From Coprothermobacteraceae bacterium (lineage in GTDB: Bacteria > Coprothermobacterota > Coprothermobacteria > Coprothermobacterales > Coprothermobacteraceae): a stretch of 64,000 nucleotides of DNA. This document shows, in pieces, positions 1 to 64,000 of the stretch. The notes beneath the pieces are model-generated. The model saw only the letters and a program-made list of their open reading frames with translations. It was not told the DNA's origin and ran no database searches. How positions within the stretch are numbered: the stretch's first letter is position 1; each line of letters starts with the position of its first letter. The position numbers were made by a program, and so were the translations under genes. The DNA is taken from contig JABLWY010000001.1 of assembly GCA_013178255.1 (NCBI GenBank), forward strand, positions 364,503 through 428,502. Reading direction: 5' to 3'.

Positions 1-173
1 TGGAGACGGACTACAGGCTTCTAATAATCGAAGGCATTTTGGGCATTCAAAGCGGAGAGAACCCCAGATTGTTAGAAGAAAGGCTGCTTTCATTCCTGTC
101 TCCTGCTGAACGCTCCCACTACGAGAAGGCCAAGGTACAGAAAGGCGAGGAGATGGTAGGGGTTGCCACGTAA
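1..173 (+). CDS. motA: Flagellar stator protein MotA, C-terminal fragment (gene begins upstream of the window)
   Basis: The frame ending in TAA at 171-173 reads ...LIIEGILGIQSGENPRLLEERLLSFL..., which is a MotA/PomA C-terminal signature. It overlaps the motB start by 11 nt. Confidence 0.5.
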   Translation, partial: ETDYRLLIIEGILGIQSGENPRLLEERLLSFLSPAERSHYEKAKVQKGEEMVGVAT

Positions 174-867
174 GAAAAACGAAAACACGGGCCCTGGGGC
201 TCCTTTGTGGTGTCTTTCTTATGGCGACCTGGTAACTAACATGTTGGTATTCTTCGTAATGTTGTTCGCCTTCTCCACCATAAACCCTGTCAAGTTTCAG
301 CAAATAGCGTACTCTTTTGTGATCGCATTGGGTGGCGGTATGGGTGTGTTGCCCTCAAACCCTGTTTTTAGCCCGCCCATGCCTGTGCCGCCTGAGTTCA
401 TTATGCAGGGCCCTATGACGGTGGCTCAACTCTACAGTAGCCTTTCAGGCGTCAAACAGAAGATCGAAAAGGAGTACGGCGCGGGTACTGTGGAAATCGT
501 GCAGGCAGAGAATGAAGTCCGGGTGCGCATAAAGGGCGACGTCCTCTTCGACGCTTGTTCTGCGTTTGTGAGGCCTAACGCACGCAGTCTGCTTGCCATG
601 CTTGTTCCTGAACTCGTTGGCGCTCAGAGGGAAGGGTATAGAATATATGTAGAAGGCCATGCGAACTACACCACGGCCACCTGTCCCGGGTTTGTCGACG
701 ATTTCGACATCTCGGCAGCAAGGGCAGTCAACGTACTACACTACTTAAGGTCATTGGGTGTGGATGACTCCAAAATGGCTGCCATTTCGTATGGTGACAA
801 CATATTGGTGTCTACAAAGGAGCCTGCCAAGAATAGGCGGGTAGAGATAGCTATTAGGAGGGAATAA
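163..867 (+). CDS. motB: Flagellar motor stator protein MotB (OmpA-like C-terminal domain)
   Basis: TTG start. N-terminal ...YGDLVTNMLVFFVMLF plug/TM motif is typical of MotB. C-terminal OmpA-like peptidoglycan-binding region (YRIYVEGHANYTT...). Confidence 0.8.
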   Translation: MPRKKNENTGPGAPLWCLSYGDLVTNMLVFFVMLFAFSTINPVKFQQIAYSFVIALGGGMGVLPSNPVFSPPMPVPPEFIMQGPMTVAQLYSSLSGVKQKIEKEYGAGTVEIVQAENEVRVRIKGDVLFDACSAFVRPNARSLLAMLVPELVGAQREGYRIYVEGHANYTTATCPGFVDDFDISAARAVNVLHYLRSLGVDDSKMAAISYGDNILVSTKEPAKNRRVEIAIRRE

Positions 868-1317
868 ATGAAAAAAGCATTGCTATACGTACTAGCTGTC
901 CTCTTGCTCTTATCGATGGGAATGGCGTTGGGTGCCTTTGTGGTGGCTCCTATGCTAAGAGCGCGAGCTTCTACCAATGTTCAGCAAAAGCCTAAGAACA
1001 CTCCTGTATTGCAGACTTTGGGCAAGTTTACGACAAACCTGAGTGATCCAAAGGACATAATTCAAATAACAGTAAATCTGGAGTTCTACGATGCAAAAGT
1101 GCTCAACGAAGTGAAGAAAACTGATCCTAATCTGTTGGTTATGCAGGATGTCATTTTGAAACACCTTAAAACCCTGACGCCGACAAGCTTTGCCAGTGAC
1201 AAGTCCATTTCTAAGGTGCAAGCTGACATCAGGGACAAGATAAACGCATACTACGGAAAGACTGTGGTAACCAATGTCCTTTTTGGAGCTGACACTGTGA
1301 TCACGGTGATGCCCTAA
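868..1317 (+). CDS. fliL: Flagellar basal-body-associated protein FliL
   Basis: 149 aa with one N-terminal TM helix. Lies between motB and fliM. FliL-like core (FTTNLSDP...ITVNLEF...). Confidence 0.8.
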   Translation: MKKALLYVLAVLLLLSMGMALGAFVVAPMLRARASTNVQQKPKNTPVLQTLGKFTTNLSDPKDIIQITVNLEFYDAKVLNEVKKTDPNLLVMQDVILKHLKTLTPTSFASDKSISKVQADIRDKINAYYGKTVVTNVLFGADTVITVMP

Positions 1318-2288
1318 TGGCCGAAACGTTGTCTCAAGAAGAAATAGATGCCCTACTGAGTGCACTTAAGGCAGGACAAGCGAACGAACTATCGGTCAAG
1401 GCGGAAAAACCTGTACGCAAGTATGATTTTCGGCGTCCGGACAAGCTGTCCAAGGAGCAGCTACGCACTATACAAATGCTCCACGACACGTTCGCGCGTG
1501 GTGCAAGCACCGAGTTGTCGGGGTACCTTAGAGCGGCTATGTCCCTCTCAGTAATATCGGTGGACCAAGTCACCTATCAAGAGTACATACGGTCTTTGGC
1601 TGATCCAACTTTCATGTATCTTGTGCCTGTGAACGACATGACCAGCGTCATATTTGAAATGTCCATCGAATTTGTTTTTGCTCTCATAGACAAACTGCTG
1701 GGTGGGCCAGGTAAACCTTACAGGGAGATTAGGGAATTGACTACCGTGGAAATGACTTTGATGAACCGCGTTATGGACGTCTACCTAAAACACTGGCTGG
1801 AGGCTTGGGAACCTATCGTGGAATGGAAGCTGGGTTCGGCCACGGTGGAGTACACCCCCAGTTTTGTCCAAATTATGCCTGGGAGTGATGTGGTCGTTGT
1901 TGTAACATACGAAGCCAAACTGGGAGATCAAACCGGCATTGGTACCATAACGATACCGTATTTGGTCATGGAGGATTTTGTGCAGAGCCTTACAGCCCAC
2001 CGCTGGTTCGGTGTCAACAAGGCCACGCCCGAAGATTGGAAAGAAAGGCTCTTGGACAATGTTGGAGATGTCGATGTAGAGGTTTCTGTAGTCCTGGGAG
2101 GGGCAGAGGTGCCTATGGGCCAAGTGTTGGCTCTCAAAGCAGGTGATGTGCTCGTCCTCCAAAGGAGCGTAGAAGAACTCATTGACATGTATGTTGAAGG
2201 AGTACCCTTTGCCAAAGGCGTCCCGGGCATATACAAACGTAGAAAGGCTTTTATGCTGAAAAGGCAGGCAATGGAGGGAGAGGAGTAG
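1317..2288 (+). CDS. fliM: Flagellar motor switch protein FliM
   Basis: Starts MAETLSQEEIDALL, the FliM/CheY-binding N-terminus. 323 aa. Start overlaps the fliL stop (ATGG/TAATG type coupling). Confidence 0.9.
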   Translation: MAETLSQEEIDALLSALKAGQANELSVKAEKPVRKYDFRRPDKLSKEQLRTIQMLHDTFARGASTELSGYLRAAMSLSVISVDQVTYQEYIRSLADPTFMYLVPVNDMTSVIFEMSIEFVFALIDKLLGGPGKPYREIRELTTVEMTLMNRVMDVYLKHWLEAWEPIVEWKLGSATVEYTPSFVQIMPGSDVVVVVTYEAKLGDQTGIGTITIPYLVMEDFVQSLTAHRWFGVNKATPEDWKERLLDNVGDVDVEVSVVLGGAEVPMGQVLALKAGDVLVLQRSVEELIDMYVEGVPFAKGVPGIYKRRKAFMLKRQAMEGEE

Positions 2289-2290
2289 CA

Positions 2291-3124
2291 ATGGCTGACT
2301 TCGTTAGCAGTTTGAAGCGCATGATAACTGAACTGACCGCAGGTACAGTCAAGCTTGGGTCCTTTTATAGATCCGGTGGAATCGCTGCCGATAGTGATGA
2401 ATACGTCGTTGTAGACTTGGCGCTAGACGATTTTGGGCAAGGGGCCTTGGTATTAGACGAGACCACGGCTAAATCCATTGGCAATGAGATGCTCAAGGTC
2501 TTTCAGCTGTCGGTAGATAACTTGAGAGACGAATTAGTGCTTAGCACCATAGGGGAAGCTATCAACCAGGCTGTTAACGGCGCTGTGCAGGAAAGCATTC
2601 AACAGTTTGGAGGCATTCCCACAGTGTCTGTCGGAGCTGCACAAGTCATGGGCAAAGAGGAACTCCAGTCCCATATAGCGGGACTGCAAGTCATCGCAAT
2701 AGAAGGCGGATTGTATTTGTGTGTTAGCGAGCGCCTAGCATCCCTCCTACTGGGTACAGATAAAGCTACATCTGTTGAAGGTGGCGCTGAGGCATCAAGC
2801 CGCGGAATGAGTCATGTGGAGGAAGTCGAGTTTCCCGTTTTCAAACCCGAGCCTGCCGTAGAGGCTTTACCTCGAAACTTGGAATTGCTCTTGGATGTGA
2901 GAGTGAAGGTATCTGTGGAGTTGGGCCGTACCCAGATGACTCTGAAGGAACTTCTGTCGTTGGGTTCAGGCTCCATAGTCACTTTGGAGAAACTAGCAGG
3001 GGAACCTGTGGACATATTGGTGAACGGAAAGCCCATTGCCAAAGGAGAAGTAGTCGTGATCGACGAGTCCTTCGGTGTTAGAATCTTAGATATAATAGCC
3101 CCTAAGGAAAGGCTGAAAGGGTAA
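2291..3124 (+). CDS. fliY: Flagellar motor switch protein FliN/FliY (SpoA C-terminal domain with extended N-terminus)
   Basis: C-terminal VELGRTQMTLKELLSLGSGSIVTLEKLAGEPVDILVNGKPIAKGEVVVIDESFGVRI is the FliN/SpoA surface-presentation domain. At 277 aa it is longer than plain FliN, as in Bacillus FliY. Confidence 0.85.
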   Translation: MADFVSSLKRMITELTAGTVKLGSFYRSGGIAADSDEYVVVDLALDDFGQGALVLDETTAKSIGNEMLKVFQLSVDNLRDELVLSTIGEAINQAVNGAVQESIQQFGGIPTVSVGAAQVMGKEELQSHIAGLQVIAIEGGLYLCVSERLASLLLGTDKATSVEGGAEASSRGMSHVEEVEFPVFKPEPAVEALPRNLELLLDVRVKVSVELGRTQMTLKELLSLGSGSIVTLEKLAGEPVDILVNGKPIAKGEVVVIDESFGVRILDIIAPKERLKG

Positions 3125-3143
3125 ATTCAGGAGGGCAACAGCT

Positions 3144-3512
3144 ATGAGCAAGAAAATTCTGGTCGTAGACGATGCGGCGTTCATGCGAATGATGATAAAG
3201 AACGTATTGGGGCAAAACGGTTACGAAATTGTAGGAGAGGCTTCGAATGGTCAGGAGGCCGTCGCCCTTTACCAGAAGCTTAAACCTGATTTAGTGACGT
3301 TGGACATAACCATGCCTGAGATGGACGGCATCCAGACGCTTAAAGAGATCATTAAAGTTGACCCATCGGCCAAGGTAATCATGGTCACAGCCATGGGTCA
3401 GCAGCAACTGGTCATAGAAGCCATTCAACAGGGTGCTAGGGACTTTGTGGTGAAACCCTTCCAGCCGGACAGGTTGCTCGAAGCTGTCAAGAAAGCATTA
3501 GGCGATGAATAG
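3144..3512 (+). CDS. cheY: Chemotaxis response regulator CheY
   Basis: 122 aa single receiver domain (ILVVDDAAFMR...DITMPEMDG...VTAMG). Embedded in the fla operon as in the Bacillus fliY-cheY-fliZ-fliP arrangement. RBS GGAGGG lies 9 nt upstream. Confidence 0.85.
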   Translation: MSKKILVVDDAAFMRMMIKNVLGQNGYEIVGEASNGQEAVALYQKLKPDLVTLDITMPEMDGIQTLKEIIKVDPSAKVIMVTAMGQQQLVIEAIQQGARDFVVKPFQPDRLLEAVKKALGDE

Positions 3513-3822
3513 CTTCTTACAATTCTTGTCGCTTACACTGTTTTTTGTCATAGTCATAGCATTGCTGGTTTGGTTGAGCAAGTATAGTCGCACTTGGCTT
3601 CAGAATTTCAGGTTGCCCTCTCAGGGCCGCACCTTGAAAGTACTAGACGCTGCGGCTCTCGATTTCAAGAGCCGCGTGTTTATAGTAGAAGCCGAGAACC
3701 AAAAGTTTTTCATAGTGGACAACGGAAGTCAAATACGTGTGGTGAGGCTAGGTAGTGAGCCCACTGAGAAGTCCGAATTCCAACAGCTAATGGAAGATGC
3801 AGAACGCAACATCTCTGATTAG
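3505..3822 (+). CDS. fliO: Small single-pass membrane protein, FliO/FliZ-like
   Basis: 105 aa with an N-terminal hydrophobic helix. Positioned immediately upstream of fliP and overlapping it, the conserved position of fliO/fliZ. Confidence 0.5.
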   Translation: MNSFLQFLSLTLFFVIVIALLVWLSKYSRTWLQNFRLPSQGRTLKVLDAAALDFKSRVFIVEAENQKFFIVDNGSQIRVVRLGSEPTEKSEFQQLMEDAERNISD

Positions 3823-4453
3823 TATAAACTTGGGTTCCAATGGACCTTCATTGGTCCAGCTAGTGGTCCTTTTCACCTTTCTTTCGCTAGCTCCGTCTTT
3901 TCTAATGTTTTTCACAAGTTTCCTCAGGTTGCTTGTGGTTTTTGGTTTCATGCGAACGGCGTTGGGGCTTCAGCAATTCCCTCCAGCTCAAGTTTTCACT
4001 GCGTTGGCTTTAATACTCACCTTCATGATCATGGCACCTGTATTCACCACGGCTTACAACGAAGCGTGGTTACCGTATGTTCAGGGAAATCTCTCTTTCG
4101 AGCAATTCGTGGAAAAAGCACAAGCACCTTTTTCTGACTGGATGCTAAAACAGGTCAGAGCTGACGAGCTCAAACTTATGGCATCGGTGTCCAACGACGA
4201 TCCCCAGAATCCCAGGTTTACCACCTTGGCTAGTGCGTTCATGCTCAGCGAATTGAAGACTGCGTTTGCTATGGGGTTGCTTCTTTATTTGCCGTTCATA
4301 GTCTTAGATGTGGTTACCGCATCGGTTCTTATGTCTTTGGGCATGTTCATGATACCCCCTGCCATGATCAGTTTGCCATTGAAGATACTGTTGTTCGTGG
4401 CAGCAAATGGATGGGATACAGTGATAATGGGGTTGGTTAGGAGCTTCCGATGA
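3797..4453 (+). CDS. fliP: Flagellar export apparatus protein FliP
   Basis: 218 aa polytopic membrane protein. Has the FliP-like FTSFLRLLVVFGFMRTALG and MSLGMFMIPP motifs. Confidence 0.9.
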   Translation: MQNATSLISINLGSNGPSLVQLVVLFTFLSLAPSFLMFFTSFLRLLVVFGFMRTALGLQQFPPAQVFTALALILTFMIMAPVFTTAYNEAWLPYVQGNLSFEQFVEKAQAPFSDWMLKQVRADELKLMASVSNDDPQNPRFTTLASAFMLSELKTAFAMGLLLYLPFIVLDVVTASVLMSLGMFMIPPAMISLPLKILLFVAANGWDTVIMGLVRSFR

Positions 4454-4713
4454 GCGACTTCGTGTTTGTGTGGTTTAGAAACGCCGTGATGCAGGTAATA
4501 CTGCTGGTGGGCCCCGTACTCATAGTGGCTTTGGTCTTAGGTATCATCATAAGCCTAATACAGGTGCTAACCCAAATTCACGACCCTTCAGTGGCATTCG
4601 TACCTAAGTTTCTTGCTGTTATGACCATAATCCTGCTCTTCGGGGGCGTCATACTGAACACTCTTGTCAGATTCCTCGTATCCATAGTGTCAGCATGGAG
4701 CCAAATACCTTAG
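4450..4713 (+). CDS. fliQ: Flagellar export apparatus protein FliQ
   Basis: 87 aa, two TM helices. Pattern similar to FliQ (…IISLIQVLTQIHDPSVAFVPKFLAV…). 4 nt overlap with fliP. Confidence 0.85.
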   Translation: MSDFVFVWFRNAVMQVILLVGPVLIVALVLGIIISLIQVLTQIHDPSVAFVPKFLAVMTIILLFGGVILNTLVRFLVSIVSAWSQIP

Positions 4714-5441
4714 GCTATTGGCCTGTTTTCTTTCGTCTCCTTGGTCTCTTGGTGGCGAGCCCTGTAGTACCTGCAAGGTTTGTTAGTGCACGGTTGAAGG
4801 TCATAGTTGCCGCAGTAACTGCTTTGGTCGTCGTGCCCTCGCTGACGTCAGTTTTCTCGGTGGGTACGTCTTATCAGTGGATTGAGGTTTACGTAACAGA
4901 GTTCGCACTAGGTGCTCTACTTGGTTTCATGACAGGGGTAGTCTACTGGGGCATTGTCTTTGCTGGGGATCTTTGGGACATAATGTCTGGGTTCCAGATG
5001 ATGACAGCGCTAGACCCGTTTACGTCGGTCCCGCAACCTGTAATGACCCAATTCTTCTCGCTCATGGTCGCCGGAGTTGTGGTCACATCAGGTTTATTGG
5101 AGAATCTGGTTGTGACGTTATTGATGAGCTACAAGCTTGTTCCCGCTGGGTCTTTTATCAAGCTGGCGGTGAGTGAGCCCGTACTGTTTCTTACGAGGGC
5201 ATTCCTGTTGGGTGTAGCTGTGGCAGTACCCATCGTGGTGCTGATCATAGTCATGCAAATCGTGATGGGTATAGTCTCCAAAGGAGCTTCCGGGTTTCCC
5301 GTGTTTATTGTGTGGCTTCCCATGCAGACGTCCATATCTTTGGTTCTACTCTACGTCTCCCTTCCTGCAGTGTACCTGTTTACTCGGGCATGGGCGGAAT
5401 GGATGCTCAAGTATCTCAACGCGTTGTTAACGGCGGTGTGA
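4695..5441 (+). CDS. fliR: Flagellar export apparatus protein FliR
   Basis: 248 aa polytopic membrane protein between fliQ and flhB. Confidence 0.85.
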   Translation: MEPNTLGYWPVFFRLLGLLVASPVVPARFVSARLKVIVAAVTALVVVPSLTSVFSVGTSYQWIEVYVTEFALGALLGFMTGVVYWGIVFAGDLWDIMSGFQMMTALDPFTSVPQPVMTQFFSLMVAGVVVTSGLLENLVVTLLMSYKLVPAGSFIKLAVSEPVLFLTRAFLLGVAVAVPIVVLIIVMQIVMGIVSKGASGFPVFIVWLPMQTSISLVLLYVSLPAVYLFTRAWAEWMLKYLNALLTAV

Positions 5442-5444
5442 ACT

Positions 5445-6464
5445 GTGCCAGAAGGAGAAAGGACAGAACCACCTAGCCCAAGAAGGCTTCAGAAAGCCAT
5501 AGAGGAAGGCAACGTTCCTCGGAGCCAAGAACTATCGGGTGCGGTAACGCTACTGGTAGTCGCTTTGGTTGTGCGAGGCTCTTATCCGTCCATGGTAGCC
5601 TCTTGGGAGAGGCTCTTTGCAGGAACCCTGTACAGCGTGTCTGAAAACACATTCTTGCAGGCCGCAGCCGCTACCTTGGTCAGGATTGTTCCCTTTCTGC
5701 TAATTCCACTGGCGGTGGCGTTCACAGTAGTAGCCTTATTCACCGGTTTCAGGGTATATCCCAAAAAAATGGTACCTCGTGTCGATGCACTGAATCCTGG
5801 CCAGAATCTGAAACGAATCTTCTCTTCTGAAGGCCTAGAGCGCTTGGGCATAGGTTTACTGAAGATGATACTTTTGGGTGCGGTGGCTTACGCACTCATT
5901 AAGGACAGAATTCTTGGAATAGCTGTGAGTCAACCGGATCCTGCCACATTTCTCAATGTGGCCCTAAAGAGCGCTGCAGACATCATGGTCTATTTGGCAG
6001 GCGTCTATGTTTTGATCGGGTTGGCAGACTTTTGGTATCAGAGAATCAGGTGGTGGAATTCACTGAAGATGACGAGGCAGGAGGTAAAAGAAGAACTAAA
6101 GAGTATGGAAGGTGACCCTACTGTAAAGGGTCGCATTAGGACGCAGATGAGGCGTTATGCCATGAGGCGGGCTATAGCCAATGTCAAGAAAGCGACCGTA
6201 GTCGTTACGAACCCGACCGAGTATGCTGTGGCGCTCCGCTACGAAAAAGGCATGCCCGCCCCAGAAGTCGTAGCCAAGGGAGCAGGTTGGCTAGCCCAAA
6301 GGATCAAGGAACAGGCAAAGCGGTATAATATACCCATAGTTGCAAAGCCCGAGCTGGCCAGGACCATTTTCAGAAAGGTAGAAGTGGGCGACTACATTAC
6401 CCCCGATTTATATAGGGCTGTGGCTGCTGTCCTGGTAGAAGTTATGAGGAGGAAAAGGCGTTGA
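5445..6464 (+). CDS. flhB: Flagellar export switch protein FlhB
   Basis: GTG start. Four TM helices followed by a cytoplasmic domain carrying the NPTH autocleavage site (VVVTNPTEYAVAL) and RQEVKEELKSMEGDPTVKGRIR. Confidence 0.9.
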   Translation: MPEGERTEPPSPRRLQKAIEEGNVPRSQELSGAVTLLVVALVVRGSYPSMVASWERLFAGTLYSVSENTFLQAAAATLVRIVPFLLIPLAVAFTVVALFTGFRVYPKKMVPRVDALNPGQNLKRIFSSEGLERLGIGLLKMILLGAVAYALIKDRILGIAVSQPDPATFLNVALKSAADIMVYLAGVYVLIGLADFWYQRIRWWNSLKMTRQEVKEELKSMEGDPTVKGRIRTQMRRYAMRRAIANVKKATVVVTNPTEYAVALRYEKGMPAPEVVAKGAGWLAQRIKEQAKRYNIPIVAKPELARTIFRKVEVGDYITPDLYRAVAAVLVEVMRRKRR

Positions 6465-8470
6465 AAGGCACATACACTATTCTCTTTGTGGTATTGGGCA
6501 TATTCCTGTTGATGCTGCCCGTCCCATCATTGGTTTTGGATGTGCTCTTTGCTCTGAATTTGGTGTTTTCACTCCTCGTACTCATGATTGCTTTATACAC
6601 GAGGTCCGCGACGGAGTTTTCTTCCTTTCCCAGCCTCATGCTTTTTGCCGTGTTCTTCCACTTGGTTTTGATAATCAGCAGCGCCCGAGCTATATTAGTC
6701 ACGGGTAACCCAGGCAGTTTGGCTACAGCTTTTGGCAGGCTCATAATGGGTCAAGGTAGTTGGGTTGTAGGGCTTGTCGTGTTTATTGTGTTGCTCATAG
6801 TTCAGTACATGGTCATTACCAGTGGTCAGCAACGAATATCAGAAGTGGCGGCTAGGTTTACACTCGACGCCATGCCTGGTAGGCAGATGGCCATAGACGC
6901 TGATTTGTCGGCAGGTTTTATAACACCGGAAGAAGCTAGAAGGCAGAGGGAAATGCTTAGGCGAGAATCAGACTTCTTTGGTGCCATGGATGGTGCGTCG
7001 CGTTTTGTACGCGGTGAGGCTATGGCTTCGGCGTTGGCGGCCTTGGTCAACTCGCTTGGTGGCATGATTGTTGGATTGACGAAAGGTCAGGCTGCCAGTG
7101 AGGCATTGCTACATTACTTGAGCGTTTCCATGGGTGTAGCACTTCAAATAGCGATTTCATCGCTGGCACTATCCTTGGCTGCTGCTTTGTTGGTGGCCCG
7201 CGTGAGTTCTGAGCAGCGGCTCGGGGAAGAGATATCTGGCGAACTAATGTCGTTCCCTCCTCTAATAAGGCTCATGGGTGGCATATTAATAGCTGCCGCA
7301 CTGCTCCCAGGTGTGCCCAAACTGCTTTTAATCCCCATAGGCGCAGCACTCATAGTTGTCGGGAGGACACCAGCCTCAGCGCCTCAAGCTGAAACGGCCG
7401 TGGAGCCACCCACCAAGAGGCTCTATGAGCAGCTTTCAGAGGCCGATGCCATGATGGGCTTTGTGGGCGTAGACCCTATTGAACTAGAATTCGGATACGA
7501 ACTGTTGCCTTTGTTTGAGCCGACAAGCGGACAAGATGTATTGGACAGCATTGCACTCCTGAGAAAGAACTTGTCTGAGGAATTTGGTTTCCCCGTACCT
7601 GGTGTGCGCATACATGACAATCTGGCTCTAAGGCCAGACCAATACCGCGTGAAGGTCAGAGGGGCAAAGAAGGGCGAGGGACACTTGCAGCTAGGTCTCA
7701 TGCTAGCCATGGGCGAACCAGACGATCTGCAGAAAATCGCTGGTATTGATACCAAGGAGCCCGTTTTCAACCTTGATGCGAAGTGGATTAGCCCCAGGGA
7801 CAAGCTACAAGCGGAGGCTGCAGGCCTAACAGTAGTTGATGCTGGCACCGTTATAGTAACCCATTTGGGAGAAGTGGTAAAGGCCAATTTGGCCGATCTA
7901 ATTACGAGGCAAAACGTCAAAGACATCATAGAGTACGTCGGGCGAACGCATCCTGCTGTGGTGGACGAGTTACAGCAAGTGGCGTCATTGGGAGACGTAG
8001 AATATGTCTTCAAGTACCTTTTGCAGGAACAGCTGCCACTCAAAGACGTGATCCGAGTTTTGGAACTAGTCACCGACTCACTGCGCCAGAATCGCGATCT
8101 AAGGGAGGCCGCTGAGCAGGCTCGCAGAGCATGTGTCCCTTATGTGATCGAAAGATTGGCTCCAGACAGCATCTTAAGGGTCGTGACCGTAAAGCCCGAT
8201 ATGGAGAGAGCTCTCATAGAAAGTTACCAGCAGGGCGTGGAAGTTGGCTTCGTGATGTCGCCCGATAACTTGAGGAAGGTTGTGGACGGTGTGAAGAAAG
8301 CCATGGAAGGTGTCGCTTTGGCTGGCGAGGAGCATGCTCTGGTGACACACCCCAGGATTAGGAGAGCGCTTTGGGAGCTGCTTTGGCGGCAGGGAATGGC
8401 TCTTTTCGTATTGTCTTATAATGAGATTGTGAATGTAAAGTACATAGTTTCTGGAAGCGTGGGAGCCTGA
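6461..8470 (+). CDS. flhA: Flagellar export gate protein FlhA
   Basis: 669 aa. N-terminal 8-TM domain plus a large cytoplasmic domain. FHLVLIISSARAILVTGNPGS and MPGRQMAIDADL motifs. 4 nt overlap with flhB. Confidence 0.95.
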   Translation: MKGTYTILFVVLGIFLLMLPVPSLVLDVLFALNLVFSLLVLMIALYTRSATEFSSFPSLMLFAVFFHLVLIISSARAILVTGNPGSLATAFGRLIMGQGSWVVGLVVFIVLLIVQYMVITSGQQRISEVAARFTLDAMPGRQMAIDADLSAGFITPEEARRQREMLRRESDFFGAMDGASRFVRGEAMASALAALVNSLGGMIVGLTKGQAASEALLHYLSVSMGVALQIAISSLALSLAAALLVARVSSEQRLGEEISGELMSFPPLIRLMGGILIAAALLPGVPKLLLIPIGAALIVVGRTPASAPQAETAVEPPTKRLYEQLSEADAMMGFVGVDPIELEFGYELLPLFEPTSGQDVLDSIALLRKNLSEEFGFPVPGVRIHDNLALRPDQYRVKVRGAKKGEGHLQLGLMLAMGEPDDLQKIAGIDTKEPVFNLDAKWISPRDKLQAEAAGLTVVDAGTVIVTHLGEVVKANLADLITRQNVKDIIEYVGRTHPAVVDELQQVASLGDVEYVFKYLLQEQLPLKDVIRVLELVTDSLRQNRDLREAAEQARRACVPYVIERLAPDSILRVVTVKPDMERALIESYQQGVEVGFVMSPDNLRKVVDGVKKAMEGVALAGEEHALVTHPRIRRALWELLWRQGMALFVLSYNEIVNVKYIVSGSVGA

Positions 8471-9471
8471 TGGAGATCATCAAAGTACAGGACTCGGACC
8501 TACAGGGCGCCATGGATGTAGTCAGGCAGAAGTACGGCGCAGACGCCCTCATCCTCGAGATCCGCAAAAAGCGAAAGTTTCTGCTTGGGCCAACTTATTA
8601 CGAACTCCTAGTGGGCCTTGACAAAGATAGGTCTCAAGATGTCCCCACGGTTGAACAAATAAGGACACTAGAAAGGGTCATAAAGAAGTTGGATAGTACA
8701 GTGAACGCTCTTGCTGCCAAAGAGGATCGGCTAGACTCCCTCACAAGACAGACGGGCTTCAGCAAGGAATTCTTGGTAAAGGCTGGAGTGACGACCGATG
8801 AAGAATGGGTGCCTAAGTTGAGGGAGTACTTAGGGTCTAAACTGTCCTTTGCGCGCTTAGAGGAACTGGGGTTTCCTAGCTTTCCAAAGGTCTTTGTGTT
8901 CGTGGGGCCAACTGGTGTAGGCAAGACGACCACCATTGCAAAATTGTCAGGATACTTGCTTCTTGAGAAAAACGTCAAGTCAGGCATAGTAACTATTGAC
9001 ACGTTTAGGGCTGGAGCCGTAGAGCAGATCAAGCTTTTCGGCAAAGCCATGAATGTACCCGTGGAAGTAGTTAGACGGCCACACCAGATGAACAGAGTCC
9101 TACCAAGGTTCCTGGATGCCTATTACGTGTTTGTGGATACCGTGGGCAGAAACCCCAAAGAGCTTGGGAAGCTCAGCGAAATGAGGATGTTTGTTGATCA
9201 GCTTGCATACTACGAACCCGTCTTCTGCCTGAGTGCTTCTATGCGAAAGGACGAGATGATAAGAGCCTATGAGCACTTTAGCAAAGTGTTCGCTTTGAAA
9301 TACTTCGTACTCACAAAAGTGGACGAGGCCGAATCCTTGGGTACTGCTTTGGAATTCATGGCGGAGACAGGGTTGACCACATTGGCTTTTACTAACGGAC
9401 AGAGTGTACCTGACGACCTAGTTTTTCCGAATAAAGAACAGGTCATGGATCTTATGGGGCTGCTGCGATGA
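8470..9471 (+). CDS. flhF: Flagellar SRP-like GTPase FlhF
   Basis: G-domain motifs VFVGPTGVGKTTTIAKL and DTVGR with an FtsY/Ffh-like organisation. TGATG overlap with flhA. Confidence 0.9.
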   Translation: MEIIKVQDSDLQGAMDVVRQKYGADALILEIRKKRKFLLGPTYYELLVGLDKDRSQDVPTVEQIRTLERVIKKLDSTVNALAAKEDRLDSLTRQTGFSKEFLVKAGVTTDEEWVPKLREYLGSKLSFARLEELGFPSFPKVFVFVGPTGVGKTTTIAKLSGYLLLEKNVKSGIVTIDTFRAGAVEQIKLFGKAMNVPVEVVRRPHQMNRVLPRFLDAYYVFVDTVGRNPKELGKLSEMRMFVDQLAYYEPVFCLSASMRKDEMIRAYEHFSKVFALKYFVLTKVDEAESLGTALEFMAETGLTTLAFTNGQSVPDDLVFPNKEQVMDLMGLLR

Positions 9472-10322
9472 TGTCTGAGCAGGTAAGAAGAACGGCAAGG
9501 CGTTTTGCTAGGACTAGGGTATTAGCAGTGTCTTCTGGAAAGGGCGGAGTAGGCAAGACCATTGTAGCTTTGGCTTTAGCCACAGTGCTTGCAAGTGCTA
9601 AGAAGAAGGTTCTGCTTATGGACGCTGATATAGGCACTGCCAACGTAAATGTAGTTCTGGGGCGTCCCGTTGAGTACAACTTGTGGGATGTTATCAAAGG
9701 CCGCATTCCCGTTGAACAGACCATATGTACTATAGGGGAGAACTTGGACCTGCTGCCAGGAGTTAACGGTGTATACGAGGCTACCTTCTGGAGGCAGCAT
9801 CACACGGAGAAACTGTGGAAAGATCTTGATCACCGATTATCTCTGTACGACTATGTAATTGTTGACACAGGCGCAGGTATCAGCAACACAATTGTTCAGT
9901 TTATATCTGCTTCCGATGAGCTAGTGGTGGTTTTCACACCAGAAGCCACTTCAGTTACAGATGCTTATGCGCTTATCAAAACGCTTCATGCAGAGAATTA
10001 CACAGGTCGAACATACTTAGTGGAGAACATGGTCCGCAGGCAGGAAGCTGACTACATAATCGCAGTCTCGCTGAAGACAATGATACAGAGGTTCTTGAAT
10101 CGCGAAATAGAGATTCTAGGAACCCTACCTTATGATCCTGACATTCCCAGGCACGTACGCTACCAGGATATGGATAAGTATCTTCAAAGAGCTGACGATT
10201 TCATGTTCCACGTGGGAAATGTGGTTAGAAAGCTTACCCGGAATACAGAAGAGTTGGGCACCTACAGACCTTCTTTCTGGAGCAAGTTGAGGGCTAGATT
10301 AGGAAACATTGTGAGTACATAG
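9468..10322 (+). CDS. flhG: MinD/ParA-type ATPase FlhG (YlxH/FleN)
   Basis: Deviant Walker A VSSGKGGVGKT. Follows flhF. 4 nt overlap. Confidence 0.85.
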   Translation: MMSEQVRRTARRFARTRVLAVSSGKGGVGKTIVALALATVLASAKKKVLLMDADIGTANVNVVLGRPVEYNLWDVIKGRIPVEQTICTIGENLDLLPGVNGVYEATFWRQHHTEKLWKDLDHRLSLYDYVIVDTGAGISNTIVQFISASDELVVVFTPEATSVTDAYALIKTLHAENYTGRTYLVENMVRRQEADYIIAVSLKTMIQRFLNREIEILGTLPYDPDIPRHVRYQDMDKYLQRADDFMFHVGNVVRKLTRNTEELGTYRPSFWSKLRARLGNIVST

Positions 10323-10326
10323 AACC

Positions 10327-11358
10327 GTGGCAGACATACTCATCATCGATGATTCCTTACTGGTAAGAAGGCTAGCTTGCGATGTACTAGTCAAAGAGCT
10401 GGGTGTTTCATGCCATGAAGCCAGCACGCTCAAAGAAGCACTATCGTTGGTAAAGAGCAGGCATTACGAGGTCGTATTGTTGGACTATGTGCTTCCTGAC
10501 GGCAACGGTTTGGAACTGCTGAAGAGAGCTAAACCGTACGTGACTGGGCGAGTACTCCTCTTCTCAAGCCTTGCCGAAGAGGGGGCGGAGGTAACCCTTA
10601 AGGCCTTGGAAGCGGGTGCAGTGGACTTCATCCTCAAGCCTAACCTCAGGTACATGTTAGAACAGGACTTTGCCCGTGAATTGACGGACAAGGTATCGAG
10701 TTTGCTCACTTCGGCATACGATCGCGGTACAGAGAAGCACTTGCGCGCGAAGAAGCTGCATGTCAGGAATCACCATGTTAACATCCAGCCAAGGTCTGAA
10801 GGCGTTATCGCAGTGGCCTCGTCTATGGGTGGCCCCCAGGCTCTGAGGCGTTTCTTCGCTAGATTTGGTACCCTGGGTTTGCCAGTGGTAGTAGCTCAAC
10901 ATATGCCGCCGGGCTTCACCCGGAACTTGGCGCAGCATATCCACCAGCAGAGTGGTCTCAAAGTGTTGGAAGCGGATACTGATATGGACTTGAAGCCTGA
11001 GACTGTATATGTGGTGGCCGGGGGTAAGCACGGGGCTGTGGAAAAGGGGCGGCTTAAGGTATTTGACGGCCCTCCTGTGAATGGTGTTAAGCCCGCTGCT
11101 GACGTGTTGTTTTACTCTTGTGCAGAGTCCTACGGTAAGCGCGTGGTGGGTGTCGTATTGACGGGCATGGGGAAAGACGGACTCGATGGCAGCAAACGTA
11201 TCAAGGAGAAGGGCGGCACTGTCTTGGCTGAGTCGAAGGATAGCGCAGCGGTTTGGGGTATGCCAGGTGAAGTAGTAAAAGCGGGTTTTGCTGACTTTGT
11301 CGGTGCGGTCGATGTGCTGCCTGAGAAGGTAAAGGAGGTCGTGGAGTCGTGGAGTTAG
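10327..11358 (+). CDS. cheB: Chemotaxis protein-glutamate methylesterase CheB (receiver plus methylesterase domains)
   Basis: N-terminal receiver (ILIIDDSLLVRR...VLLDYVLPDGNG). C-terminal CheB methylesterase (VIAVASSMGGPQAL...VVVAQHMPPGFT...). Confidence 0.9.
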   Translation: MADILIIDDSLLVRRLACDVLVKELGVSCHEASTLKEALSLVKSRHYEVVLLDYVLPDGNGLELLKRAKPYVTGRVLLFSSLAEEGAEVTLKALEAGAVDFILKPNLRYMLEQDFARELTDKVSSLLTSAYDRGTEKHLRAKKLHVRNHHVNIQPRSEGVIAVASSMGGPQALRRFFARFGTLGLPVVVAQHMPPGFTRNLAQHIHQQSGLKVLEADTDMDLKPETVYVVAGGKHGAVEKGRLKVFDGPPVNGVKPAADVLFYSCAESYGKRVVGVVLTGMGKDGLDGSKRIKEKGGTVLAESKDSAAVWGMPGEVVKAGFADFVGAVDVLPEKVKEVVESWS

Positions 11359-12104
11359 ACATCCTAATTGACTACCTGATCCGTTATAGGGAATTTGACT
11401 TGTCCGGATACAGCAAGAGCACGCTAACACGAAGAACGGCTTACTTCATGGGCATCTACGGCATAACCAGCGTGCAAGAACTAGCTGACAAGTTAGTACG
11501 CGATAACACTCTATTTCAGGACTTCTTAGACAAGCTGACTATCAACGTTACGGAGTTCTTCAGAGATCCCTGCGCTTGGACAGAACTTGTCAAACTGTTG
11601 GCACCTTTTCGGTCCAAGTCCCTTAGTGCATGGTCGGCGGGTTGCAGTGTGGGGTGTGAACCCTATACCTTAGCAATGGTACTTAAGGAAAACGGTTTTA
11701 GCGCACGCCGGATATTAGCCACAGACATAGACAAGGTGGCTTTACAAAGAGCTCGAGAGGGCATATACGAACTCAAGGAGGTCAAGAGGGTTCCACCACC
11801 CTACATGAAGTACTTCTCCAAGGTGGGTGACAGATACGCAGTAGTTGAGAGCATAAAGAAGATGGTTACTTTCAGGCATCAAAACTTGCTCAAGGACGAC
11901 TTTCCCCAGGAGGAGATGGACCTCATTCTATTCCGCAACGTAGTGATCTACTTCAATCAGGAAAGCCACGAACTCTTGTGGGGGAAGTTCTCCAAAGCGC
12001 TCAAACCCGGTGGGTTGCTCTTTGTGGGCGGCTCAGAAGTCATATTTGATCCCAAGAAATACGACCTTAAGCTGTTGAGCCACGGTTTTTATCGTAGAGT
12101 ATAG
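11349..12104 (+). CDS. cheR: Chemotaxis protein methyltransferase CheR
   Basis: INVTEFFRDP motif and the SAM-binding WSAGCSVGCEPYTLAMV motif. 10 nt overlap with cheB. Confidence 0.9.
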   Translation: MELDILIDYLIRYREFDLSGYSKSTLTRRTAYFMGIYGITSVQELADKLVRDNTLFQDFLDKLTINVTEFFRDPCAWTELVKLLAPFRSKSLSAWSAGCSVGCEPYTLAMVLKENGFSARRILATDIDKVALQRAREGIYELKEVKRVPPPYMKYFSKVGDRYAVVESIKKMVTFRHQNLLKDDFPQEEMDLILFRNVVIYFNQESHELLWGKFSKALKPGGLLFVGGSEVIFDPKKYDLKLLSHGFYRRV

Positions 12105-13863
12105 TAACCTGTTCGCACAAAGATACGTTGTCTGTGTAGGATAACTCATGTCCGTCCGATAGTATCCTCAAGGGTTTGCGATCCAACACTCCCAGATCAT
12201 TCAGATAGGCCAACAGGCTTGCCAGCGTTTCGCCTTCGTCCACAGGTACCACAATGTTTTCAGAGCCCACGCTGACCTTTACCTTTGAGAAGGATACCTG
12301 TTTGTAGACAACTCCAGGCATGATGAAATCCGGTCCTTTAAGCCTTATCAGTTCCCTTTTCACCCTAGTCAAGTACTCTTCCAACTCTCTCCTCGTACTC
12401 GGGAAAAACCTGAGCTTGACGCCTGGCACGGGTGCAGAGATAACCCTACCTTTATCATCCACCAAGGAAATAGGGACCCTCTCCCGTGTGTTTGTTTCAA
12501 TAATCACATAAAAATCAGACTTGATAGAACGTCCTAACCTCTCCACTACAATCTCGTCGCCATCACCTACTTGGTCCTCAGCAAGCGCTGCGCGGCCATT
12601 GACCCTGTACTCCAGCTCATTTTCCTCATGCACAACTAGATCTTCCGTATCTGAACCTACCTTGACCTGTAGCAGGATGGTTTCACGATCCAAGAGTCTT
12701 TCTAAGTCCAGCTCTGCTCTACGTAAGGCTGATTCGACGGTAGGTCTTTCATATCTTAAGAAGTAAGCTGGTTTGTTCTGCACAAGGATCTTTGCCACGT
12801 TCCTTTCAGGTGATAGTCTGGCCAATCCTAACGCTACGGCCCATTCTGGTTTCTGCAACTCCCCTTCGGCTTTCAGCTTGGCAACGTGAACCATTTCGCT
12901 GGGTATGTCCAGAACTCTTGCTAGGTACTCCGCTAGCCTTGGGGTCAAGGACCCTCCTCCTACCAGTGCTACCGCTGACGGGGCTTTCTTGTCGTTGGCT
13001 TCAACTATTATGGCAGCTATCGTGTTTGCAAGGACTACAGATGCTTCTTCTATGCCCTTTAAGAGATCTTCTTTCCTTATGTTTACGGCCTTCCCTACCA
13101 CGTTGAGCACTTTCTGCGACTTAGGTCTTACTTTGAGTCTTTCTGCTACGTCGATGGGAATCATGAATTTCTGACTCAGGAACTGCGTTACGAAATCTCC
13201 GGCCATAGCCACTGATGAGAAGTTGTATACAGCTCCATCACGAAATACAGTTACGTCTGAAGTACCAGCTCCTACATCCACCAGGGCTATGTTGAAATAG
13301 CGTAGCTCAGGTGGTACAGCTGCTTCTTTGCTTGCCACTGCTTCGCTGGATATGCTCCAGATCTCCAAACCAGTATCTTTGACAGCTTTGATGAGCGATA
13401 ACACAGTGTCCTTGCGGAAGAATTGTAGAACTACCCTGGCTCTCAATTCTTTGCCATGCCTACCTACGGGGTTGGATACAGTCATATCGTCTAGTAACCA
13501 CTTAGACACATCGAAGTCTGCCAACAGGTATCCTTCAATGTGAGCGTTCCTCGTAACGTCTAGCAATAAGGACAAGACGTCATTCTCCTTGACAAACTCT
13601 CCTTGGATCGTTTTTCTTCCTTCTACGACTCGCACGGCCATACTCTTCCCGGCTACTGCCAATGCAACAGGCAGTGTCATGTCTAGGCCACTCCTCTCTA
13701 AGAAAAGTGACAGTTCTTTAGTGGCCATAGGTACGTTTTCCACTTGTCCGTCTCTCAGCACAGCGAACGCATGTTTAAGAGAGGCATGCCGTGCAATTTG
13801 CCCGTCCCTGACTTCCAAGGCAGCGAACTTGTGAGTGCCGATGTCAAGGGCCAAGAAGTTCAT
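12067..13863 (-). CDS. FtsA/PilM-like actin-fold ATPase with about 200 aa C-terminal extension (two predicted beta-grasp-like modules)
   Basis: Actin-fold ATPase motifs: LALDIGTHKFAAL (phosphate 1), NIALVDVGAGTSDVTVF (phosphate 2), ALVGGGSLTPRLAEYLARVLDIP (adenosine motif). The extra C-terminal region holds two ThiS/MoaD-like segments (…YRVNGRAALAEDQVGDGDEIVV… and …VSVGSENIVVPVDEGETLASLL…ILSDGHEL…VTILYD). ATGA overlap with the upstream FapA gene. 3' end overlaps the cheR 3' end by 38 bp. Confidence 0.6.
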   Translation of the reverse strand: MNFLALDIGTHKFAALEVRDGQIARHASLKHAFAVLRDGQVENVPMATKELSLFLERSGLDMTLPVALAVAGKSMAVRVVEGRKTIQGEFVKENDVLSLLLDVTRNAHIEGYLLADFDVSKWLLDDMTVSNPVGRHGKELRARVVLQFFRKDTVLSLIKAVKDTGLEIWSISSEAVASKEAAVPPELRYFNIALVDVGAGTSDVTVFRDGAVYNFSSVAMAGDFVTQFLSQKFMIPIDVAERLKVRPKSQKVLNVVGKAVNIRKEDLLKGIEEASVVLANTIAAIIVEANDKKAPSAVALVGGGSLTPRLAEYLARVLDIPSEMVHVAKLKAEGELQKPEWAVALGLARLSPERNVAKILVQNKPAYFLRYERPTVESALRRAELDLERLLDRETILLQVKVGSDTEDLVVHEENELEYRVNGRAALAEDQVGDGDEIVVERLGRSIKSDFYVIIETNTRERVPISLVDDKGRVISAPVPGVKLRFFPSTRRELEEYLTRVKRELIRLKGPDFIMPGVVYKQVSFSKVKVSVGSENIVVPVDEGETLASLLAYLNDLGVLDRKPLRILSDGHELSYTDNVSLCEQVTILYDKNRGSTA

Positions 13864-15440
13864 TTCATCACCACTCGTGGTATGGGAGGCGGTGACGTAT
13901 ATGGATAGAACCGTATTTCTCCGTTTTCGTAGACAAACAGGACGTAAGAAAGTTCCGACCTGACCAAGTAGGAAGCGGCTCCGAACCTTATTTCAACGTT
14001 TGGGTACAACTTCTCTTTGATGAAAATCCTCGCCTTCTTTAGTTCTTCCTGTCTTTGATTGAGCAAGTCCTTAAGATGCTCATTTAGCCGATCTGTGTCC
14101 CTTTCCAAAATCGCAATTTCCTCATCGTACAGTTTCGCCATGCTTGGTGATTTCTTAGTTAGGGCCTCTAGTTCGCGTAGCCGTGCCTTCTTAGCGGAGA
14201 TGGCTTCCACTACGCGTTTGTATTCCGCTGTCAGTTTCTCAGGCTCAACGATTTGCAGCTCCACTCTTTCCGCTAGGTCGTTGCCGACAATAGGCGCTAC
14301 CACTATGTGTTCAGCGCGTATCGTCGCGCCAGAGACCCTTGCTTTGGGGTGTACCAAGTACAGATCGCGGCACTCTACTTTACTAAACAAGACACCAGTT
14401 TCCGCCACCACCAAAGGTGCCTTTACCGTTGCATGTATCAGCTGCCGCGCTATGACTGCGTTTCCAGCTTCCAACAGGGCTTTGCCATTTCCTGCTACCA
14501 CACCGTCTACCTTGATGTTCTGCCCTGCTACTAGCTTCGCTCCCTCTACCACGCCGTGCACATGGATGTTTACCTTGGAGTTCACAGAGAAGCCTTCCCT
14601 AACTGTGCCAAAGATTTGAACCGTCTCTACTACGCCTTCGATGTTACCCGTATGGTAGTCCACGTCCCCAGATACGTTGAGGATCGAGGAGACGCTAATC
14701 CTATTTCCTTCACGGATAACAACGCCGTCTGACTTGGCCACAATTCTTAGTCCATCATCCGTGACCTCCGTGCCGCGACCCGCGATGCGCCGAAGGTCTA
14801 TATCCATGCCATCTTTGGCTGTAAGTGTCTGCCCCGTCACGGTAAACCCAGGTTTGCCTTTGGTGGCTGGCGTCTTCTCCACTAACACCGTTCCCGCGCT
14901 CACGTAGTCCCATTTCGACATGAGTTCTCTGAAGTCAATGTGGCTTTGGTCCTGGTCTATCTCCACAGGACGTTGGTAAACCCACGCAAGTTGCGCGTCT
15001 TGCCCCTTTTCGGGCGGCAGACCTTTTGCTATCATTACTCGCTGAAGCGGGTGCTCCAATACATCTTTTGCCACGTCTATTTCCACACCAACTATTCCGT
15101 TAGATCTAATGCTGTCTAACAGCTCCTGAGGGGTTAACTGAAACGTGCAGAAACCTGGTAGGTACGTAGCATATGCTGCAAGCTTGTCCTCATCAATCTC
15201 GACGATTAACTCAGGGGGAACAGGATCTGTACTTATAGTGAACCATTGGCCAGGGTTCTTTATAGCCTGGATGATAGCGTCTGGAAAAGTGACCTTTAGC
15301 CTGACTCTTGACAAGCTTGCTATAACGCGCGTGGGAGGCACGCCTGCCTCATCTACTTTTATCTCCACCTTGTCGTTTTGACAACGCAGTTTCAAGCCGT
15401 CAAGGGTCAACTCAAAATGCTCAGTAGTGTCATTACTCAT
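13860..15440 (-). CDS. FapA-like flagellar assembly protein (DUF342)
   Basis: 526 aa. Central G/V-rich beta-helix-like repeats (GNIEGVVETVQIFGTVREGFSVNSKVNIHVHGVVEGAKLVAGQNIKVDGVVAGNGKALLEAGNAVIA). C-terminal coiled coil (…KKARLRELEALTKK…LKDLLNQRQEELKKARIF), as in the DUF342/FapA family. Confidence 0.65.
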   Translation of the reverse strand: MSNDTTEHFELTLDGLKLRCQNDKVEIKVDEAGVPPTRVIASLSRVRLKVTFPDAIIQAIKNPGQWFTISTDPVPPELIVEIDEDKLAAYATYLPGFCTFQLTPQELLDSIRSNGIVGVEIDVAKDVLEHPLQRVMIAKGLPPEKGQDAQLAWVYQRPVEIDQDQSHIDFRELMSKWDYVSAGTVLVEKTPATKGKPGFTVTGQTLTAKDGMDIDLRRIAGRGTEVTDDGLRIVAKSDGVVIREGNRISVSSILNVSGDVDYHTGNIEGVVETVQIFGTVREGFSVNSKVNIHVHGVVEGAKLVAGQNIKVDGVVAGNGKALLEAGNAVIARQLIHATVKAPLVVAETGVLFSKVECRDLYLVHPKARVSGATIRAEHIVVAPIVGNDLAERVELQIVEPEKLTAEYKRVVEAISAKKARLRELEALTKKSPSMAKLYDEEIAILERDTDRLNEHLKDLLNQRQEELKKARIFIKEKLYPNVEIRFGAASYLVRSELSYVLFVYENGEIRFYPYTSPPPIPRVVMK

Positions 15441-16260
15441 TCTTGTTGCTCACCATTTGCACGCCTGTCATGGCGATGGGAATGCAACCTGCCTCTTTAA
15501 GTACTTCGGTTATCCTAGGTTGCATTTCAAAGTGAAAGGGCCACAGGTCTTGATTCTTTACCAATGCTCTCAATACTATGCGCGTTCCTTTCTCCGTCAG
15601 TTCTGAGTATCCTGATGGGGGCTCCAGAACCCTTGGATCTGCCCTCACTACATCTAATAGGCGGTCTTTGACTTCTGCGGCCTTGTCCCAACAGTCTACG
15701 TAGAAGGAGAAGTTCCACAGCCTAGTACTGTTGGCTGATGCATTTACAATGGGGCCGTCCAGCAGCAACTTGTTCGGCAGCATCACTAGTTGCTGTTCAA
15801 GTGTCAATACTGTGGTGCTCAGCAAGTTTATTCCCACCACAGTTCCTGAAATGCTGCCTACTGAGACCCAATGTCCAATGTCAAACGGCTTCTGCACTAG
15901 TATCAAGGCTCCAGCAAAGAGGTTAGACAACACGTTTTGGGTCGCGAACGCTATGACTAGACCTGTTATGCCAGCTCCCGTGAGTATGGACACAGACGAT
16001 ATACCCGCGATCCTAAGAGCTGCCACCAATGCGGCAGCTAGTACCGAATAATACAGTAGGGAAAGCCAGAAGTTCACAGTGATACGTGAAATGCCTTGAT
16101 ACCGTTCTAAGCGCCTACGCGATGAATTCACCAATGCGGCCGCACCTTTTTGCACTACGACGAACAGCAGCAGCGCCGATACTACATAAAGGGATCGCCC
16201 CGTTGCATTGGTCAAAAACGCGGCCACGTCATCAAGGAAACGGGTAACGACGTCCCACAT
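15433..16260 (-). CDS. Small-conductance mechanosensitive channel, MscS family
   Basis: Three N-terminal TM helices followed by the MscS beta-domain signature (…NLFAGALILVQKPFDIGHWVSVGSISGTVVGINLLSTTVLT…). 8 nt overlap with the FapA start. Confidence 0.8.
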   Translation of the reverse strand: MWDVVTRFLDDVAAFLTNATGRSLYVVSALLLFVVVQKGAAALVNSSRRRLERYQGISRITVNFWLSLLYYSVLAAALVAALRIAGISSVSILTGAGITGLVIAFATQNVLSNLFAGALILVQKPFDIGHWVSVGSISGTVVGINLLSTTVLTLEQQLVMLPNKLLLDGPIVNASANSTRLWNFSFYVDCWDKAAEVKDRLLDVVRADPRVLEPPSGYSELTEKGTRIVLRALVKNQDLWPFHFEMQPRITEVLKEAGCIPIAMTGVQMVSNKNE

Positions 16261-16305
16261 AAGGTCATTATAAGCGAGAAGTGGGTTTGTCAGCTAACCA
16301 ATGCG

Positions 16306-16884
16306 TCAAAAAACCACAGTGAACGGTACCTTCACATTGTCGATTTCACTACCATCTTTGGGTGAATGCGTATACACTTCCAAAACAAGGTCCACGGCAG
16401 TAGCTGTTTGCCACTCTTGAGGCACTTGGATCACTTGTGCGAAAGCCGAAAAAGTCCCCATCTCGCCACCTTGCGCTATGAAAGCACCATATTCATGTAC
16501 TTCAGTGCCTTTCCAAAGTCTGATCAGGTAATTGTTCTCAAAGGTACGAGCATACCCCGACACAGGAACAAATGGACCCAGCACCAAAGCGTTGTTGTAC
16601 GGGTACGCCACCAAGATGTTGATCTCAGTTAACCGTTGCAGTCCGATGAGCGTGGTGCCTGAGTAGGTAACCGACGCCGAATTCTGCGGCAGAATTAGTG
16701 GTAAATTGACAGTGGAAGTCAGGGCAAGCTCCCCTCCTGGGGTTTCTAAGATCACTGTGCGACTCGTGACAACGGCTACTGTGGCAGTCACTGTCGTAGT
16801 CTCGGCTGCGGGCTGCTGTGGTTGGCACGCCCAAAGGAATATGGCCAACAAGACAGCCAATAGCAACGCTGTCCTACCCCTCAC
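16306..16884 (-). CDS. Predicted lipoprotein of unknown function
   Basis: Signal peptide with lipobox (…LLAIFLWAC QPQ). 192 aa with no recognisable catalytic motif. Confidence 0.5.
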   Translation of the reverse strand: MRGRTALLLAVLLAIFLWACQPQQPAAETTTVTATVAVVTSRTVILETPGGELALTSTVNLPLILPQNSASVTYSGTTLIGLQRLTEINILVAYPYNNALVLGPFVPVSGYARTFENNYLIRLWKGTEVHEYGAFIAQGGEMGTFSAFAQVIQVPQEWQTATAVDLVLEVYTHSPKDGSEIDNVKVPFTVVF

Positions 16885-16918
16885 GTTTTGCCACCCCCTT
16901 AGGCAAAAGATTATACTC

Positions 16919-16930
16919 CCTGTGCACAGG
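16919..16930. promoter_or_regulatory. Perfect 12 bp palindrome CCTGTGCACAGG in the divergent lipoprotein/ABC-2 promoter region, 2 nt after a TATACT -10-like hexamer
   Basis: Self-complementary 12-mer. TATACT at 16912-16917. ABC gene RBS and TTG start lie about 30-45 nt downstream. Confidence 0.4.
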
Positions 16931-16962
16931 AATTAGAATGTTCTCGTAGGAGGTGGTGTTTT

Positions 16963-17676
16963 TTGGTAGAAATAAGCGGCTTGACAAAACGATTTGGAAA
17001 TGTTCAAGCATTAGCTGGCATCAGCTTGAGGGCTGAACCTGGTAAAGTCACAGGGCTTTTGGGCCCAAACGGGGCAGGAAAGACCACGACCATTCGCATA
17101 CTAAGCACCATTCTCAGGGCAGACGCTGGGACTGCCAAAGTGAACGGATTTGACGTTGAACGTGAGCAGGATAAGGTCAGGGCATCCATGGGCGTGGTTT
17201 TTGAGAACTCCGGGTTATACAGGAGGCTTACCGGCACTGAGAATGTACTCTACTTCGCTGACTTGGCAGGAGTTCCGAGGAGCCGAGCTTTGAAGGTGTT
17301 GGAAGAACTTTACGCACTTCTGGATGTGGATTTTGGTGACCGTTTGGCAGTTGGCTATTCCAGGGGTATGGCTCAGAAGATTAACTTGATCAGGGCCGTC
17401 GTACATGACCCTCCTGTGGTGGTCTTGGACGAACCCACCGCTGGTCTCGATGTTCCTAGCACCTTAGCTGTCAGGTCCTTCATTGAAAAGCAGAAGGAGA
17501 AGGGGAAAACCGTGCTTCTGAGCACACACCTCATGAATGAAGTAGAGATGCTGTGTGACTACGTCTTCATCATCAACAAAGGCGTCATAGCCGTAGAGGG
17601 GACTCCCTCAGGCATAAAGCGAGACTTGGGCGCTGCCAATTTGGAAGAAGCCTTCATGAAGGCGGTGAAAGAATGA
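16963..17676 (+). CDS. ABC transporter ATP-binding protein (ABC-2 subfamily)
   Basis: Walker A LLGPNGAGKTTT, ABC signature YSRGMAQK, Walker B VVVLDEPTAGLD. TTG start with RBS GGAGGTG. Confidence 0.85.
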   Translation: MVEISGLTKRFGNVQALAGISLRAEPGKVTGLLGPNGAGKTTTIRILSTILRADAGTAKVNGFDVEREQDKVRASMGVVFENSGLYRRLTGTENVLYFADLAGVPRSRALKVLEELYALLDVDFGDRLAVGYSRGMAQKINLIRAVVHDPPVVVLDEPTAGLDVPSTLAVRSFIEKQKEKGKTVLLSTHLMNEVEMLCDYVFIINKGVIAVEGTPSGIKRDLGAANLEEAFMKAVKE

Positions 17677-18854
17677 ACCCTGTTTTAGCTGTACTCAAGA
17701 AAGAACTTAAAGAGGCTCTCAGGGATCGTCGTACGCTGATCATGAGCATCATACTGCCGGCTGTGTTAGTACCCGCCCTCATATTGGGCATCTTCTACTT
17801 CATGGACACTACGGAGAGAAACGCCACGAAGACTGGTTTCACTGTGGCCTATAGCGGTAGTGCCCAGTTAGAGGCGTTCCTTGTGCAGGCAGGGGTGAAG
17901 GTGGAGAAACCGGTCAGTGTGCAAGACGCCGTCTTGTCTAAGAAGGCGGACGTGGGGTTAATCGAGAAGGTGGAAGGCGGCACAGAGGTGGTGACGATCC
18001 TGAAATCTTACGCGTCAGGAGCTAAGGGTGACTCCGCAGCAGCTCAGCTGAGGGCTCTATTGGAAGTTTACAAGCAGTACCGCATTGGTGAGTACCTTCG
18101 TTCAAAAGGTTTGGAAGAAGACGTCTTTTCTATGGTCAAGGTAGAAACTGCTTCAGTAGGGGATCCCGTGTCTTTTGTCAAGTACATGATTGCTTACATC
18201 CTGTCTTTGATGCTGTTAGCTATAGGATTTGTGGGGAACGTGTACTTGGGAACCGACGTGGGTGCAGGAGAGAAAGAGCGGGGCACGCTGGAACCTCTCT
18301 TGGCAACACCTGCTAACAGGCTGACGCTAGCTGTGGGTAAATGGCTTGCCCTTTCTACTTTGAACTTCGCTGCAACGCTCATAACTGTGACATCGTTTGC
18401 CCTAACTTACACGTATGCTCTCACGCATTTCAGTTTGGGCAGCCCCTCATTGGGTCATTCTGTCTCAGTCTTCGAAGTTTGGGGTTCAGGCATATGGGCA
18501 ATGGTCATTGGCGCCCTGCTGCTGGCTGTGAGCGGAGCTGCACTGCAGTTCATGATATCCATGTACAGTCGAAATATGAGGGAAGCGCAACTCTACCTGG
18601 GCCAGTTAGGTATGGTGGTACTGCCGTTTGTGTTTATTATCATGCCTAGCCTGACTAACGCTACGGCTATTCCAAATTGGGGGTACTACATCCCCATCAT
18701 CAATGCCTCGGTGGTGGTCTACAACGTTATCACAGGCAATGTTGTCTCTTCCCTCGTTTGGGTGGCTTTGGCCATGGATGTGGTGGTGGCACTGTTGCTG
18801 GCAGTACTCATAAGCAAATTTATGGATCGTGAGAGTGTAATATTGCGTTCCTAA
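17673..18854 (+). CDS. ABC-2 family transporter permease (NatB-like)
   Basis: 393 aa. N-terminal TM helix, a large extracytoplasmic loop, then five TM helices. 4 nt overlap with the ATPase gene. Confidence 0.75.
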   Translation: MNPVLAVLKKELKEALRDRRTLIMSIILPAVLVPALILGIFYFMDTTERNATKTGFTVAYSGSAQLEAFLVQAGVKVEKPVSVQDAVLSKKADVGLIEKVEGGTEVVTILKSYASGAKGDSAAAQLRALLEVYKQYRIGEYLRSKGLEEDVFSMVKVETASVGDPVSFVKYMIAYILSLMLLAIGFVGNVYLGTDVGAGEKERGTLEPLLATPANRLTLAVGKWLALSTLNFAATLITVTSFALTYTYALTHFSLGSPSLGHSVSVFEVWGSGIWAMVIGALLLAVSGAALQFMISMYSRNMREAQLYLGQLGMVVLPFVFIIMPSLTNATAIPNWGYYIPIINASVVVYNVITGNVVSSLVWVALAMDVVVALLLAVLISKFMDRESVILRS

Positions 18855-18872
18855 GGGGGCATGTGTTATAAT
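18843..18872 (+). promoter_or_regulatory. Candidate sigma-A promoter with extended -10 (TTGCGT -35 at 18843-18848, TGtTATAAT at 18864-18872)
   Basis: TATAAT at 18867-18872 is preceded by TG at 18864-18865. The -35-like TTGCGT sits at an 18 bp spacing. Drives the GC-rich leader described next. Confidence 0.45.
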
Positions 18873-18879
18873 AACTATG

Positions 18880-19027
18880 CCTGCCGTGTGCGTGGGACGG
18901 GGCAGGAGCGCATCCAACAGATGCGTCTTGGGAGCCCGAATCCACCCGCTTCGGCGGTTGGAGGGAGGCGCCCACTTGGGTGCCGGGACGCGGCTTCCTG
19001 ACCCCTTACGGCACGGTGGGCTTTTTT
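18880..19027 (+). ncRNA. Structured GC-rich leader RNA or small RNA with terminator/antiterminator alternative upstream of ytxG (possible riboswitch or attenuator)
   Basis: About 148 nt and far more GC-rich than its flanks. Contains a CCGC-UUCG-GCGG tetraloop hairpin (18946-18957). A local hairpin GGCGCCCACUUGGGUGCC (18967-18984) is mutually exclusive with a long-range stem: GCCCAC/GUGCCG pairs with CGGCAC/GUGGGC at 19009-19021, followed by U6 at 19022-19027. The downstream RBS GGGGAGG begins 1 nt after the U-tract. Confidence 0.4.
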
Positions 19028-19042
19028 GGGGAGGTGTTAGTT

Positions 19043-19405
19043 TTGACCAACTGGCAGGTCTTTTTCATTGCATTTCCTTTGTGGGTGTTTGCCGTCGGTA
19101 CCGTAGTCATGTTGGCTCTCATTCTTTCGGTTATGACTAAATACGGCAGGGAACTGCAGAAGAGCTTAGAGGATATTCAAAAGGACATTAAAACTATGAC
19201 GCTCAGCGCAGCTCAGGAAGTGCCGAGCATGCTCAAGAATGTCAATGAAACTACCGCCCACATTAAGGATATGACGCAGAACCTATCGCAGCTTACAGCG
19301 GTGTTACCTCTAGTCATAAGGCCAAGCTTGGGAAGCTTGGCGATCAAGGCTGTGCCTTCTATAATGGGTCTTGTGAATAGTCTAAGAAAAAGGAAGGGTA
19401 AATAG
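19043..19405 (+). CDS. DUF948 (YtxG-like) membrane-anchored general stress protein
   Basis: N-terminal TM helix then a coiled region (…KYGRELQKSLEDIQKDIKTMTLSAAQEV…NETTAHIKDMTQNLSQL) typical of DUF948. TTG start 8 nt after GGAGG. The longer ORF from 18980 was rejected because it runs through the structured RNA. Confidence 0.55.
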   Translation: MTNWQVFFIAFPLWVFAVGTVVMLALILSVMTKYGRELQKSLEDIQKDIKTMTLSAAQEVPSMLKNVNETTAHIKDMTQNLSQLTAVLPLVIRPSLGSLAIKAVPSIMGLVNSLRKRKGK

Positions 19406-19426
19406 TGGCATAAGGAGGTGAGCCTA

Positions 19427-19636
19427 ATGGTTCATAGGGACCGCGGTGACCTGCTGCGCGACTTGATCATGATCAAAATAGGTGCCGTAGGGGGTTTTGT
19501 TCTGGGCTTCGCTCTCGGTGGCATACTTGTGCACTTGGCTCACAAGAAGCTGATGGAGTGCACATATTTGGAGGATTGGGAGGAGGAACTCCCTGAAGAA
19601 ACCTGCGAAGAAGAGAAGACCAAAGAGGAGAAATAG
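19427..19636 (+). CDS. Small glycine-zipper membrane protein with acidic C-terminal tail
   Basis: GAVGGFVLGFALGGILV glycine-zipper TM segment followed by an E-rich tail. ATG 10 nt after AAGGAGG. Confidence 0.4.
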   Translation: MVHRDRGDLLRDLIMIKIGAVGGFVLGFALGGILVHLAHKKLMECTYLEDWEEELPEETCEEEKTKEEK

Positions 19637-19666
19637 GCCAATGACTCCTCGAAAGGAGGCTAGCAT

Positions 19667-19921
19667 ATGGAGGATGTGAAGAAGCTTTTCTGTGTGTTTA
19701 GTGCGTTTGTTGCAGGGGTCGTAGTTGGTGCAGCCGCTGGTTTGTTCTTGGCTCCTATGAAGGGCGAGGAACTGCAGGAGATAACAAAAGAAAAAGCTTT
19801 GGAACTCAAGGAAGCAGCTCTCAAAAAAGCGGAAGAACTCAAGAAAAAGGCCGAGGAACTGTCCAAGAAGGCGGAAGAAATAGTCAGCGAACCTGCCATC
19901 GAGATAGATCAGGAACCCTGA
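19667..19921 (+). CDS. YtxH-like protein (Gly-zipper helix plus K/E-rich coiled coil)
   Basis: …FVAGVVVGAAAGLFLAPMKGEE… followed by KKAEELKKKAEELSKKAEE, the YtxH-family pattern. RBS AAAGGAGG. Confidence 0.55.
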   Translation: MEDVKKLFCVFSAFVAGVVVGAAAGLFLAPMKGEELQEITKEKALELKEAALKKAEELKKKAEELSKKAEEIVSEPAIEIDQEP

Positions 19922-19926
19922 ACCGG

Positions 19927-19950
19927 AGAGGGGGCAGCGATGCCCCCTCT
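19927..19950. terminator. GC-rich hairpin (10 bp stem, GCGA tetraloop) between the convergent ytxH operon and dnaJ
   Basis: AGAGGGGGCA-GCGA-UGCCCCCUCU. No clean U-tract on either side, so terminator function is tentative. Confidence 0.4.
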
Positions 19951-19954
19951 AGAG

Positions 19955-21049
19955 TTAAAACAACCCGAATCTTTTCTTGTCTTTTTCGTAGAGCTGCTTT
20001 ATTCTTTCTAGCATTTGCTTTTCTTCGGGAGCAACTTTCGTTGGTAAGTCGACCTTGACTACCACGTGCAAATCGCCCCTGTAACGCCTGTTCTTGTCTG
20101 GGACGCCCTCCCCCGCAAGAACATACTCCTGACCTGGTTGAGTGCCTGGTTCTAGGTACAGCTCTTTTTCTTCGTCTGTGGCAGTCTTCATCTTAACCTT
20201 GCCACCTAAGATCGCATTGTAGTAGGGGACATGCACCTCGGTGTAAAGGTCCCGCCCTTTGCGCCGCCACCCCTGCGGAAGCACGACCTTTATGACCACG
20301 TTTATGTCTCCCGGTGTGCCACCTTTAACAGCGCTGCCTTGGCCTTTTAGCGTAATTACATCGTTATCTTCCACGCCCGGGGGAATATCAAGCTCTAAAG
20401 TCCTTTCCTTCTTTGTAACGCCACTGCCTCTGCACACGGGGCATGTCTCTTCAGGAGTGCGACCTGTTCCTCCGCATGTTGGGCACACCGTTTGCGTCAC
20501 AAAGACCCCAAAAGGCGTGTTCTGACGATTTTGTATCACGCCCGTACCATGGCATCTATCACAGGTAACAAACTTGCCGCCTTTTGCTCCAGTGCCACCG
20601 CAGGCCTCGCAAGCTTCCATCCTGAAAAATCGTATAGATCTCTTGGTGCCTGTTACCACTTCTTTAAGTGACAAGGTAACTTCAAGGGTTACATCGGGAC
20701 CGCGAGCTGTTGCTCTTTGTGCAGTTCTACTGAAGAATGGCGACCCAAACGGGAAGTCGCCGAAGAAGTCACGGAAGATTGAATCGAAGAAGTCGAAACC
20801 TTCACCTCTGTTGAAGGGGTCACCTACAAAGGTGCCTCCTCCCTTTCTAATGGCGTCGTACTCTGCTCGTTTCTTTGGGTCAACTAGGACTTGGTACGCT
20901 TCGTTTATTTCTGCCATACGTTTAGCAGCATCGTCGTCGCCCTTGTTAAGGTCAGGGTGAAACTGCCTAACAAGCTCCCTATAACGCTTCTTAATGTCTT
21001 CTACCGAGGCGTCCTCGGGGACTCCGAGGATCTCGTAGTAATCTTTCAT
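19955..21049 (-). CDS. dnaJ: Chaperone DnaJ
   Basis: J-domain ([10 protein letters not shown]…HPDLN), G/F-rich region, four CxxCxGxG zinc-finger repeats. Confidence 0.95.
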   Translation of the reverse strand: MKDYYEILGVPEDASVEDIKKRYRELVRQFHPDLNKGDDDAAKRMAEINEAYQVLVDPKKRAEYDAIRKGGGTFVGDPFNRGEGFDFFDSIFRDFFGDFPFGSPFFSRTAQRATARGPDVTLEVTLSLKEVVTGTKRSIRFFRMEACEACGGTGAKGGKFVTCDRCHGTGVIQNRQNTPFGVFVTQTVCPTCGGTGRTPEETCPVCRGSGVTKKERTLELDIPPGVEDNDVITLKGQGSAVKGGTPGDINVVIKVVLPQGWRRKGRDLYTEVHVPYYNAILGGKVKMKTATDEEKELYLEPGTQPGQEYVLAGEGVPDKNRRYRGDLHVVVKVDLPTKVAPEEKQMLERIKQLYEKDKKRFGLF

Positions 21050-22854
21050 TAGTGGACGTCTCCCCTAGGCCCTTCTTCTGTGTTTGTTCCGGGTTGATCC
21101 TTTGCGTTGCTTTGATATAGGAAGGCTCCTGCCTTACCCATAGCCGTAATCACATCTTCCATAAGGTTCTTAAGCTCATCGGTAGGCTTATTGTCTCTCA
21201 GTGCTTTCTCCAAGTTGTCAGCTTTCTCAGTAATGTCTTTGACAATGTCCTCGGGTAGCTTGCCTTCGTTTTCTTTTAGGAGTTTCCTTGCTTGGTAGAT
21301 GTACGTGTCTGCTTGGTTTCTCGTTTCAATTTCCTCTTTGCGCCTCTTGTCTTCCTCAGCGTACATCTCGGCTTCTTTACGCATACGCTCTATTTCTTCT
21401 TGCGACAACCTAGTACCGTTGGTGATGGTTATCTGTTGACTCTTCCCCGTGGCTTTGTCCTTCGCAGTGACGTTGAGGATGCCGTTGGCGTCTATGCTGA
21501 AGGTCACTTCTATTTGTGGTACACCCCTCGGTGCGGGTGGGATACCATCCAATATGAACTGCCCCAAAGACAAGTTGTCCTTAGCCAACGGTCGTTCTCC
21601 CTGAAGTACGTGTATTTGAACACTAGGCTGATAGTCAGCCGCTGTGGTGAATATCTCAGACTTGGTGACGGGAATGGGGGTGTTCCTCGGGATAAGAACA
21701 GTCATGATGCCACCAACGGTCTCCACACCCAAGGACAAAGGCGTCACGTCTACTAGTACTATGTCCTTAACCGTTCCCTCGATTATTCCTGCTTGAATGG
21801 CCGCGCCCATAGCTACTGCTTCCATTGGGTCAATGCCGCGCTCTACGGGCTTGCCCATAAACTTCTCTACGAAATCCCTCACTATCGGCATGCGCGTTGG
21901 ACCGCCTATTAGTATGATCTTGTCGATTTGGGCTGGCGTGAGGTTAGCATCCTTGAGGGCTTGCTCCATGGGGCCTGCGGTCTTTTCAACTATGGGCTTA
22001 ACCAACTGTTCCAGTTTGGCCCTAGTAATCTTCATTTGAAGGTGAACGGGTTGCCCGTCTTTCATGGCAATGAAGGGCAAAGATATGTCTGTTTCTAGAA
22101 CGGAAGACAGTTCTATTTTTGCCTTTTCTACGGCTTCGTTCAGCCTGATCATGGCCATGCGGTCTGCTCTGAGGTCTATGCCCGATTCTCGCTGGAATTC
22201 TTCCAATACGTATTCCAAGAGCACTTTGTCCATGTCGCGTCCACCGAGCTGAGTGTCGCCGCTAGTAGACACCACTTGGAAAACGCCGTGACCAAATTCC
22301 ATTATGGTTACGTCCAGAGTACCGCCGCCGAAGTCATAGACCATAATCTTCATCTCTTGTTCCGACTTGTCCAAACCGTAAGCGAATGCAGCAGCAGTGG
22401 GTTCGTTTACCAATCTGACCACTTCCAAACCGGCGATGGCTCCAGCGTCTTTTGTTGCTTGCCTCTGTGCATCGTTAAAATAGGCGGGCACCGTAATAAC
22501 AGCTTTTGAGACGGGTTCACCCAGGAACGCCTCTGCGTCCTTCTTGATCTTCTGAAGGATGAACGCAGAGATCTGCTCAGGTGTATATGTCTTTCCAAAT
22601 ACATTTATCGTCTCCCGGGTACCCATTTTCCTCTTGATGCCGGTTATAGTCCCTTCTGGGTTCATGGCTGCCTGCCTCCGCGCGGGTTCGCCCACCAGTA
22701 TCTGTCCATCCTTGGTAAAAGCTACCACCGAAGGTACCGTTTTTCCGTACATGGTTGTACCTTCAGCTGATGGAATGATGGTCGGCTTACCACCAAGCAT
22801 GACCGCAGCGCACGAGTTGGATGTTCCCAGGTCAATTCCTATAATCTTGCTCAT
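21049..22854 (-). CDS. dnaK: Chaperone DnaK (Hsp70)
   Basis: [22 protein letters not shown] and the rest of the Hsp70 signatures. TAATG stop/start overlap with dnaJ. Confidence 0.95.
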
Positions 22855-22911
22855 AACGCACCTCCTAAAGGATAATGGGCTCTAATGTGATATTTACCAG
22901 CATGGGCCTCC

Positions 22912-22917
22912 AATTAT
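22912..22917 (-). promoter_or_regulatory. Candidate -10 box (TATAAT) for dnaK, about 55 nt upstream of its start
   Basis: Minus-sense …TTGGTTTTGTATAATTGGAGG…AGGAGG-N6-ATG. No convincing -35 and no CIRCE. Confidence 0.35.
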
Positions 22918-23031
22918 ACAAAACCAACGTGAGGTGGGGTGGCTTAACATTTTCTTAACCTGACCGATGCGAATATGCGTTATGCTATTTCATGAAGAGC
23001 GGAAGGCTATGGCCTTCCAAGAAGCCTCCCT

Positions 23032-23058
23032 GTGAGATGCTCACCCCTGGCATCTCAC
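23032..23058. promoter_or_regulatory. Perfect 9-N9-9 inverted repeat GTGAGATGC-N9-GCATCTCAC upstream of the dnaK promoter
   Basis: Same geometry as CIRCE (9-N9-9) but unrelated sequence. Flanked by a 7 bp IR (GGAAGGC-TATG-GCCTTCC, 23001-23018) and the hairpin at 23087-23113. Confidence 0.4.
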
Positions 23059-23086
23059 CCACCTCCTTTCCTCACTACACCTACAT

Positions 23087-23113
23087 AAGGGACGGTTACC
23101 CCCGCCGTCCCTT
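23087..23113. terminator. Hairpin AAGGGACGG-N9-CCGUCCCUU directly after the amidohydrolase stop codon
   Basis: 9 bp stem. A U-rich run (UACUUUUUAC) follows only in plus-sense. Minus-sense it follows the gene but has a poor U-tract. Confidence 0.4.
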
Positions 23114-23119
23114 TACTTT

Positions 23120-24286
23120 TTACATGAGCTTATTGACTGCGATGTTTCCGTTAACCATTACCAATTTGGGCTTACCTTCTATGGTAAGGGGGTCACCTTC
23201 CCACAAGACGAGGTCTGCATCTTTGCCCACCTCTATGGAGCCCAAGCGGTCTGCGAGGCCCAAGATTTCAGCAGCGTTAATGGTGATCGACCTTATGCCT
23301 TCGTCGTAAGGTAGTCCGTACTTTACAGCCATACCAACAGTAAGTGGGAGCAGTTGAATGGGGATGACCGGGTGATCAGTCATTATAGCTACCTTGACCC
23401 CGTGTTTGTAGAGCACTCCCGGGGTTTCAAAGGTCCTATTCATCAACTCCACCTTGCTTCGGCTGGTCATGTTTGGACCTACGATGCAGGGGAAACCAGA
23501 CTCGGCGATTTCAGAAGGGATTAGATGTCCCTCGGTGCAGTGGTCAATAGTGATGCGGATATTAAACTCCTTCGCGATCCTAATGGCAGTGAGTATGTCA
23601 TCTGCTCTATGAGCATGTACCTTCAAGGGGATTTCTCCGCGTAGCACCATAGCCAGGTGTTCCATACCTAGGTCTAATTCGGGCTGCTTCTCGGGATCAT
23701 CGGCGTACTTCTGTTTCTTCTCCATGTAGGCTCTTGCCTTGAGCAGCGCCTGTCTCATGAGGGCAGCGGTGGCCATTCTCGTTACTGGTGACTTTTTTTG
23801 ATTCTGATAAACCCTCTTTGGGTTTTCACCCGTGGCTGCTTTGACAGCTACTGGGTCCTTGACAATCATCTTGTCGATGATTGTTCCGTGCGTCTTGAAT
23901 ACACACACGGTACCCCCTATAACGTTGGCAGACCCAGGCGCTGAGCAGACTGTGGTTACGCCGCCCTCCAGTGCGTCCCTTACACCTTGTTCCATCGGGT
24001 TTATGCCGTCCACAGCGCGCAGCTGAGGGGTCACTGGGTCAACCCACTCGTTGTAGTCTTCGCCTTCCCAGCCGATGCCCTCTTCCGAAATGCCAACGTG
24101 GCTGTGTGCGTCAATAAAGCCTGGCATAAGTAGAAGGCCCTTAGCGTCTATGATGTGGTCCACTTCTGTCGAAAAGGTTCCTTGTTGAACCTCGACGATC
24201 TTGCCGTTCTCAACCAATACGCTTCCCCGCTCAATAATACCCTGTGTGACTGTGTTAATCTTCGCATTAGTGATGAGAATACGCAT
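23120..24286 (-). CDS. Metal-dependent amidohydrolase family protein
   Basis: N-terminal composite-domain plus TIM-barrel pattern with the metal ligand motif LLMPGFIDAHSHVG. 388 aa. Confidence 0.75.
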   Translation of the reverse strand: MRILITNAKINTVTQGIIERGSVLVENGKIVEVQQGTFSTEVDHIIDAKGLLLMPGFIDAHSHVGISEEGIGWEGEDYNEWVDPVTPQLRAVDGINPMEQGVRDALEGGVTTVCSAPGSANVIGGTVCVFKTHGTIIDKMIVKDPVAVKAATGENPKRVYQNQKKSPVTRMATAALMRQALLKARAYMEKKQKYADDPEKQPELDLGMEHLAMVLRGEIPLKVHAHRADDILTAIRIAKEFNIRITIDHCTEGHLIPSEIAESGFPCIVGPNMTSRSKVELMNRTFETPGVLYKHGVKVAIMTDHPVIPIQLLPLTVGMAVKYGLPYDEGIRSITINAAEILGLADRLGSIEVGKDADLVLWEGDPLTIEGKPKLVMVNGNIAVNKLM

Positions 24287-24328
24287 GACACACCTCCCTA
24301 GAAACTTTGCCTACTAAAATATTAGCAT

Positions 24329-25411
24329 CTAAAAAAGAAATAGAGCCAGAGGTACAGCAAAGGTTATGATGATGGCAAATAGGACCTTCTTGTAAAGGGG
24401 AGCTGCTTTTGCCTTGAAGTATTCCCGCGAAAGTATGAGGCACAGGTGTGTTGGGCTTGCCATGACTCCCGCCACGGCGAAAACGAAGGCCAGGTTAAGT
24501 AAAGGTATCCTGTTGGCCGAGTTCGTCAAAGCGGCCAACAAAGGTATGGCAGTACCAACTCCCGCTTGCGTAATACCTGTGATGGCCGATATTACAAACG
24601 GTAGTGTGATGAAGAATAACACCGGAGGAAGGTTGAGCGAGGACAGCGTTTGGGCTACTGCCTTGTCGGCCCCAGTAGCCTCCAGCATAGAAGCAAAGAA
24701 GTAAACGGCCGGTATTATGGCCAGCATCTTCCATTTCAGCGCTTCTTTGAACAATCCCAGGGGATGAGGTAAGGTCCTGTGTGTGCGGGCGAATATGAAC
24801 GAACAGGCAGCTAAGATAGCAATGGGCACCGTGAAGTCTTTTCTAATGGCGATGCCCAGCAATATCACCAAAAGCAGGGGACCTAAGTCCAGTGCCATTT
24901 CGCGCCACGCAGGTTTTCTGAAGCTCAAAGACGGTTTGCTGAAGCCAAACGCGATTAACCAGCCGGCAGCTATCATGGCCAAAGGTACGTACCAGTTAAG
25001 GACAAAGAGTTGCCCTGGGGAGATCCCTATCAGCAGTGCCGCCATAAGGGTGGCTGGGTAAAGAGGCATTATGGGTTCCCAAATGTGCCTAAACCAGTAG
25101 TTGACAAACGCCTTTGTATTTACGTCGATTTCTTCGTCTCGCATAGTTTCTGCCACCAAAGGCGCAGAGAACCTAGCACCCCCGGGGGAGGGTGGTAAGC
25201 CTAAGACCGCTGGCATGAGGGCACCTGTTACGCGCTTGTCCCCGAGCATCAACAAGAAATTCTGCATCAAACGCCCCAGCGCTCCACTCTTGCGGAGAAA
25301 GACTTCATACAGCGACATTAAATAAAGGGTCATCACCACCGCGATGGTCTTAGGAGCCACCAATACGGTAGCAAACGTGCGCAGTGTGGAGGTGGGACCC
25401 ACGCCACCCAC
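24329..25411 (-). CDS. Polytopic membrane protein, putative permease (DUF401-like)
   Basis: 360 aa with about 10 predicted TM helices and no transport signature I can name with confidence. Confidence 0.45.
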   Translation of the reverse strand: MGGVGPTSTLRTFATVLVAPKTIAVVMTLYLMSLYEVFLRKSGALGRLMQNFLLMLGDKRVTGALMPAVLGLPPSPGGARFSAPLVAETMRDEEIDVNTKAFVNYWFRHIWEPIMPLYPATLMAALLIGISPGQLFVLNWYVPLAMIAAGWLIAFGFSKPSLSFRKPAWREMALDLGPLLLVILLGIAIRKDFTVPIAILAACSFIFARTHRTLPHPLGLFKEALKWKMLAIIPAVYFFASMLEATGADKAVAQTLSSLNLPPVLFFITLPFVISAITGITQAGVGTAIPLLAALTNSANRIPLLNLAFVFAVAGVMASPTHLCLILSREYFKAKAAPLYKKVLFAIIITFAVPLALFLF

Positions 25412-25562
25412 CAGCCCCTAAGCTGTGGCTGCTAGAAGGAACAATAGGTACAGATCCACTTTATCGAGCAACAAAACAATAACAAGAAATATAACGGCAA
25501 GCCAAATAGCCAAATTCACAAGTTAATTATATTACAAAATATTTAGATGCCAACGAGTTCTG

Positions 25563-25871
25563 CTATGGGGTACTTGTCCCAGGTGGCCTCTTGGTGGTTC
25601 TCGTTTGCTCAGTGCCCTCTAGATGTTCCCTACGGTGTTCGCAAGAGGTTGCAAAGCGCTCCAAAATAGCTGGTAGATCGCTGTCTGTCCACAAATCATC
25701 CATAAGGGGGTTGCTTTTCAATGTCTCGCTCACCGCATACTTCCTGGGAGACTTTGCGTCGAACTTGATATGAGGCCTTAAATCCAATGGAAAATCAGGC
25801 AATATGGACTTTATCAGTTTTTCTGCTGTTTGGAAGAACAACTCTTCAACTTCAGTAACAGTCTCAGTCAT
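25563..25871 (-). CDS. Hypothetical protein
   Basis: ORF trimmed to the internal Met (MTETVT…) so it does not overlap the divergent PAP2 gene. No recognisable motifs. Confidence 0.3.
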   Translation of the reverse strand: MTETVTEVEELFFQTAEKLIKSILPDFPLDLRPHIKFDAKSPRKYAVSETLKSNPLMDDLWTDSDLPAILERFATSCEHRREHLEGTEQTRTTKRPPGTSTP

Positions 25872-26017
25872 AGCGAGCCGTTCGCGGAAATCTGGAAGCA
25901 GTTCCTTTTCGATCTGGACAAAGGATCTCACAGAACCACCCCTTCCTGAAACTTTGTCATATGATACCCCAAAACAACGGAGGTTATAACTCCTGCCCAT
26001 TGGGTACAATAACAAGT

Positions 26018-26632
26018 ATGGTGAAGCCTAGCAAAGCGTGGCTGGCGCGTTTTGTTTCTGATGTGGGCAATCCCATGCTATGGGGTAATTTCATCTTAGT
26101 TCTCATCATGCTACAGCGTGCCACGCCGCTCAAAGTTGCCTTGTATTCGTTCGCGGTGTTGTTCGTAACGGTAGGTTTGCTAACAGGCATAGCGTTCGTA
26201 GTAGCGAGGAATAGGCAGTTGATGCCACACCGAGATCTCATAGAGCGCGAAATAAGGTATTTGCCCTACATTGTTAGCGTCATAGCTTACGCTATTGCGA
26301 CCTTTTACCTGTATTACCAATCTTGGGCACCCCGATGGCTCATATACGTCACCAGCACTATGGCTGTAGGCGTGATAGTTTGCGGGATTATCAACTCACA
26401 GTGGAAGGTGTCTTTTCATACCTTTGGTGCCTCATCCATGGCCTGCATCTACTACGTCCTAACCGGAAGCCCGTGGGCTGTTTTATTATTGGCGACTAGC
26501 CTGATAATAGGGTGGTCTCGCACAGTTCTTGGCGTGCATACATGGGGTCAGGTATTTGGTGGGTTTATACTTGGCGTTGCCATACCATTGCTCACTCGAT
26601 GGACCGCGTTAGGAGGTTTCGTATGGACATAA
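26018..26632 (+). CDS. PAP2-family membrane phosphatase-like protein
   Basis: Six TM helices. Degenerate PAP2 motif 3 (GWSRTVLGVHTWGQV, SRx5Hx3Q) and an SFH… motif 2. Confidence 0.5.
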   Translation: MVKPSKAWLARFVSDVGNPMLWGNFILVLIMLQRATPLKVALYSFAVLFVTVGLLTGIAFVVARNRQLMPHRDLIEREIRYLPYIVSVIAYAIATFYLYYQSWAPRWLIYVTSTMAVGVIVCGIINSQWKVSFHTFGASSMACIYYVLTGSPWAVLLLATSLIIGWSRTVLGVHTWGQVFGGFILGVAIPLLTRWTALGGFVWT

Positions 26633-27144
26633 GAGTTGTACCTGATACAATCCTTAGGGCCAAAGCTGATAAAGTCAAGTCAGTTACCCGTGAATTACAG
26701 GAGCTTATAGATCGCATGTACGCGGCTATGAAAGACAACGAGGTGGAGGGGGTTGGGTTGGCTGCTCCGCAGGTAGGGGTCCCTCTACGCCTGGTAGTTA
26801 TCGAGTACGAAGGCTTCAAAGAGGCCCTGATTAACCCGAAATGGGAGCCAGCAGGCGAAGAAGTGGACGAAGACTTGGAAGGCTGCCTTTCTGTACCGGG
26901 TTTGTATGGTTTAGTGAAGAGATACAGGAAGATACGCTTGTCTTTTACCGATGCCCTCGGCAAGAAGCACAGAGTGGTGCTAGAGGGCATGGTAGCTCGC
27001 ATTGTGCAGCACGAGGTCGATCACTTGGACGGCATATTATTCACTGATAAAATCACGGATTGGGATAGCGTTGAGGTAACACCATTGGCCTTGAAGCACC
27101 CAGGCGTGGTTGAAATCTTGAAGTCACACCAAATACGAGGATGA
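26623..27144 (+). CDS. def: Peptide deformylase
   Basis: GVGLAAPQVG, EGCLSVPG and HEVDHLDG motifs. Start taken at the internal ATG; 10 nt overlap with the upstream gene. Confidence 0.9.
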   Translation: MDIRVVPDTILRAKADKVKSVTRELQELIDRMYAAMKDNEVEGVGLAAPQVGVPLRLVVIEYEGFKEALINPKWEPAGEEVDEDLEGCLSVPGLYGLVKRYRKIRLSFTDALGKKHRVVLEGMVARIVQHEVDHLDGILFTDKITDWDSVEVTPLALKHPGVVEILKSHQIRG

Positions 27145-28055
27145 AGATAGCCTTTTTCTCATCAGGCTTGTTTGGTCTGCCTATCCTAGAGCAGCTCGTC
27201 GCTCGAGGACACGATGTGACGCTCATTACAAAAAGCGACACGCCTAGAGGTCGTGGTCTGTCGCCCCAGCCTAGTCCTCCTGCAGAGCTCGCTGCTCGTC
27301 TGGGCCTTCCGACACTGAAAATTACGAGCATGAAGGGGGACCTAATTAGTTGGTACGACAGTCAGCTGTTCGATGTGGCCATAGTCGTAGACTTCGGCTT
27401 TTACATTCCCGAGAAGTTCTATGCCCACCCGCACACTACCATGGTTAACGTTCACCCCTCCATGTTACCCAAATACCGTGGAGCGAGCCCTATAAGGCGA
27501 GCAATTTGGAATGGCGAGCAGCAGACCGGTGTTAGCCTGATAAAGGTTTCCAAAGGAATGGACGAAGGAGACATTTATTTGCAACGGGCTATCCCCATAG
27601 GTGAGAAGGATGATGTGGTTTCTTTGACTCCCAAGCTGCAGGTTTTGGCTTTAGATCTTCTAGATGAATTCCTGTTTAGGTTGCAGCAGGGTACGTTAGT
27701 TTCCTTTCCTCAACAAGGTGAGCCGACCATAGCGCCCAAGATTAAGCCTGAGGAAGAGTGGATTGTGTGGCGCCAGTCTGCTTGGTCTATCAGGAATCAG
27801 GTAAGGGCTCTAGCTGATGTAGGCGCAAAAACCACGCTTCTTGGCAAAGTGCTCAAAGTCTTCAGGGCAGACGTAGAAGAGTCAGCTCCAGATATGGATG
27901 CTGGCTACTACATGGTTATGGGCGACCGTCTGCTGGTAGGTACCGGGTTTGGGGTACTGTCTATCAGGGAATTGCAGTTGGAAGGCAAGAAGCGTCAAAC
28001 AGCAGAGAGTTTTGTTAGAGGTTTGCGGACCAAGGAGGGCACATTGGGTGAATAG
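27141..28055 (+). CDS. fmt: Methionyl-tRNA formyltransferase
   Basis: MKIAFFSSGLFGLPILEQL…, HPSMLPKYRGASPI (SLLP motif) and the C-terminal domain. Confidence 0.9.
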   Translation: MKIAFFSSGLFGLPILEQLVARGHDVTLITKSDTPRGRGLSPQPSPPAELAARLGLPTLKITSMKGDLISWYDSQLFDVAIVVDFGFYIPEKFYAHPHTTMVNVHPSMLPKYRGASPIRRAIWNGEQQTGVSLIKVSKGMDEGDIYLQRAIPIGEKDDVVSLTPKLQVLALDLLDEFLFRLQQGTLVSFPQQGEPTIAPKIKPEEEWIVWRQSAWSIRNQVRALADVGAKTTLLGKVLKVFRADVEESAPDMDAGYYMVMGDRLLVGTGFGVLSIRELQLEGKKRQTAESFVRGLRTKEGTLGE

Positions 28056-28056
28056 G

Positions 28057-28677
28057 GTGCTATCGACGGTGCCAGGCGTGTTACTGTCTCTTTACTTCGT
28101 GGCCATCATCGTGTACACGAGCTTGGTGTACGGAGAGCTTAGTTCGAAAGTTGTCCCACTGCGCGAAAGGTTGAGCGACGTTTTTCCCAGGTTGCTGCCG
28201 TGGGTTTCGCTGTTCAGGTTCAAGGTTAGAGCCGACATAGTATCACCTTATGTGGACACACACAACGACTTTGTCTACCTGCCAGAGCGGATGCTCATGC
28301 ACAGCAACGTCTGGAACGTAACCCAGGTTACTCGCACAGTGGGTGAGGCGTTGCAGATTAGGAGCTCACTATGGGTTCACTTTTACAGGTTGCGGCCCGT
28401 CTTTAGGTGGATATTCCTGGCAGGTTTCTTTGCAGCGTTGTTCGCTTCAAATCGTAGCGGGTTCTACTTCTTCGGGTTGATGGGCGCGTTGTTCGACTTC
28501 GTCAGCTTCGTGTTGTCCACCGATGCCATCAACCGTGGACGATTGGTACTCGCTTTCTACTCAGCCGAAGCCGCAGCTCAGGTCAGGCTACTCCCACCCG
28601 ATTTTGTTATTGGTGCTCTTACTGAGCCTTATCGCATTCTAAGGCTTGCCATATACCGAGTCAGGTGGGGGGCTTAG
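28057..28677 (+). CDS. Hypothetical membrane protein
   Basis: ORF from 27949 trimmed to the first GTG after the fmt stop. Two N-terminal and two central TM helices. Confidence 0.4.
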   Translation: MLSTVPGVLLSLYFVAIIVYTSLVYGELSSKVVPLRERLSDVFPRLLPWVSLFRFKVRADIVSPYVDTHNDFVYLPERMLMHSNVWNVTQVTRTVGEALQIRSSLWVHFYRLRPVFRWIFLAGFFAALFASNRSGFYFFGLMGALFDFVSFVLSTDAINRGRLVLAFYSAEAAAQVRLLPPDFVIGALTEPYRILRLAIYRVRWGA

Positions 28678-28680
28678 TTC

Positions 28681-29295
28681 ATGGGCCCGCTCCTACTTCT
28701 TGCTGTTCTTTTCGTATCAGTTTTCATTCTCGTGCCCATATTCCTTCTCGGGGTGGCTTTGGTGTCTCTAGTAGAAGCGCCTAGCCAACTACTCTACTTG
28801 ATACGAAATCCCCAGGTAAGGAAGAACCATGCCTTAGAACACGCTACCATCAACCTTCTTCAAGCTGACTACGGTCTCAGGCTTTCGGGCATGAGTTATC
28901 CAGACAGGTTTGTTGTATTCGGGGTCGCTGATCCCTACGCTGTCATGGCTGCAGCTCAGCGGGCAAAACAGCTGCTAGGGCAGGGGCGAACGGACTTGGT
29001 GGTTCATCCACGGTGTGGCACCACGGCTGTGCTGACCGCGTTCTTCTTTGCGGTGCTGTTTATCTTGTTGTCTTGGATTTTGGGTTTGTTCTCTTGGATA
29101 AATATACTTTTGGCTGTCACGTTGGCTTGGGCTGTGGGGAGCACGGTGAGTCCGTGGGTACAAAAACACGTGACTACGGATGCGCGAGTGGGAGACTTGG
29201 ATATACTGGGTGCCGATTATGCCTATTACTGGGCTTTCCCTGCAGGTGTTGTAGTATATACGAAGGAGAGCAACGTGCGATGGGCCATAAGGTGA
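28681..29295 (+). CDS. Hypothetical membrane protein with conserved HALEHAT motif
   Basis: 204 aa with TM helices at both ends and NHALEHATINLLQ between them. Confidence 0.45.
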   Translation: MGPLLLLAVLFVSVFILVPIFLLGVALVSLVEAPSQLLYLIRNPQVRKNHALEHATINLLQADYGLRLSGMSYPDRFVVFGVADPYAVMAAAQRAKQLLGQGRTDLVVHPRCGTTAVLTAFFFAVLFILLSWILGLFSWINILLAVTLAWAVGSTVSPWVQKHVTTDARVGDLDILGADYAYYWAFPAGVVVYTKESNVRWAIR

Positions 29296-29960
29296 AGTTC
29301 TGGTCTGCGGTTCTTATTATGTTGCTTGCTTTGAGTGTTGCGAGCACAGCGTCAGCGCAAAGCACGGGCCGTATCCCCTTGGTGACAGGTCTAACTATAA
29401 ACCAGGCTTTGGCAAGGCTAGCAGAAAACCACTATACGGCCGCTGTGGAATATGAGTACGCTACCGTGTCCCCGGGGATTGTCATTGCTCAAACGCCTGA
29501 CGGCGGCATATTGGCACCGCCTGGTCAACAGGTGAAACTGGTAGTGTCTAAGGGCGTTCGCTTAGTGGAGATACCCAATGTCGTTGGTATGAGCGGAGCG
29601 GAAGCCATTGATAACATAAGGAGCCTCGGGCTTCGTCTGGGGACCATTACAGAACTGCAAACAGGCCAGCGTTTCGTCGTTATAGGGCAAGAGCCTAAGC
29701 CTGGTCAGCTCACCGTAGAGGGCGACGTGGTGAGCATTACCGTTGGGATACCCAAGTTGGTAAGAGTCCCCGCAGTCATAGGATTGACGTTAGACCAAGC
29801 CTTAACCCAGATAAAGGCTTCTGGCTTGTCGGTGGGTAAAGTGACCCGTACGGCTACTAGTTCTACAGAAATAGAAGTGGTTAAGTCGCAATCACCACGC
29901 AGCGGTGTTTATCGCTACCAAGGTACGGCGGTAGACTTGGAGGTTTGGTCCCCCAAATGA
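29280..29960 (+). CDS. Secreted stand-alone PASTA-domain protein (three PASTA repeats, no kinase or transpeptidase domain)
   Basis: Signal peptide MGHKVKFWSAVLIMLLALSVASTASAQS. Three PASTA-like repeats of roughly 65 aa each (…IPLVTGLTINQA…, …VEIPNVVGMSGAEA…, …VRVPAVIGLTLDQA…). The ORF from 29013 was trimmed to this ATG. Confidence 0.75.
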   Translation: MGHKVKFWSAVLIMLLALSVASTASAQSTGRIPLVTGLTINQALARLAENHYTAAVEYEYATVSPGIVIAQTPDGGILAPPGQQVKLVVSKGVRLVEIPNVVGMSGAEAIDNIRSLGLRLGTITELQTGQRFVVIGQEPKPGQLTVEGDVVSITVGIPKLVRVPAVIGLTLDQALTQIKASGLSVGKVTRTATSSTEIEVVKSQSPRSGVYRYQGTAVDLEVWSPK

Positions 29961-30820
29961 AGGTCCTCTTCTTGGGGAGGATCATGCGCATAGAGCGTTA
30001 CCAAGTAGTGGTGGCGCACGAGCGAATGCTTTACAAAGGGCTAGTGCGCAAGAAACTGTGGGACACCGATAAGCTCATGGTTAACGATCGCGTTTGGTTT
30101 TCGCGCATTAATGCTGATGAAGTGGCAGTGGAACGGCTTCTGCCGCGGCGCAATTTTCTAAGAAGGCCCCCAGTGGCCAATTTGGACCTTGTGGTTTACG
30201 TGCACTCAATTAAGCATCCCGAATCGGAGGTGAAGTACTTAGACCTTACCCTCGGCTTAGCAGGCTTGTGGGGCATCGATGCACTGGTGTTGCTCCATAA
30301 GGCCGACCTTGCAGAGGAAAACACTCTCCATGAGTTAGCTGGGCTATACCAATCCCTAGGATACAAAGTAATGGTTACGTCCATACATTGGGACCTCAGC
30401 GAAGTAAAGACACATCTCAGCGGGAAGTGCAGCCTGTTCACTGGCCCGTCCGGGGCCGGTAAGAGCAGCATCATCAAGAAGCTTTGGGAAGATGCGCCCG
30501 TACGCGTGGGTGACATCACAAGAAGGGGCAAGGGCAGACATACCACTTCTTGGGTGGAGCTGCTCGAAATGGATGATGCGTTTGTCGTTGATGCTCCAGG
30601 GTTTTCTTTGCTTGACCCTCCTCCCATGTCCCCTCGTGAGGTTCAGCTTCTTTTTCCTGAGATATGGTCGCTATCCAATCAATGCTTTTTTGACGACTGC
30701 TTGCACGTTAAGGAGCCCCGCTGTGCCGTCAAGGAAGCAGTTAGGGAAGGTAAGATCGCCCACAGCAGATATGCGTCCTACAAATACTGGCTTGAGAAGA
30801 CACAGGAGGAAAGAGCATGA
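29945..30820 (+). CDS. rsgA: Ribosome small-subunit-dependent GTPase A (RsgA/YjeQ/CpgA)
   Basis: OB domain, circularly permuted GTPase (LHKADL…FTGPSGAGKSS) and a C-terminal zinc finger (CFFDDCLHVKEPRCAV). Confidence 0.85.
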   Translation: MVPQMKVLFLGRIMRIERYQVVVAHERMLYKGLVRKKLWDTDKLMVNDRVWFSRINADEVAVERLLPRRNFLRRPPVANLDLVVYVHSIKHPESEVKYLDLTLGLAGLWGIDALVLLHKADLAEENTLHELAGLYQSLGYKVMVTSIHWDLSEVKTHLSGKCSLFTGPSGAGKSSIIKKLWEDAPVRVGDITRRGKGRHTTSWVELLEMDDAFVVDAPGFSLLDPPPMSPREVQLLFPEIWSLSNQCFFDDCLHVKEPRCAVKEAVREGKIAHSRYASYKYWLEKTQEERA

Positions 30821-31461
30821 AGAAACTGATTCCTTCACTTCTGTCGGCGGACTTTTGGTGTCTAAGTGAACAGCTGAATGTCCTTCTCAAACACGGTTTG
30901 GATACGCTGCACATCGATGTCATGGACGGCGTATTCGTTCCCAACATCTCTTTGGGGACGCCCATAGTGGCTAGCCTGAGCCAACGCAGCCATTTCATAT
31001 TGGATGTGCACTTGATGATTGAAGATCCCGAGAAGATGGTACAAGCTTTCAAGGAAGCCGGTGCTCACATCATAACTGTCCATTGGGAAGCTTCTCCCCA
31101 CATTCATCGCACATTGCAGCGTATTAAGGAGATTGGGGCCATGGCGGGTGTTTCCATAAATCCAGGGACACCCGTAGATGTGCTAAGACCTGTGCTTCAT
31201 TTGGTGGACCTAGTCCTTGTCATGAGCGTCAACCCGGGTTTCGGCGGGCAGGAATTTCTACCTGAGGTTCTTCCCAAGATTGAAAAACTCAAAGAATGGC
31301 AATCTAGCTACCAATATGTCATAGAAGTGGACGGTGGCATGAACCCGCAAACGGCCGCCTTGGCTATACAGTCAGGTGCCCAGTGGATTGTGGCTGGTAG
31401 CTCAGTATTCAGAGGCAATGTGGAACAAAACGTAGTGGACCTTCTCAAAGTGCTAAAATAG
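30817..31461 (+). CDS. rpe: Ribulose-phosphate 3-epimerase
   Basis: SLLSADF…LHIDVMDGVFVPNISLG, MSVNPGFGGQEF, VDGG. Confidence 0.9.
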   Translation: MKKLIPSLLSADFWCLSEQLNVLLKHGLDTLHIDVMDGVFVPNISLGTPIVASLSQRSHFILDVHLMIEDPEKMVQAFKEAGAHIITVHWEASPHIHRTLQRIKEIGAMAGVSINPGTPVDVLRPVLHLVDLVLVMSVNPGFGGQEFLPEVLPKIEKLKEWQSSYQYVIEVDGGMNPQTAALAIQSGAQWIVAGSSVFRGNVEQNVVDLLKVLK

Positions 31462-31466
31462 TTCTA

Positions 31467-32534
31467 ATGAAGAATAAGAGGCCAAGGGAATTTTTTCCTA
31501 AATTGGCTCTCATAATAGCGCTAGCAGTTGTGGCAGGCAACCTGAAAGCCATATCGGTGTTTCTGGGGACAGGAGGGGTAAATATGAATGAAGTGCTCGG
31601 AATGCTTGGGAATATCAGTTATGTACTCCTGGGGTTAGGTCTGTTGTGGCTCGTCATATGGCTCATATTGGCATACATGTCCAAACAGAGGGGTACGTTG
31701 GCGGTGCTAGCAGTGTTCACCTTGACCTGGGGCGCTGTTGGCACATGGCGCGCTAGCGCAGGTGACGTCATTTCTTTGTTTGTGCTGTTCATCTTGCTAT
31801 GGGTGACACTACCGCCCATGCTCAAGATAGTCAATCAGTATCAGCGGGCCGTACTCCTACGCTTCGGTAAGTTTGCGGGTATACTCGAACCTGGTCTCAA
31901 TGTCATATTGCCTTGGGGTATTGACCGGGCTATGTACATAGACTTGAGGACAACGACCATTGATGTACCCCGGCAAGACATTATCACAAAAGACAACGTA
32001 CCTGTTTCGGTGGATGCAGTAGTCTACTTCTTTGTCTTTGACCCCAAGCTTGCTTTGTTGGCTGTGCAAGATTTCAGGCAAGCAACCACTCTGCTAGCCC
32101 AAACTATGTTGCGGTCGGTACTTGGTTCACACGAACTAGATGAAATGCTCACTCAGCGAGAGAAGCTAAATGAGGTCCTCAGAAATGACTTGGACAAAGC
32201 TACAGATCCTTGGGGTGTCAGGGTGACAGGTGTGGAAATAAAGGCTGTGGACCTCCCCGAAGGTATGAAGCGGGCTATGGCAAAGCAGGCTGAGGCTGAA
32301 AGAGAACGAAGGGCTAAGATCATCGCTGCCGAAGGCGAGTACCAAGCGTCTGAGAAGATAGCGCAGGCTGCAGAAGTCATAGGTAAGACCAAAGTTGGTG
32401 TAATGCTTAGGATGCTTCAGACGCTAAATGACATAGCTGCTGAGAAAAACAGTACCATAATCTTCCCATTGCCTATGGAGATTCTGAGGTACTTCAACAA
32501 GGCAGGCGACTTTGGAGATGAAGCAAGTAGTTAA
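31467..32534 (+). CDS. SPFH/band-7 (stomatin-like) membrane protein
   Basis: N-terminal TM region then an SPFH core (YQRAVLLRFGKFAGILEPGLNVILPWGIDRAMYIDLRTTTIDVP…) and a coiled-coil tail. Confidence 0.8.
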   Translation: MKNKRPREFFPKLALIIALAVVAGNLKAISVFLGTGGVNMNEVLGMLGNISYVLLGLGLLWLVIWLILAYMSKQRGTLAVLAVFTLTWGAVGTWRASAGDVISLFVLFILLWVTLPPMLKIVNQYQRAVLLRFGKFAGILEPGLNVILPWGIDRAMYIDLRTTTIDVPRQDIITKDNVPVSVDAVVYFFVFDPKLALLAVQDFRQATTLLAQTMLRSVLGSHELDEMLTQREKLNEVLRNDLDKATDPWGVRVTGVEIKAVDLPEGMKRAMAKQAEAERERRAKIIAAEGEYQASEKIAQAAEVIGKTKVGVMLRMLQTLNDIAAEKNSTIIFPLPMEILRYFNKAGDFGDEASS

Positions 32535-32712
32535 GGCTGTGATTGTAATAGGCCTAGTAATTGGGCTACTTTTTGGTGGACTTTACTTGTTTGGATACTA
32601 CAACCAATCTGTGATGACACCTCAACAAATCGATTGGGAGCACTACTTCAGGGAGATTATGAAACAGGTGGTCGGCCCCGGAAAGGCAACACCTTTCTGG
32701 AGCACCCACTGA
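32512..32712 (+). CDS. Small single-TM protein
   Basis: 66 aa with one TM helix, overlapping the SPFH gene end. Could be an NfeD-replacing partner, which is speculative. Confidence 0.3.
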   Translation: MEMKQVVKAVIVIGLVIGLLFGGLYLFGYYNQSVMTPQQIDWEHYFREIMKQVVGPGKATPFWSTH

Positions 32713-32724
32713 GGAGGCGATAGG

Positions 32725-33933
32725 GTGGCTCGAGTATACCTGGAGAACGTCTGGAAAAGGTTTGGTAAGGTTGTGGCGGTGAAAGATCTCACGATGGAGA
32801 TCAAAGATGGCGAGTTTTTCGTACTACTGGGCCCGAGCGGTTGTGGAAAGACGACCACATTGAGGATGATAGCTGGTTTGGAAGACATAAGCGAGGGCAA
32901 CATCTACATAGGTGAACGTTTGGTCAACGACGTGCATCCAAAAGACCGCGACATAGCCATGGTGTTTCAGAACTATGCCCTTTATCCTCATATGTCTGTG
33001 TTTGACAACATTGCTTTTGGTCTGAAGCTTAGGGGTGTCCCCAAAGGCGACATAGAAAAAAGGGTAGCAGAGGTTGCTGAATGGTTGGGGCTAAAGGATT
33101 TCTTGGGCCGGAGGCCGCGGGAACTGTCTGGCGGTCAGCGTCAAAGAGTGGCCTTGGCCCGTGCTCTGGTGCGTAGGCCACAGGTTTTTCTCATGGATGA
33201 ACCGCTGTCAAACTTAGACGCCAAACTAAGGACTCAAGCTCGCGGTGAACTTCTGAGGTTGCACAAGAGTTTCCCCGTTACCACAGTGTACGTGACCCAT
33301 GACCAAGTGGAAGCAATGACTCTTGGAGACAGGGTGGCCGTGATGCACGATGGTGTATTGCAGCAGGTGGATACCCCTCAGATGCTCTACTTCTACCCCG
33401 CCAATCATTTCGTGGCAGGTTTCGTAGGGACACCACCTATGAACTTCTTGGAGGTAGACATCGTCGTCGAGGGGCAACAAACGTACCTGCAGCACAAGTC
33501 GGTGAGATTACCTGCCACCGAGGATATGGTCGACTTGTTACGTGGTTACAACAAGGGTAAAGCGGTATTGGGCATAAGACCTCAGGATGTGCATTTGGCA
33601 GACGAAGTATCTCACGTAGTTAATCCGTCTTGGGTTGTCCCCTGCACCAGCGATGTGGTAGAGAAGCTCGGCACGGAAACATACGTGCACTTTTCTCTTG
33701 ACGGCTCAAAAGTAGTGGGCCGCGTTTCACCAGTGCGCAACGTAATAATGGATTCCGACTACAAGATATACCTTGACCTCACAGGTGCACACTTGTTCGA
33801 TCCGGATGTAGGCACACGAGTAGCTAGCGGCACACGTCCTGAGCGTATCGAAAGCCGTCTGAGAAAACGGGAGGAATATGCAGACTTACCTGCTACCGGT
33901 GAAACAGAGAGCAGTGAAGAAGACCACCGGTAG
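32725..33933 (+). CDS. Sugar ABC transporter ATP-binding protein (MalK/MsmX/UgpC type), orphan
   Basis: Walker A GPSGCGKTT, signature LSGGQRQRVALAR, Walker B VFLMDEPLSNLD, C-terminal TOBE/MalK regulatory domain. No adjacent permease or binding protein. Confidence 0.85.
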   Translation: MARVYLENVWKRFGKVVAVKDLTMEIKDGEFFVLLGPSGCGKTTTLRMIAGLEDISEGNIYIGERLVNDVHPKDRDIAMVFQNYALYPHMSVFDNIAFGLKLRGVPKGDIEKRVAEVAEWLGLKDFLGRRPRELSGGQRQRVALARALVRRPQVFLMDEPLSNLDAKLRTQARGELLRLHKSFPVTTVYVTHDQVEAMTLGDRVAVMHDGVLQQVDTPQMLYFYPANHFVAGFVGTPPMNFLEVDIVVEGQQTYLQHKSVRLPATEDMVDLLRGYNKGKAVLGIRPQDVHLADEVSHVVNPSWVVPCTSDVVEKLGTETYVHFSLDGSKVVGRVSPVRNVIMDSDYKIYLDLTGAHLFDPDVGTRVASGTRPERIESRLRKREEYADLPATGETESSEEDHR

Positions 33934-33962
33934 CGTAGAGACGATTCAATAGTCAAGGAATC

Positions 33963-35306
33963 ATGGAGAAGCCAGTCTCAATGCGCACGGTGTTAGTGGC
34001 CGACGATGAACCCTCTATCAGAGAGTTGGTCCAAGCGGTTCTTTCACAGCAGGACCTGAAGGTTCTTACGGCTTCTGATGGCGCCGAAGCGTTGGCCATA
34101 TTCGAAAAAGAGCGTATCGATTGTGCCGTAGTGGACCTGCGCATGCCAAGAATGGACGGGTTCAAAGTCCTCGAGCGGTTTGTATTGAAAGGTGTACCCG
34201 TCATAGTCATTACAGCTTACGGCACCTCGGACGTGACGATAGAGGCTATGCGCCTGGGCGCTTATGACTTCATAACCAAACCTTTCGACATCGACGAGTT
34301 AGCAGAGAAGGTACGCAAAGCCATGGACCACTACAAGGCTGCTGAAGTGCTACCTCTGAAGCCTGGGAGCGAGTCACCTATGCTTGTTGGCATGTCCACA
34401 GGCATGCAGGAGGTGTACAAACTCATCGGCAAAGTAGCCCAAACTGATGTTACCGTCCTAATCACAGGAGAATCTGGTACTGGCAAAGAGTTGGTGGGCA
34501 AGGCGATTCATTACAACTCGGCTCGAAGCCGTGGGCCTTTTGTAGTGGTTAACTGTGCCGCCATCCCTGAAGGCTTGCTGGAAAGCGAGCTATTTGGATA
34601 CGAAAAAGGGGCGTTCACGGGTGCTGAGGAGCGGAAGATAGGTAAGTTCGAAATGGCTCACCGAGGGACCATTTTCCTGGACGAGATTGGTGATATGGCA
34701 CCCATGCTGCAGGCTAAGATCCTCAGGGTCCTGCAGGAGCGCGTGGTGGAGAGGGTTGGAGGCACCAAGCCTTTGCCTGTAGACGTGCGCATCATAGCGG
34801 CTACCAACAAGGACTTGCAGGAACTAGTCAATCAGGGCAAGTTCAGGGAGGACCTCTATTTCCGGCTCAACGTTGTGGAGATTAGCTTGCCTCCGCTCAG
34901 AGAGAGAAAAGAGGACATCCCGCTATTGGTGGATCACTTCGTGCGCAAGTACGCGGCTGAAAACAGCAAGGAAGTCACAGGCGTGACACCTGAAGTAATG
35001 TCAGCGTTGATGGCTTACGATTACCCTGGTAACGTGAGGGAGCTAGAGAACATTATTGCTCGTGCTGTGGCTTTGGCTTCTGGCAAGGTCCTGACATCAG
35101 ACCTGCTGCCTACCCATCTCCTGGAGACGCGACCCCAACTCAAACCATTATCTGAACTGCTCATGGAGACCGAACGCAAAGCCTTCCGCCAAGCTGTGGC
35201 ATTGGTAGGGCCTGACCCCAAAAAAGTGGCAGAACTACTCAAAGTGGATACTTCTTACGCGGCCCAACGATTGAAGGAGTGGTTCTCCAATGTTAGTCAT
35301 AGCTGA
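33963..35306 (+). CDS. Sigma-54-dependent response regulator (NtrC family: receiver, AAA+ and Fis HTH)
   Basis: Receiver (VLVADDEPSIRE…DLRMPRMDG), AAA+ Walker A GESGTGKE, GAFTGA motif (EKGAFTGA), C-terminal HTH. Confidence 0.85.
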   Translation: MEKPVSMRTVLVADDEPSIRELVQAVLSQQDLKVLTASDGAEALAIFEKERIDCAVVDLRMPRMDGFKVLERFVLKGVPVIVITAYGTSDVTIEAMRLGAYDFITKPFDIDELAEKVRKAMDHYKAAEVLPLKPGSESPMLVGMSTGMQEVYKLIGKVAQTDVTVLITGESGTGKELVGKAIHYNSARSRGPFVVVNCAAIPEGLLESELFGYEKGAFTGAEERKIGKFEMAHRGTIFLDEIGDMAPMLQAKILRVLQERVVERVGGTKPLPVDVRIIAATNKDLQELVNQGKFREDLYFRLNVVEISLPPLRERKEDIPLLVDHFVRKYAAENSKEVTGVTPEVMSALMAYDYPGNVRELENIIARAVALASGKVLTSDLLPTHLLETRPQLKPLSELLMETERKAFRQAVALVGPDPKKVAELLKVDTSYAAQRLKEWFSNVSHS

Positions 35307-36492
35307 TCTAATCGTCTTCCTTCTCTCCTATGTGGCTGCTGCACTGACAAGGTTTGGGTACCCCGTACCCGCTGAGAACCTAAGAGCCATGTACGTTGTT
35401 GTTCCTTGGACAGCCTTGGTGTTCTTGTCGTCCATGTATTACTTGGACGCCTATTCACGGTACGCTAGGTCTTTCGAGGATTTGGGCTGGGCCGCCTTCA
35501 TTTCTGCGCTCTTTTCGGCACTGGCTGCTATTGTCCTTTCATTCTGGTTGCGTGCCTTTGCCTTTCCGAGGACCGTCATATTGTTGGCGTTCTTGTACCA
35601 GCTCCTGTTCTTCTTGATTTTGACCTATGCCAAGGTCACCATCGCACCCGAGAAGCCCTTTTCAGCCATTACTGCCCTAGGCGTAAGCGAGGAGACGGCA
35701 AAATTGGTAGCGGAAGAAGTTGTGCCACTGGAATCATCTGAGGCTGTCATTGTCAAAGGTGAAGACTTGGTAGGCCTATTGGGGCGGGTAATTGAGCATA
35801 AGAAACCATTAATAATAGACCCCCCGTTGGAACAGATCATGCTCCTCAACGGAGTAACGGTCACCTTTGACGACCACCCATTCATTTTCATCCACTCTTG
35901 GGCTTTCGACGCGGTGCAGGTGGTAGCTAAGAGGATAATCGACATTCTTGCAGGCCTTGTGGGAAGTCTTATGACAGTGTTCTTGCTACCTTTTGTCGCT
36001 CTGGCCATATACTTGGACTCGCCAGGGCCTGTGTTCTACACCCAGCTGCGGCTGGGAAGGGGAGGCAAGCCATTCAGGCTTGTCAAGTTTAGGACAATGA
36101 TACCTGACGCTGAGAGATTCACAGGTCCTGTACTTGCAGGCGATGATGACCCAAGAATAACAAGAGTCGGTCGCTTTCTGAGAAAGACTCGTTTGGACGA
36201 GCTACCGCAGTTCTTTAACATATTAATAGGCGAAATGTCGTTGGTGGGGCCGCGACCAGAAAGGCCTGAGCTTTACGAACAGATCAGGCGTGATGTGCCT
36301 GAATTCTATGCTCGTCTTCTGGTGAAGCCAGGCCTAACGGGCTATGCACAAGTCTACGCTAGCTACAGCGTGGATTTCCGGTATAAGTTGTTCTATGACC
36401 TGCTGTACATTACTAAGCCAAGCGTGCTGTCCGCGGACCTCAAAGTAATCTTGCTGACCGTACGTACGGTTTTCAAGAGGGCTGGTAAGTAA
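35290..36492 (+). CDS. Exopolysaccharide priming polyprenyl-phosphate hexose-1-phosphate transferase (bacterial sugar transferase, WbaP/EpsL type)
   Basis: N-terminal TM bundle and a C-terminal catalytic domain (…FRLVKFRTM…DDPRITRVGRFLRKTRLDELPQFFNIL.GEMSLVGPRPERPE…). 17 nt overlap with the EBP gene. Confidence 0.85.
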   Translation: MLVIADLIVFLLSYVAAALTRFGYPVPAENLRAMYVVVPWTALVFLSSMYYLDAYSRYARSFEDLGWAAFISALFSALAAIVLSFWLRAFAFPRTVILLAFLYQLLFFLILTYAKVTIAPEKPFSAITALGVSEETAKLVAEEVVPLESSEAVIVKGEDLVGLLGRVIEHKKPLIIDPPLEQIMLLNGVTVTFDDHPFIFIHSWAFDAVQVVAKRIIDILAGLVGSLMTVFLLPFVALAIYLDSPGPVFYTQLRLGRGGKPFRLVKFRTMIPDAERFTGPVLAGDDDPRITRVGRFLRKTRLDELPQFFNILIGEMSLVGPRPERPELYEQIRRDVPEFYARLLVKPGLTGYAQVYASYSVDFRYKLFYDLLYITKPSVLSADLKVILLTVRTVFKRAGK

Positions 36493-36518
36493 AAAAGGGC
36501 GCCCGCTTCGGAGCGCCC
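36491..36518 (-). terminator. Intrinsic terminator of hup (GC hairpin with UUCG-containing loop plus U6 on the minus strand). Also immediately follows the sugar transferase stop on the plus strand
   Basis: Minus-sense GGGCGCUCCGAAGCGGGCGCCC followed by UUUUUU. Confidence 0.7.
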
Positions 36519-36537
36519 CAGTCGCCTACGCTGCTGA

Positions 36538-36801
36538 TTAGCCGCGCAGCTCCTTTCCGGGTCTGAACACTACGGTCTTCTTTGCAGGAATCTTGATGGG
36601 CTGTCTGGTCTTGGGGTTGACACCCTTTCTTGCCTTGCGCTCGCGCAGCATGAACTTGCCAAAACCAACCAGTACCACTGGATCGCCCTTCTTCACGGTT
36701 TCAGTCACAACATCCATGAAGGCGTTCAGGAACAGTTCGGCGTCTTTCTTCTTCATTCCGGTTCTCTCAGCGATGGCATCTACCAACTCGGGTTTCGTCA
36801 T
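36538..36801 (-). CDS. hup: DNA-binding protein HU
   Basis: MTKPELVDAIAERTGMKKKDAE…GFGKF…R.AR.GRNP.T motif. Start taken at the MTKPEL Met. Confidence 0.9.
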   Translation of the reverse strand: MTKPELVDAIAERTGMKKKDAELFLNAFMDVVTETVKKGDPVVLVGFGKFMLRERKARKGVNPKTRQPIKIPAKKTVVFRPGKELRG

Positions 36802-36945
36802 ACGCTCCACACCTCCCACTTGATTTATTGAGGGTTATGCAACGCCCCCATGAACCTATTATATAACTAATTTTCTTAGCGTGTCAATAGGTTCGCCAAA
36901 ATGAGGGGTATGAGCAGGGGGTGCATATCACTGTAAAAACGTCGG

Positions 36946-37908
36946 TCAGTCAGAATCTTCGTCAGAAACAAACAGGGAAGCGTCTAAAGGCTCACTGAAC
37001 CTAGACCATTTTAGTCCTTTTGACCTAGCGTCTCGGTATATGCCTTGTGCGTGGTCTAGATATGCATCAGTACGGTCTGCCAAGTAAACCAGTAGCGCTT
37101 CCAAGGTTTGGGGTCTGACCGGGGATCCCCATTCTCGCTCCCCGTGGTGGCTGAGCACTATGTGAAGAAGGCTCTGTCTCAAGAATGGATTGAGCCCAAC
37201 GTCTTCGGCGAACCTGTCCAGCAGCAGGGCACCATACGCTATGTGGCCGAGCAGTTTTCCACCGACGGTGTAATCTCCACCGGGTCTGCTTTGTTCCTCC
37301 ACCTTGCCTATGTCGTGCAGCAAGGCTCCAGCCAAAGCCAAATCTTTGTCAATTTCCGGGTACAAATCCGCAGTGCGCTCCACGATCATAGCTACGTGCA
37401 GAGAATGTTCCATGAGTCCACCGATTCGGGCATGATGTATGCTCTTTGCAGCGGGCTTCTTTACAAACTGTTGCCACAGCCTTTCGAGCAGCACATACTC
37501 CACAAAAAGCCTTAGTTCCTCGTCCTTGATCCTGCTAACGGCACGCCGCAGTTCTTCCTTGAGCGCCTCTATGTTCTCCACCGAGGGGTAAAGCTGCGCG
37601 AGTGTATCTTCGTCTAGCGAACTGGGGTCCACCTTCTCAATCCTGTGAATGTATATCGTAGCTTCAGAGTTGAATTCACCAACGTTGCCGGAACAATAGA
37701 CCAAATCGCCGCTTTCAATGGCGAAGAGTTCACCTTCGCCGAGCTCGTAGAACCCCCTTACGCTTCCCCTAGCGTCCACTAGTACGAGGTTCACGTAGGG
37801 TGCACCGTTTTTCTTCTTAGAACCAAAGGACTTCTGCTGTACTACGAACAGATCCGCTACGTCTTGCATTCCTGGTCTTAGTTCTGTGGCGAACAGTTTT
37901 TTGAGCAT
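36946..37908 (-). CDS. yhaM: 3'-5' exoribonuclease YhaM-like (OB-fold plus HD domain)
   Basis: HD motif ADLYPEIDKDLALAGALLHDIGKV and IVLSHHGEREWGSPVRP closely parallel Bacillus YhaM. Start at the Met of MLKKLF, giving a TGATG overlap with the upstream gene. Confidence 0.8.
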   Translation of the reverse strand: MLKKLFATELRPGMQDVADLFVVQQKSFGSKKKNGAPYVNLVLVDARGSVRGFYELGEGELFAIESGDLVYCSGNVGEFNSEATIYIHRIEKVDPSSLDEDTLAQLYPSVENIEALKEELRRAVSRIKDEELRLFVEYVLLERLWQQFVKKPAAKSIHHARIGGLMEHSLHVAMIVERTADLYPEIDKDLALAGALLHDIGKVEEQSRPGGDYTVGGKLLGHIAYGALLLDRFAEDVGLNPFLRQSLLHIVLSHHGEREWGSPVRPQTLEALLVYLADRTDAYLDHAQGIYRDARSKGLKWSRFSEPLDASLFVSDEDSD

Positions 37909-38462
37909 CAGTGGTTCACCACGCTTCTCCATGTCACGCGTTCGGCTAACTCCTCTAGCTGTTGAAGCCTGAAGAACGCTTCCCAAAGGTCTTCTCCTGC
38001 CAGAAGCAGGCCAAAGCCGTCAGTAATCAGAGCCACACCAACTTCGAAGATGTTGCGTATCTGCTCTATCCAATCCTCGGGGTCCACTGGTGGGCTTCCC
38101 ACGACCTGCAGCTTTTGGAATATCATGTTGGGGTCCACGTTTTCCGCTAGAGGGACTCTTCCCAAGGCCAGGTTTACAAGACTGCCCGGGTATGAGTGAA
38201 TCAGCGCATTTACCCGTTCCCACTCTCGGTATATATCTAGGTGGATCATGAGTTCCTCGCCAGGCTCGCCGCGCAGCACGGTTCCATCCAGAAGCATTTC
38301 CACCACGTCTTCTTCGTAGATGAACGGGTCTTTCCTGCCCACCACAGCAAAAATGTGGTTATCCGGAAGCCTCACCGAAACGGTGGTGCTGCCGCTAGTC
38401 CCGAGTATGGCGCTGTTTATTGCGCGGGCAACGGAAAGCAGGTCCCTGAATTCTGCGTTCAT
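37908..38462 (-). CDS. Class II aldolase/adducin-fold protein (lacks the canonical zinc-binding His triad)
   Basis: Pattern ELMIHLDIYREWERVNALIHSYPGSLVNLA matches the aldolase-II core (…FH….Y…P…AVVHNH…). However the HxH and QHHG metal ligands are replaced (IHSYPG, ITDGFG). 4 nt overlap with udk. Confidence 0.5.
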   Translation of the reverse strand: MNAEFRDLLSVARAINSAILGTSGSTTVSVRLPDNHIFAVVGRKDPFIYEEDVVEMLLDGTVLRGEPGEELMIHLDIYREWERVNALIHSYPGSLVNLALGRVPLAENVDPNMIFQKLQVVGSPPVDPEDWIEQIRNIFEVGVALITDGFGLLLAGEDLWEAFFRLQQLEELAERVTWRSVVNH

Positions 38463-39109
38463 AGTTCTTCACTGTGCCTCTCGTTCAAATCCATGAGCAG
38501 TGCATGTATCTTTGCCTTTATTATGTCCATAGCTACGACGTTCTTCCCGCCCTCGGGGATAATCAGATCGGCAAACCTCTTTGTGGGCTCCACGAATTGT
38601 ATGTGCATGGGCCTTACTGTTTCCAAGTACTGTTTGACTACTGAATCCAAAGTGCGTCCACGTTTTTCCACGTCTCTCTTTATTCTGCGCAGTATTCTTA
38701 CGTCAGCGTCCGTATCCACAAAAATCTTTATGTCGAATAGTTGACGAATGCGCTCATCATAGAACAGCAGTATGCCTTCTACTATGATTACAGGCTTAGG
38801 GCACACGATCTCGTAATTACCAGTCCGCCCATACAGCTCGAAGGAGTATTCGGGTACCTGCACGCACTGCCCCGCTGTTAAGGTCCTCAGGTGTTCGTAC
38901 AAGAGGTCGAAGTCGAACGCATCGGGATGGTCATAGTTTAGCAGTCTTCTCTGCTCCAAAGGCAGGTCAGGGAAGTCCTTGTAGTACGAGTCCATGGAGA
39001 GGGTGCTTACACTGTCTTCTGGGACCATGGATCTTAGGTTCTTGGCCACGGTAGTCTTTCCAGAACCCGTGCCGCCTGATATACCTATTAGCACGTACTT
39101 CTTCTGCAC
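38459..39109 (-). CDS. udk: Uridine kinase
   Basis: IGISGGTGSGKTT Walker A; VDTDADVRILRRIKRDVEKRGR; PMHIQFVEPTKRFADLIIPEGG. The ORF from 39301 was trimmed to a GTG start, because the longer form would overlap the divergent aminopeptidase gene. Confidence 0.8.
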   Translation of the reverse strand: MQKKYVLIGISGGTGSGKTTVAKNLRSMVPEDSVSTLSMDSYYKDFPDLPLEQRRLLNYDHPDAFDFDLLYEHLRTLTAGQCVQVPEYSFELYGRTGNYEIVCPKPVIIVEGILLFYDERIRQLFDIKIFVDTDADVRILRRIKRDVEKRGRTLDSVVKQYLETVRPMHIQFVEPTKRFADLIIPEGGKNVVAMDIIKAKIHALLMDLNERHSEEL

Positions 39110-39212
39110 GCAGAGTATTATAGCAAAGGGGTTACGTCGCCAATATGCCGTGGTCTTTGCGGTTATCAGTAGCGTAACAATGTTAAACTTCAAGGAGAAT
39201 GGAGGTGCAGGA

Positions 39213-40614
39213 ATGGCTTTTGAGGATCTGATGATCAACTGGAAAAACGGCCACCTCAAGGTGGATGCTGAGGTCAAGAGTGCTATCGAGGGGTTTGCCA
39301 AGGACTACATGGAGTTCATTGGGCGTTCCAAGACAGAGAGAGAATCTGTGGATGAATCAGTGAATTTGGCGGTCCGGCAAGGCTTTGTTAGGGTTGCTGA
39401 GCTTCAGGCTTGGGAAAGTGGCGCCAAAGTATACTGCGTTAACCGTGGTAAGAGTGCCATCTTTGCCGTACTAGGTAAGAAGCCAGCTACCGAGGGCGTG
39501 AACATAGTTGTGGCTCACGTAGACGCCCCCGAGGCTTGACCTGAAGCCGAGGCCCATCAAAGAGGACGAGCAAATCGCAATATTGGAAACCCACTACTAT
39601 GGAGGTATTAAGAACTTCCAATGGGTGTCTACCCCGCTCGCCCTACACGGTGTCGTAGCAAAGACTGACGGTACCGTGGTCAAGATTGCCATAGGTGAGA
39701 AAGACGACGATCCCGTATTTGTAATTCCTGACATACTCCCACATTTGGGACGCAAGATCCAAATGAGTAAGAGCATGGATGAGGCCATCCCGGGTGAGTC
39801 ATTGGACGTCATAGTGGGCTCAGAGCCTCTAAAGGACGAGGAGAAAGAGCCTGTAAAGAAACACATATTAAAACTGCTCAACGACATGTACGGCATCACT
39901 GAGGCCGACTTCTTATCGGCTGAATTGGAAATAGTCCCTGCCCTCAAGCCTCGGGAAGTAGGCTTGGACAGGGCTTTGATAGGGGCATACGGCCAAGATG
40001 ACCGAGTGTGTGCGTACACTGCGCTAAGAGCCCTGTTTGACCTCGATGAGGTGCCAGAGAAGACGGCTGTCGTGATAATAGCTGACAAAGAGGAAATTGG
40101 TTCTGTTGGGAACACGGGTATGGAATCAGCTTTCGTTGATCGCTTCATGAGCAAGCTGCTATCTTTGAGCAAGCCACAGTTTACTCCTTTGGACTTACAT
40201 ATGGCTTGGAATAAGACTCAGGTTCTGTCAGCTGACGTTACGGCTGCCGTAGATCCAATTTGGAAGAGCGTGCACGAGATGCAGAATGCTGCTCGTTTGC
40301 ACTACGGCCCTGTTATCACTAAGTACACGGGCAGCAGAGGCAAGTACAGTGCCAACGACGCCCACGCAGAATTCGTGGCAAAAGTAAGGAACGTGCTGGA
40401 CGCAGAAGGCGTAATATGGCAGATGGCAGAGTTGGGCAAGGTTGACGAGGGTGGTGGCGGTACAGTGGCTCTCTTCATGGCTAATAGAGGTGCTGATGTG
40501 GTAGATATAGGAGTCGCCCTTCTCGGCATGCACTCGCTGTTCGAGATTTCAAGTAAGTTGGACGTCTACTTTACCTATAAGGCTGACTTAGCGTTCTTTA
40601 AGAGGATGGCCTAA
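39213..40614 (+). pseudogene. M18-family aminopeptidase (aspartyl aminopeptidase-like), disrupted by a +1 frameshift in a C5 homopolymer at 39526-39530
   Basis: Frame 0 (39213-39539) ends …NIVVAHVDAPEA*. Frame +1 continues from 39532 with RLDLKPRPIKEDEQIAILETHYYGG… Joined, the two give the M18 consensus (HTDSP.LRLKP … YGG…W.DR.L). Downstream M18 motifs are present (IADKEEIGSVG, EGGGGTVALF…VDIGVALLGMHSLFE). Removing one C restores a protein of about 467 aa. Confidence 0.8.
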
Positions 40615-40616
40615 GT

Positions 40617-40646
40617 AAAAAGGGGGGCCCTTAGGGCCCCCTTTTT
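40617..40646. terminator. Bidirectional intrinsic terminator (A5-GGGGGCCC-UUA-GGGCCCCC-U5) between the aminopeptidase gene and the convergent marR gene
   Basis: 8 bp G/C stem flanked by an A-tract and a T-tract. Confidence 0.8.
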
Positions 40647-41073
40647 AAAACTTCAAAGACTCTCGTATAACTCTTATGGCGTCAAGAAGTTTGTCCCGCT
40701 GTGTGGGGCTGAGTTCTTCCAATCTATTGCTAAGGACCTTCAGGAAACACTCTTTGCTATTGGCTAATACCTCTTGTCCTTCTGGCGTGACTTCCACGAG
40801 CACAAGCCTGCGGTCTCTCTCTTCGTCTTTAAAGCGCCTAACGTAACCCTTCTCCACTAAACGGTCCACGTGCGGAGTCAAGCCACCCATGGTGACCACC
40901 AAAGATTCGGCTAGATCGGACATCTTGCATGGTCCAATCCGCGAAAGCTCATCCAGGATCTTTATGTCAGTAAGGCCCAACACTACTTCTTCAAGAGAGC
41001 CACCCAACAGCCTCTTGAAGCGCCTTGGTAACTGCATGTACAGGTCAAACAGTTCTTTAGACAAATCCTTCAT
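40645..41073 (-). CDS. MarR-family transcriptional regulator
   Basis: 142 aa with a winged-HTH MarR pattern (…LTPTQRDKLL…/…ILDELSRIGPCKMSDLAESLVVTMGGLTPHVDRLVEKGYVRR). Confidence 0.8.
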   Translation of the reverse strand: MKDLSKELFDLYMQLPRRFKRLLGGSLEEVVLGLTDIKILDELSRIGPCKMSDLAESLVVTMGGLTPHVDRLVEKGYVRRFKDEERDRRLVLVEVTPEGQEVLANSKECFLKVLSNRLEELSPTQRDKLLDAIRVIRESLKF

Positions 41074-41105
41074 AAGCCTTATTATAACCTCTCCAAATGT
41101 TTAAC

Positions 41106-41627
41106 TTAGTCTATGAATTGGATCTGAGCACTCCACGTTTTACGTCTCGGCGTGGCTGGTTTCTCGTCAGGATAACCTAAGGGCACCAGTGCTATGGGCT
41201 GCAAGTGATCGGGTAGCCGCAGCAACTCTTTAACTTGTTGCTCTTCAAAACTACCAATCCAGCAACTACCGATGCCCTCAGCCCAAGCAGCTAACATCAG
41301 GTTTTGAACCGCAGCACTGACATCGCAGATGCTATAGAGATTCTTCCCGCGCACCCCGTATGCGCTTTTCATGGCCTCCAAATCACTGCAAGCTACCACC
41401 ACTACAGGAGCTTGGCCTACGAAATCCTGCCCATGGGCAGCTTCTGCTAGGAGTCTGCGCATCTCCGCGTTCCTAACCACAAAGAACTTACGAGCTTGCA
41501 GGTTGCCAGCAGTGGGCGCCCACAGGGCGGCGTCCAAGATTTTTCGCAGTATGTCTTCTGGGATTTGGTCGGGCTTGAATGACCGGACGCTTCTCCGCTC
41601 TGCTATTATCTGAAAAATGTCCCTCAT
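41106..41627 (-). CDS. Nitroreductase-family protein
   Basis: AERRSVRSF…ILDAALWAPTAGNLQ N-terminal nitroreductase signature. 173 aa. Confidence 0.8.
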   Translation of the reverse strand: MRDIFQIIAERRSVRSFKPDQIPEDILRKILDAALWAPTAGNLQARKFFVVRNAEMRRLLAEAAHGQDFVGQAPVVVVACSDLEAMKSAYGVRGKNLYSICDVSAAVQNLMLAAWAEGIGSCWIGSFEEQQVKELLRLPDHLQPIALVPLGYPDEKPATPRRKTWSAQIQFID

Positions 41628-41696
41628 ATGCCTTAGTGTAGCATAATTGTGCTTGGCATACTACGATGGGCAAGCGGTTAATAACCAATATAGGAG

Positions 41697-42044
41697 GTGA
41701 TGGTTGTGGAGCGAAAGAAGGTGCTCATCATCATATCCTCCCGCGACAAAAGCGTGATAACAGCTGGGCTTTTAATGGCTCTAGCCTCCAAAAGGCAAGG
41801 GCTTTATGAGGACATCAAGGTTCACTTCTTTGGTCCCAGCCAAAGAGTAGCTGTTGAAGATGAAGAAGTGCAGCAGTACATAGCTGATCTGATCAAAGAG
41901 GGTATTAACCCGCTGGCTTGTGAAGCCATCAGCCGACAATTCGACCTAACCGTGCAGCTGCACGACATGGGTTTTGACATAGTCCAAATACCAGTCGAAA
42001 TAAGCAGGCTTGTCAATCAGGGGTACGTACCCATGGTGTTCTGA
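41697..42044 (+). CDS. DsrE/DsrF-like family protein
   Basis: 115 aa with the Rossmann-like DsrE pattern (KVLIIISSRD…AGLLMALA…VHFFGPS) and a conserved Cys (PLACEA). Confidence 0.5.
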   Translation: MMVVERKKVLIIISSRDKSVITAGLLMALASKRQGLYEDIKVHFFGPSQRVAVEDEEVQQYIADLIKEGINPLACEAISRQFDLTVQLHDMGFDIVQIPVEISRLVNQGYVPMVF

Positions 42045-42056
42045 GGAGGTGCGAAT

Positions 42057-42710
42057 ATGCGTATCGAAGAATTGGAAGAGATTATCAAGACCAGACGTTC
42101 CATCCGCTACTGGGAAGAGCGAGATGTGCCAGATGAGGTGCTTCGCAAAGCCATAGAATTAGCATGTTACGCGCCCAGCGGGATGAACTACCAGGGCTGG
42201 AAATTCAAAGTTATAAAAAACAAAGGACTCATAGGACAAATCGCAGACGCGGTGCGACACCGTGTTCAAATGATGGTCAGTTGGCCAGAGTCCAAAGAAC
42301 ACATAACTGAACCTTCGAGAGCTGTGGAAAGGTCTGATTTTTTCAGGAAGGCTCCTGTCCTTATTGCTGTCTACTCTCAGCAATATCCTTCGACTAGAGA
42401 CGAGATTTTGCAAAAGAGGATGCAGCACGACCCTGAGGCTGTCAAGATGAAGCATTGGTCAGAAGTAGCCAACAGCAGGATACAATCGGTCGCTGCTGCT
42501 ATAGCTTATCTGCTATTAGCTCTCCACGCTCAAGGCGTCGGGGCCGTTTGGATGACTGGGCCTGTTCAAGCCAAGGAAGAAATAGAGAATTTGATTGGCA
42601 AACATCCAGGTTACGATGTTGTGGCGTTAATAGCTGCCGGGTATCCTGCCGAGACGCCTTCGCCCAAGAAGGTCAAAGCCGTCGAAGAAGTGGCCGAGTT
42701 TCTGTATTAA
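42057..42710 (+). CDS. Nitroreductase-family protein
   Basis: TRRSIRYW…LACYAPSGMNYQGWKF…. Confidence 0.75.
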   Translation: MRIEELEEIIKTRRSIRYWEERDVPDEVLRKAIELACYAPSGMNYQGWKFKVIKNKGLIGQIADAVRHRVQMMVSWPESKEHITEPSRAVERSDFFRKAPVLIAVYSQQYPSTRDEILQKRMQHDPEAVKMKHWSEVANSRIQSVAAAIAYLLLALHAQGVGAVWMTGPVQAKEEIENLIGKHPGYDVVALIAAGYPAETPSPKKVKAVEEVAEFLY

Positions 42711-42719
42711 ACTAGAATT

Positions 42720-42953
42720 ATGAAGGTCAAAGTGTTTGGTCACCTTAGGCACCTGCTTGGTGTCCCCGAACAAGGGATCGAGGTGTTGTTGGACGAGCCT
42801 GTGAGCCTGCAGGAACTAGTGAACAGGCTCTGGAATTTGCCTTTCACGTTGTTTGTCGGAGCCAAAGTGGGCGACATCAAAGTTTCCGGAGACTACGTAG
42901 TTACGGGGCAAGAGGACGAGATAGTCTTGTTGTCCCCAGTGGGTGGCGGTTGA
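42720..42953 (+). CDS. MoaD/ThiS-like ubiquitin-fold protein ending in Gly-Gly-Gly
   Basis: 77 aa: MKVKVFGHLRHLLG…VGAKVGDIKVSGDYVVTGQEDEIVLLSPVGGG. Beta-grasp sulfur-carrier pattern with a C-terminal GG(G). Confidence 0.55.
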   Translation: MKVKVFGHLRHLLGVPEQGIEVLLDEPVSLQELVNRLWNLPFTLFVGAKVGDIKVSGDYVVTGQEDEIVLLSPVGGG

Positions 42954-43688
42954 GTGAGGGGGCGTGTCATATTTGACCAATGCAGGGACGGCGCCCTAAA
43001 CATGGCGCTGGATTACCTGTTCTTGACCCAGCTTGAAGAAAGAGAAGGAATAGTCGTAAGGTTCTATCAGTGGTGCCCAGCCACCATTTCTATCGGCGTT
43101 TTCCAAGATTGGGATCGACCGGCTCCGTATCCAGTAGTGCGGAGGCCTACGGGTGGCAAAGCAGTTCTGCACAAGGGAGACTTGAGTTACTCGGTGGTGG
43201 CTCCACTATCAGGTTTTGGAACGAGCGTCATGGAGACCTACAAGCTGCTTTCGACGGCGCTCATACAAGGTTTGGCGCTGTTGGGCGTTGACGCAGGGTT
43301 CTTACCTGCACCGTTGCCCTCAAAGAGTGATCCTGAGGGGTGTTTCGTACACCCATCGGGCCACGAAGTAGGTATTGCGAACAGGAAACTGATTGGCTCT
43401 GCCCAGGTTAGGAAACCCTGGGGGTTCCTGCAGCACGGGGCTATCCTCATGGAACCCATATACGCTGAATTAGCCGACCTCTTTGGCACTCCTGTGGAGG
43501 AGCTGCGAAAACATACTATTACCCTAAAAGAGGTGGCACCTGACGTAACGGCAGGTCTTCTCGCCCAGGCACTCAGAGACGGTTTTCAGGAAGTCTTGGA
43601 TGTGGAGCTCGAGGACATACCGCTGACCGAAGAAGAGCTTAGGGAGGCAGCCAAACTAGCGCCAAAGTTCATGGTGACGTCAGCATGA
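42954..43688 (+). CDS. Lipoate-protein ligase A family catalytic-domain protein (BPL/LPL catalytic domain only)
   Basis: LplA/LipM motifs RRPTGGKAVLHKGDLSYSVV and (catalytic Lys) IANRKLIGSAQV. At 244 aa it has no C-terminal accessory domain. Its start abuts the stop of the MoaD-like gene. Confidence 0.75.
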   Translation: MRGRVIFDQCRDGALNMALDYLFLTQLEEREGIVVRFYQWCPATISIGVFQDWDRPAPYPVVRRPTGGKAVLHKGDLSYSVVAPLSGFGTSVMETYKLLSTALIQGLALLGVDAGFLPAPLPSKSDPEGCFVHPSGHEVGIANRKLIGSAQVRKPWGFLQHGAILMEPIYAELADLFGTPVEELRKHTITLKEVAPDVTAGLLAQALRDGFQEVLDVELEDIPLTEEELREAAKLAPKFMVTSA

Positions 43689-44293
43689 GCTTTCGCGTCA
43701 TTGATCTCAGCGTTACGTTAGGCCCTGACACTCCGGTATACCCTGGTGACCCAAAAGTGGAAATGGAATTGTGGCAAGACGTCGAGGCAGGGAGGGTGGA
43801 GCGGTTGGTTATGGGCACGCATGCCGGCACCCACGTGGATTTCCCGCTACATGTATCACCCAAGGGAGCATCAGCTGACGTGGTCGAACCTAGCAGGCTT
43901 GTTTCCAGAGCGCTGTTCCTCGACGTTTCGGGCCTTAGCGCCTCAGAACGTACGGTTGCTATACGGCAGATGGCCGATCGGTTGCTGAATAAGGGGCTCA
44001 TTCTCAAAACCCACGACAGTTTTGGTCATCACAGCGCTCAATTGGCAGAAACCCATGCCACTGCTATAGCAGAGGCTGGCGTTGTGCTGTTGGCAGTGGA
44101 CGCTCTGAGCGTAGAGGACGATGGGCTTTTGCCCGTGCATCGATTTCTGTTGAGCCGTGGCATTTACATAGTTGAAGGCCTATGTAACCTCGACCGGCTG
44201 CGCCATGGTTGCGAATATCTTCTCTTCGTCGGTGCCCTGAAGTTAGCGGGTGCCGGCGGTGCGCCTGCCAGGGTCTTAGCTGTGGAGCTATGA
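43685..44293 (+). CDS. Putative cyclase / arylformamidase-family protein
   Basis: …VYPGDP…GTHAGTHVDFPLH… signature of the cyclase (kynurenine formamidase-like) family. Confidence 0.7.
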   Translation: MSFRVIDLSVTLGPDTPVYPGDPKVEMELWQDVEAGRVERLVMGTHAGTHVDFPLHVSPKGASADVVEPSRLVSRALFLDVSGLSASERTVAIRQMADRLLNKGLILKTHDSFGHHSAQLAETHATAIAEAGVVLLAVDALSVEDDGLLPVHRFLLSRGIYIVEGLCNLDRLRHGCEYLLFVGALKLAGAGGAPARVLAVEL

Positions 44294-44943
44294 AACTAGC
44301 CCGAACAATTCCGGCTACTGTCTTGGCTAGGGAGAAGCGTTTTCGCCTATTAACTAACATCGACGGAGAAAGACATTGGTGCTACTTACCGAATCCGGGC
44401 CGTCTCCAAGAATTAGTCTTTCCAGGTGCTACTGTCTGGGTACGTAGCGTAGATTCTGCACATCGCAAGCTTCAGTGGGAAGCTGTACTTGGTTACGACG
44501 GCGTTCTTGTTTCTCTGCATGCTGCTTTGGCTAACGCTCTTCTTGTTGAAGCGGCTCACCTGTTGGGCATTGGCGGCTCGTGGAGTAGAGAGGTGGTATC
44601 AGGTTCTAGCAGGTTCGATTTTTCATTTGACGGACGCTTGGTTGAGGTGAAGTCGGTGACTTTAGTACAGCAGGGCTTGGGTTTGTTTCCGGACGCTCCT
44701 ACAACACGCGGGGCCAAACACATGCGCGAATTAGCTGAGAAGGGTAAAGGTCTTGTCGTATTCGTGGTCCAACGGCCAGACGCCGAGGCTGTCACCTTCA
44801 ACGCTGCTTTGGACCCCGATTTCGCAGCGGCTGCTATGACTGCCTATCGACGAGGTGTGGAGTTCAGGGCCTTCAATTGCAAGGTAAGCCTAGAGGAGAT
44901 AGAACCTTGGCGCGAGATACCCGTCATAATACCTCAATACTAG
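44290..44943 (+). CDS. sfsA: Sugar fermentation stimulation protein SfsA homologue
   Basis: …FPDAPTTRGAKHMRELAE…VVFVVQRPDA… matches the SfsA family. ATGA overlap with the cyclase gene. Confidence 0.8.
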   Translation: MKLARTIPATVLAREKRFRLLTNIDGERHWCYLPNPGRLQELVFPGATVWVRSVDSAHRKLQWEAVLGYDGVLVSLHAALANALLVEAAHLLGIGGSWSREVVSGSSRFDFSFDGRLVEVKSVTLVQQGLGLFPDAPTTRGAKHMRELAEKGKGLVVFVVQRPDAEAVTFNAALDPDFAAAAMTAYRRGVEFRAFNCKVSLEEIEPWREIPVIIPQY

Positions 44944-44966
44944 ATGCGGCAAGCAGCATTGAGGAT

Positions 44967-45569
44967 TTGGTTGCTTGCACGCGACCGCTGTGCGAGAACC
45001 AAGTAAACAGCAGGATTGAAGAGTTCTTGACCTTTCCCAGGAATGATTTGGGGCGCCTTTTCTCTGAATTGAGTTTCTGTGTGCTTACAGCCAACTGGCA
45101 AGCCAAAGGCGGCATGAGAGCCCAAGAAGCCATAGGAGACGGATTCCTGACGCTTCCACCCTCAGAGTTGGTAAGGGAACTGAAGAGTGTGGGGCACAGG
45201 TTTGCTGCTCAGAGGGCGAACTTCATATTGCATAACAGACTTTTCGTCGGCATGCTACCGGACATACTTGGACTACCTTTGAGAGACGCCCGTCTTGCTT
45301 TGGTCAAGACCTTCAAGGGTATTGGATGGAAGGAAGCAAGCCACTTCTTGCGTAACGTGGGTTTCTTAGATGTGGCCATATTGGATAAGCATATCCTCAG
45401 GCTTATGGCTAGGTTTGGTTTGACGACGGAGATACCCAAATCTTGGTCACGCCTACGCTACGAAACCACTGAGAACTTGTTAAGGCCCATCGCGAAGAAA
45501 CTCCAGATGCCCTTGGGCGTTTTGGACTTGTATCTATGGTACGCAGTAAAAGGCACTGTTGACAAATAG
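44967..45569 (+). CDS. ogg: N-glycosylase/DNA lyase (Ogg2-type 8-oxoguanine DNA glycosylase)
   Basis: …ELSFCVLTANW…FKGIGWKEASHFLRNVGFLDVAILDKHILR…DLYLWYAVKG… closely parallels Thermotoga-type Ogg. Start assumed at TTG because there is no ATG before the conserved core. Confidence 0.75.
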   Translation: MVACTRPLCENQVNSRIEEFLTFPRNDLGRLFSELSFCVLTANWQAKGGMRAQEAIGDGFLTLPPSELVRELKSVGHRFAAQRANFILHNRLFVGMLPDILGLPLRDARLALVKTFKGIGWKEASHFLRNVGFLDVAILDKHILRLMARFGLTTEIPKSWSRLRYETTENLLRPIAKKLQMPLGVLDLYLWYAVKGTVDK

Positions 45570-45582
45570 CAACGAGGGCTGC

Positions 45583-46071
45583 TTAGAACTCCCTGAAGGT
45601 GTCGCCGCCCACGTGGAACAAGGGCGAAAAGGGCCTTCCTAGGAACCCGTTTCGAACACGGCATACAAACAGGGTGTGGTCGCCTGTGTCCACTTGAGAA
45701 ACCCGTTCTACCTCCAAATAGGCGGGTGCTGAAGCAATGTACGCTGTGCCTGCCGCTGTTTTTCCTTTGGGTACGTTGAAACGGGCAAATTTGTCCACGT
45801 TTCTACCCGAGCAACTCCCTGTATGCATGACAAGTTCTTCCATGCTCGCATCAGCGAAGTTAATTGTTGCCATAGGATGCTCTGCCAAGAGCGCGTGGCT
45901 GTAGCGGCGCGGTGAAATAAGTACGCCAACCAAGAAAGGCCTAAAAGAAAGGGGCGAGTGCCAAGCCAAGGGTATTATGTTCGCTCTTTCGAATGGTCCC
46001 ACTACCATGAGAATTACTTGCCGTGGGTACAGTAAATGGTAATCCGCTCTCTCTACGACAAATCTGTCCAC
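45583..46071 (-). CDS. Flavin reductase-like (FMN-binding split-barrel) protein
   Basis: …NIIPLAWHSPLSF.P.LV…SGRNVDKF…GDHTLFV… GTG start 8 nt after AAGGAGG. The longer ORF to 46161 was rejected. Confidence 0.7.
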   Translation of the reverse strand: MDRFVVERADYHLLYPRQVILMVVGPFERANIIPLAWHSPLSFRPFLVGVLISPRRYSHALLAEHPMATINFADASMEELVMHTGSCSGRNVDKFARFNVPKGKTAAGTAYIASAPAYLEVERVSQVDTGDHTLFVCRVRNGFLGRPFSPLFHVGGDTFREF

Positions 46072-46152
46072 GGTTGGCGCCTCCTTTCCAGGATCGTATA
46101 AGCAGCTGCTTAAATTATAATTAACGCAAAGCCCTACGAAGGAGGTCGGCTC

Positions 46153-48438
46153 ATGCAGCACGAATTTCAGTACTGGGAGAAAATAAAGGACATTACGTTT
46201 GAACTACTCGATATTACTTTGAACTATCGCCAGAGCGGTCACCCTGGTGGCAGCCATTCAAAAGCACACATGTTCATTACGTTGCTCTTTGGTGGCAAGA
46301 TGAGATACGACATACGGAGGCCTGAGTACAGATTCAGTGATAGATTCATACTTTCCGCTGGCCACAACGTACCATTGGTTTACGCCACCATGGCTGTCAT
46401 TGGTGAGGCATTCAGAACAAGGCACAGTAACTCAGGAGAGGAAAAGTACCACATAGACCCCAATAAGATAGTCCTTTACGAGGACCTGCTCAACTTCCGT
46501 AGGCGGGGCGGCCTACCCGGCCACGCCGAATACGGTGGCAAGACCCTATTCCTCAAGTTCAATACAGGGCCTTCTGCTCATGGGCTGCCGGTTTCTGTTG
46601 GCGAGGCCTTAGCTCTCAAGAAGGCTGGTTTGGATGAGTTCCGTGTGTTTGCTATCGAGGGCGAGGGTGCTCTTACCGCTGGTGGCTCTCACGAAGCCAA
46701 GAATGGCGCTTGGGGTTACGGTTTAGGCAACTTAGTTTGGCTAATAGATTGGAACGACTTTGGCATTGACGACAGGCGGACTTCTTGGGTCGTGTTTGGA
46801 GGTCCTGATGAGTGGTTTGCCTCCCACGGCTGGAGGGTCTATGGCACATTAGACGGCCACAACTGGGAAGAAATCTGGAAAGTGTTTGTGGATGCTTTAG
46901 ACCATACCGATGGCATAACCCCCACAGCCATGTTTTTCAAGACAAGGAAGGGATACGAGTATGGTATCTACGACAACAAGTCGCACGGCGTCCCCATCAA
47001 GAAGAATGACCCCCTCTTCTGGCAAATGAGGCAGCGGTTCATGGAAAAATACGGCGTGGAGTACGATGGCTTTGGAAAGCCTGCTCCTTCTGACCCTGAA
47101 GAGGAGAAGAAGCAGTGGCGCAACAACTTAGACATAGCACTTAGCGTGTTGCGCAAAGATACAGAATTGGTGGAATACGTGACGGACAGGTTGGTGGAGA
47201 TAGGCGAAAGTTTGCCAAAAGCAGTTCCCACTTTCAAACTCGGCGCTAATCCTTTCCACGACCCGGACATCTATGACTACACAAAGTATCCGCAGGAGAT
47301 GTGGGCCAAACCAGGCGAAAAAGTGGCGAATCGTGCAGCGCTCATTAAGTGGGGTAGCTACATCAACGCCGTCATAGGCCGTAGGTACGGAAGGCCTTTG
47401 GTCATTGCAACCTCTGCTGACCTCACTGAATCTACAAACCTTCATGGATTCGGCTTGGGATGGGGCGACCAACCCGGTTGGGGATGGTACCACCGTTCAC
47501 TGAATGTGGATGGTGCCATACTTCCCTCCGAAATCACGGAGTTCTTGAACTCAGGAGTAGCAGCAGGCATGGCGGTCACCAACCTGGCGGAGGATCCGTA
47601 TACCGACTTTGACGGCTTCTGGGTGATAATGTCCACTTATGGATCCTTTGCTTATCTAAAGTATGGTGCTATGCGCTTGCTCAGCCAAGTAGCTCAAGAC
47701 TGCCCGCTCAAGATAGGTAAGGTTATTTGGGTGTTGGGTCACTCGGGACCCGAGACTGCTGAAGACTCCCGCACGCACTTTGGTGTGTTCTCGCCAGGTG
47801 TGTCCCAGTTGTTCCCTAACGGACACATAATAAACCTGCATCCGTGGGAGTATAACGAAGTACCTGTAGCCTTGGCTGCAGCCTTGAAGACGGAGCTGCC
47901 CATCGTGGCGCTTCACTTGACGAGGCCACCCATAGCAGTACCTGACAGAGAATCCTTGGGTATAGCTCACTACTTTGAGGCGGCCAAGGGTGCATACCTG
48001 ATTAACGACTTTGATCCTTCAAGGCCCAAACAAGGTACCATCATTGTCAGGGGAACTAGCAGTACAGCAAACTTAGTAAGCATTCTTCCAGAGATCCGTA
48101 AGCACTTCAACGTGAAGATCATTGCAGCTATAAGCTACGAGTTGTTCCAGAGGCAGCCTGAGCATTATCGGATGCGCATACTTCCTGTTACGGACTGGGC
48201 AGACTCAATGGTCATAACAAACGAGGCTTTGTCTTTGATGAGACCTTGGCTGTTCTCGAAGATCAACGAGGAATACTCTATGTCAAGTGATTGGGATAAT
48301 CGTTGGCGGACAGGTGGTTCTGTGGAGGAAGTAATAGAAGAAGCGCACCTCGATCCTGACTCCATAATGCAAGGCATCGAGCGCTTTGTCAAGGAAAGGG
48401 ACAAGCGGCTCGGGAAGTTGAAGGAACTTGGTAGGTGA
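46153..48438 (+). CDS. Transketolase-family thiamine-diphosphate enzyme, unusually long (761 aa)
   Basis: N-terminal TPP motifs SGHPGGSHS, DRFILSAGH, GPSAHGLPVSVGEA, EGEGALTAGGSHEA…LIDWNDFGIDD. It is about 100 aa longer than canonical transketolases. Confidence 0.65.
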   Translation: MQHEFQYWEKIKDITFELLDITLNYRQSGHPGGSHSKAHMFITLLFGGKMRYDIRRPEYRFSDRFILSAGHNVPLVYATMAVIGEAFRTRHSNSGEEKYHIDPNKIVLYEDLLNFRRRGGLPGHAEYGGKTLFLKFNTGPSAHGLPVSVGEALALKKAGLDEFRVFAIEGEGALTAGGSHEAKNGAWGYGLGNLVWLIDWNDFGIDDRRTSWVVFGGPDEWFASHGWRVYGTLDGHNWEEIWKVFVDALDHTDGITPTAMFFKTRKGYEYGIYDNKSHGVPIKKNDPLFWQMRQRFMEKYGVEYDGFGKPAPSDPEEEKKQWRNNLDIALSVLRKDTELVEYVTDRLVEIGESLPKAVPTFKLGANPFHDPDIYDYTKYPQEMWAKPGEKVANRAALIKWGSYINAVIGRRYGRPLVIATSADLTESTNLHGFGLGWGDQPGWGWYHRSLNVDGAILPSEITEFLNSGVAAGMAVTNLAEDPYTDFDGFWVIMSTYGSFAYLKYGAMRLLSQVAQDCPLKIGKVIWVLGHSGPETAEDSRTHFGVFSPGVSQLFPNGHIINLHPWEYNEVPVALAAALKTELPIVALHLTRPPIAVPDRESLGIAHYFEAAKGAYLINDFDPSRPKQGTIIVRGTSSTANLVSILPEIRKHFNVKIIAAISYELFQRQPEHYRMRILPVTDWADSMVITNEALSLMRPWLFSKINEEYSMSSDWDNRWRTGGSVEEVIEEAHLDPDSIMQGIERFVKERDKRLGKLKELGR

Positions 48439-49028
48439 TGCTCGTGAGGTTCGAGCGCACTGATGCGCTTATCGTTGTAGATGTGCAAAACGACTTCTGC
48501 CCTGGGGGCGCTCTAGCGGTCCCCCAGGGTGATGAGATCATACCTGTAGTTAACCGTTTGATAAAGAAAGCAGAGGAAGCAGATGCCATCATAGTGTACA
48601 CGCGGGATTGGCATCCGAAGAACCACCTCTCCTTTGCTGATTTTGGTGGCATATGGCCGGTACACTGCGTGCAGGGAACGCCTGGTGCCGACTTCCACCC
48701 TGACCTGTATGTATCGCCTCAAGGAGCCATCGTCAATAAGGCCACTGATACAGAATTCGAGGCATACAGCGGCTTTCAGACAGTAGAATTGCACCGCATA
48801 CTCAAGAACAGGGGTGTAAAACGAGTGTTCATTGTTGGGTTGGCAACGGACTACTGCGTCAAGGAGACGGCCTTGGACGCCATCCGTTTGGGTTACGAGA
48901 CATATGTGATAGAGGATGCGGTCAGGGGGGTTAATGTCAATCCTGATGATTCTGCGCGTGCTTTGGAGGAGATTAGGTCAAAGGGCGGACAAGTAGTCAG
49001 CTCTCAGGTGTTCGATGAAGTTCGTTGA
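48435..49028 (+). CDS. pncA: Nicotinamidase/pyrazinamidase (isochorismatase family)
   Basis: ALIVVDVQNDFCPGGALAV; catalytic Cys in VGLATDYCVKET. ATGA overlap with the transketolase-like gene. Confidence 0.8.
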   Translation: MMLVRFERTDALIVVDVQNDFCPGGALAVPQGDEIIPVVNRLIKKAEEADAIIVYTRDWHPKNHLSFADFGGIWPVHCVQGTPGADFHPDLYVSPQGAIVNKATDTEFEAYSGFQTVELHRILKNRGVKRVFIVGLATDYCVKETALDAIRLGYETYVIEDAVRGVNVNPDDSARALEEIRSKGGQVVSSQVFDEVR

Positions 49029-49776
49029 GAGCCCGAAGAATCCGAGAATCAAAGACCTACGCAAGCTACTCGAAAGCAAGAAGGAAAGGGATAGAACAGG
49101 TCTTTTCGTCCTGGAAGGGCTTAAGCCCATAGAGGCCTTCGCTGAGTGTGGTGGCGAAATAGTTGAAGTGTACTTCAGCAAGCGCGCCAAGGGGCTCCCC
49201 AAAGTACAAGGTGAATTCATAGAGTGTTCGCCTAGCGTTTTGGAGTCCATAAGCGATGTGGCCGCTGACCAACAGGTGTGCGCATCAGCTCGGCAAAGAG
49301 CTTGGACAGCAGAGCAGGTGCTTGGCAAACAAAGGATCGTGGTTGTCGAGGATCTACAAGACCCTGGGAACTTGGGGACTCTCCTGAGGACGGCTGCTGC
49401 ATTTGGGTATGGGCTCTTCCTAACACGTGGAAGCGTGGATCTGTACAATCCGAAAGTCATAAGATCCGTAGCAGGAAACCTTGCTGTTCCTGTGGCCTAC
49501 TTACCCGTGGAAGTATTGGTCAAGCTCAATGAAGACAGATTTGTAGTCACTACTTATAAATCGTCGCAATCACCTTCCTTCGACTGGAGGCTCCCGTTGA
49601 CCATCGTCTTGGGCAACGAGGGCCGTGGGCTTCGATCAGATTGGCGCAGGTTATCTAAGGCGAATGTTTGGTTACCCGCGCACATCGAATCCCTCAATGT
49701 GGCAGTCACAGGTGCTATATTGATGTGGGAGGGGTTGAAAGTTGGACCTAAAGCAGATCGTGGAGGCTCTCGCTGA
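49015..49776 (+). CDS. SpoU/TrmH-family RNA 2'-O-methyltransferase
   Basis: …VVEDLQDPGNLGTLLRTAAAFG…VLGNEGRGL…. Confidence 0.8.
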   Translation: MKFVESPKNPRIKDLRKLLESKKERDRTGLFVLEGLKPIEAFAECGGEIVEVYFSKRAKGLPKVQGEFIECSPSVLESISDVAADQQVCASARQRAWTAEQVLGKQRIVVVEDLQDPGNLGTLLRTAAAFGYGLFLTRGSVDLYNPKVIRSVAGNLAVPVAYLPVEVLVKLNEDRFVVTTYKSSQSPSFDWRLPLTIVLGNEGRGLRSDWRRLSKANVWLPAHIESLNVAVTGAILMWEGLKVGPKADRGGSR

Positions 49777-50362
49777 CAAGCACAAAGATGCTCTGCGATT
49801 TGATCTCAATTTTGAGAATGCGTATCAACTCCTGATTGCTGCTATGTTAGCTGCCCAGGCAAGCGATGAGTCGGTTAATCAAGTGACACCGTCTTTCTTC
49901 TCGAGGTTCCCCAACCCAAGGGAAGTAGTAGCTGCTTCCATAGAGGATCTAGAAAAAGCCATATACCCCGTGAATTTCTACAAGACCAAAGCGAAGAGGG
50001 TCAGAGAAGCTTGCCAAGTGTTGGTAGACCGGTTCAACGGTGAAGTGCCCGATGATGTGGAAGCCCTGTCGCAGCTGCCGGGCGTAGGCAAAAAGACAGC
50101 GAACATGGTACTCCTGGGTGCTTACGGAAAGCCAGCCGTCGTGGTAGACCGCCACGTGCTGAGGGTCTTAGATAGACTTGGGTTCCATTTCAAAGATGCC
50201 GACCAGGCTGAACAGGAATTGAAATCCATGCTGCCAGAGAGTCATTGGGGACTATTGTCCTACGCGTTGATGAGGCATGGTAAGCGCTTGTGCTTGGCTA
50301 GGAAGCCGAACTGTTTAGAGTGCCCCGTCAAGGGGATATGCCCGTCGCGGGAGGAGGCTTAG
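49742..50362 (+). CDS. nth: Endonuclease III
   Basis: HhH-GPD (…LPGVGKKTANMVL…), C-terminal 4Fe-4S cluster motif (CLARKPNCLECPVKGICPS). Confidence 0.9.
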   Translation: MDLKQIVEALADKHKDALRFDLNFENAYQLLIAAMLAAQASDESVNQVTPSFFSRFPNPREVVAASIEDLEKAIYPVNFYKTKAKRVREACQVLVDRFNGEVPDDVEALSQLPGVGKKTANMVLLGAYGKPAVVVDRHVLRVLDRLGFHFKDADQAEQELKSMLPESHWGLLSYALMRHGKRLCLARKPNCLECPVKGICPSREEA

Positions 50363-50364
50363 AA

Positions 50365-50850
50365 GTGCCACTGATTGATTGGCTTACCATTGGATTGGCC
50401 GTCTATTTCTTTGTTTCGGGTTTCATAAGCGGAGCTTCTGCTTTAAGCACAGCCTTGGCTCTGGCAGTCACATTGCTTGCCAAGTCATTTGTGTCAGTCA
50501 CTTTGGCAAACATGGTGGAGGGCGTGCTGGCACGCTACACTACCATAACTCCTGACCAGAAGTTGGTGGGCATTCTTCTAGCCTATTTGCTCTTCTTTCT
50601 CGCAGTGCGAATAGTAATCCACCTGTTTCTGCGCATCGTACTGCCCGGCTCAGGCATCGGCCGATTGTTGTATGCTTTCGGTTCCCTTGTCATTAACGGC
50701 TACGCCTACTTCTACTTGGTCAGCTACGTGATGTCCACAAGCCCCATTCAGCTAGATACCTATCTTTCAGGCTCCATTACATTGCAGATACTGCGCTATC
50801 TTGAGCCCGTTTTGATACCCCTCAGTGCAGCAATCCTGAAGCAGGCATAG
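50365..50850 (+). CDS. CvpA-family membrane protein
   Basis: Four TM helices in the CvpA (colicin V production) pattern. GTG start after GAGGAGG. Confidence 0.55.
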   Translation: MPLIDWLTIGLAVYFFVSGFISGASALSTALALAVTLLAKSFVSVTLANMVEGVLARYTTITPDQKLVGILLAYLLFFLAVRIVIHLFLRIVLPGSGIGRLLYAFGSLVINGYAYFYLVSYVMSTSPIQLDTYLSGSITLQILRYLEPVLIPLSAAILKQA

Positions 50851-50924
50851 ACGAAGTGCCTTTGGTTCCGTCTATTTGAAACTAGCGGGCTAGGATGAGC
50901 GTCTTATTTGTGGAGGTGGGATGG

Positions 50925-51644
50925 ATGAAGAAGTTGTACAGTTTGGCAGCTCTGGTACTCATTATGGCGATCGCGTTAGCTGTTTGGCTGGTTCCAACGA
51001 GAGCGGAGGATACGGCAAGTTCAGTGGCAACGGTGTCGGTGACTGGTGTAGCCAAAAGGACAGTGGTACCTGATACTGCACAGATATCCTTTACTGTGGA
51101 CGCTTTGATGAAGACAGCTGCGGAAGCCATGGCTGAAGTGAGCCAAAAGGCCAACGCTATAGTGACTGCGCTGAAACCCATTGTAGGAGAAGACAACATC
51201 CAGACGGCCAATGTGAGCGTATATGCCGAGTACGAATGGAACAAAGAAGGTACGCGCAATTTTCTCGGCTACAGGGCCGCGGTAATCATTAATGTCAAAT
51301 CACCTGTTGCCAAGGCTGGGCAGGTTGTAGACAAGGCTTTCTCTGCAGGTGCTACGGGTATGAATGGTATTTCCTACAGCTACTCCAAAGCGAGCACATT
51401 GTCTGAGGAGTTAATCAAGGAAGCCATGCTCAATGCAAGGAGAAAAGCTGAAGCTGCGCTGTCAGTAGAAGGGGCTACTCCTGGCAAGCTTATCAAGGTC
51501 GAGATTTCTGATTCCACACCCGGTGGAGTAGTGCCTGTATACAAAGAGGCAGCAGGGCTTGGTGCTGGGGACGCCATTCAGGTTCAACCTGGAACTCAAG
51601 AACTGACATGCACTGTGTACGTGCAGTACACTATTAACCAGTAG
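50925..51644 (+). CDS. SIMPL-domain (DUF541, YggE-like) secreted protein
   Basis: Signal peptide plus …VSVTGVAKRTVVPDTAQISFTVDA… and a repeated SIMPL core. Confidence 0.75.
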   Translation: MKKLYSLAALVLIMAIALAVWLVPTRAEDTASSVATVSVTGVAKRTVVPDTAQISFTVDALMKTAAEAMAEVSQKANAIVTALKPIVGEDNIQTANVSVYAEYEWNKEGTRNFLGYRAAVIINVKSPVAKAGQVVDKAFSAGATGMNGISYSYSKASTLSEELIKEAMLNARRKAEAALSVEGATPGKLIKVEISDSTPGGVVPVYKEAAGLGAGDAIQVQPGTQELTCTVYVQYTINQ

Positions 51645-51663
51645 AGCCAACGGATGTATAGCT

Positions 51664-51695
51664 AGGGGGCGCTCAGGGGCGCCCCCTTATGTTTT
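51664..51695 (+). terminator. Intrinsic terminator after the SIMPL gene
   Basis: AGGGGGCGC-loop-GCGCCCCCU followed by UAUGUUUUAG. Confidence 0.7.
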
Positions 51696-51706
51696 AGAAT
51701 GACACT

Positions 51707-52402
51707 GTGGATTATTTCGGAGAACTCTACTACCGCGCCTTTGGTTCGAAACTGGAATCGCGAGCCGAGGCAGAAGCACGCAAAGTGGTCGAGTTATTGA
51801 ACCCACGAAGCTTACTCGACGTCGGGTGCGGGTGGGGAAGGCATCTGCGTTACTTCCTTTCCTGGGGAATCGACGCTTACGGAGTAGAACCTGAGCCGTA
51901 CTTCGTAAGTACTTTCAAGGCGGCTTACCCTCAGTGGGCAGAACGTATTATTCTTGGGCGTATTCAGGAAGTGAAACCTTTTCGCACCTTTGACACTGTA
52001 GTGTCTTTGTGGACGAGCATCGGGTGGGATGACGAAGAAGACGCCATATTCGCGCGCATCAGCGAGTTTGTCGATAAGGACGGTTACGTGTTGGTGGAAA
52101 CAGACAACTTGGACGGGTGGCGTACCCACTTCTGCAGGCGTTGGTGGGAGAAAGTCGACAACGGTTTCGTTCTCGATCAGCACAAACTCAAAGGCTCAAG
52201 GCTTCATAGCAGGCGAGAGTTTATACTCGGTGGTGAGCACCGAGTTATAGAGAGGCAGCTTAAGCTTTTCTCTCTAGAAGACATTATCAGGTTGGCAACT
52301 CCACACGGCTTAGAATTGCGCAAGGCCTTCAGTAGCCTTGACGGTCAGCCCTTTTACCAAAACGCACCACGGCTGTGCGCGGTGTTTCAGAAGGTCACCT
52401 GA
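51707..52402 (+). CDS. Class I SAM-dependent methyltransferase
   Basis: Motif I LLDVGCGWGRHL. Confidence 0.7.
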   Translation: MDYFGELYYRAFGSKLESRAEAEARKVVELLNPRSLLDVGCGWGRHLRYFLSWGIDAYGVEPEPYFVSTFKAAYPQWAERIILGRIQEVKPFRTFDTVVSLWTSIGWDDEEDAIFARISEFVDKDGYVLVETDNLDGWRTHFCRRWWEKVDNGFVLDQHKLKGSRLHSRREFILGGEHRVIERQLKLFSLEDIIRLATPHGLELRKAFSSLDGQPFYQNAPRLCAVFQKVT

Positions 52403-53114
52403 GGCTTACCTCACCCCAACGTAGCTGCATTTCACCTTGAGGCGTATCCAGTAGCAGCGTGCCGTCCGCCAGTATGTCCGCTGCAGTACCTTCTATCCTC
52501 TCGCCTTCGCTAACCACCATTACTGTTTTTCCCAAGTACGGAAAACGCGCCTTGAATGTGCTGACCATGTCAGGCAGTCTTATTTCGCCCCCTAGCAGGT
52601 TCTTGAACCTGTAGATTATGTACATGAGAGGTTGTTCTAAAGGTATCTCCATACCCAATTCCAGTTTCAGCGAAGTGGCTTTCACTTCGGGCGGGAATGC
52701 TTCTTGGTTTACGTTTAACCCTATACCCACCACCACACCTATCAGGTTATCGCTCCATATGGCTTCAGGTAAGATGCCTGCGATCTTCTTGCCCTTAACC
52801 AATACGTCGTTTGGCCATTTTGCCTCCCATGCCAAAGACAGCGAAGACAAGTACTCGCCTACAATGACAGCTGCCGCCATGCCAAGCAGCGGGAGCTCGG
52901 ACGTGGGCGGATTTGGCATAGCTATGCTCATGAGCAGGTTCTTACCCGGTTCGTCCTTCCACTCTCTTCCCAGCCTGCCGCGCCCCGCCGTTTGGTGTTG
53001 TGCAACAAACACTGCAGGATCTACATGTCCTTCTAATAGGTAGCGCCTGGCTTCTTCGTTAGTGGAGGGTATGACATCGAATTCATAGATTTTCATGAGC
53101 TCACCCCCTGCCAC
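52395..53114 (-). CDS. birA: Biotin-[acetyl-CoA-carboxylase] ligase (group I BirA, no HTH domain)
   Basis: …GRGRLGREWKDEPGKNLLMSI… 239 aa. 8 nt convergent overlap with the methyltransferase gene. Confidence 0.8.
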   Translation of the reverse strand: MAGGELMKIYEFDVIPSTNEEARRYLLEGHVDPAVFVAQHQTAGRGRLGREWKDEPGKNLLMSIAMPNPPTSELPLLGMAAAVIVGEYLSSLSLAWEAKWPNDVLVKGKKIAGILPEAIWSDNLIGVVVGIGLNVNQEAFPPEVKATSLKLELGMEIPLEQPLMYIIYRFKNLLGGEIRLPDMVSTFKARFPYLGKTVMVVSEGERIEGTAADILADGTLLLDTPQGEMQLRWGEVSLR

Positions 53115-53155
53115 TAATTATAGTGTTAGACTGAAACTGGAGGTGAAACAATCCC

Positions 53156-54925
53156 ATGATGGAGTGGTCTTTGGAAGAACTTTACGCAAACTTTGACTCT
53201 CCTGAGTATCAGCAGGACTTGCAAGCGTTGGAAGAGAAGATTCATGCATTCCGGGTTTGGGCTGAGGAAGCACTAAAAGGCTACGAACGCGTTCGCGAAA
53301 CCATGGAGGAGGGCATTAGGCGCACTATTGAGATTACTGAGCTGCATGAGAAATTGGGTGCCTTCGCGTACCTGACCATGAACGTTGAGGCGGACAACGA
53401 GCAGGCGCCCAAGTTTGCAGACCGCATCCGCAACATCGTGGCAAGCTTGTCTGCCCCTGAAACCCGATTCAAGAAGTGGCTTGCTGGGGTACCCAACCTT
53501 GAGCAGGTGATCGAAGGTTCGGAACTACTCAAGGAACACGAGTACGTCATCAAAGACGCGGTCAGATATGCCAAGAGATTGCTCAGTGAAGCAGAGGAAG
53601 ACCTCATCAGCAGGTTGCAGACCACGGGGGGTTACGCGTGGTCTAGGCTGCATGGCAACCTGACAGCCCGCCTGCTTGTAGATATAACTGTAGATGGTGA
53701 GCAGAAGAGGCTACCCCTAACAGTGGTGCGGAACATGGCCTTCCACGAAGACGCACGTGTTCGCCGGACTGGTTACGAAGCCGAGCTTAAAGCATACGAG
53801 AAAGTGGATGAAGCTGTGGCATCCAGCCTAAACAGCATTAAAGGGGAATACTTGACCATCTGCAGGAAGAGGGGGTACAGTGACCCCTTAGAAGCTACTT
53901 TGGAACTAATGAAGTTGGACAAGGACGTCTTTGACACCCTGCTAGAGGTAATGCAGGAGAGTTTGCCTGTTTTCCGTAGGTACTTGCGAGCAAAAGCTAG
54001 AATGCTAGGTCACTCCAACGGGCTTCCTTGGTACGACTTGTTTGCACCTGTGGGGCGCAGCAGGCGTCAATTCGACCTAGCGAATGCAAGGGACTACATT
54101 GTGCAGAACTTCGCCAAGTTCTACCCCGAACTAGCCAACCTCGCTGCGCGGGCTTTCGACGAAAAGTGGATAGATGCTACTCCTAGGGAAGGTAAGCGTG
54201 GCGGTGCCTTCTGCTATGGTTTGCATACGATCAAACAGTCGCGCATAATGTCCAACTTCGATGGCAGCTTTAACGGCGTTTCCACACTAGCCCACGAGCT
54301 AGGGCACGCGTTCCACAACTACTGCCAGCGTAATGAGAGCATACTAAACGCGGACTCCCCCATGCCACTAGCCGAAACTGCTTCCACGTTCAATGAGACC
54401 TTAATCACCGAGATTGCATTGTCCGAGGCCGACAGGGACGAACAGCTTTTCATCTTAGAGAAGAGCTTACAGGGTGACACTCAGGTGGTTGTGGACATAT
54501 ACAGCAGGTTCTTGTTTGAATCCGAGGTGTTCAAGAGACGCAAGGATGGACCCTTGTCTGTGGCAGAACTCAAAGAAATCATGACTGAGGCTCAGCAGCA
54601 AGCGTACGGGGAAGGATTAGACCCACAGTTCCTTCACCCGTACATGTGGATATGCAAGCCTCACTATTACTCGCCCGGGCTTCACTTCTACAACTTCCCA
54701 TACGCCTTTGGTCAGCTATTCAGTAAGGCTCTATACGCCATGTACAAGGAGGAAGGGGAGAAGTTCATACCTAAGTACACCAACTTGCTGGCAAGCACGG
54801 GCAAGCACGACATCAGGGAGCTTGGGTCCCTAGTGGGCATTGACTTGGCGGACAAGGGCTTCTGGCGCATGTCCATAGCCTTTGTGGAGGAACAAGTACG
54901 TCAGTTTGAATCCCTTGCAGAGTAG
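53156..54925 (+). CDS. pepF: Oligoendopeptidase F (M3B family)
   Basis: HELGHAFH zinc motif and downstream E ligand. 589 aa. Confidence 0.9.
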   Translation: MMEWSLEELYANFDSPEYQQDLQALEEKIHAFRVWAEEALKGYERVRETMEEGIRRTIEITELHEKLGAFAYLTMNVEADNEQAPKFADRIRNIVASLSAPETRFKKWLAGVPNLEQVIEGSELLKEHEYVIKDAVRYAKRLLSEAEEDLISRLQTTGGYAWSRLHGNLTARLLVDITVDGEQKRLPLTVVRNMAFHEDARVRRTGYEAELKAYEKVDEAVASSLNSIKGEYLTICRKRGYSDPLEATLELMKLDKDVFDTLLEVMQESLPVFRRYLRAKARMLGHSNGLPWYDLFAPVGRSRRQFDLANARDYIVQNFAKFYPELANLAARAFDEKWIDATPREGKRGGAFCYGLHTIKQSRIMSNFDGSFNGVSTLAHELGHAFHNYCQRNESILNADSPMPLAETASTFNETLITEIALSEADRDEQLFILEKSLQGDTQVVVDIYSRFLFESEVFKRRKDGPLSVAELKEIMTEAQQQAYGEGLDPQFLHPYMWICKPHYYSPGLHFYNFPYAFGQLFSKALYAMYKEEGEKFIPKYTNLLASTGKHDIRELGSLVGIDLADKGFWRMSIAFVEEQVRQFESLAE

Positions 54926-54931
54926 CGGTCA

Positions 54932-54956
54932 GGGGGCCGTACATCGGCCCCCTTTT
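54932..54956 (+). terminator. Intrinsic terminator after pepF
   Basis: GGGGGCCG-UACAU-CGGCCCCC followed by UUUUGUU. Confidence 0.8.
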
Positions 54957-54958
54957 GT

Positions 54959-55306
54959 TCAAAGCATGAACGGTTTTAGCAACAGACCGATTAAGCTTAT
55001 GAGCACCCACGTGATGATGGCCGCGCCGAAGGACGTCAAATAAATGCCGGGCACGACCTCAGCCATTAACCAGACTATGACCCCGTTGATGACCAATAAG
55101 AACAGACCAAACGTAAGTATAGTCACGGGCAAAGACAGGAAAACCAAGACAGGCTTTATGACAAACTGGGCCGCTGTAAAAACCAAACTGCCCAACACCA
55201 AGGCTGTCAGGTCGGCAAATTGGATGCCTTTGTACAGTAGCGACACCAGTGCGAGGACCACGAAATTTAAAAGCCACTGCCTAACGAACAAATCCTTCAC
55301 CTCCAT
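54959..55306 (-). CDS. YvlD/DUF360-like (phage-holin-4-like) four-TM membrane protein
   Basis: 115 aa with four TM helices. Confidence 0.5.
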   Translation of the reverse strand: MEVKDLFVRQWLLNFVVLALVSLLYKGIQFADLTALVLGSLVFTAAQFVIKPVLVFLSLPVTILTFGLFLLVINGVIVWLMAEVVPGIYLTSFGAAIITWVLISLIGLLLKPFML

Positions 55307-55376
55307 TCATCAACAATGATACCCAAAAACGTAGCGCGACGCCCATAGTTAAGTTGTGCACTGTAAAATAGTGTTC

Positions 55377-56963
55377 ATGATACATGTGGTGGGTCACCGC
55401 AATCCTGATACCGATAGCATAGTGTCAGCAGTGGCTTACGCCTACTTCAAAGGCGATGAGTATGCGCCATTCAGGGCTGGTGAAGCCAACGATGAATCTA
55501 AGGCCCTTTTTGAGCTGGCGGACACACCATTACCTCCGCGCTTATCCACAGTGCGGCTTACTGCTAGCGATCTGATGAAAGCGGTCAAATGTACTTCTTT
55601 GAATGAGCCTTTGGCTGCCGTCCTGCCTTTAATCGAAGAACAAAAAATCGTTCCTGTGCTACAAGGTACGAAATTGGCTGGAATACTCACCGAAAAGGAC
55701 TTGCTGCGCGTCCTACAAAGGGAGCTTTTCACCGATGACGTCTCAGTCAGGATAAGGCCGGACATACTCGAAAGAACACTGCCGGGTCGCTTTCTCACAA
55801 CTCCCAAAGAACTGTCAGGGCGACCTTTGGTGGCAGCGTCTGCTGATGAGGTAGTTCGGGAACGGTTGGGACCTGAAACTTTAGTCATAATGGGAAACAG
55901 ATGGGAACTCATTCCGGCTCTTGTGGAGAAGGGGGTTAGGGGGGTCATATTCACAATGAACCTTGTACCTCCTTCTGAGTCGCTTGCTCTTCTCGAAAGT
56001 GCGGGCATTTGTGCGTATTCATCTGCCCTGCACACTTTTAACACCATAAGGCTGCTTTTCATTGCGTCTCCTATAAGCGAGGTATACAATTCCACCGTCG
56101 TTGCCTTTGCACCCAGCGACGGACTATCTTACCTGCAAAGGGTCACGGCTTTGCATAAGCATCGCATGTACCCCGTGGTGGACGAAGATGGCACTTTCAT
56201 GGGAATGGTGGAAACCTCTGAGCTGGCAAACCCGCCCCGCAAGAAGGTGGTACTCGTAGACCACAACGAACTTAACCAAGGAGTAGATGGGCTCGAAGAG
56301 GCGCAGATCGTAGCCATAGTAGACCACCACCGTTTAGGCGGTCTGGTCACGCACGAACCTGTGGAGCTTCACATGGAACCAGTTGGATCTACATCGACGT
56401 TGGTGACCAAGGAATTCGTTAAATCGGGGAAGAAGATCCCTTCAAACATCGCTTTGATACTCCTTGGCGGTATTATCAGCGACACCCTTAACCTCAACAG
56501 CGTCACCACAGCTCCTGCGGATGTGGAGATGGCAAGCCTGCTCGAGCAGAGGTCGCCCCTAGGCCGGGAAGAGCTAGCGCGAAGGCTGTTCGAAGTGAGG
56601 GTAAGGTCTGTTCGAGATAATCCTGATAAGCTGCTCAACGATTTCAAGATCTTCAAGTTTGGCGACACAAGGGTTGGCATTGCTCAGCTCGAGGTGCCTG
56701 AGGCGTCAAGCCTGCTTCGTGTACTCCGTGAAGCGGTCACTGTAGCAATGGAGCGCAGGGTAGACGAAGAGAAACTAGATTTGGGCTTGTTCATGCTCAC
56801 CGACGTGACAAAGCGGTGCACTGTGTTGTTAGCCTTTGGGAATACTGACTTGGCCAGGGTGGCGTGGGCTTTACCTTTCAGGGATGGGTATGAGCTTCTG
56901 CCCGGCGTGGTCAGCAGAAAAAAGCAGGTAGTTCCAGTACTTCAGAAGGCTTTTGGCCAATGA
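55377..56963 (+). CDS. ppaC: CBS-domain-containing family II inorganic pyrophosphatase (DHH-CBS-DRTGG-DHHA2)
   Basis: MIHVVGHRNPDTDSI (DHH motif I), inserted CBS pair plus a DRTGG-like segment, C-terminal DHHA2 (VDHNE…IVDHHR). Start taken at Met8 of the ORF. Confidence 0.8.
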   Translation: MIHVVGHRNPDTDSIVSAVAYAYFKGDEYAPFRAGEANDESKALFELADTPLPPRLSTVRLTASDLMKAVKCTSLNEPLAAVLPLIEEQKIVPVLQGTKLAGILTEKDLLRVLQRELFTDDVSVRIRPDILERTLPGRFLTTPKELSGRPLVAASADEVVRERLGPETLVIMGNRWELIPALVEKGVRGVIFTMNLVPPSESLALLESAGICAYSSALHTFNTIRLLFIASPISEVYNSTVVAFAPSDGLSYLQRVTALHKHRMYPVVDEDGTFMGMVETSELANPPRKKVVLVDHNELNQGVDGLEEAQIVAIVDHHRLGGLVTHEPVELHMEPVGSTSTLVTKEFVKSGKKIPSNIALILLGGIISDTLNLNSVTTAPADVEMASLLEQRSPLGREELARRLFEVRVRSVRDNPDKLLNDFKIFKFGDTRVGIAQLEVPEASSLLRVLREAVTVAMERRVDEEKLDLGLFMLTDVTKRCTVLLAFGNTDLARVAWALPFRDGYELLPGVVSRKKQVVPVLQKAFGQ

Positions 56964-57010
56964 GCGTACAGAACCTCACTACCTAAGCTGTCTTTCACCT
57001 TCTACAGTAT

Positions 57011-57025
57011 GTTATATAATATAAC
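57011..57025. promoter_or_regulatory. Near-perfect palindrome GTTATATAATATAAC overlapping the -10 (TATAAT) of the marR-ABC exporter operon; candidate MarR operator
   Basis: 12/13 symmetric positions, centred 30 nt upstream of the marR ATG. Confidence 0.45.
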
Positions 57026-57048
57026 CACATAGACCTTGGAGGTTGGCA

Positions 57049-57510
57049 ATGAACAGGGATGAACTAGTAAGCAGGATAACCACGGAGCTTTTCGTGGAAT
57101 TCCCACGTTGGATGAGGCGCATATCTAGCCTCATAAAGGGTGGCCACGGAGACCTAACGCGAGTGGAAATGGAAATACTCATGTGGTTGAAGAAACGGGG
57201 GCCCGTCAGCCTGTCTGAGCTGAGCGTGTTAACAAACGTAAAGAAGCCGAACCTTAGCAATGTGGTTTACAGACTTGAGTCTGCCGGTTTGATACGTCGT
57301 GTTGAGGGCGAGGGCCGATCTCAACTCCTGGAAATCACTGTCGAAGGCGAGAACACCATGTGTCGTTCCCGGGATTATGTCAAGGAGTTATTTGTGAGGT
57401 CTTTGTCCAAGCTCAGCGACACTGAATTAGAAGATCTGTTGATGTTGCTTGGCAAGTTTGAGGAGATCCTTTCATCTTTATCCGATGAACAAGTCACGAA
57501 GGAGGCCTAG
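57049..57510 (+). CDS. MarR-family transcriptional regulator
   Basis: Winged-HTH MarR pattern (…LTRVEMEILMWLKKRGPVSLSELSVLTNVKKPNLSNVVYRLESAGLIRR…). ATG 6 nt after GGAGG. Confidence 0.8.
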   Translation: MNRDELVSRITTELFVEFPRWMRRISSLIKGGHGDLTRVEMEILMWLKKRGPVSLSELSVLTNVKKPNLSNVVYRLESAGLIRRVEGEGRSQLLEITVEGENTMCRSRDYVKELFVRSLSKLSDTELEDLLMLLGKFEEILSSLSDEQVTKEA

Positions 57511-57513
57511 CTG

Positions 57514-59256
57514 ATGGGTAGCTTGTGGCTATTGGTGAAGAGGTATTTGAAACCCTATTGGCATTTCGTCCTTGCGGTCTTTGCTTTAGTAGTGGGACAG
57601 GCGGCTGCAAACCTGTACTTGCCTACCCTGAATGCTGACATCATCAACAACGGCATCGCCAAGGGAGACACAGCCTACATTATGCAAGTAGGCTGGAAGA
57701 TGATTGGGGTTACCTTCTTGTCTGTCTTGGCAGCGGTGCTGGCTTCCTACTTAGCCGCTCGTGCCGCTATGTCCTTTGGCAAAGACTTAAGAATGGCTGT
57801 TTTCTACAAGGTTCAAAGTTTCTCACGGGCTGAATTGAACAAATTTGGTGCGCCTACCCTGATCACGCGCAGCACCAATGACGTACAGCAGATTCAACAG
57901 ACCACGATTATGGCTCTGACCCTGATGCTTATGGCACCCATAATGGCAGTGGGCGGCGCTGTCATGGCAGTCAGGCAGGACGTCGTGCTCTCGTATTCGC
58001 TGTTCATAGTCATCCCTGTCATGTTGGCCGTAGTTGGATACCTGATGTACAAGGGCATTCCCTTGTTTGAACAGATGCAGATCAAGATTGACAACATCAA
58101 CCAAGTACTCAGGGAGAAGATAATGGGCATAAGAGTCATAAGAGCTTTTGTACGCGAAAGCACCGAAGCGGCGCGCTTTGACAAAGCGAACCGTGATCTT
58201 GCGGAAAATGCACTTAGGGTAAACAGGCTGATGGCATTCGGTATGCCCGCCCTCACTTTTATCATGAACGTGGCCATTATTGCGATTGTCTGGTTTGGTG
58301 CGCAACGTGTTGACTCGGGTGCCATGCCTATAGGTAACTTGACAGCCTTCATGACCTACGTTATGCAGATACTGTTCTCTGTCATGATGGCCATGGCCAT
58401 GTTCATCATGCTTCCGAGGGCAGCCGCCGCAGCAGAGAGAGTAGTAGAGGTTCTTGAGACAGAGCCCAGCATAAGCGATCCGCCTAAACCAGTGAGGCTA
58501 GAAGCTGTAGCAGGCTTTGTAGAGTTCAGAGATGTTGAGTTCAAGTATAGCTTTGGTGCAGAACCAGTACTCAAAGGCATTACCTTCTCTGCTGGGCCCG
58601 GCACGGTGACAGGGATAGTAGGAAGCACAGGTTCAGGCAAGTCCACTATGGTAAGCCTGATACCAAGGCTGCTCGACGCAACAGCTGGCTGCGTGTGTAT
58701 CGACGGTGTTGACGTAAGGGAGTTCAGCCAAGAGGACCTACGGAGTTTGGTGGGATTTGTGCCTCAGAAGGCTTTCCTGTTCAGTGGCACAGTAGCTGAC
58801 AACCTGCGCTTCGGTAACCCCTTTGCTACCGATGAAGAACTTTGGGAAGCTCTCCAGGTCGCTCAAGCTAAGGATTTTGTAGAGGCCATGCCCGACGGTC
58901 TGTACTCATGGATCGAACAGGGCGGAGTCAACCTTTCAGGTGGTCAAAGACAGAGGCTTGCCATAGCAAGGGCTCTCGTGAAGAAAGCCCCCATATATGT
59001 CTTTGACGAAAGCTTCTCAGCTTTGGATTTCAGGACCGACGCCAGGCTTCGGCTTGCTCTTCGTGAGTATCTGAGAAACGCAACAGTCTTCATAGTGTCC
59101 CAGAGGATAAGCACAGTCATGAACGCTAACCAAATAGTCGTATTGAACGACGATGGTACGGTCGCCGGCATAGGCAGTCACCGTGAGCTCATGGAGACTT
59201 GTGACGTGTACAGGGACATCGTTTACTCCCAGCTGTCCAAGGAGGAGATAGCATGA
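57514..59256 (+). CDS. ABC exporter, fused permease/ATPase (heterodimer subunit A, TM287/LmrC-like)
   Basis: Six TM helices plus NBD: Walker A GSTGSGKST, signature LSGGQRQRLAIARAL, Walker B IYVFDESFSALD. Confidence 0.9.
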   Translation: MGSLWLLVKRYLKPYWHFVLAVFALVVGQAAANLYLPTLNADIINNGIAKGDTAYIMQVGWKMIGVTFLSVLAAVLASYLAARAAMSFGKDLRMAVFYKVQSFSRAELNKFGAPTLITRSTNDVQQIQQTTIMALTLMLMAPIMAVGGAVMAVRQDVVLSYSLFIVIPVMLAVVGYLMYKGIPLFEQMQIKIDNINQVLREKIMGIRVIRAFVRESTEAARFDKANRDLAENALRVNRLMAFGMPALTFIMNVAIIAIVWFGAQRVDSGAMPIGNLTAFMTYVMQILFSVMMAMAMFIMLPRAAAAAERVVEVLETEPSISDPPKPVRLEAVAGFVEFRDVEFKYSFGAEPVLKGITFSAGPGTVTGIVGSTGSGKSTMVSLIPRLLDATAGCVCIDGVDVREFSQEDLRSLVGFVPQKAFLFSGTVADNLRFGNPFATDEELWEALQVAQAKDFVEAMPDGLYSWIEQGGVNLSGGQRQRLAIARALVKKAPIYVFDESFSALDFRTDARLRLALREYLRNATVFIVSQRISTVMNANQIVVLNDDGTVAGIGSHRELMETCDVYRDIVYSQLSKEEIA

Positions 59257-61238
59257 GCGAAAGGAATCTTAGTTCCAGCAGTCCAAGTATGGGCCCAAGG
59301 CGAGGTCCTTTCGGAGGAGGCCCTATGGGCGGCTTTGGGCGTCCTGTGGAGAAAGCCAAGGACTTCAAGGGTACTGTACGAAGGCTTACTCAGTACCTCA
59401 GACGGGAGTCTTGGACACTACTTGCAGTGTCCATTATGGCGGCTGCAAGCACAGCATTCGCAATATACGCACCCAAGGTGTTGGGTCGCGTAACCAACCT
59501 CATCTTCGAAGGGGTTATAGGGAAGCGCCTGCCCGCCAACATGACCAAGGAACAAGTGGTGAGCTTCTTGAGACAGCAAGGACAGACGACTTTCGCGGAC
59601 ATGCTGTCAAAGATGAATGTGGTCCCTGGACAGGGCATCAACTATGATGCTGTCCTCGAAGTGTTGGCTCTGCTCATTGGTTTGTATGTGCTGAGCGCTC
59701 TGTTCATGTGGTTACAGCAGTACATAATGGCTGGTGTGGCCCAAAGGACGGTGTACAAGCTAAGAAAGGAGGTAGACGCAAAGTTAGCGCGCCTGCCTTT
59801 ACGTTTCTACGATAGCCGTTCTCACGGCGACATTTTGAGTAGAGTCACCAATGATATTGACAACATAGCCCAGACATTACAACAGAGCCTAACCCAGCTC
59901 ATCACAGCAGTGGCTACGATCATAGGTGTCCTCATCATGATGTTCTCCATAAGCCCCGCTCTGACGCTGGTCTCCCTAGCCGTAATCCCATTGGCTTTCG
60001 TCTTTACAATGCTAATAGCTCGTTACTCCCAAGTGCAGTTTTCGAAGCAATGGGCTTCCATTGGTGAACTCAATGGACACGTGGAGGAATCCTTCACGGG
60101 GCACATGGTCCTGAAGCTCTTTAACAGGCAGAGGGACGCTGAGCAGAAGTTTGATGAGTACAACGACAAAGTATACCAGGCGAGCTTTAGGGCACAGTTT
60201 GTCTCAGGCGTTATCATGCCCGTGATGAACTTCTTGAGCAACCTCAACTTTGTAGCCATTGCGGTCTTAGGCGGCCTACGGGTAGCCAATGGAGCGCTTA
60301 CCCTGGGTGACGTTCAGGCTTTCTTACAGTATTCGAGGCAGTTTACGCAGCCCATTGTCCAGACTTCGAGCATAATGAATGTTCTTCAGTCCACTGTAGC
60401 TTCAGCTGAACGCGTTTTCGAGCTCCTCGACGAGGAGGAAGAAGTTGAAAAATTCGCCACGCCTGTTCTTATAAAGCCTGACAGTATTAAAGGGCACGTA
60501 CGCTTTGAACATGTCTATTTCAGGTACGTGCCAGAGGTACCGCTCATCGAAGACCTCAACTTGGAGGCTTTGCCCGGACATACGGTGGCCATAGTCGGCC
60601 CAACAGGGGCAGGAAAGACCACGCTCGTGAACCTGCTGATGCGTTTCTACGAGATTGACGCGGGCCGTATCACTATTGATGGCATAGATATCAGGGACAT
60701 CAGGAGGGAGGACCTGCGACGCCTCTTTGGCATGGTACTGCAAGAGCCGTGGCTGTTCAAGGGGACGGTCCGCGACAACATAGCTTACGGAAAGGAACAC
60801 GCCACTGAAGATGAAATAGTCAGAGCTGCCCAAGCGGCCCATGCAGATAGCTTCATTCGCAAGCTGCCTCAGGGTTATGACACGGTCATCGACGAAGATG
60901 CCACAAACATATCCCAGGGGCAGAAACAGCTGATCACTATTGCTCGCGCATTTTTAGCCGACCCCAAGATACTTATTCTTGACGAAGCGACTAGCAACGT
61001 AGATACACGCACCGAGATATTGATCCAAAGAGCCATGGCTGATCTGATGAAAGATAGAACGAGCTTTGTCATAGCCCATCGCCTGTCCACTATAAGGAAT
61101 GCAGAAACAATAATCGTCATGGACCACGGCCGCATCGTGGAGCAGGGCAACCACGAGCAGCTCATGGCCAAACGTGGCTTCTACTATGAGTTATACACAA
61201 GCCAATTCTTAGGGGCTTACGCTGAGGAGTTGGCTTAA
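59253..61238 (+). CDS. ABC exporter, fused permease/ATPase (heterodimer subunit B, TM288/LmrD-like) with Gly-rich N-terminal extension
   Basis: Walker A GPTGAGKTT, signature ISQGQKQLITIARAF, Walker B ILILDEATSNVD. 4 nt overlap with subunit A. Confidence 0.9.
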   Translation: MSERNLSSSSPSMGPRRGPFGGGPMGGFGRPVEKAKDFKGTVRRLTQYLRRESWTLLAVSIMAAASTAFAIYAPKVLGRVTNLIFEGVIGKRLPANMTKEQVVSFLRQQGQTTFADMLSKMNVVPGQGINYDAVLEVLALLIGLYVLSALFMWLQQYIMAGVAQRTVYKLRKEVDAKLARLPLRFYDSRSHGDILSRVTNDIDNIAQTLQQSLTQLITAVATIIGVLIMMFSISPALTLVSLAVIPLAFVFTMLIARYSQVQFSKQWASIGELNGHVEESFTGHMVLKLFNRQRDAEQKFDEYNDKVYQASFRAQFVSGVIMPVMNFLSNLNFVAIAVLGGLRVANGALTLGDVQAFLQYSRQFTQPIVQTSSIMNVLQSTVASAERVFELLDEEEEVEKFATPVLIKPDSIKGHVRFEHVYFRYVPEVPLIEDLNLEALPGHTVAIVGPTGAGKTTLVNLLMRFYEIDAGRITIDGIDIRDIRREDLRRLFGMVLQEPWLFKGTVRDNIAYGKEHATEDEIVRAAQAAHADSFIRKLPQGYDTVIDEDATNISQGQKQLITIARAFLADPKILILDEATSNVDTRTEILIQRAMADLMKDRTSFVIAHRLSTIRNAETIIVMDHGRIVEQGNHEQLMAKRGFYYELYTSQFLGAYAEELA

Positions 61239-62161
61239 TAAGCGGTCATAGACCTCAGTCTACGAATCCGTTCCTGCGTAGGCGGATGGGTGGAGAACAA
61301 GTTGGCCAACCAATCGCCCTTGAACGGATTTACGATGAACAGTTCTGTAGCGGCAGGATTCACTTGGGGCCTCACGGTCGCGGGGGCCCTTCTAGTAAAC
61401 TCCTCGAGCTTCTCTAGAGCGCTTGCAAGGGCCTCAGGGTTTCTCGTTATCCTGGCAGAGCCAGCGTCGGCTAGGAACTCCCTCTGCCTACTTATGGCTA
61501 ATCTAATGAGTGTAGCTGCCAAAGGCGCAAGCAGGATGAAGACCAAACCGATAAGCATCATAACTGCGTTCCCGCCGTTTCGGTCATCTCTATCTCTACC
61601 TAAACCGCCCCAGAACATCATCCTCCAAGCGATGTTTGCCAAGTACGATATTGTTGCAGCCATGGTCGCTGCCATAGAAGCCAGCAAGATATCTCTATGC
61701 CTTATGTGACTAAGTTCATGGGCTATCACGCCTGCTAACTCCTCTCGGTTCATCATGCGCAAGAGGCCACGGGTGGCTACAACTACCGCATTCTTGGGGT
61801 CTCTACCTGTGGCAAAAGCGTTTGGAACGTTGCTCTCCATTATCCCCACTTTGGGCGTGGGGAGCCCTGCTGCAATACTCAGTTCCTCAACTACGTTGTG
61901 TAGGGTTTGGGCCTCCAGCGATTCGTTGGGGTCTACCAGTCTTGCTCCAGTCATGGCCAATACTAGCTTGTCAGAATACCAGTAGCTCACCCATATTTGC
62001 ACCAAGGCCATCACGAACGCGACAGCCATCCAGAGGCTCATGTTTCCGAACAGGTAGCCCAGAACGTACCCAAACGCCAACAACAGCGCTGCAAACCATA
62101 TCATCAGAAGGAAAGTCTTCCATTGCAAAGATGTGCTTGTGTCTTCCATGCTAATGGGCAT
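61235..62161 (-). CDS. htpX: Zinc metalloprotease HtpX (M48 family)
   Basis: HELSHIRHRD HExxH motif with N-terminal TM helices. Start placed at ATG (MPISMED), 6 nt after GAGGTG. The tool ORF extends to a GTG at 62191. Confidence 0.85.
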   Translation of the reverse strand: MPISMEDTSTSLQWKTFLLMIWFAALLLAFGYVLGYLFGNMSLWMAVAFVMALVQIWVSYWYSDKLVLAMTGARLVDPNESLEAQTLHNVVEELSIAAGLPTPKVGIMESNVPNAFATGRDPKNAVVVATRGLLRMMNREELAGVIAHELSHIRHRDILLASMAATMAATISYLANIAWRMMFWGGLGRDRDDRNGGNAVMMLIGLVFILLAPLAATLIRLAISRQREFLADAGSARITRNPEALASALEKLEEFTRRAPATVRPQVNPAATELFIVNPFKGDWLANLFSTHPPTQERIRRLRSMTAY

Positions 62162-62164
62162 CTT

Positions 62165-62181
62165 CATCACCTCAAAGGTGA
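62165..62181 (-). promoter_or_regulatory. 7 bp inverted repeat (AUCACCU-UUG-AGGUGAU in mRNA sense) that pairs the htpX Shine-Dalgarno. A TATAAT -10 lies immediately 5' of it
   Basis: mRNA-sense GGGUAUAAUCACCUUUGAGGUGAUGAAGAUG. The SD GAGGUG lies in the 3' arm. Confidence 0.35.
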
Positions 62182-62212
62182 TTATACCCACGCGCGGTTC
62201 AAGTTATGAAGC

Positions 62213-63127
62213 TTACTCTCCGATAGTGTACGTATTTCTGCCCTTCTCTTTGCTACTGTACATGAGTTGGTCGGCCTGCTTCAACAGTTCTTTGGCTGGC
62301 TTGCTGCCATCTGCCACGGTTACGCCAACCGATGCTGTAGTCGAAACTGGCTCACTGTCTACTAGCACAAACGTATTTGAAATCAACTCTATAAGTCTTC
62401 TCGCCAGTATTTCGGGGTCTCGGCCATTAAGTTCGGCGATTACCACGAACTCATCGCCACCGATTCGACCGACTTTATCTGAAGCTCTGAGGTTGTGCAC
62501 AAGAGTCTCTGAAACCGCCTTTAGTAACGCGTCACCTACTAGATGCCCGTATCGATCATTCACAGCTTTGAAGTTATCCAGATCGATGAACAGAACTGCG
62601 AATTTCCGTTTGTACCTGCTAGCCTCGCTCACCCTGTCTTCCAAGATGAACTCTAGGCCTCTTCTGTTGAGCGTTCCAGTGAGCTCATCCACGAAAGCCA
62701 GAGAACGTAGCCTCTGCATTTCGGCCCTGATGCCACTTATCTCAGCCTTCTCACAGAAAACTTCAACTGCACCTACTGCCACCCCGTTCTTAACTATAGG
62801 AATTACATGAATATCTACGGGGATCCTAGCTCCTTGCTTCAAGTGCATGTATAACATGTCAGAGACAGGGCGTCTCAACTTCATCGCCTCGACAAGCGGG
62901 CACTCATCAAGGCAAAGCTGTTTCCCGCTCTCGTCTATGTGCTTCAGGAAGTTGTCCTGACAGTAACTGCCGACGACTTCAGAAGTTGAAAAACCAGATA
63001 TTGATTCGGCTGCTCTGTTCCAGTACACTATCCTTCTGTCTTTCGTTACCACGTAGGCGCCTTCGTGGAGGTTCCCGAGGATCTCTAATACAAGGCTATC
63101 TAGTTCTAAGTCGGCCTTGTTTTGCAC
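62213..63127 (-). CDS. PAS-GGDEF diguanylate cyclase
   Basis: N-terminal PAS (…YVVTKDRRIVYWNRAAESISGF…) and GGDEF domain with intact RIGGDEF active site. Confidence 0.85.
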   Translation of the reverse strand: MQNKADLELDSLVLEILGNLHEGAYVVTKDRRIVYWNRAAESISGFSTSEVVGSYCQDNFLKHIDESGKQLCLDECPLVEAMKLRRPVSDMLYMHLKQGARIPVDIHVIPIVKNGVAVGAVEVFCEKAEISGIRAEMQRLRSLAFVDELTGTLNRRGLEFILEDRVSEASRYKRKFAVLFIDLDNFKAVNDRYGHLVGDALLKAVSETLVHNLRASDKVGRIGGDEFVVIAELNGRDPEILARRLIELISNTFVLVDSEPVSTTASVGVTVADGSKPAKELLKQADQLMYSSKEKGRNTYTIGE

Positions 63128-63182
63128 ATCTAAATTTTACACAACGGTTGCAACAGTGTCAAGGCTTATAATAGTTAGAGCC

Positions 63183-63569
63183 ATGGTGGACAAAGAAAGA
63201 CTCCTTGCCTTGATACAAGACACCTTTTACGAAGCGCAAGTGCTCTTAGAAAACGGCGCTCTCCGTGCGTCTGCTAACCGTTACTACACGGCTGCCCTCT
63301 ACGGAGTCATGCTGTTTCTGAACCAGAACGTCAGTGATGACGAATCCATTTGGCGTTTAGGGTCTCGATTCCTTCGCCGCAGTGCAAAGGTATACAGGAC
63401 AGCCCTCGCTATAAGAAAGCTTAGGGGAGAAATTGAGTTTGCGGTAGATCGAGAGCCGCTACCTTCAGAAGTCAGGAAACTAAGCAATTTGTGCCACATA
63501 TTGGTGTCGTGGTGTGTGGAGCAAACTAAGGAACCTCTATGGACAGAGAAATCATCCTCCGTGGAGTAA
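63183..63569 (+). CDS. Hypothetical protein (all-helical, possibly HEPN-like)
   Basis: 128 aa with no firm motif. Overlaps the uvrA start by 31 nt. Confidence 0.3.
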
Positions 63570-64000
63570 GGCACCACAACCTTAAGAATCTCTCTCTGAA
63601 CATACCCAGAGAGAAGTACATAGTGGTCACAGGTGTATCAGGCAGCGGAAAGTCAACGCTTGCCTTTGATGTGCTTTACGCCGAAGCTCATCGCCGCTAC
63701 ATAGAGTCTTTGAGCGGGTACGCCCGCATGTTCTTGGGTATCATGCAAAAGCCTGACGTAGATTTCATTGAGGGTATACCTCCTGCTATCTCAGTAGAAC
63801 AGAAGACGGCTTCTCATAACCCGCGCTCCATTGTAGGCACCGTTACCGAGATTTACGACTATCTAAGGCTCTTGTTTGCTCACGTGGGCGTCCCTTACTG
63901 CCCGGAGCATAACATACCCATGCTACCTGTGACGGTGGACGAGATCGTGGAGAAGGTCCTAACGCAGTACCAGGGCAGGCGCATTCACGTACTAGCACCC
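63539..64000 (+). CDS. uvrA: Excinuclease ABC subunit A, N-terminal part (continues beyond the window)
   Basis: [59 protein letters not shown]… is the canonical UvrA N-terminus. Confidence 0.9.

Follow-up and report, generated by a model that had tools for sequence, protein, structure and literature searches.

An FtsA/PilM-like actin-fold ATPase with a tandem beta-grasp tail is encoded next to fapA and the flagellar/chemotaxis genes of Coprothermobacteraceae

The window analysed here, a stretch of 64,000 nucleotides from a Coprothermobacteraceae bacterium, carries on its minus strand three overlapping genes that converge on cheR (11349..12104, plus strand; ORF and Pfam CheR). The first cistron of this conserved unit (15433..16260, minus strand) encodes an mscS-type small-conductance mechanosensitive channel of 275 aa, identified by Pfam/NCBIfam and synteny: PF00924 (MS_channel_2nd) scores 68 bits against a cut-off of 20.2, the beta-domain is combined with transmembrane helices, and NF007662 reaches 103 bits, which is under the subfamily cut-off of that model. 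The second gene is fapA (DUF342; 13860..15440, minus strand; 526 aa, Pfam), and the last, here termed X (12067..13863, minus strand), specifies an FtsA-superfamily ATPase of 598 aa with a tandem beta-grasp tail, as deduced from its ORF, Pfam/NCBIfam and an AlphaFold model. Both internal junctions were read directly from the window: mscS and fapA overlap by 8 nt (ATGAGTAA), and fapA and X by a stop/start overlap of 4 nt, ATGA, at 13860..13863 on the minus strand (GTGATGAAATGAAC), which recurs in L006, L008 and L094. The convergent genes X and cheR overlap by their 3' ends over 38 bp (12067..12104). All these positions and overlaps agree with a preliminary description of the window made from the sequence alone. 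That description had counted a lipoprotein gene (16306..16884, minus strand; ORF) in the same contiguous operon; mscS-fapA-X is indeed retained in relatives with 52-57% protein identity, but 45 bp intervene between mscS and the lipoprotein gene, whose place is occupied in relatives by divergent znuABC, and hence this gene lies outside the conserved operon.

The gene overlaps are real, yet they are usual in this compact genome, since 19 of the 43 same-strand neighbour pairs in the window (44%) and half of the convergent pairs (5/10) overlap; a start/stop overlap alone is thus no proof of a functional link. Because overlaps are routine in this genome, convergent transcriptional interference at X/cheR, which had been proposed from the 38-bp overlap, is not specifically indicated. 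The overlap itself is kept at 29 bp in relatives (e.g. C. proteolyticus), spans X only in its low-confidence tail (pLDDT<50, residues 595-598) and CheR only beyond its Pfam domain, and RNA folding of this region was no better than that of shuffles on either strand (z -0.3 and -0.5). In the 45-bp spacer 5' of mscS (16261..16305, minus strand), a perfect TATAAT was read 6 nt before the ATG, with no Shine-Dalgarno sequence, which marks a candidate promoter that would give a leaderless mscS mRNA. This TATAAT was not recovered by a consensus promoter scan; the promoter/terminator consensus scan of 11300-17200 yielded fewer matches than shuffled sequence and nothing usable. Rfam and tRNA scans of the entire window gave no matches.

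The X protein is 100% identical to a database entry annotated as 'cell division protein FtsA [Coprothermobacteraceae bacterium]', and its AlphaFold model (pLDDT 93, pTM 0.78) displays the FtsA-type domain arrangement (1A, 1C, 2A, 2B). The actin-fold ATPase core comprises residues 1-350 (12814..13863, minus strand), as delimited by Foldseek and invariant motif residues, and includes a putative 1C (SHS2) subdomain at residues 72-144 (13432..13650, minus strand), for which a weak Pfam SHS2_FTSA match was obtained (E 0.0098). Pfam reports FtsA and PilM_2 matches on X, and the best Foldseek matches of the core are FtsA structures (E 1e-23 to 1e-29 for 7q6f, 7q6d, 4a2a and 1e4g), with PilM and MreB ranking next; with 7q6f, the superposition extends over 383 columns at E 3.5e-29 and a target-normalised TM-score of 0.82. 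The phosphate-1 (DIGTHKF), phosphate-2 (DVGAGTSD) and adenosine (GGGS) motifs are present as previously described, the peptides quoted in the preliminary description are likewise found in the translation, and D7, G9, T10, D196, G198-T201, D203, G302 and G303 are invariant in 113 family members. Model and motifs together support an FtsA/PilM-type actin-fold ATPase with intact nucleotide-binding motifs, from which ATPase activity of X would be expected.

According to its database name, X should be the true cell-division FtsA of the organism, and its best matches in both sequence and structure are FtsA proteins. Nevertheless, this identity is very improbable. X stays far under the curated FtsA equivalog cut-offs (TIGR01174, 92.7 vs 175.85; NF007009, 61 vs 409 bits), and its model ends in the beta-grasp array and a short low-confidence tail instead of a C-terminal amphipathic membrane-targeting helix. 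Moreover, X is flanked by fapA and cheR with no ftsZ or dcw context, no second FtsA-like ORF is found in the 64-kb window, and X is gone from C. proteolyticus-like contigs with a flagellar deletion. On these grounds, a role as division FtsA was rejected. An assignment as PilM was likewise rejected: X barely attains the Pfam PilM_2 threshold (27.2 bits vs a cut-off of 27), TIGR01175 reaches 22 vs 133, and there are no pil genes nearby.

Beyond the core, residues 350-598 fold into a tandem series of three beta-grasp modules resembling ubiquitin and MoaD, as seen in the AlphaFold model and by hhalign. The preliminary description had suspected two such segments in the C-terminal region and had named structure prediction as the check; prediction bears out the fold while raising the number to three. 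Module A (residues 356-448; 12520..12798, minus strand; model and hhalign) is ThiS-like with an inserted beta-hairpin and contains VNGRAALAEDQVGDGDEIVV. Module B (residues 452-523; 12295..12510, minus strand), located by hhalign and the ThiS matches of homologues, is the most degenerate of the three, and module C (residues 525-590; 12094..12291, minus strand; model and sequence) has the classic beta-beta-alpha-beta-beta order. When sub-alignments of the family were compared by hhalign, A matched C with a probability of 98.7% (E 1.6e-16), and B matched A and C with 97.3% each. No Pfam model, ThiS included, matched the tail of X itself even at E<=10; the homologues P0011, P0021 and P0101, however, pass Pfam ThiS with 38-49.5 bits vs 22.5, and these matches fall on X residues 466-525 via the family alignment. 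When the tail modules were compared by hhalign with approximate versions of E. coli ThiS, MoaD and ubiquitin, they matched MoaD weakly and in part (probability 51-82%) and failed to match ubiquitin; no weight is placed on this comparison. In its entirety, the tail finds its best superposition in head-to-tail chains of ubiquitin.

In view of this likeness to ThiS, MoaD, SAMP and Ub-Mut7C in fold and Pfam matches, the modules might be taken for ThiS/MoaD-type sulfur carriers or conjugatable ubiquitin-like modifiers. Such a role is hardly credible and was rejected, because each of the modules either lies inside the protein or ends without a Gly-Gly, the immediate annotated neighbourhood of X holds no ThiF/MoeB/E1-like gene, and the tail was always fused to the ATPase in the tail-profile search. 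The model of X terminates in a beta-strand (585-590) followed by low-confidence KNRGSTA (the C-terminus reads ...ILYDKNRGSTA), with no helix after residue 556. Since the modules are neither free-standing nor equipped with Gly-Gly or an E1-like enzyme, they point to fixed interaction domains and not to carriers or modifiers.

X is not an isolated curiosity of this genome. A profile of the tail only retrieved 1488 clusters at 50% identity, 557 of these at E<=1e-30. In matches of ~650-870 aa, the tail begins at around residue 380 (between 338 and 468), and shorter matches resemble fragments. X itself aligns with proteins of ~600-850 aa at E 1e-44 to 1e-33 and up to 91% query coverage, and shares with them the succession of an FtsA-like core and beta-grasp repeats of the NG...GD type in tandem; X has three of these repeats, most relatives of ~700 aa about four to five. 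The family extends over Bacillota (including Negativicutes), Thermotogota, Elusimicrobiota and Coprothermobacterota; among its carriers are Sutcliffiella horikoshii, Niallia circulans and Brevibacillus. Hence, X falls into a large and unnamed group of actin-fold ATPases within the FtsA/PilM superfamily. This group is set apart by ubiquitin-like domains of the ThiS/MoaD-type beta-grasp fold, which are non-conjugatable and arrayed in tandem at the C-terminus. The open literature searched contained no description of an FtsA-like protein with a beta-grasp/ubiquitin-like tail, nor of a link between DUF342 and FtsA.

Within Coprothermobacteraceae, the mscS-fapA-X unit faces cheR with overlapping junctions in L006, L007, L008 and C. 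proteolyticus DSM 5265 (L094), and gene order and 4-nt overlap persist over about 45% protein divergence; the X protein of C. proteolyticus is B5Y7G2. In tail-to-tail orientation, the unit meets the end of a flagellar/chemotaxis superoperon (...flhA-flhF-flhG-cheB-cheR), with flhG 2 kb from X in the window. Three further contigs (L099, L100 and L103) retain znuABC and mscS at 92-94% identity and are devoid of X, cheR, cheB, flhG, flhF, flhA and flhB; fapA is cut to codons 1-55 in the first two and is absent from L103. Both deletion forms thus take X together with fapA and the flagellar genes and stop at mscS, which suggests that X is dispensable and agrees with reports of flagella-less C. proteolyticus isolates. 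On the other hand, a single deletion spanning these adjacent genes would suffice to explain the joint loss, and the description of the C. proteolyticus type strain as non-motile counts against a flagellar role of X.

Only in Coprothermobacteraceae is X the last cistron of mscS-fapA-X. When the 7 kb on either side of X-family genes were surveyed with phmmer and a FapA HMM, none of the 80 species loci from the wider family held a FapA, and the FapA neighbour is also absent from four further X-family loci; conversely, no FtsA-like neighbour was found at any of three FapA genes examined outside Coprothermobacter. The obligate partnership of DUF342 with this ATPase that had initially been proposed is therefore not supported, while the synteny on which it was built proves conserved within the lineage. 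Outside Coprothermobacteraceae, X-family genes neighbour aroA and ytxJ, nth and VanW, TrkA, WecG and CtsR, or minCDE and rodA, all unrelated to flagella. Consequently, the adjacency of X and fapA could be without functional meaning, X acting as in other phyla, for instance as a cell-envelope/morphogenesis scaffold. This is possible, if rather unlikely: it would account for the lack of a FapA neighbour at all 84 loci outside the lineage, for the varied and partly envelope- or shape-related contexts (minCDE-X-rodA, X-VanW, WecG-X) and for the frequency of overlaps in the window, but it fits poorly with an order and overlap that outlast such protein divergence and with deletions that remove X with fapA and the flagellar genes yet spare mscS.

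The FapA of the window carries both diagnostic Pfam domains well above their cut-offs, namely FapA_N (14709..15206, minus strand; PF20250, 115.9 bits vs 27) and a beta-solenoid with coiled coil (13914..14684, minus strand; PF03961, 138.1 bits vs 31). FapA is a standard member of flagellar superoperons beside sigma-28, and in V. vulnificus it localises to the pole and is linked to motility. Two of the three FapA genes examined outside Coprothermobacter (P0131 and P0137) lie in a cheA-cheW-cheC-cheD-sigma28-fapA context, the third being non-flagellar.

The FapA solenoid also opens the view on a Min-like module, in which the MinC-C-like solenoid of FapA would bind FlhG and gate ATP-dependent assembly of X at the pole, in parallel to the action of MinC/MinD on the division machinery; the poly-ubiquitin-like arm of X would then be a docking platform, and X a client of true MinCDE where its gene follows minE. 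FlhG is a MinD-family ATPase. Several observations speak for this arrangement: Pfam MinC_C is matched by 19/29 FapA-family members (best E 2e-6), hhalign aligns FapA with MinC at a probability of 78% (E 1.9e-5), the FapA profile weakly matches four MinC structures and one bactofilin and also matches the MinC ORFs of X-family loci, and X-family genes directly follow minC-minD-minE in L009/L010, L012, L021 and L025, flhG being close to X in the window. However, the similarity to MinC covers no more than 34 columns and falls short of significance for the window FapA itself. Moreover, in a neighbour-joining tree of the ATPase core, the Coprothermobacter clade forms a long branch without clear sister, and the min-linked 597-aa forms are not its nearest relatives. 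A search of the open literature on FapA, MinC and flagella found nothing relevant. Altogether, a Min-like module is improbable.

The reading we favour, which we judge about as likely to hold as to fail, is that X is an ATP-dependent scaffold of the unnamed FtsA/PilM branch acting with FapA at the flagellar pole. X would be soluble, and its actin-fold core would bind ATP and self-associate or clamp a partner in the manner of FtsA and PilM, while the rigid poly-ubiquitin-like arm would dock other proteins. In Coprothermobacteraceae, X would be made together with FapA from the overlapping reading frames and may act with it, probably also with FlhF/FlhG, in the placement or assembly of flagella. 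A FapA-X complex and a flagellar role of X are what we infer from synteny and joint gene loss.

The bacterial actin homologues FtsA, MreB, ParM, PilM and MamK each organise a major cellular process. The X family points to a further large branch with at least 557 strongly matching clusters at 50% identity, which is presently labelled 'cell division protein FtsA', a name whose correction is of importance for genome annotation. A first functional handle on the family is offered by the Coprothermobacter operon with its link to FapA and the flagellar pole, and the natural deletion strains, in which the gene appears dispensable, provide a second. In addition, should the likeness of FapA to the C-terminal domain of MinC be confirmed, it would help to explain the workings of the poorly understood FapA family.

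Compared with known systems, X shares the actin-fold core and the phosphate-1, phosphate-2 and adenosine motifs with FtsA (7q6f, 4a2a, 1e4g) but differs by ~250 extra C-terminal residues, which make up the three beta-grasp domains, and by its apparent dispensability, to judge from the natural deletions. PilM belongs to the same FtsA-like fold class and serves as a scaffold in the cytoplasm, clamping a peptide of its partner, which makes it a plausible analogy for the mode of action of X, yet PilM proteins lack the beta-grasp tail and no pilN, pilO, pilP or pilQ accompanies X. Each tail module has the beta-grasp fold of ThiS, MoaD, ubiquitin and linear poly-ubiquitin; unlike the free-standing carriers, the modules are built into a longer protein and lack the C-terminal Gly-Gly and an associated E1-like enzyme. 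With MinC-MinD-MinE, the locus has in common a FapA solenoid resembling the C-terminal beta-helix of MinC, and in several genomes an X-family gene comes directly after minE, whereas FapA lacks the MinC N-terminal domain and X is tied to the system by genomic context only. Finally, the window FapA shares both Pfam domains and flagellar/chemotaxis neighbours with the FapA/DUF342 proteins of Vibrio vulnificus and of flagellar superoperons (e.g. Borrelia bb0267), but while fapA usually lies downstream of sigma-28 on the strand of the che genes, here it occupies the opposite strand between mscS and X.

X, the 598-aa FtsA-like ATPase encoded on the minus strand next to fapA (12067..13863 in the ORF map), belongs to a large, mis-named branch of the FtsA superfamily with a poly-ubiquitin-like tail, which constitutes the main content of the finding. 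Its sequence is 100% identical to an NCBI entry named 'cell division protein FtsA [Coprothermobacteraceae bacterium]', and Pfam and NCBIfam assign it to the FtsA/PilM/MreB-type ATPases. With 113 homologues as input, AlphaFold modelled X with high confidence over its whole length (pLDDT 93, pTM 0.78). In Foldseek comparisons, residues 1 to ~350 superposed best on FtsA 7q6f (E 3.5e-29, target-normalised TM-score 0.82), followed by further FtsA structures (7q6d, 4a2a, 1e4g) and then by PilM and MreB. This superposition, together with the nucleotide-binding residues D7, G9, T10, D196, G198-T201, D203, G302 and G303, which are invariant in the family alignment, bears out the FtsA/PilM-type actin ATPase proposed in the preliminary description, whose sequence observation was confirmed and whose structural guess proved largely right.

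Modelled on its own, the tail (residues 350-598) reached a pLDDT of 92.5, and its best structural matches in Foldseek were linear tetra-, tri- and di-ubiquitin chains with 245-330 aligned columns, which makes the tail a head-to-tail beta-grasp array. Secondary structure and profile-profile comparison delimit three modules, A (356-448), B (452-523) and C (525-590), which are homologous to one another in family-level profiles (probability 98.7%, E 1.6e-16 for A versus C; 97.3% each for A versus B and B versus C). Hence, the beta-grasp fold claimed beforehand holds but the count of two does not: the segments singled out lie within A and C, and B had been overlooked. No Pfam model matched the tail of X even at E<=10; three homologous proteins from the database searches (P0011, P0021, P0101) exceed the ThiS gathering score (38-49.5 bits vs 22.5) and also match Ub-Mut7C and TGS. 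A sulfur-carrier or conjugation role of the tail is excluded in practice, since none of the three modules ends in Gly-Gly; X itself terminates in ...YDKNRGSTA. The modules are best read as fixed interaction domains.

Full-length searches returned eight close relatives (52-55% identity, each 598 aa) and wider matches of ~600-850 aa in Bacillota (Bacillaceae, Clostridia, Negativicutes, Syntrophomonadaceae and Desulfotomaculia-like taxa), Thermotogota (Fervidobacterium) and Elusimicrobiota, whose consensus features four to five 'NG...GD' beta-grasp repeats. In a search of 1.84 billion representative proteins, a profile of the tail alone yielded 1488 matches at E<=1e-3, of which 557 reach E<=1e-30; those of the best 150 that measure ~650-870 aa have their tail from ~residue 380 onwards (range 338-468). 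These matches and the position of the tail start imply that the tail is specific to the FtsA-core architecture and that the family is large. Shorter matches, in which the tail begins at residue 1 or nearby, look like gene fragments. No paper describing the family was found in the open literature. One 706-aa member (P0114) carries the label of an archaeon, Methanolobus bombayensis, and lies on a 337-kb contig; the record points to horizontal transfer or assembly contamination.

Upstream of X, likewise on the minus strand, lie fapA (13860..15440, 526 aa), mscS (15433..16260, 275 aa) and a lipoprotein gene (16306..16884; Gmad2 immunoglobulin-like domain, PF10648, E 4e-10), and cheR (11349..12104) is encoded on the plus strand. 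These positions agree exactly with those reported beforehand, and Pfam and NCBIfam confirmed the FapA_N + FapA, MscS and CheR assignments. Read directly from the DNA, the fapA stop and X start share ATGA (4-nt overlap, within ...GTGATGAAATGAAC...), and the mscS end and fapA start overlap by 8 nt within ATGAGTAA. The 45-bp spacer preceding mscS (16261-16305) contains a perfect TATAAT ending 6 nt before the ATG and no Shine-Dalgarno sequence, which suggests a possibly leaderless mscS mRNA; in C. proteolyticus, TAAAAT is located 4 nt before the mscS ATG. The first 12 kb of the window form a contiguous flagellar block, motB-fliL-fliM-fliN/Y-cheY-fliO-fliP-fliQ-fliR-flhB-flhA-flhF-flhG-cheB-cheR (six names checked by Pfam, the others assigned from position and annotated relatives). 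Elsewhere (42720-42953, plus strand), a 77-aa ORF (MKVKVFGHLRHLLGVPEQGIEVLLDEPVSLQELV...) flanked by nitroreductase and lipoate-protein ligase genes appears MoaD/ThiS-like by eye and matched no Pfam model at E<=0.001. Neither tRNA genes nor Rfam families at gathering score were found in the whole window (1-64000).

cheR and X share 38 bp at their 3' ends, a tail-to-tail overlap from which convergent transcriptional interference had been deduced. The overlap stands; RNA folding revealed nothing unusual in it, and 5/10 convergent pairs in the window overlap. Same-strand neighbours do so in 19/43 cases, seven of them by 4 nt. The shared stretch encodes a low-confidence end of X (pLDDT<50, residues 595-598) and CheR residues past its Pfam domain. 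A consensus scan of the region detected no terminators. Convergent read-through across cheR/X may occur, but there is no sign that it serves regulation.

An mscS-fapA-X unit with overlapping junctions recurs in three metagenomic loci (L006, L007, L008) and in the type strain C. proteolyticus DSM 5265 (L094; X = ACI16922.1 / B5Y7G2), in all of which it converges on cheR-cheB-flhG-flhF-flhA-flhB... with a 29-bp X/cheR overlap. Conservation does not extend to the lipoprotein gene, in whose place Coprothermobacter relatives have znuABC, a divergent operon. In the type strain, the znuA and mscS start codons are 27 bp apart (L094 6574-6600), and the inverted repeat in this spacer, AATGTTA-N4-TAACATT, may be a Zur-type operator.

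Beyond this lineage, phmmer and the FapA HMM revealed DUF342 within +-7 kb of an X homologue in 0/80 species-representative loci, nor was it found near the homologues of Fervidobacterium, Sutcliffiella, Desulfofundulus and a 597-aa form. Conversely, an FtsA-like gene adjoined none of the three non-Coprothermobacter FapA homologues examined, two of which occupy the canonical ...cheA-cheW-cheC-cheD-sigma28-fapA position, in agreement with a published flagellar superoperon analysis, and the third a non-flagellar context. For the family as a whole, these results refute the obligate partnership suggested earlier; the FapA-X coupling is a Coprothermobacteraceae-specific operon arrangement beside flagellar genes. 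Neighbours of X homologues vary by lineage and include aroA and ytxJ in Bacillaceae, nth upstream and VanW downstream in some Clostridia, TrkA, and WecG and CtsR in Syntrophomonas, while four loci exhibit the order minC-minD-minE-X-rodA. The 597-aa members of L009/L010, L012, L021 and L025 (the last from a MAG labelled Thermosediminibacterales) are flanked by minE and rodA within a cluster of the order mreBCD-pbp2-minCDE-X-rodA. In Desulfofundulus australicus, the gene immediately before the X homologue encodes a cNMP-binding/DUF2225/TPR protein (L004 4771-5862), and a DUF2225 gene also borders the flagellar deletion of C. proteolyticus-like contigs (L099 5242-5700), which may reflect either chance or a recurring neighbour.

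A metagenome search with the neighbouring ZnuA protein recovered two kinds of C. proteolyticus-like contigs. The arrangement is present in L097, L098, L101 and L102 (L101 ends within X, the cheR side lying outside the contig), while L099, L100 and L103 retain znuABC and mscS (92-94% identity) and are devoid of X, cheR, cheB, flhG, flhF, flhA and flhB. In L099 (5672-5836) and L100 (1161-1325), fapA is reduced to codons 1-55, beyond which all resemblance to the type strain is suddenly lost; in L103 (8440-8460), the break falls at the very end of mscS and fapA is absent. Housekeeping genes (DUF2225, ABC transporter, PEPCK) follow beyond the breaks. The two distinct end-points imply two deletion forms removing X and the whole flagellar/chemotaxis block, consistent with two C. 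proteolyticus isolates reported to have lost flagellar genes. Accordingly, X appears dispensable, mscS is separable from fapA-X, and fapA and X disappear together with the flagellar genes. Such joint loss is consistent with a flagellar role, although confounded by physical contiguity.

With respect to FapA, 19/29 family members also match MinC_C (best E 2e-6) and 7/29 Bactofilin in Pfam, the family profile weakly matches four MinC structures, hhalign aligned FapA with MinC over 34 columns (probability 78%, E 1.9e-5), and the FapA HMM also detects MinC ORFs in X-family loci. Because of these matches, the FapA solenoid is probably a MinC-C-type beta-helix. Three homologues of 659-691 aa (P0132, P0134, P0138) carry an extra Jag_N domain (PF14804). 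The solenoid, a MinD-type FlhG encoded 2 kb away in the window and the minCDE-X loci suggest, speculatively, a Min-like reading of FapA, FlhG and X. We give even chances to X being an ATP-dependent scaffold that would act together with FapA at the flagellar pole, a mechanism which we infer.

A role as the functional FtsA is rejected for X, which, in contrast to cell-division FtsA, scores 92.7 bits against the curated equivalog cut-off of 175.85, is devoid of the C-terminal amphipathic helix in its model and resides outside any ftsZ or dcw context. Moreover, its apparent dispensability in the natural deletion contigs sets X apart from the essential FtsA.

Follow-up and report, generated by a model that had tools for sequence, protein, structure and literature searches.

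A segment of the window (the whole 64,000-nucleotide stretch of DNA analysed here) is very probably the 6S RNA (ssrS) gene of an uncultured Coprothermobacteraceae bacterium, as judged by sequence homology. This small RNA is well known for binding the housekeeping RNA polymerase and damping its activity. The gene occupies positions 18879-19021 of the + strand, or extends to 19027 with its U tail. Homology, structure, covariation, synteny and promoter conservation support the assignment. This ssrS copy is divergent and probably unannotated, and it probably represents a known RNA family, not a riboswitch. The features of the locus are as follows.

16963-17676: ATPase of an ABC transporter, preceding the permease
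17673-18854, +: ABC-2 type (NatB-like) transporter permease (Pfam ABC2_membrane_2/3); conserved synteny anchor
18843-18872, +: putative 6S promoter; -35-like TTGCGT, 18-nt spacer, extended -10
18879-19021, +: 6S RNA (ssrS) core, 143 nt (149 nt including the U tail to 19027); RF00013 alignment and ortholog profile
18879-18905, +: closing stem, 5' strand, pairing with 18998-19021; bulged G18890 and small internal loops
18907-18915, +: helix P2 (downstream helix), 5' strand, pairing with 18986-18995; two C-G pairs at the bubble edge; Rfam alignment
18916-18929, +: central bubble, 5' side, AACAGAUGCGUCUU; unpaired in the Rfam alignment
18922-18927, +: distal 5'-bubble segment UGCGUC, able to pair with 18987-18992 (GACGCG) in the P2 3' strand; putative role in a collapse helix
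18930-18973, +: internal stem P3 (GGG.GCC with GGC.CCC) and apical hairpin; Rfam alignment
18974-18985, +: central bubble, 3' side, ACUUGGGUGCCG; unpaired in the Rfam alignment
18998-19021, +: closing stem, 3' strand; MFE fold, RNAalifold and pair probabilities
19022-19027, +: U6 tract directly 3' of the closing stem; putative 3'-end element, read from the sequence
19028-19405, +: Shine-Dalgarno (SD) sequence GGGGAGG (19028-19034) and DUF948-like membrane protein gene (TTG at 19043 to 19405, 120 aa)
19418-19921, +: remainder of the downstream operon; small membrane ORF (19418-19636) and YtxH-like gene (19667-19921)

Identification of the 6S RNA gene

An Rfam search under an E-value threshold aligned the full RF00013 (6S/SsrS) model (1-187) with positions 18875-19026 at 34.7 bits (E = 1.8e-5 in the region search and 0.0023 in the search of the 64-kb window). 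It was the sole notable Rfam match, both in the region and across the whole 64 kb. The score is 11.7 bits short of the RF00013 gathering score of 46.4 bits, an operational criterion and not a biological one. At the gathering threshold, Rfam returned no match in the whole window, and the 6S RNA emerged only under the E-value threshold. Standard annotation misses this copy because it scores just under the database cut-off. The chief value of the finding is one of annotation, as it locates the 6S gene in a poorly sampled thermophilic lineage (Coprothermobacteraceae). Sub-threshold 6S matches backed by synteny have been accepted before (PMC8414754).

A nhmmer profile was built from eight orthologs, with the window sequence excluded. 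It had a single match in the window, at 18877-19027 (E = 2.1e-31). The window copy is homologous to 6S sequences that pass the Rfam threshold and lies in the same conserved position. The matches included 6S sequence blocks beyond mere pairing (CCUGC.GUGU.CGU, GGGAGC, GC.CCCAC.UG and ACGGCAC.G.GGG). 6S RNAs are discrete, abundant transcripts of about 150-200 nt; the 143-149 nt predicted here, counted between the promoter and the U tract, would place this RNA among the shorter members of the family. A literature search for 6S RNA together with Coprothermobacter found no paper.

Conservation of the 6S locus

In all eight relatives examined, the gap between the permease and DUF948-like genes scored 49.3-55.9 bits against RF00013, above 46.4 bits in every case. 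The scores were 54.1 bits for C. platensis, 49.5 for C. proteolyticus, 49.4 for UBA10526, 50.7 for AS04akNAM_51, 49.5 for bin13.1 and 49.3-55.9 for three metagenomic lineages. The gene order was the same in these relatives, with the permease upstream and the DUF948-like gene, small ORF and YtxH gene downstream. The 6S core shared 77-78% nucleotide identity with the Coprothermobacter copies, and the flanking genes shared 62-69%; the RNA is better conserved than its neighbouring genes.

The window RNA resembles the C. platensis and C. proteolyticus 6S RNAs in its locus between the NatB-like ABC permease and the DUF948-like/YtxH genes, in the extended -10, closing stem, P2 and 3' end, and in the bubble sequences GCAUCCAACA..UGCGUCUUGGGAGC and CCCAC. 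It differs from them in its lower score (34.7 bits versus 49-56 bits), its shorter apical hairpin with a UUCG tetraloop, its higher GC content (70.6%) and one or two extra single-base indels in P1b/P2. In addition, two hairpins were found only in the window RNA and not in the orthologs: one in the 5' bubble (GCGCAUC/GAUGCGU) and a strong one on the 3' side.

Permeases of Coprothermobacter were 59% identical to that of the window. The genome-collection scan contained no permease above 59% identity, hence no close relative of the window lineage. More distant permease homologs (35-38% identity; other Coprothermobacterota MAGs, Bacterium 3DAC and Ca. Psychracetigena; L008 and L013-L018) had no adjoining 6S RNA. 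A metagenome pattern scan gave five loci, two of which were new variants; none came from the window's own lineage.

Promoter, transcript ends and base composition

The extended -10 element (TG at 18864-18865 and TATAAT at 18867-18872; TG-n-TATAAT, 18864-18872) lies 10-18 nt past the permease stop codon TAA (18852-18854). The weak -35-like TTGCGT at 18843-18848 is within the end of the permease gene. TGnTATAAT was invariant in every ortholog shown and was always 7-8 nt ahead of the first base of the closing stem, while the -35 spacing varied among orthologs and is not conserved. The promoter position predicts a transcription start at G18879, which is paired with C19021.

The U6 tract is the probable site of intrinsic termination or of the 3' end. 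U6 also occurs in the L094 lineage, and the other orthologs carry degenerate tracts (UUUGUUUU, UUUCUUU, UCACUUU and UCUCUUU). A simple terminator scanner reported no terminator at the closing stem and U6, because the 'loop' between the two strands is the entire 6S body.

GC content reached 0.60-0.69 over 18850-19049 in 100-nt windows, compared with 0.45-0.55 in the flanks. It was 70.6% in the 18879-19021 core and 50.5% in the whole window. The fold z-score of the segment was -2.9, and this structural signal exceeds chance.

Rod structure and covariation

Closing-stem pair probabilities in the window were above 0.99, and the MFE fold agreed. All sequences kept the closing-stem pairs, with the terminal pair being G-C, A-U or G-U and the fifth G-C or G-U. 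Because the closing stem contains G-U pairs, the strand could be assigned as +. When the nine variants were folded independently, each gave the same rod, with 16-17 pairs joining the first and last 20 nt.

Pair counts were taken from a seven-sequence alignment and not from the nine-sequence one. In this alignment, the canonical 6S structure was paired in 99.4% of cells and had seven compensatory pairs; none of 500 shuffles reached this pairing, and slid controls were 42-54% paired. Pairing in the closing stem (helix 1) reached 99.1%; one change there was compensatory and three were one-sided. P2 pairs were 100% formable, and six pairs in helices 3-5 had compensatory (both-sided) changes. All nine variants compared belong to a single family-level clade, with a mean column identity of 89-92%. 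Most of their closing-stem and P2 pairs are invariant, and the covariation falls mainly in the apical stem.

MAFFT misaligned the length-variable apical hairpin in the nine-sequence alignment, and the apical segments were therefore folded without alignment. Eight different sequences occurred among the nine variants (two were identical), and all formed hairpins, with energies of -9.6 to -16.4 kcal/mol. In the window, the apical hairpin is CCACCCGC-UUCG-GCGGUUGG at 18942-18961.

The family-defining features of 6S RNA are a central bubble, two G-C pairs on each side of it, a closing stem and a terminal loop (PMC4064990). All of these were present in the window RNA, the bubble as placed by the Rfam model alignment. 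The flanking pairs are C18914-G18987 and C18915-G18986 on one side and G18930-C18973 and G18931-C18972 on the other. Energy minimisation partly closed the bubble, through a 5'-bubble hairpin in the window RNA and through a collapse helix plus a 3'-bubble hairpin in the orthologs, which fold CCUGU-GUG-ACAGG inside the 3' bubble side. As with most 6S RNAs, it is thus the model alignment that supports an open bubble.

Alternative explanations for the structured RNA

Could the locus encode a lineage-specific structured sRNA that resembles 6S by convergence only, such as another polymerase-binding RNA or an unrelated rod-shaped RNA? The window copy scores below the Rfam cut-off. It is also short and very GC-rich, and weak covariance-model scores can arise from GC-rich rods. 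However, the eight syntenic orthologs, 77-78% identical to the window copy, clear the curated cut-off, and the matches span conserved 6S sequence blocks in addition to pairing. The Rfam scan found no second 6S candidate in the 64 kb. We consider convergence highly improbable.

The first-pass annotation of this DNA had offered two other readings. One was an independent sRNA with a rho-independent terminator, which held in outline: the element has its own promoter and a stem followed by a U tract, and we identify it as 6S RNA. The other was an undescribed riboswitch or attenuator leader, in which a ligand- or signal-dependent choice between a local hairpin and a terminator stem would control the DUF948/YtxH genes. 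The sequence elements behind that proposal were confirmed, namely the extended -10 promoter, the GC-rich segment of about 148 nt, the CCGC-UUCG-GCGG tetraloop hairpin (18946-18957), the U6 tract (19022-19027) and the adjoining SD. Both alternative stems are in the window and are stable in isolation. The local hairpin (18967-18984; 7 bp) is worth -14.5 kcal/mol; the 12-bp long-range stem (18970-18975 and 18980-18985 with 19009-19014 and 19016-19021) has -20.4 kcal/mol and is directly followed by U6. It is reasonable to regard the RNA as placed like a leader ahead of the DUF948/YtxH genes, and in the window one hairpin arm is shared with a U-tract-flanked stem just before the SD, as in riboswitch and attenuator platforms. 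In the orthologs, 10 of the 12 long-range pairs could still form and one co-varied. However, the long-range stem was worth only -4.0 to -4.3 kcal/mol there, and the local hairpin -0.3 to -0.7 kcal/mol; the supposedly mutually exclusive hairpins were not conserved as stable structures in the eight orthologs. Across the orthologs, the apical hairpin kept its fold while its sequence varied, and the competing stems had no significant covariation, their pair statistics being no different from those of shuffles (158/500 and 66/500). The annotation had overlooked the dominant pairing between the 5' and 3' ends (18879-18905 with 18998-19021). As the probability of this end pairing exceeds 0.99, the 12-bp stem is a minor alternative, with a probability near 0 when the transcript is complete. 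Its formation in the presence of the 5' end costs 11.5 kcal/mol at 37 C and 8.4 kcal/mol at 60 C. Positions 18967-18973 can join the 3' bubble side as a local hairpin, with a probability of 0.34-0.41 in the window. An attenuator platform was rejected after the two stems were tested on the ortholog alignment and by constrained folding. A described riboswitch class was also rejected, as no conserved ligand-binding or sensing domain was matched in Rfam. Rfam gave no useful riboswitch match; the best was a 12-nt SAM/SAH fragment (E = 2.6). Unlike riboswitch and attenuator platforms, the element has no conserved aptamer or alternative pairing; its sequence is that of a full-length 6S RNA homolog, and the whole of it is the 6S rod. 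The annotation had itself named an Rfam match to a known element as grounds for abandoning its proposal, and the match to RF00013 is such a case. A new riboswitch or attenuator class regulating ytxG/ytxH is thus scarcely credible, and one candidate 'new riboswitch' can be struck off the list.

Predicted polymerase mimicry, pRNA synthesis and collapse helix

Members of the 6S family bind the housekeeping sigma holoenzyme and serve as templates for pRNA. For the window 6S RNA, polymerase binding, the pRNA start, the collapse helix, the transcription start site and U-tract termination are predictions. Driven by the conserved extended -10 promoter, transcription would begin with the first closing-stem base, and the RNA would fold into the canonical 6S rod (closing stem, P2, a central bubble of about 14 + 12 nt, P3 and the apical hairpin). 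The bubble would mimic an open promoter and, by homology, the sigma-A/sigma-70 holoenzyme would be bound and sequestered as growth slows. During outgrowth, the polymerase may copy the 5' bubble strand as a template from the predicted start C18918, giving a predicted pRNA 5'-GUUGGAUGC.... Its synthesis would unwind P2, and the freed 3' strand (18987-18992) could then pair with the distal 5' bubble (18922-18927). Such a collapse helix, of the B. subtilis type, would close the bubble and release the enzyme.

Homology alone predicts C18918 as the template start, with a pRNA beginning 5'-GUUGGAUGCGCUCC. The RF00013 model position aligned with C18918 is one that we take to be E. coli U44. The template block GCAUCCAACA was invariant in all sequences. 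B. subtilis pRNA begins 5'-GUUCGG, and the pRNA predicted here, which starts with G opposite C in a CCAAC context, may be likened to it.

RNAalifold predicted six collapse-helix pairs in all seven sequences. Central bubble collapse helices are described in B. subtilis 6S-1 and in the 6S RNA of Aquifex aeolicus (PMC8876501), and the collapse-helix potential of the window RNA fits that description. It shares with both RNAs a potential helix between the distal 5' bubble and the P2 3' strand (here 6 bp, in all variants) and a small hairpin on the 3' bubble side. At about 145 nt, the window RNA is shorter than B. subtilis 6S-1, which has a length of about 190 nt. The genomic context also differs, as the B. 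subtilis 6S-1 locus adjoins rarA (PMC8414754, a LAB study). The window copy is a further 6S variant, compact (about 145 nt) and GC-rich; it comes from a deep-branching group of thermophiles, and collapse-helix chemistry is predicted for it.

Linkage to the downstream DUF948-like/YtxH operon

The first-pass annotation had placed a DUF948/ytxG-ytxH operon downstream. The YtxH part was borne out, with the third gene being a clear YtxH (Pfam, 56.7 bits); the DUF948 match of the first gene was weak (21.2 bits against a Pfam cut-off of 37.2). The DUF948-like protein was 100% identical to NCBI HPY42_01945 (Coprothermobacteraceae bacterium, 120 aa), and its orthologs had the same start position. Some gene callers extend the downstream ORF into the 6S gene.

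Of mild interest is the position of the 6S gene, which runs directly up to the ribosome-binding site of the conserved DUF948/YtxH operon. The closing stem is separated from the SD only by the 6-nt U tract, and the start codon follows the stem after 21 nt. A promoter scan and inspection of the orthologs found no sigma-70-like promoter between the 6S promoter and the DUF948-like start codon. The abutting position and the lack of such a promoter suggest co-transcription, as for E. coli ssrS-ygfA, and read-through from the 6S promoter probably accounts for transcription of the DUF948-like/YtxH operon. E. coli 6S RNA is co-transcribed with ygfA (PMC2848244), and Coxiella ssrS lies within the ygfA 5' UTR (PMC4064990). 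The arrangement here is the same in that 6S is directly upstream of a same-strand protein gene with no intervening promoter. It differs in that co-transcription is predicted and the downstream genes are DUF948-like, a small ORF and YtxH, not 5-formyltetrahydrofolate cyclo-ligase.

As an extension of the 6S explanation, and compatible with it, we tentatively propose a dual role, which we hold as possible and short of an even chance. In addition to encoding 6S RNA, the gene would form an obligatory leader at the 5' end of the DUF948-like/small ORF/YtxH operon. Its closing stem and U tract would serve as a leaky terminator or processing site, and expression of the stress-type membrane proteins would scale with the activity of the 6S promoter. 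Besides the spacing, the missing promoter and the ygfA precedents, this proposal is favoured by the adjacency and SD (GAGGGGAGG) kept in nine of nine variants and by the degenerate U tract in the C. proteolyticus group, a hint that termination is weak in those orthologs. On the other hand, the perfect U6 after a very stable stem in the window and L094 could terminate efficiently. Moreover, the DUF948-like protein search gave seven proteins, all from this clade, and the linkage comparison is confined to Coprothermobacteraceae.

A broader version is rather unlikely: throughout the Coprothermobacteraceae, the 6S gene would be physically joined to a membrane 'stress' operon (DUF948-like/small ORF/YtxH) and provide its sole promoter-bearing leader, with the closing stem and U tract as a tunable terminator. 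In the window lineage, a transient local hairpin (18970-19021) might aid the terminator by forming co-transcriptionally before the rod. If this version is true, one promoter and one termination decision would set the output of both a global polymerase regulator and envelope stress proteins. The conserved 6S/DUF948/YtxH linkage could be the second case, after ssrS-ygfA, of a 6S RNA in a protein-gene transcription unit.

Identification of a 6S RNA between the permease and DUF948-like genes

The gap between the ABC permease and DUF948-like genes contained every sequence feature listed in the first-pass annotation: the extended −10 element, the GC-rich segment, the UUCG hairpin, two stems, the U6 tract and the Shine-Dalgarno (SD) sequence.

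Features of the locus, read from the sequence
18843-18848, + strand: weak −35-like TTGCGT
18852-18854, + strand: ABC permease stop codon TAA
18864-18865 and 18867-18872, + strand: extended −10 (TG and TATAAT)
18946-18957, + strand: UUCG hairpin
19021, + strand: 3' limit of the GC-rich stretch
19022-19027, + strand: U6 tract
19028-19034, + strand: SD sequence GGGGAGG
19043, + strand: TTG start codon of the DUF948-like gene

The GC fraction was 0.60-0.69 across 18850-19049 versus 0.45-0.55 in the flanks, and the core (18879-19021) reached 70.6% GC against a window mean of 50.5%. Downstream, the first gene matched DUF948 weakly, the second was a small ORF and the third clearly matched YtxH.

6S RNA is one of the best-known bacterial small RNAs. 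An Rfam scan gave no match anywhere in the 64 kb at the gathering threshold; with an E-value threshold, it identified the region as 6S RNA, 18875-19026 (+) spanning positions 1-187 of the full 6S/SsrS model RF00013. The match scored 34.7 bits (cut-off, 46.4), with E = 1.8e-5 for the region; across the whole window it ranked top, with E = 0.0023. Because it lies under the cut-off, the gene is probably unannotated. The alignment contained the conserved 6S blocks CCUGC.GUGU.CGU, GGGAGC, GC.CCCAC.UGG and ACGGCAC.G.GGG. All published consensus features of 6S RNA were found (PMC4064990): a closing stem, a terminal loop and a central bubble bordered at each end by two G-C pairs (C18914-G18987 and C18915-G18986; G18930-C18973 and G18931-C18972).

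The segment 18875-19030 folded as a single long rod (−80.9 kcal/mol, z-score −2.9), its ends 5' GCCUGCCGUGU.GCGUGG... pairing with 3' ...UUACGGCACGGUGGGC, and the closing-stem pairs had probabilities above 0.99.

Conservation of the RNA and its gene neighbourhood

The closest named permease homologs were those of Coprothermobacter platensis and C. proteolyticus (59% identity); among the species representatives of the genome collection, none exceeded this value. Both species share the order ABC ATPase, permease, gap of about 190 nt, DUF948-like gene, small ORF and YtxH, past which dnaJ and dnaK follow on the opposite strand. Their permease/DUF948 gaps scored as 6S RNA over the Rfam cut-off (C. 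platensis, 54.1 bits; C. proteolyticus, 49.5 bits), as did all the remaining relatives inspected: three further collection genomes (49.4-50.7 bits) and metagenomic contigs found via the DUF948-like protein (49.3-55.9 bits). Two more variants came from scanning metagenomes with a DNA pattern, giving nine distinct sequences with the window counted in. When a profile HMM was trained on the eight orthologs, the window left out, it matched the window once, at 18877-19027 (E = 2.1e-31). DNA identity between the window and Coprothermobacter was 77-78% in the RNA and 62-69% in the flanking protein genes; the syntenic proteins were 47-85% identical. The window copy is a divergent 6S ortholog of an uncultured Coprothermobacteraceae genome. 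The window has a GC content of 50.5% versus 42-46% at the Coprothermobacter loci; two Logan assemblies (SRR6186653 and DRR873022) contain sequence identical to it.

Distant NatB-like permease loci (L008 and L013-L018, which include other 'Coprothermobacterota' MAGs, Bacterium 3DAC and Ca. Psychracetigena) had no 6S RNA adjoining the permease; therefore, the 6S/permease/DUF948 synteny is confined to the Coprothermobacter-like clade. One of these loci (L018, 4171-4253) carried a sub-threshold sraA-like match (39.9 bits; cut-off 56).

The structure was tested on A3, an alignment of seven sequences; the canonical 6S pairing was taken from the Rfam alignment, and the closing stem was lengthened in a way specific to this lineage. 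This structure left 99.4% of cells paired, with compensatory changes in 7 pairs, mostly in P3 (a bubble-flanking helix) and the apical hairpin; 0 of 500 shuffles matched this, and slid versions were 42-54% paired. The terminal closing-stem pair varied between G-C, A-U and G-U, and the G-U pairs in this stem place the RNA on the + strand. Alignment-free folding returned the same rod in all nine sequences, with an apical hairpin sequence particular to each.

The competing hairpins

The first-pass annotation had read the region as a riboswitch or attenuator with mutually exclusive hairpins or, alternatively, as an independent sRNA with a rho-independent terminator. Both hairpins exist in the window (in isolation, −14.5 kcal/mol for the local hairpin at 18967-18984 and −20.4 kcal/mol for the 12-bp long-range stem), but the long-range stem had a probability near 0 in the full fold, and imposing it cost 11.5 kcal/mol at 37°C and 8.4 kcal/mol at 60°C. 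Neither is conserved: ortholog stabilities were −4.0 to −4.3 kcal/mol for the long-range stem and −0.3 to −0.7 kcal/mol for the local hairpin, and pair statistics, covariation included, were no better than those of shuffles. Because of this weakness and these shuffle-level statistics, we rejected a conserved expression platform formed by these stems. The 3'-side segment RCCCAC..GUG (18970-18985 with 19009-19021; A3 columns 6, 101 and 153) resembles RCCUGCC..GUGUG of the 5' closing arm. In GCCCAC on this 3' side, the first base varies together with the final base of the RNA, just as the first base of the RNA does; therefore, a transient co-transcriptional hairpin may aid termination, or the resemblance may be mere coincidence.

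Predicted mode of action

A conserved promoter lies immediately 5' of the conserved 6S-type rod. By homology with the 6S family, the RNA would imitate an open promoter and sequester the sigma-A holoenzyme; during outgrowth, the enzyme would make a pRNA with the 5' bubble as template. The model position aligned with C18918 in the Rfam alignment is presumably E. coli U44, and the predicted pRNA is 5'-GUUGGAUGCGCUCC; the first nine templating bases are invariant across all variants. Alternative pairings are normal in 6S RNAs. RNAalifold predicted that the distal 5' bubble (18922-18927, UGCGUC) pairs with the 3' strand of the flanking helix P2 (18987-18992) in a conserved 6-bp helix. This helix would correspond to the central bubble collapse helix of B. 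subtilis and A. aeolicus, which arises after pRNA synthesis and frees the polymerase (PMC8876501). Like B. subtilis 6S-1, the orthologs additionally carry a small hairpin in the 3' bubble, with the sequence CCUGU-GUG-ACAGG in the orthologs.

Possible read-through into the DUF948-like and YtxH genes

Six nucleotides separate the closing stem from the SD sequence, and a scan of the window and inspection of the ortholog sequences found no sigma-70-like promoter between the 6S promoter and the start codon. An unbroken U tract is present in the window and one other lineage, and the tract is degenerate in C. proteolyticus and its group; all nine variants keep the 6S/SD/DUF948-like arrangement. Partial read-through from the 6S gene into the genes that follow is the most economical reading, which we put forward only tentatively; it would resemble ssrS-ygfA in E. 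coli (PMC2848244) and Coxiella (PMC4064990). A sigma-70-like promoter match (TTGGCG-17 nt-TATAAT, 19337-19365) falls within the 3'-terminal part of the DUF948-like coding sequence and precedes the small ORF (19418-19636).

Logan gene calls begin the DUF948-like ORF at GTG 18980 (141 aa), so that it overlaps the last third of the 6S gene. The window protein is identical to NCBI HPY42_01945 (120 aa), which starts at the SD-proximal TTG 19043, as do all orthologs; thus, the extension (18980-19042) is an annotation artefact that hides the RNA gene.

Other observations

No tRNA or tmRNA genes and no tandem repeats were found in the 64 kb. At 40594-40664 (−), Rfam gave a weak hit to RmaA sRNA (30.5 bits; cut-off 57; E = 0.28), most likely due to chance. 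The locus has a neighbouring gene for FapA, with the flagellar assembly protein A domain, at 13860-15440 (−). The near-identical contig L002 carries a CheR methyltransferase gene at 1-590, and its gene order upstream of the MscS-like gene is unlike that of the window.
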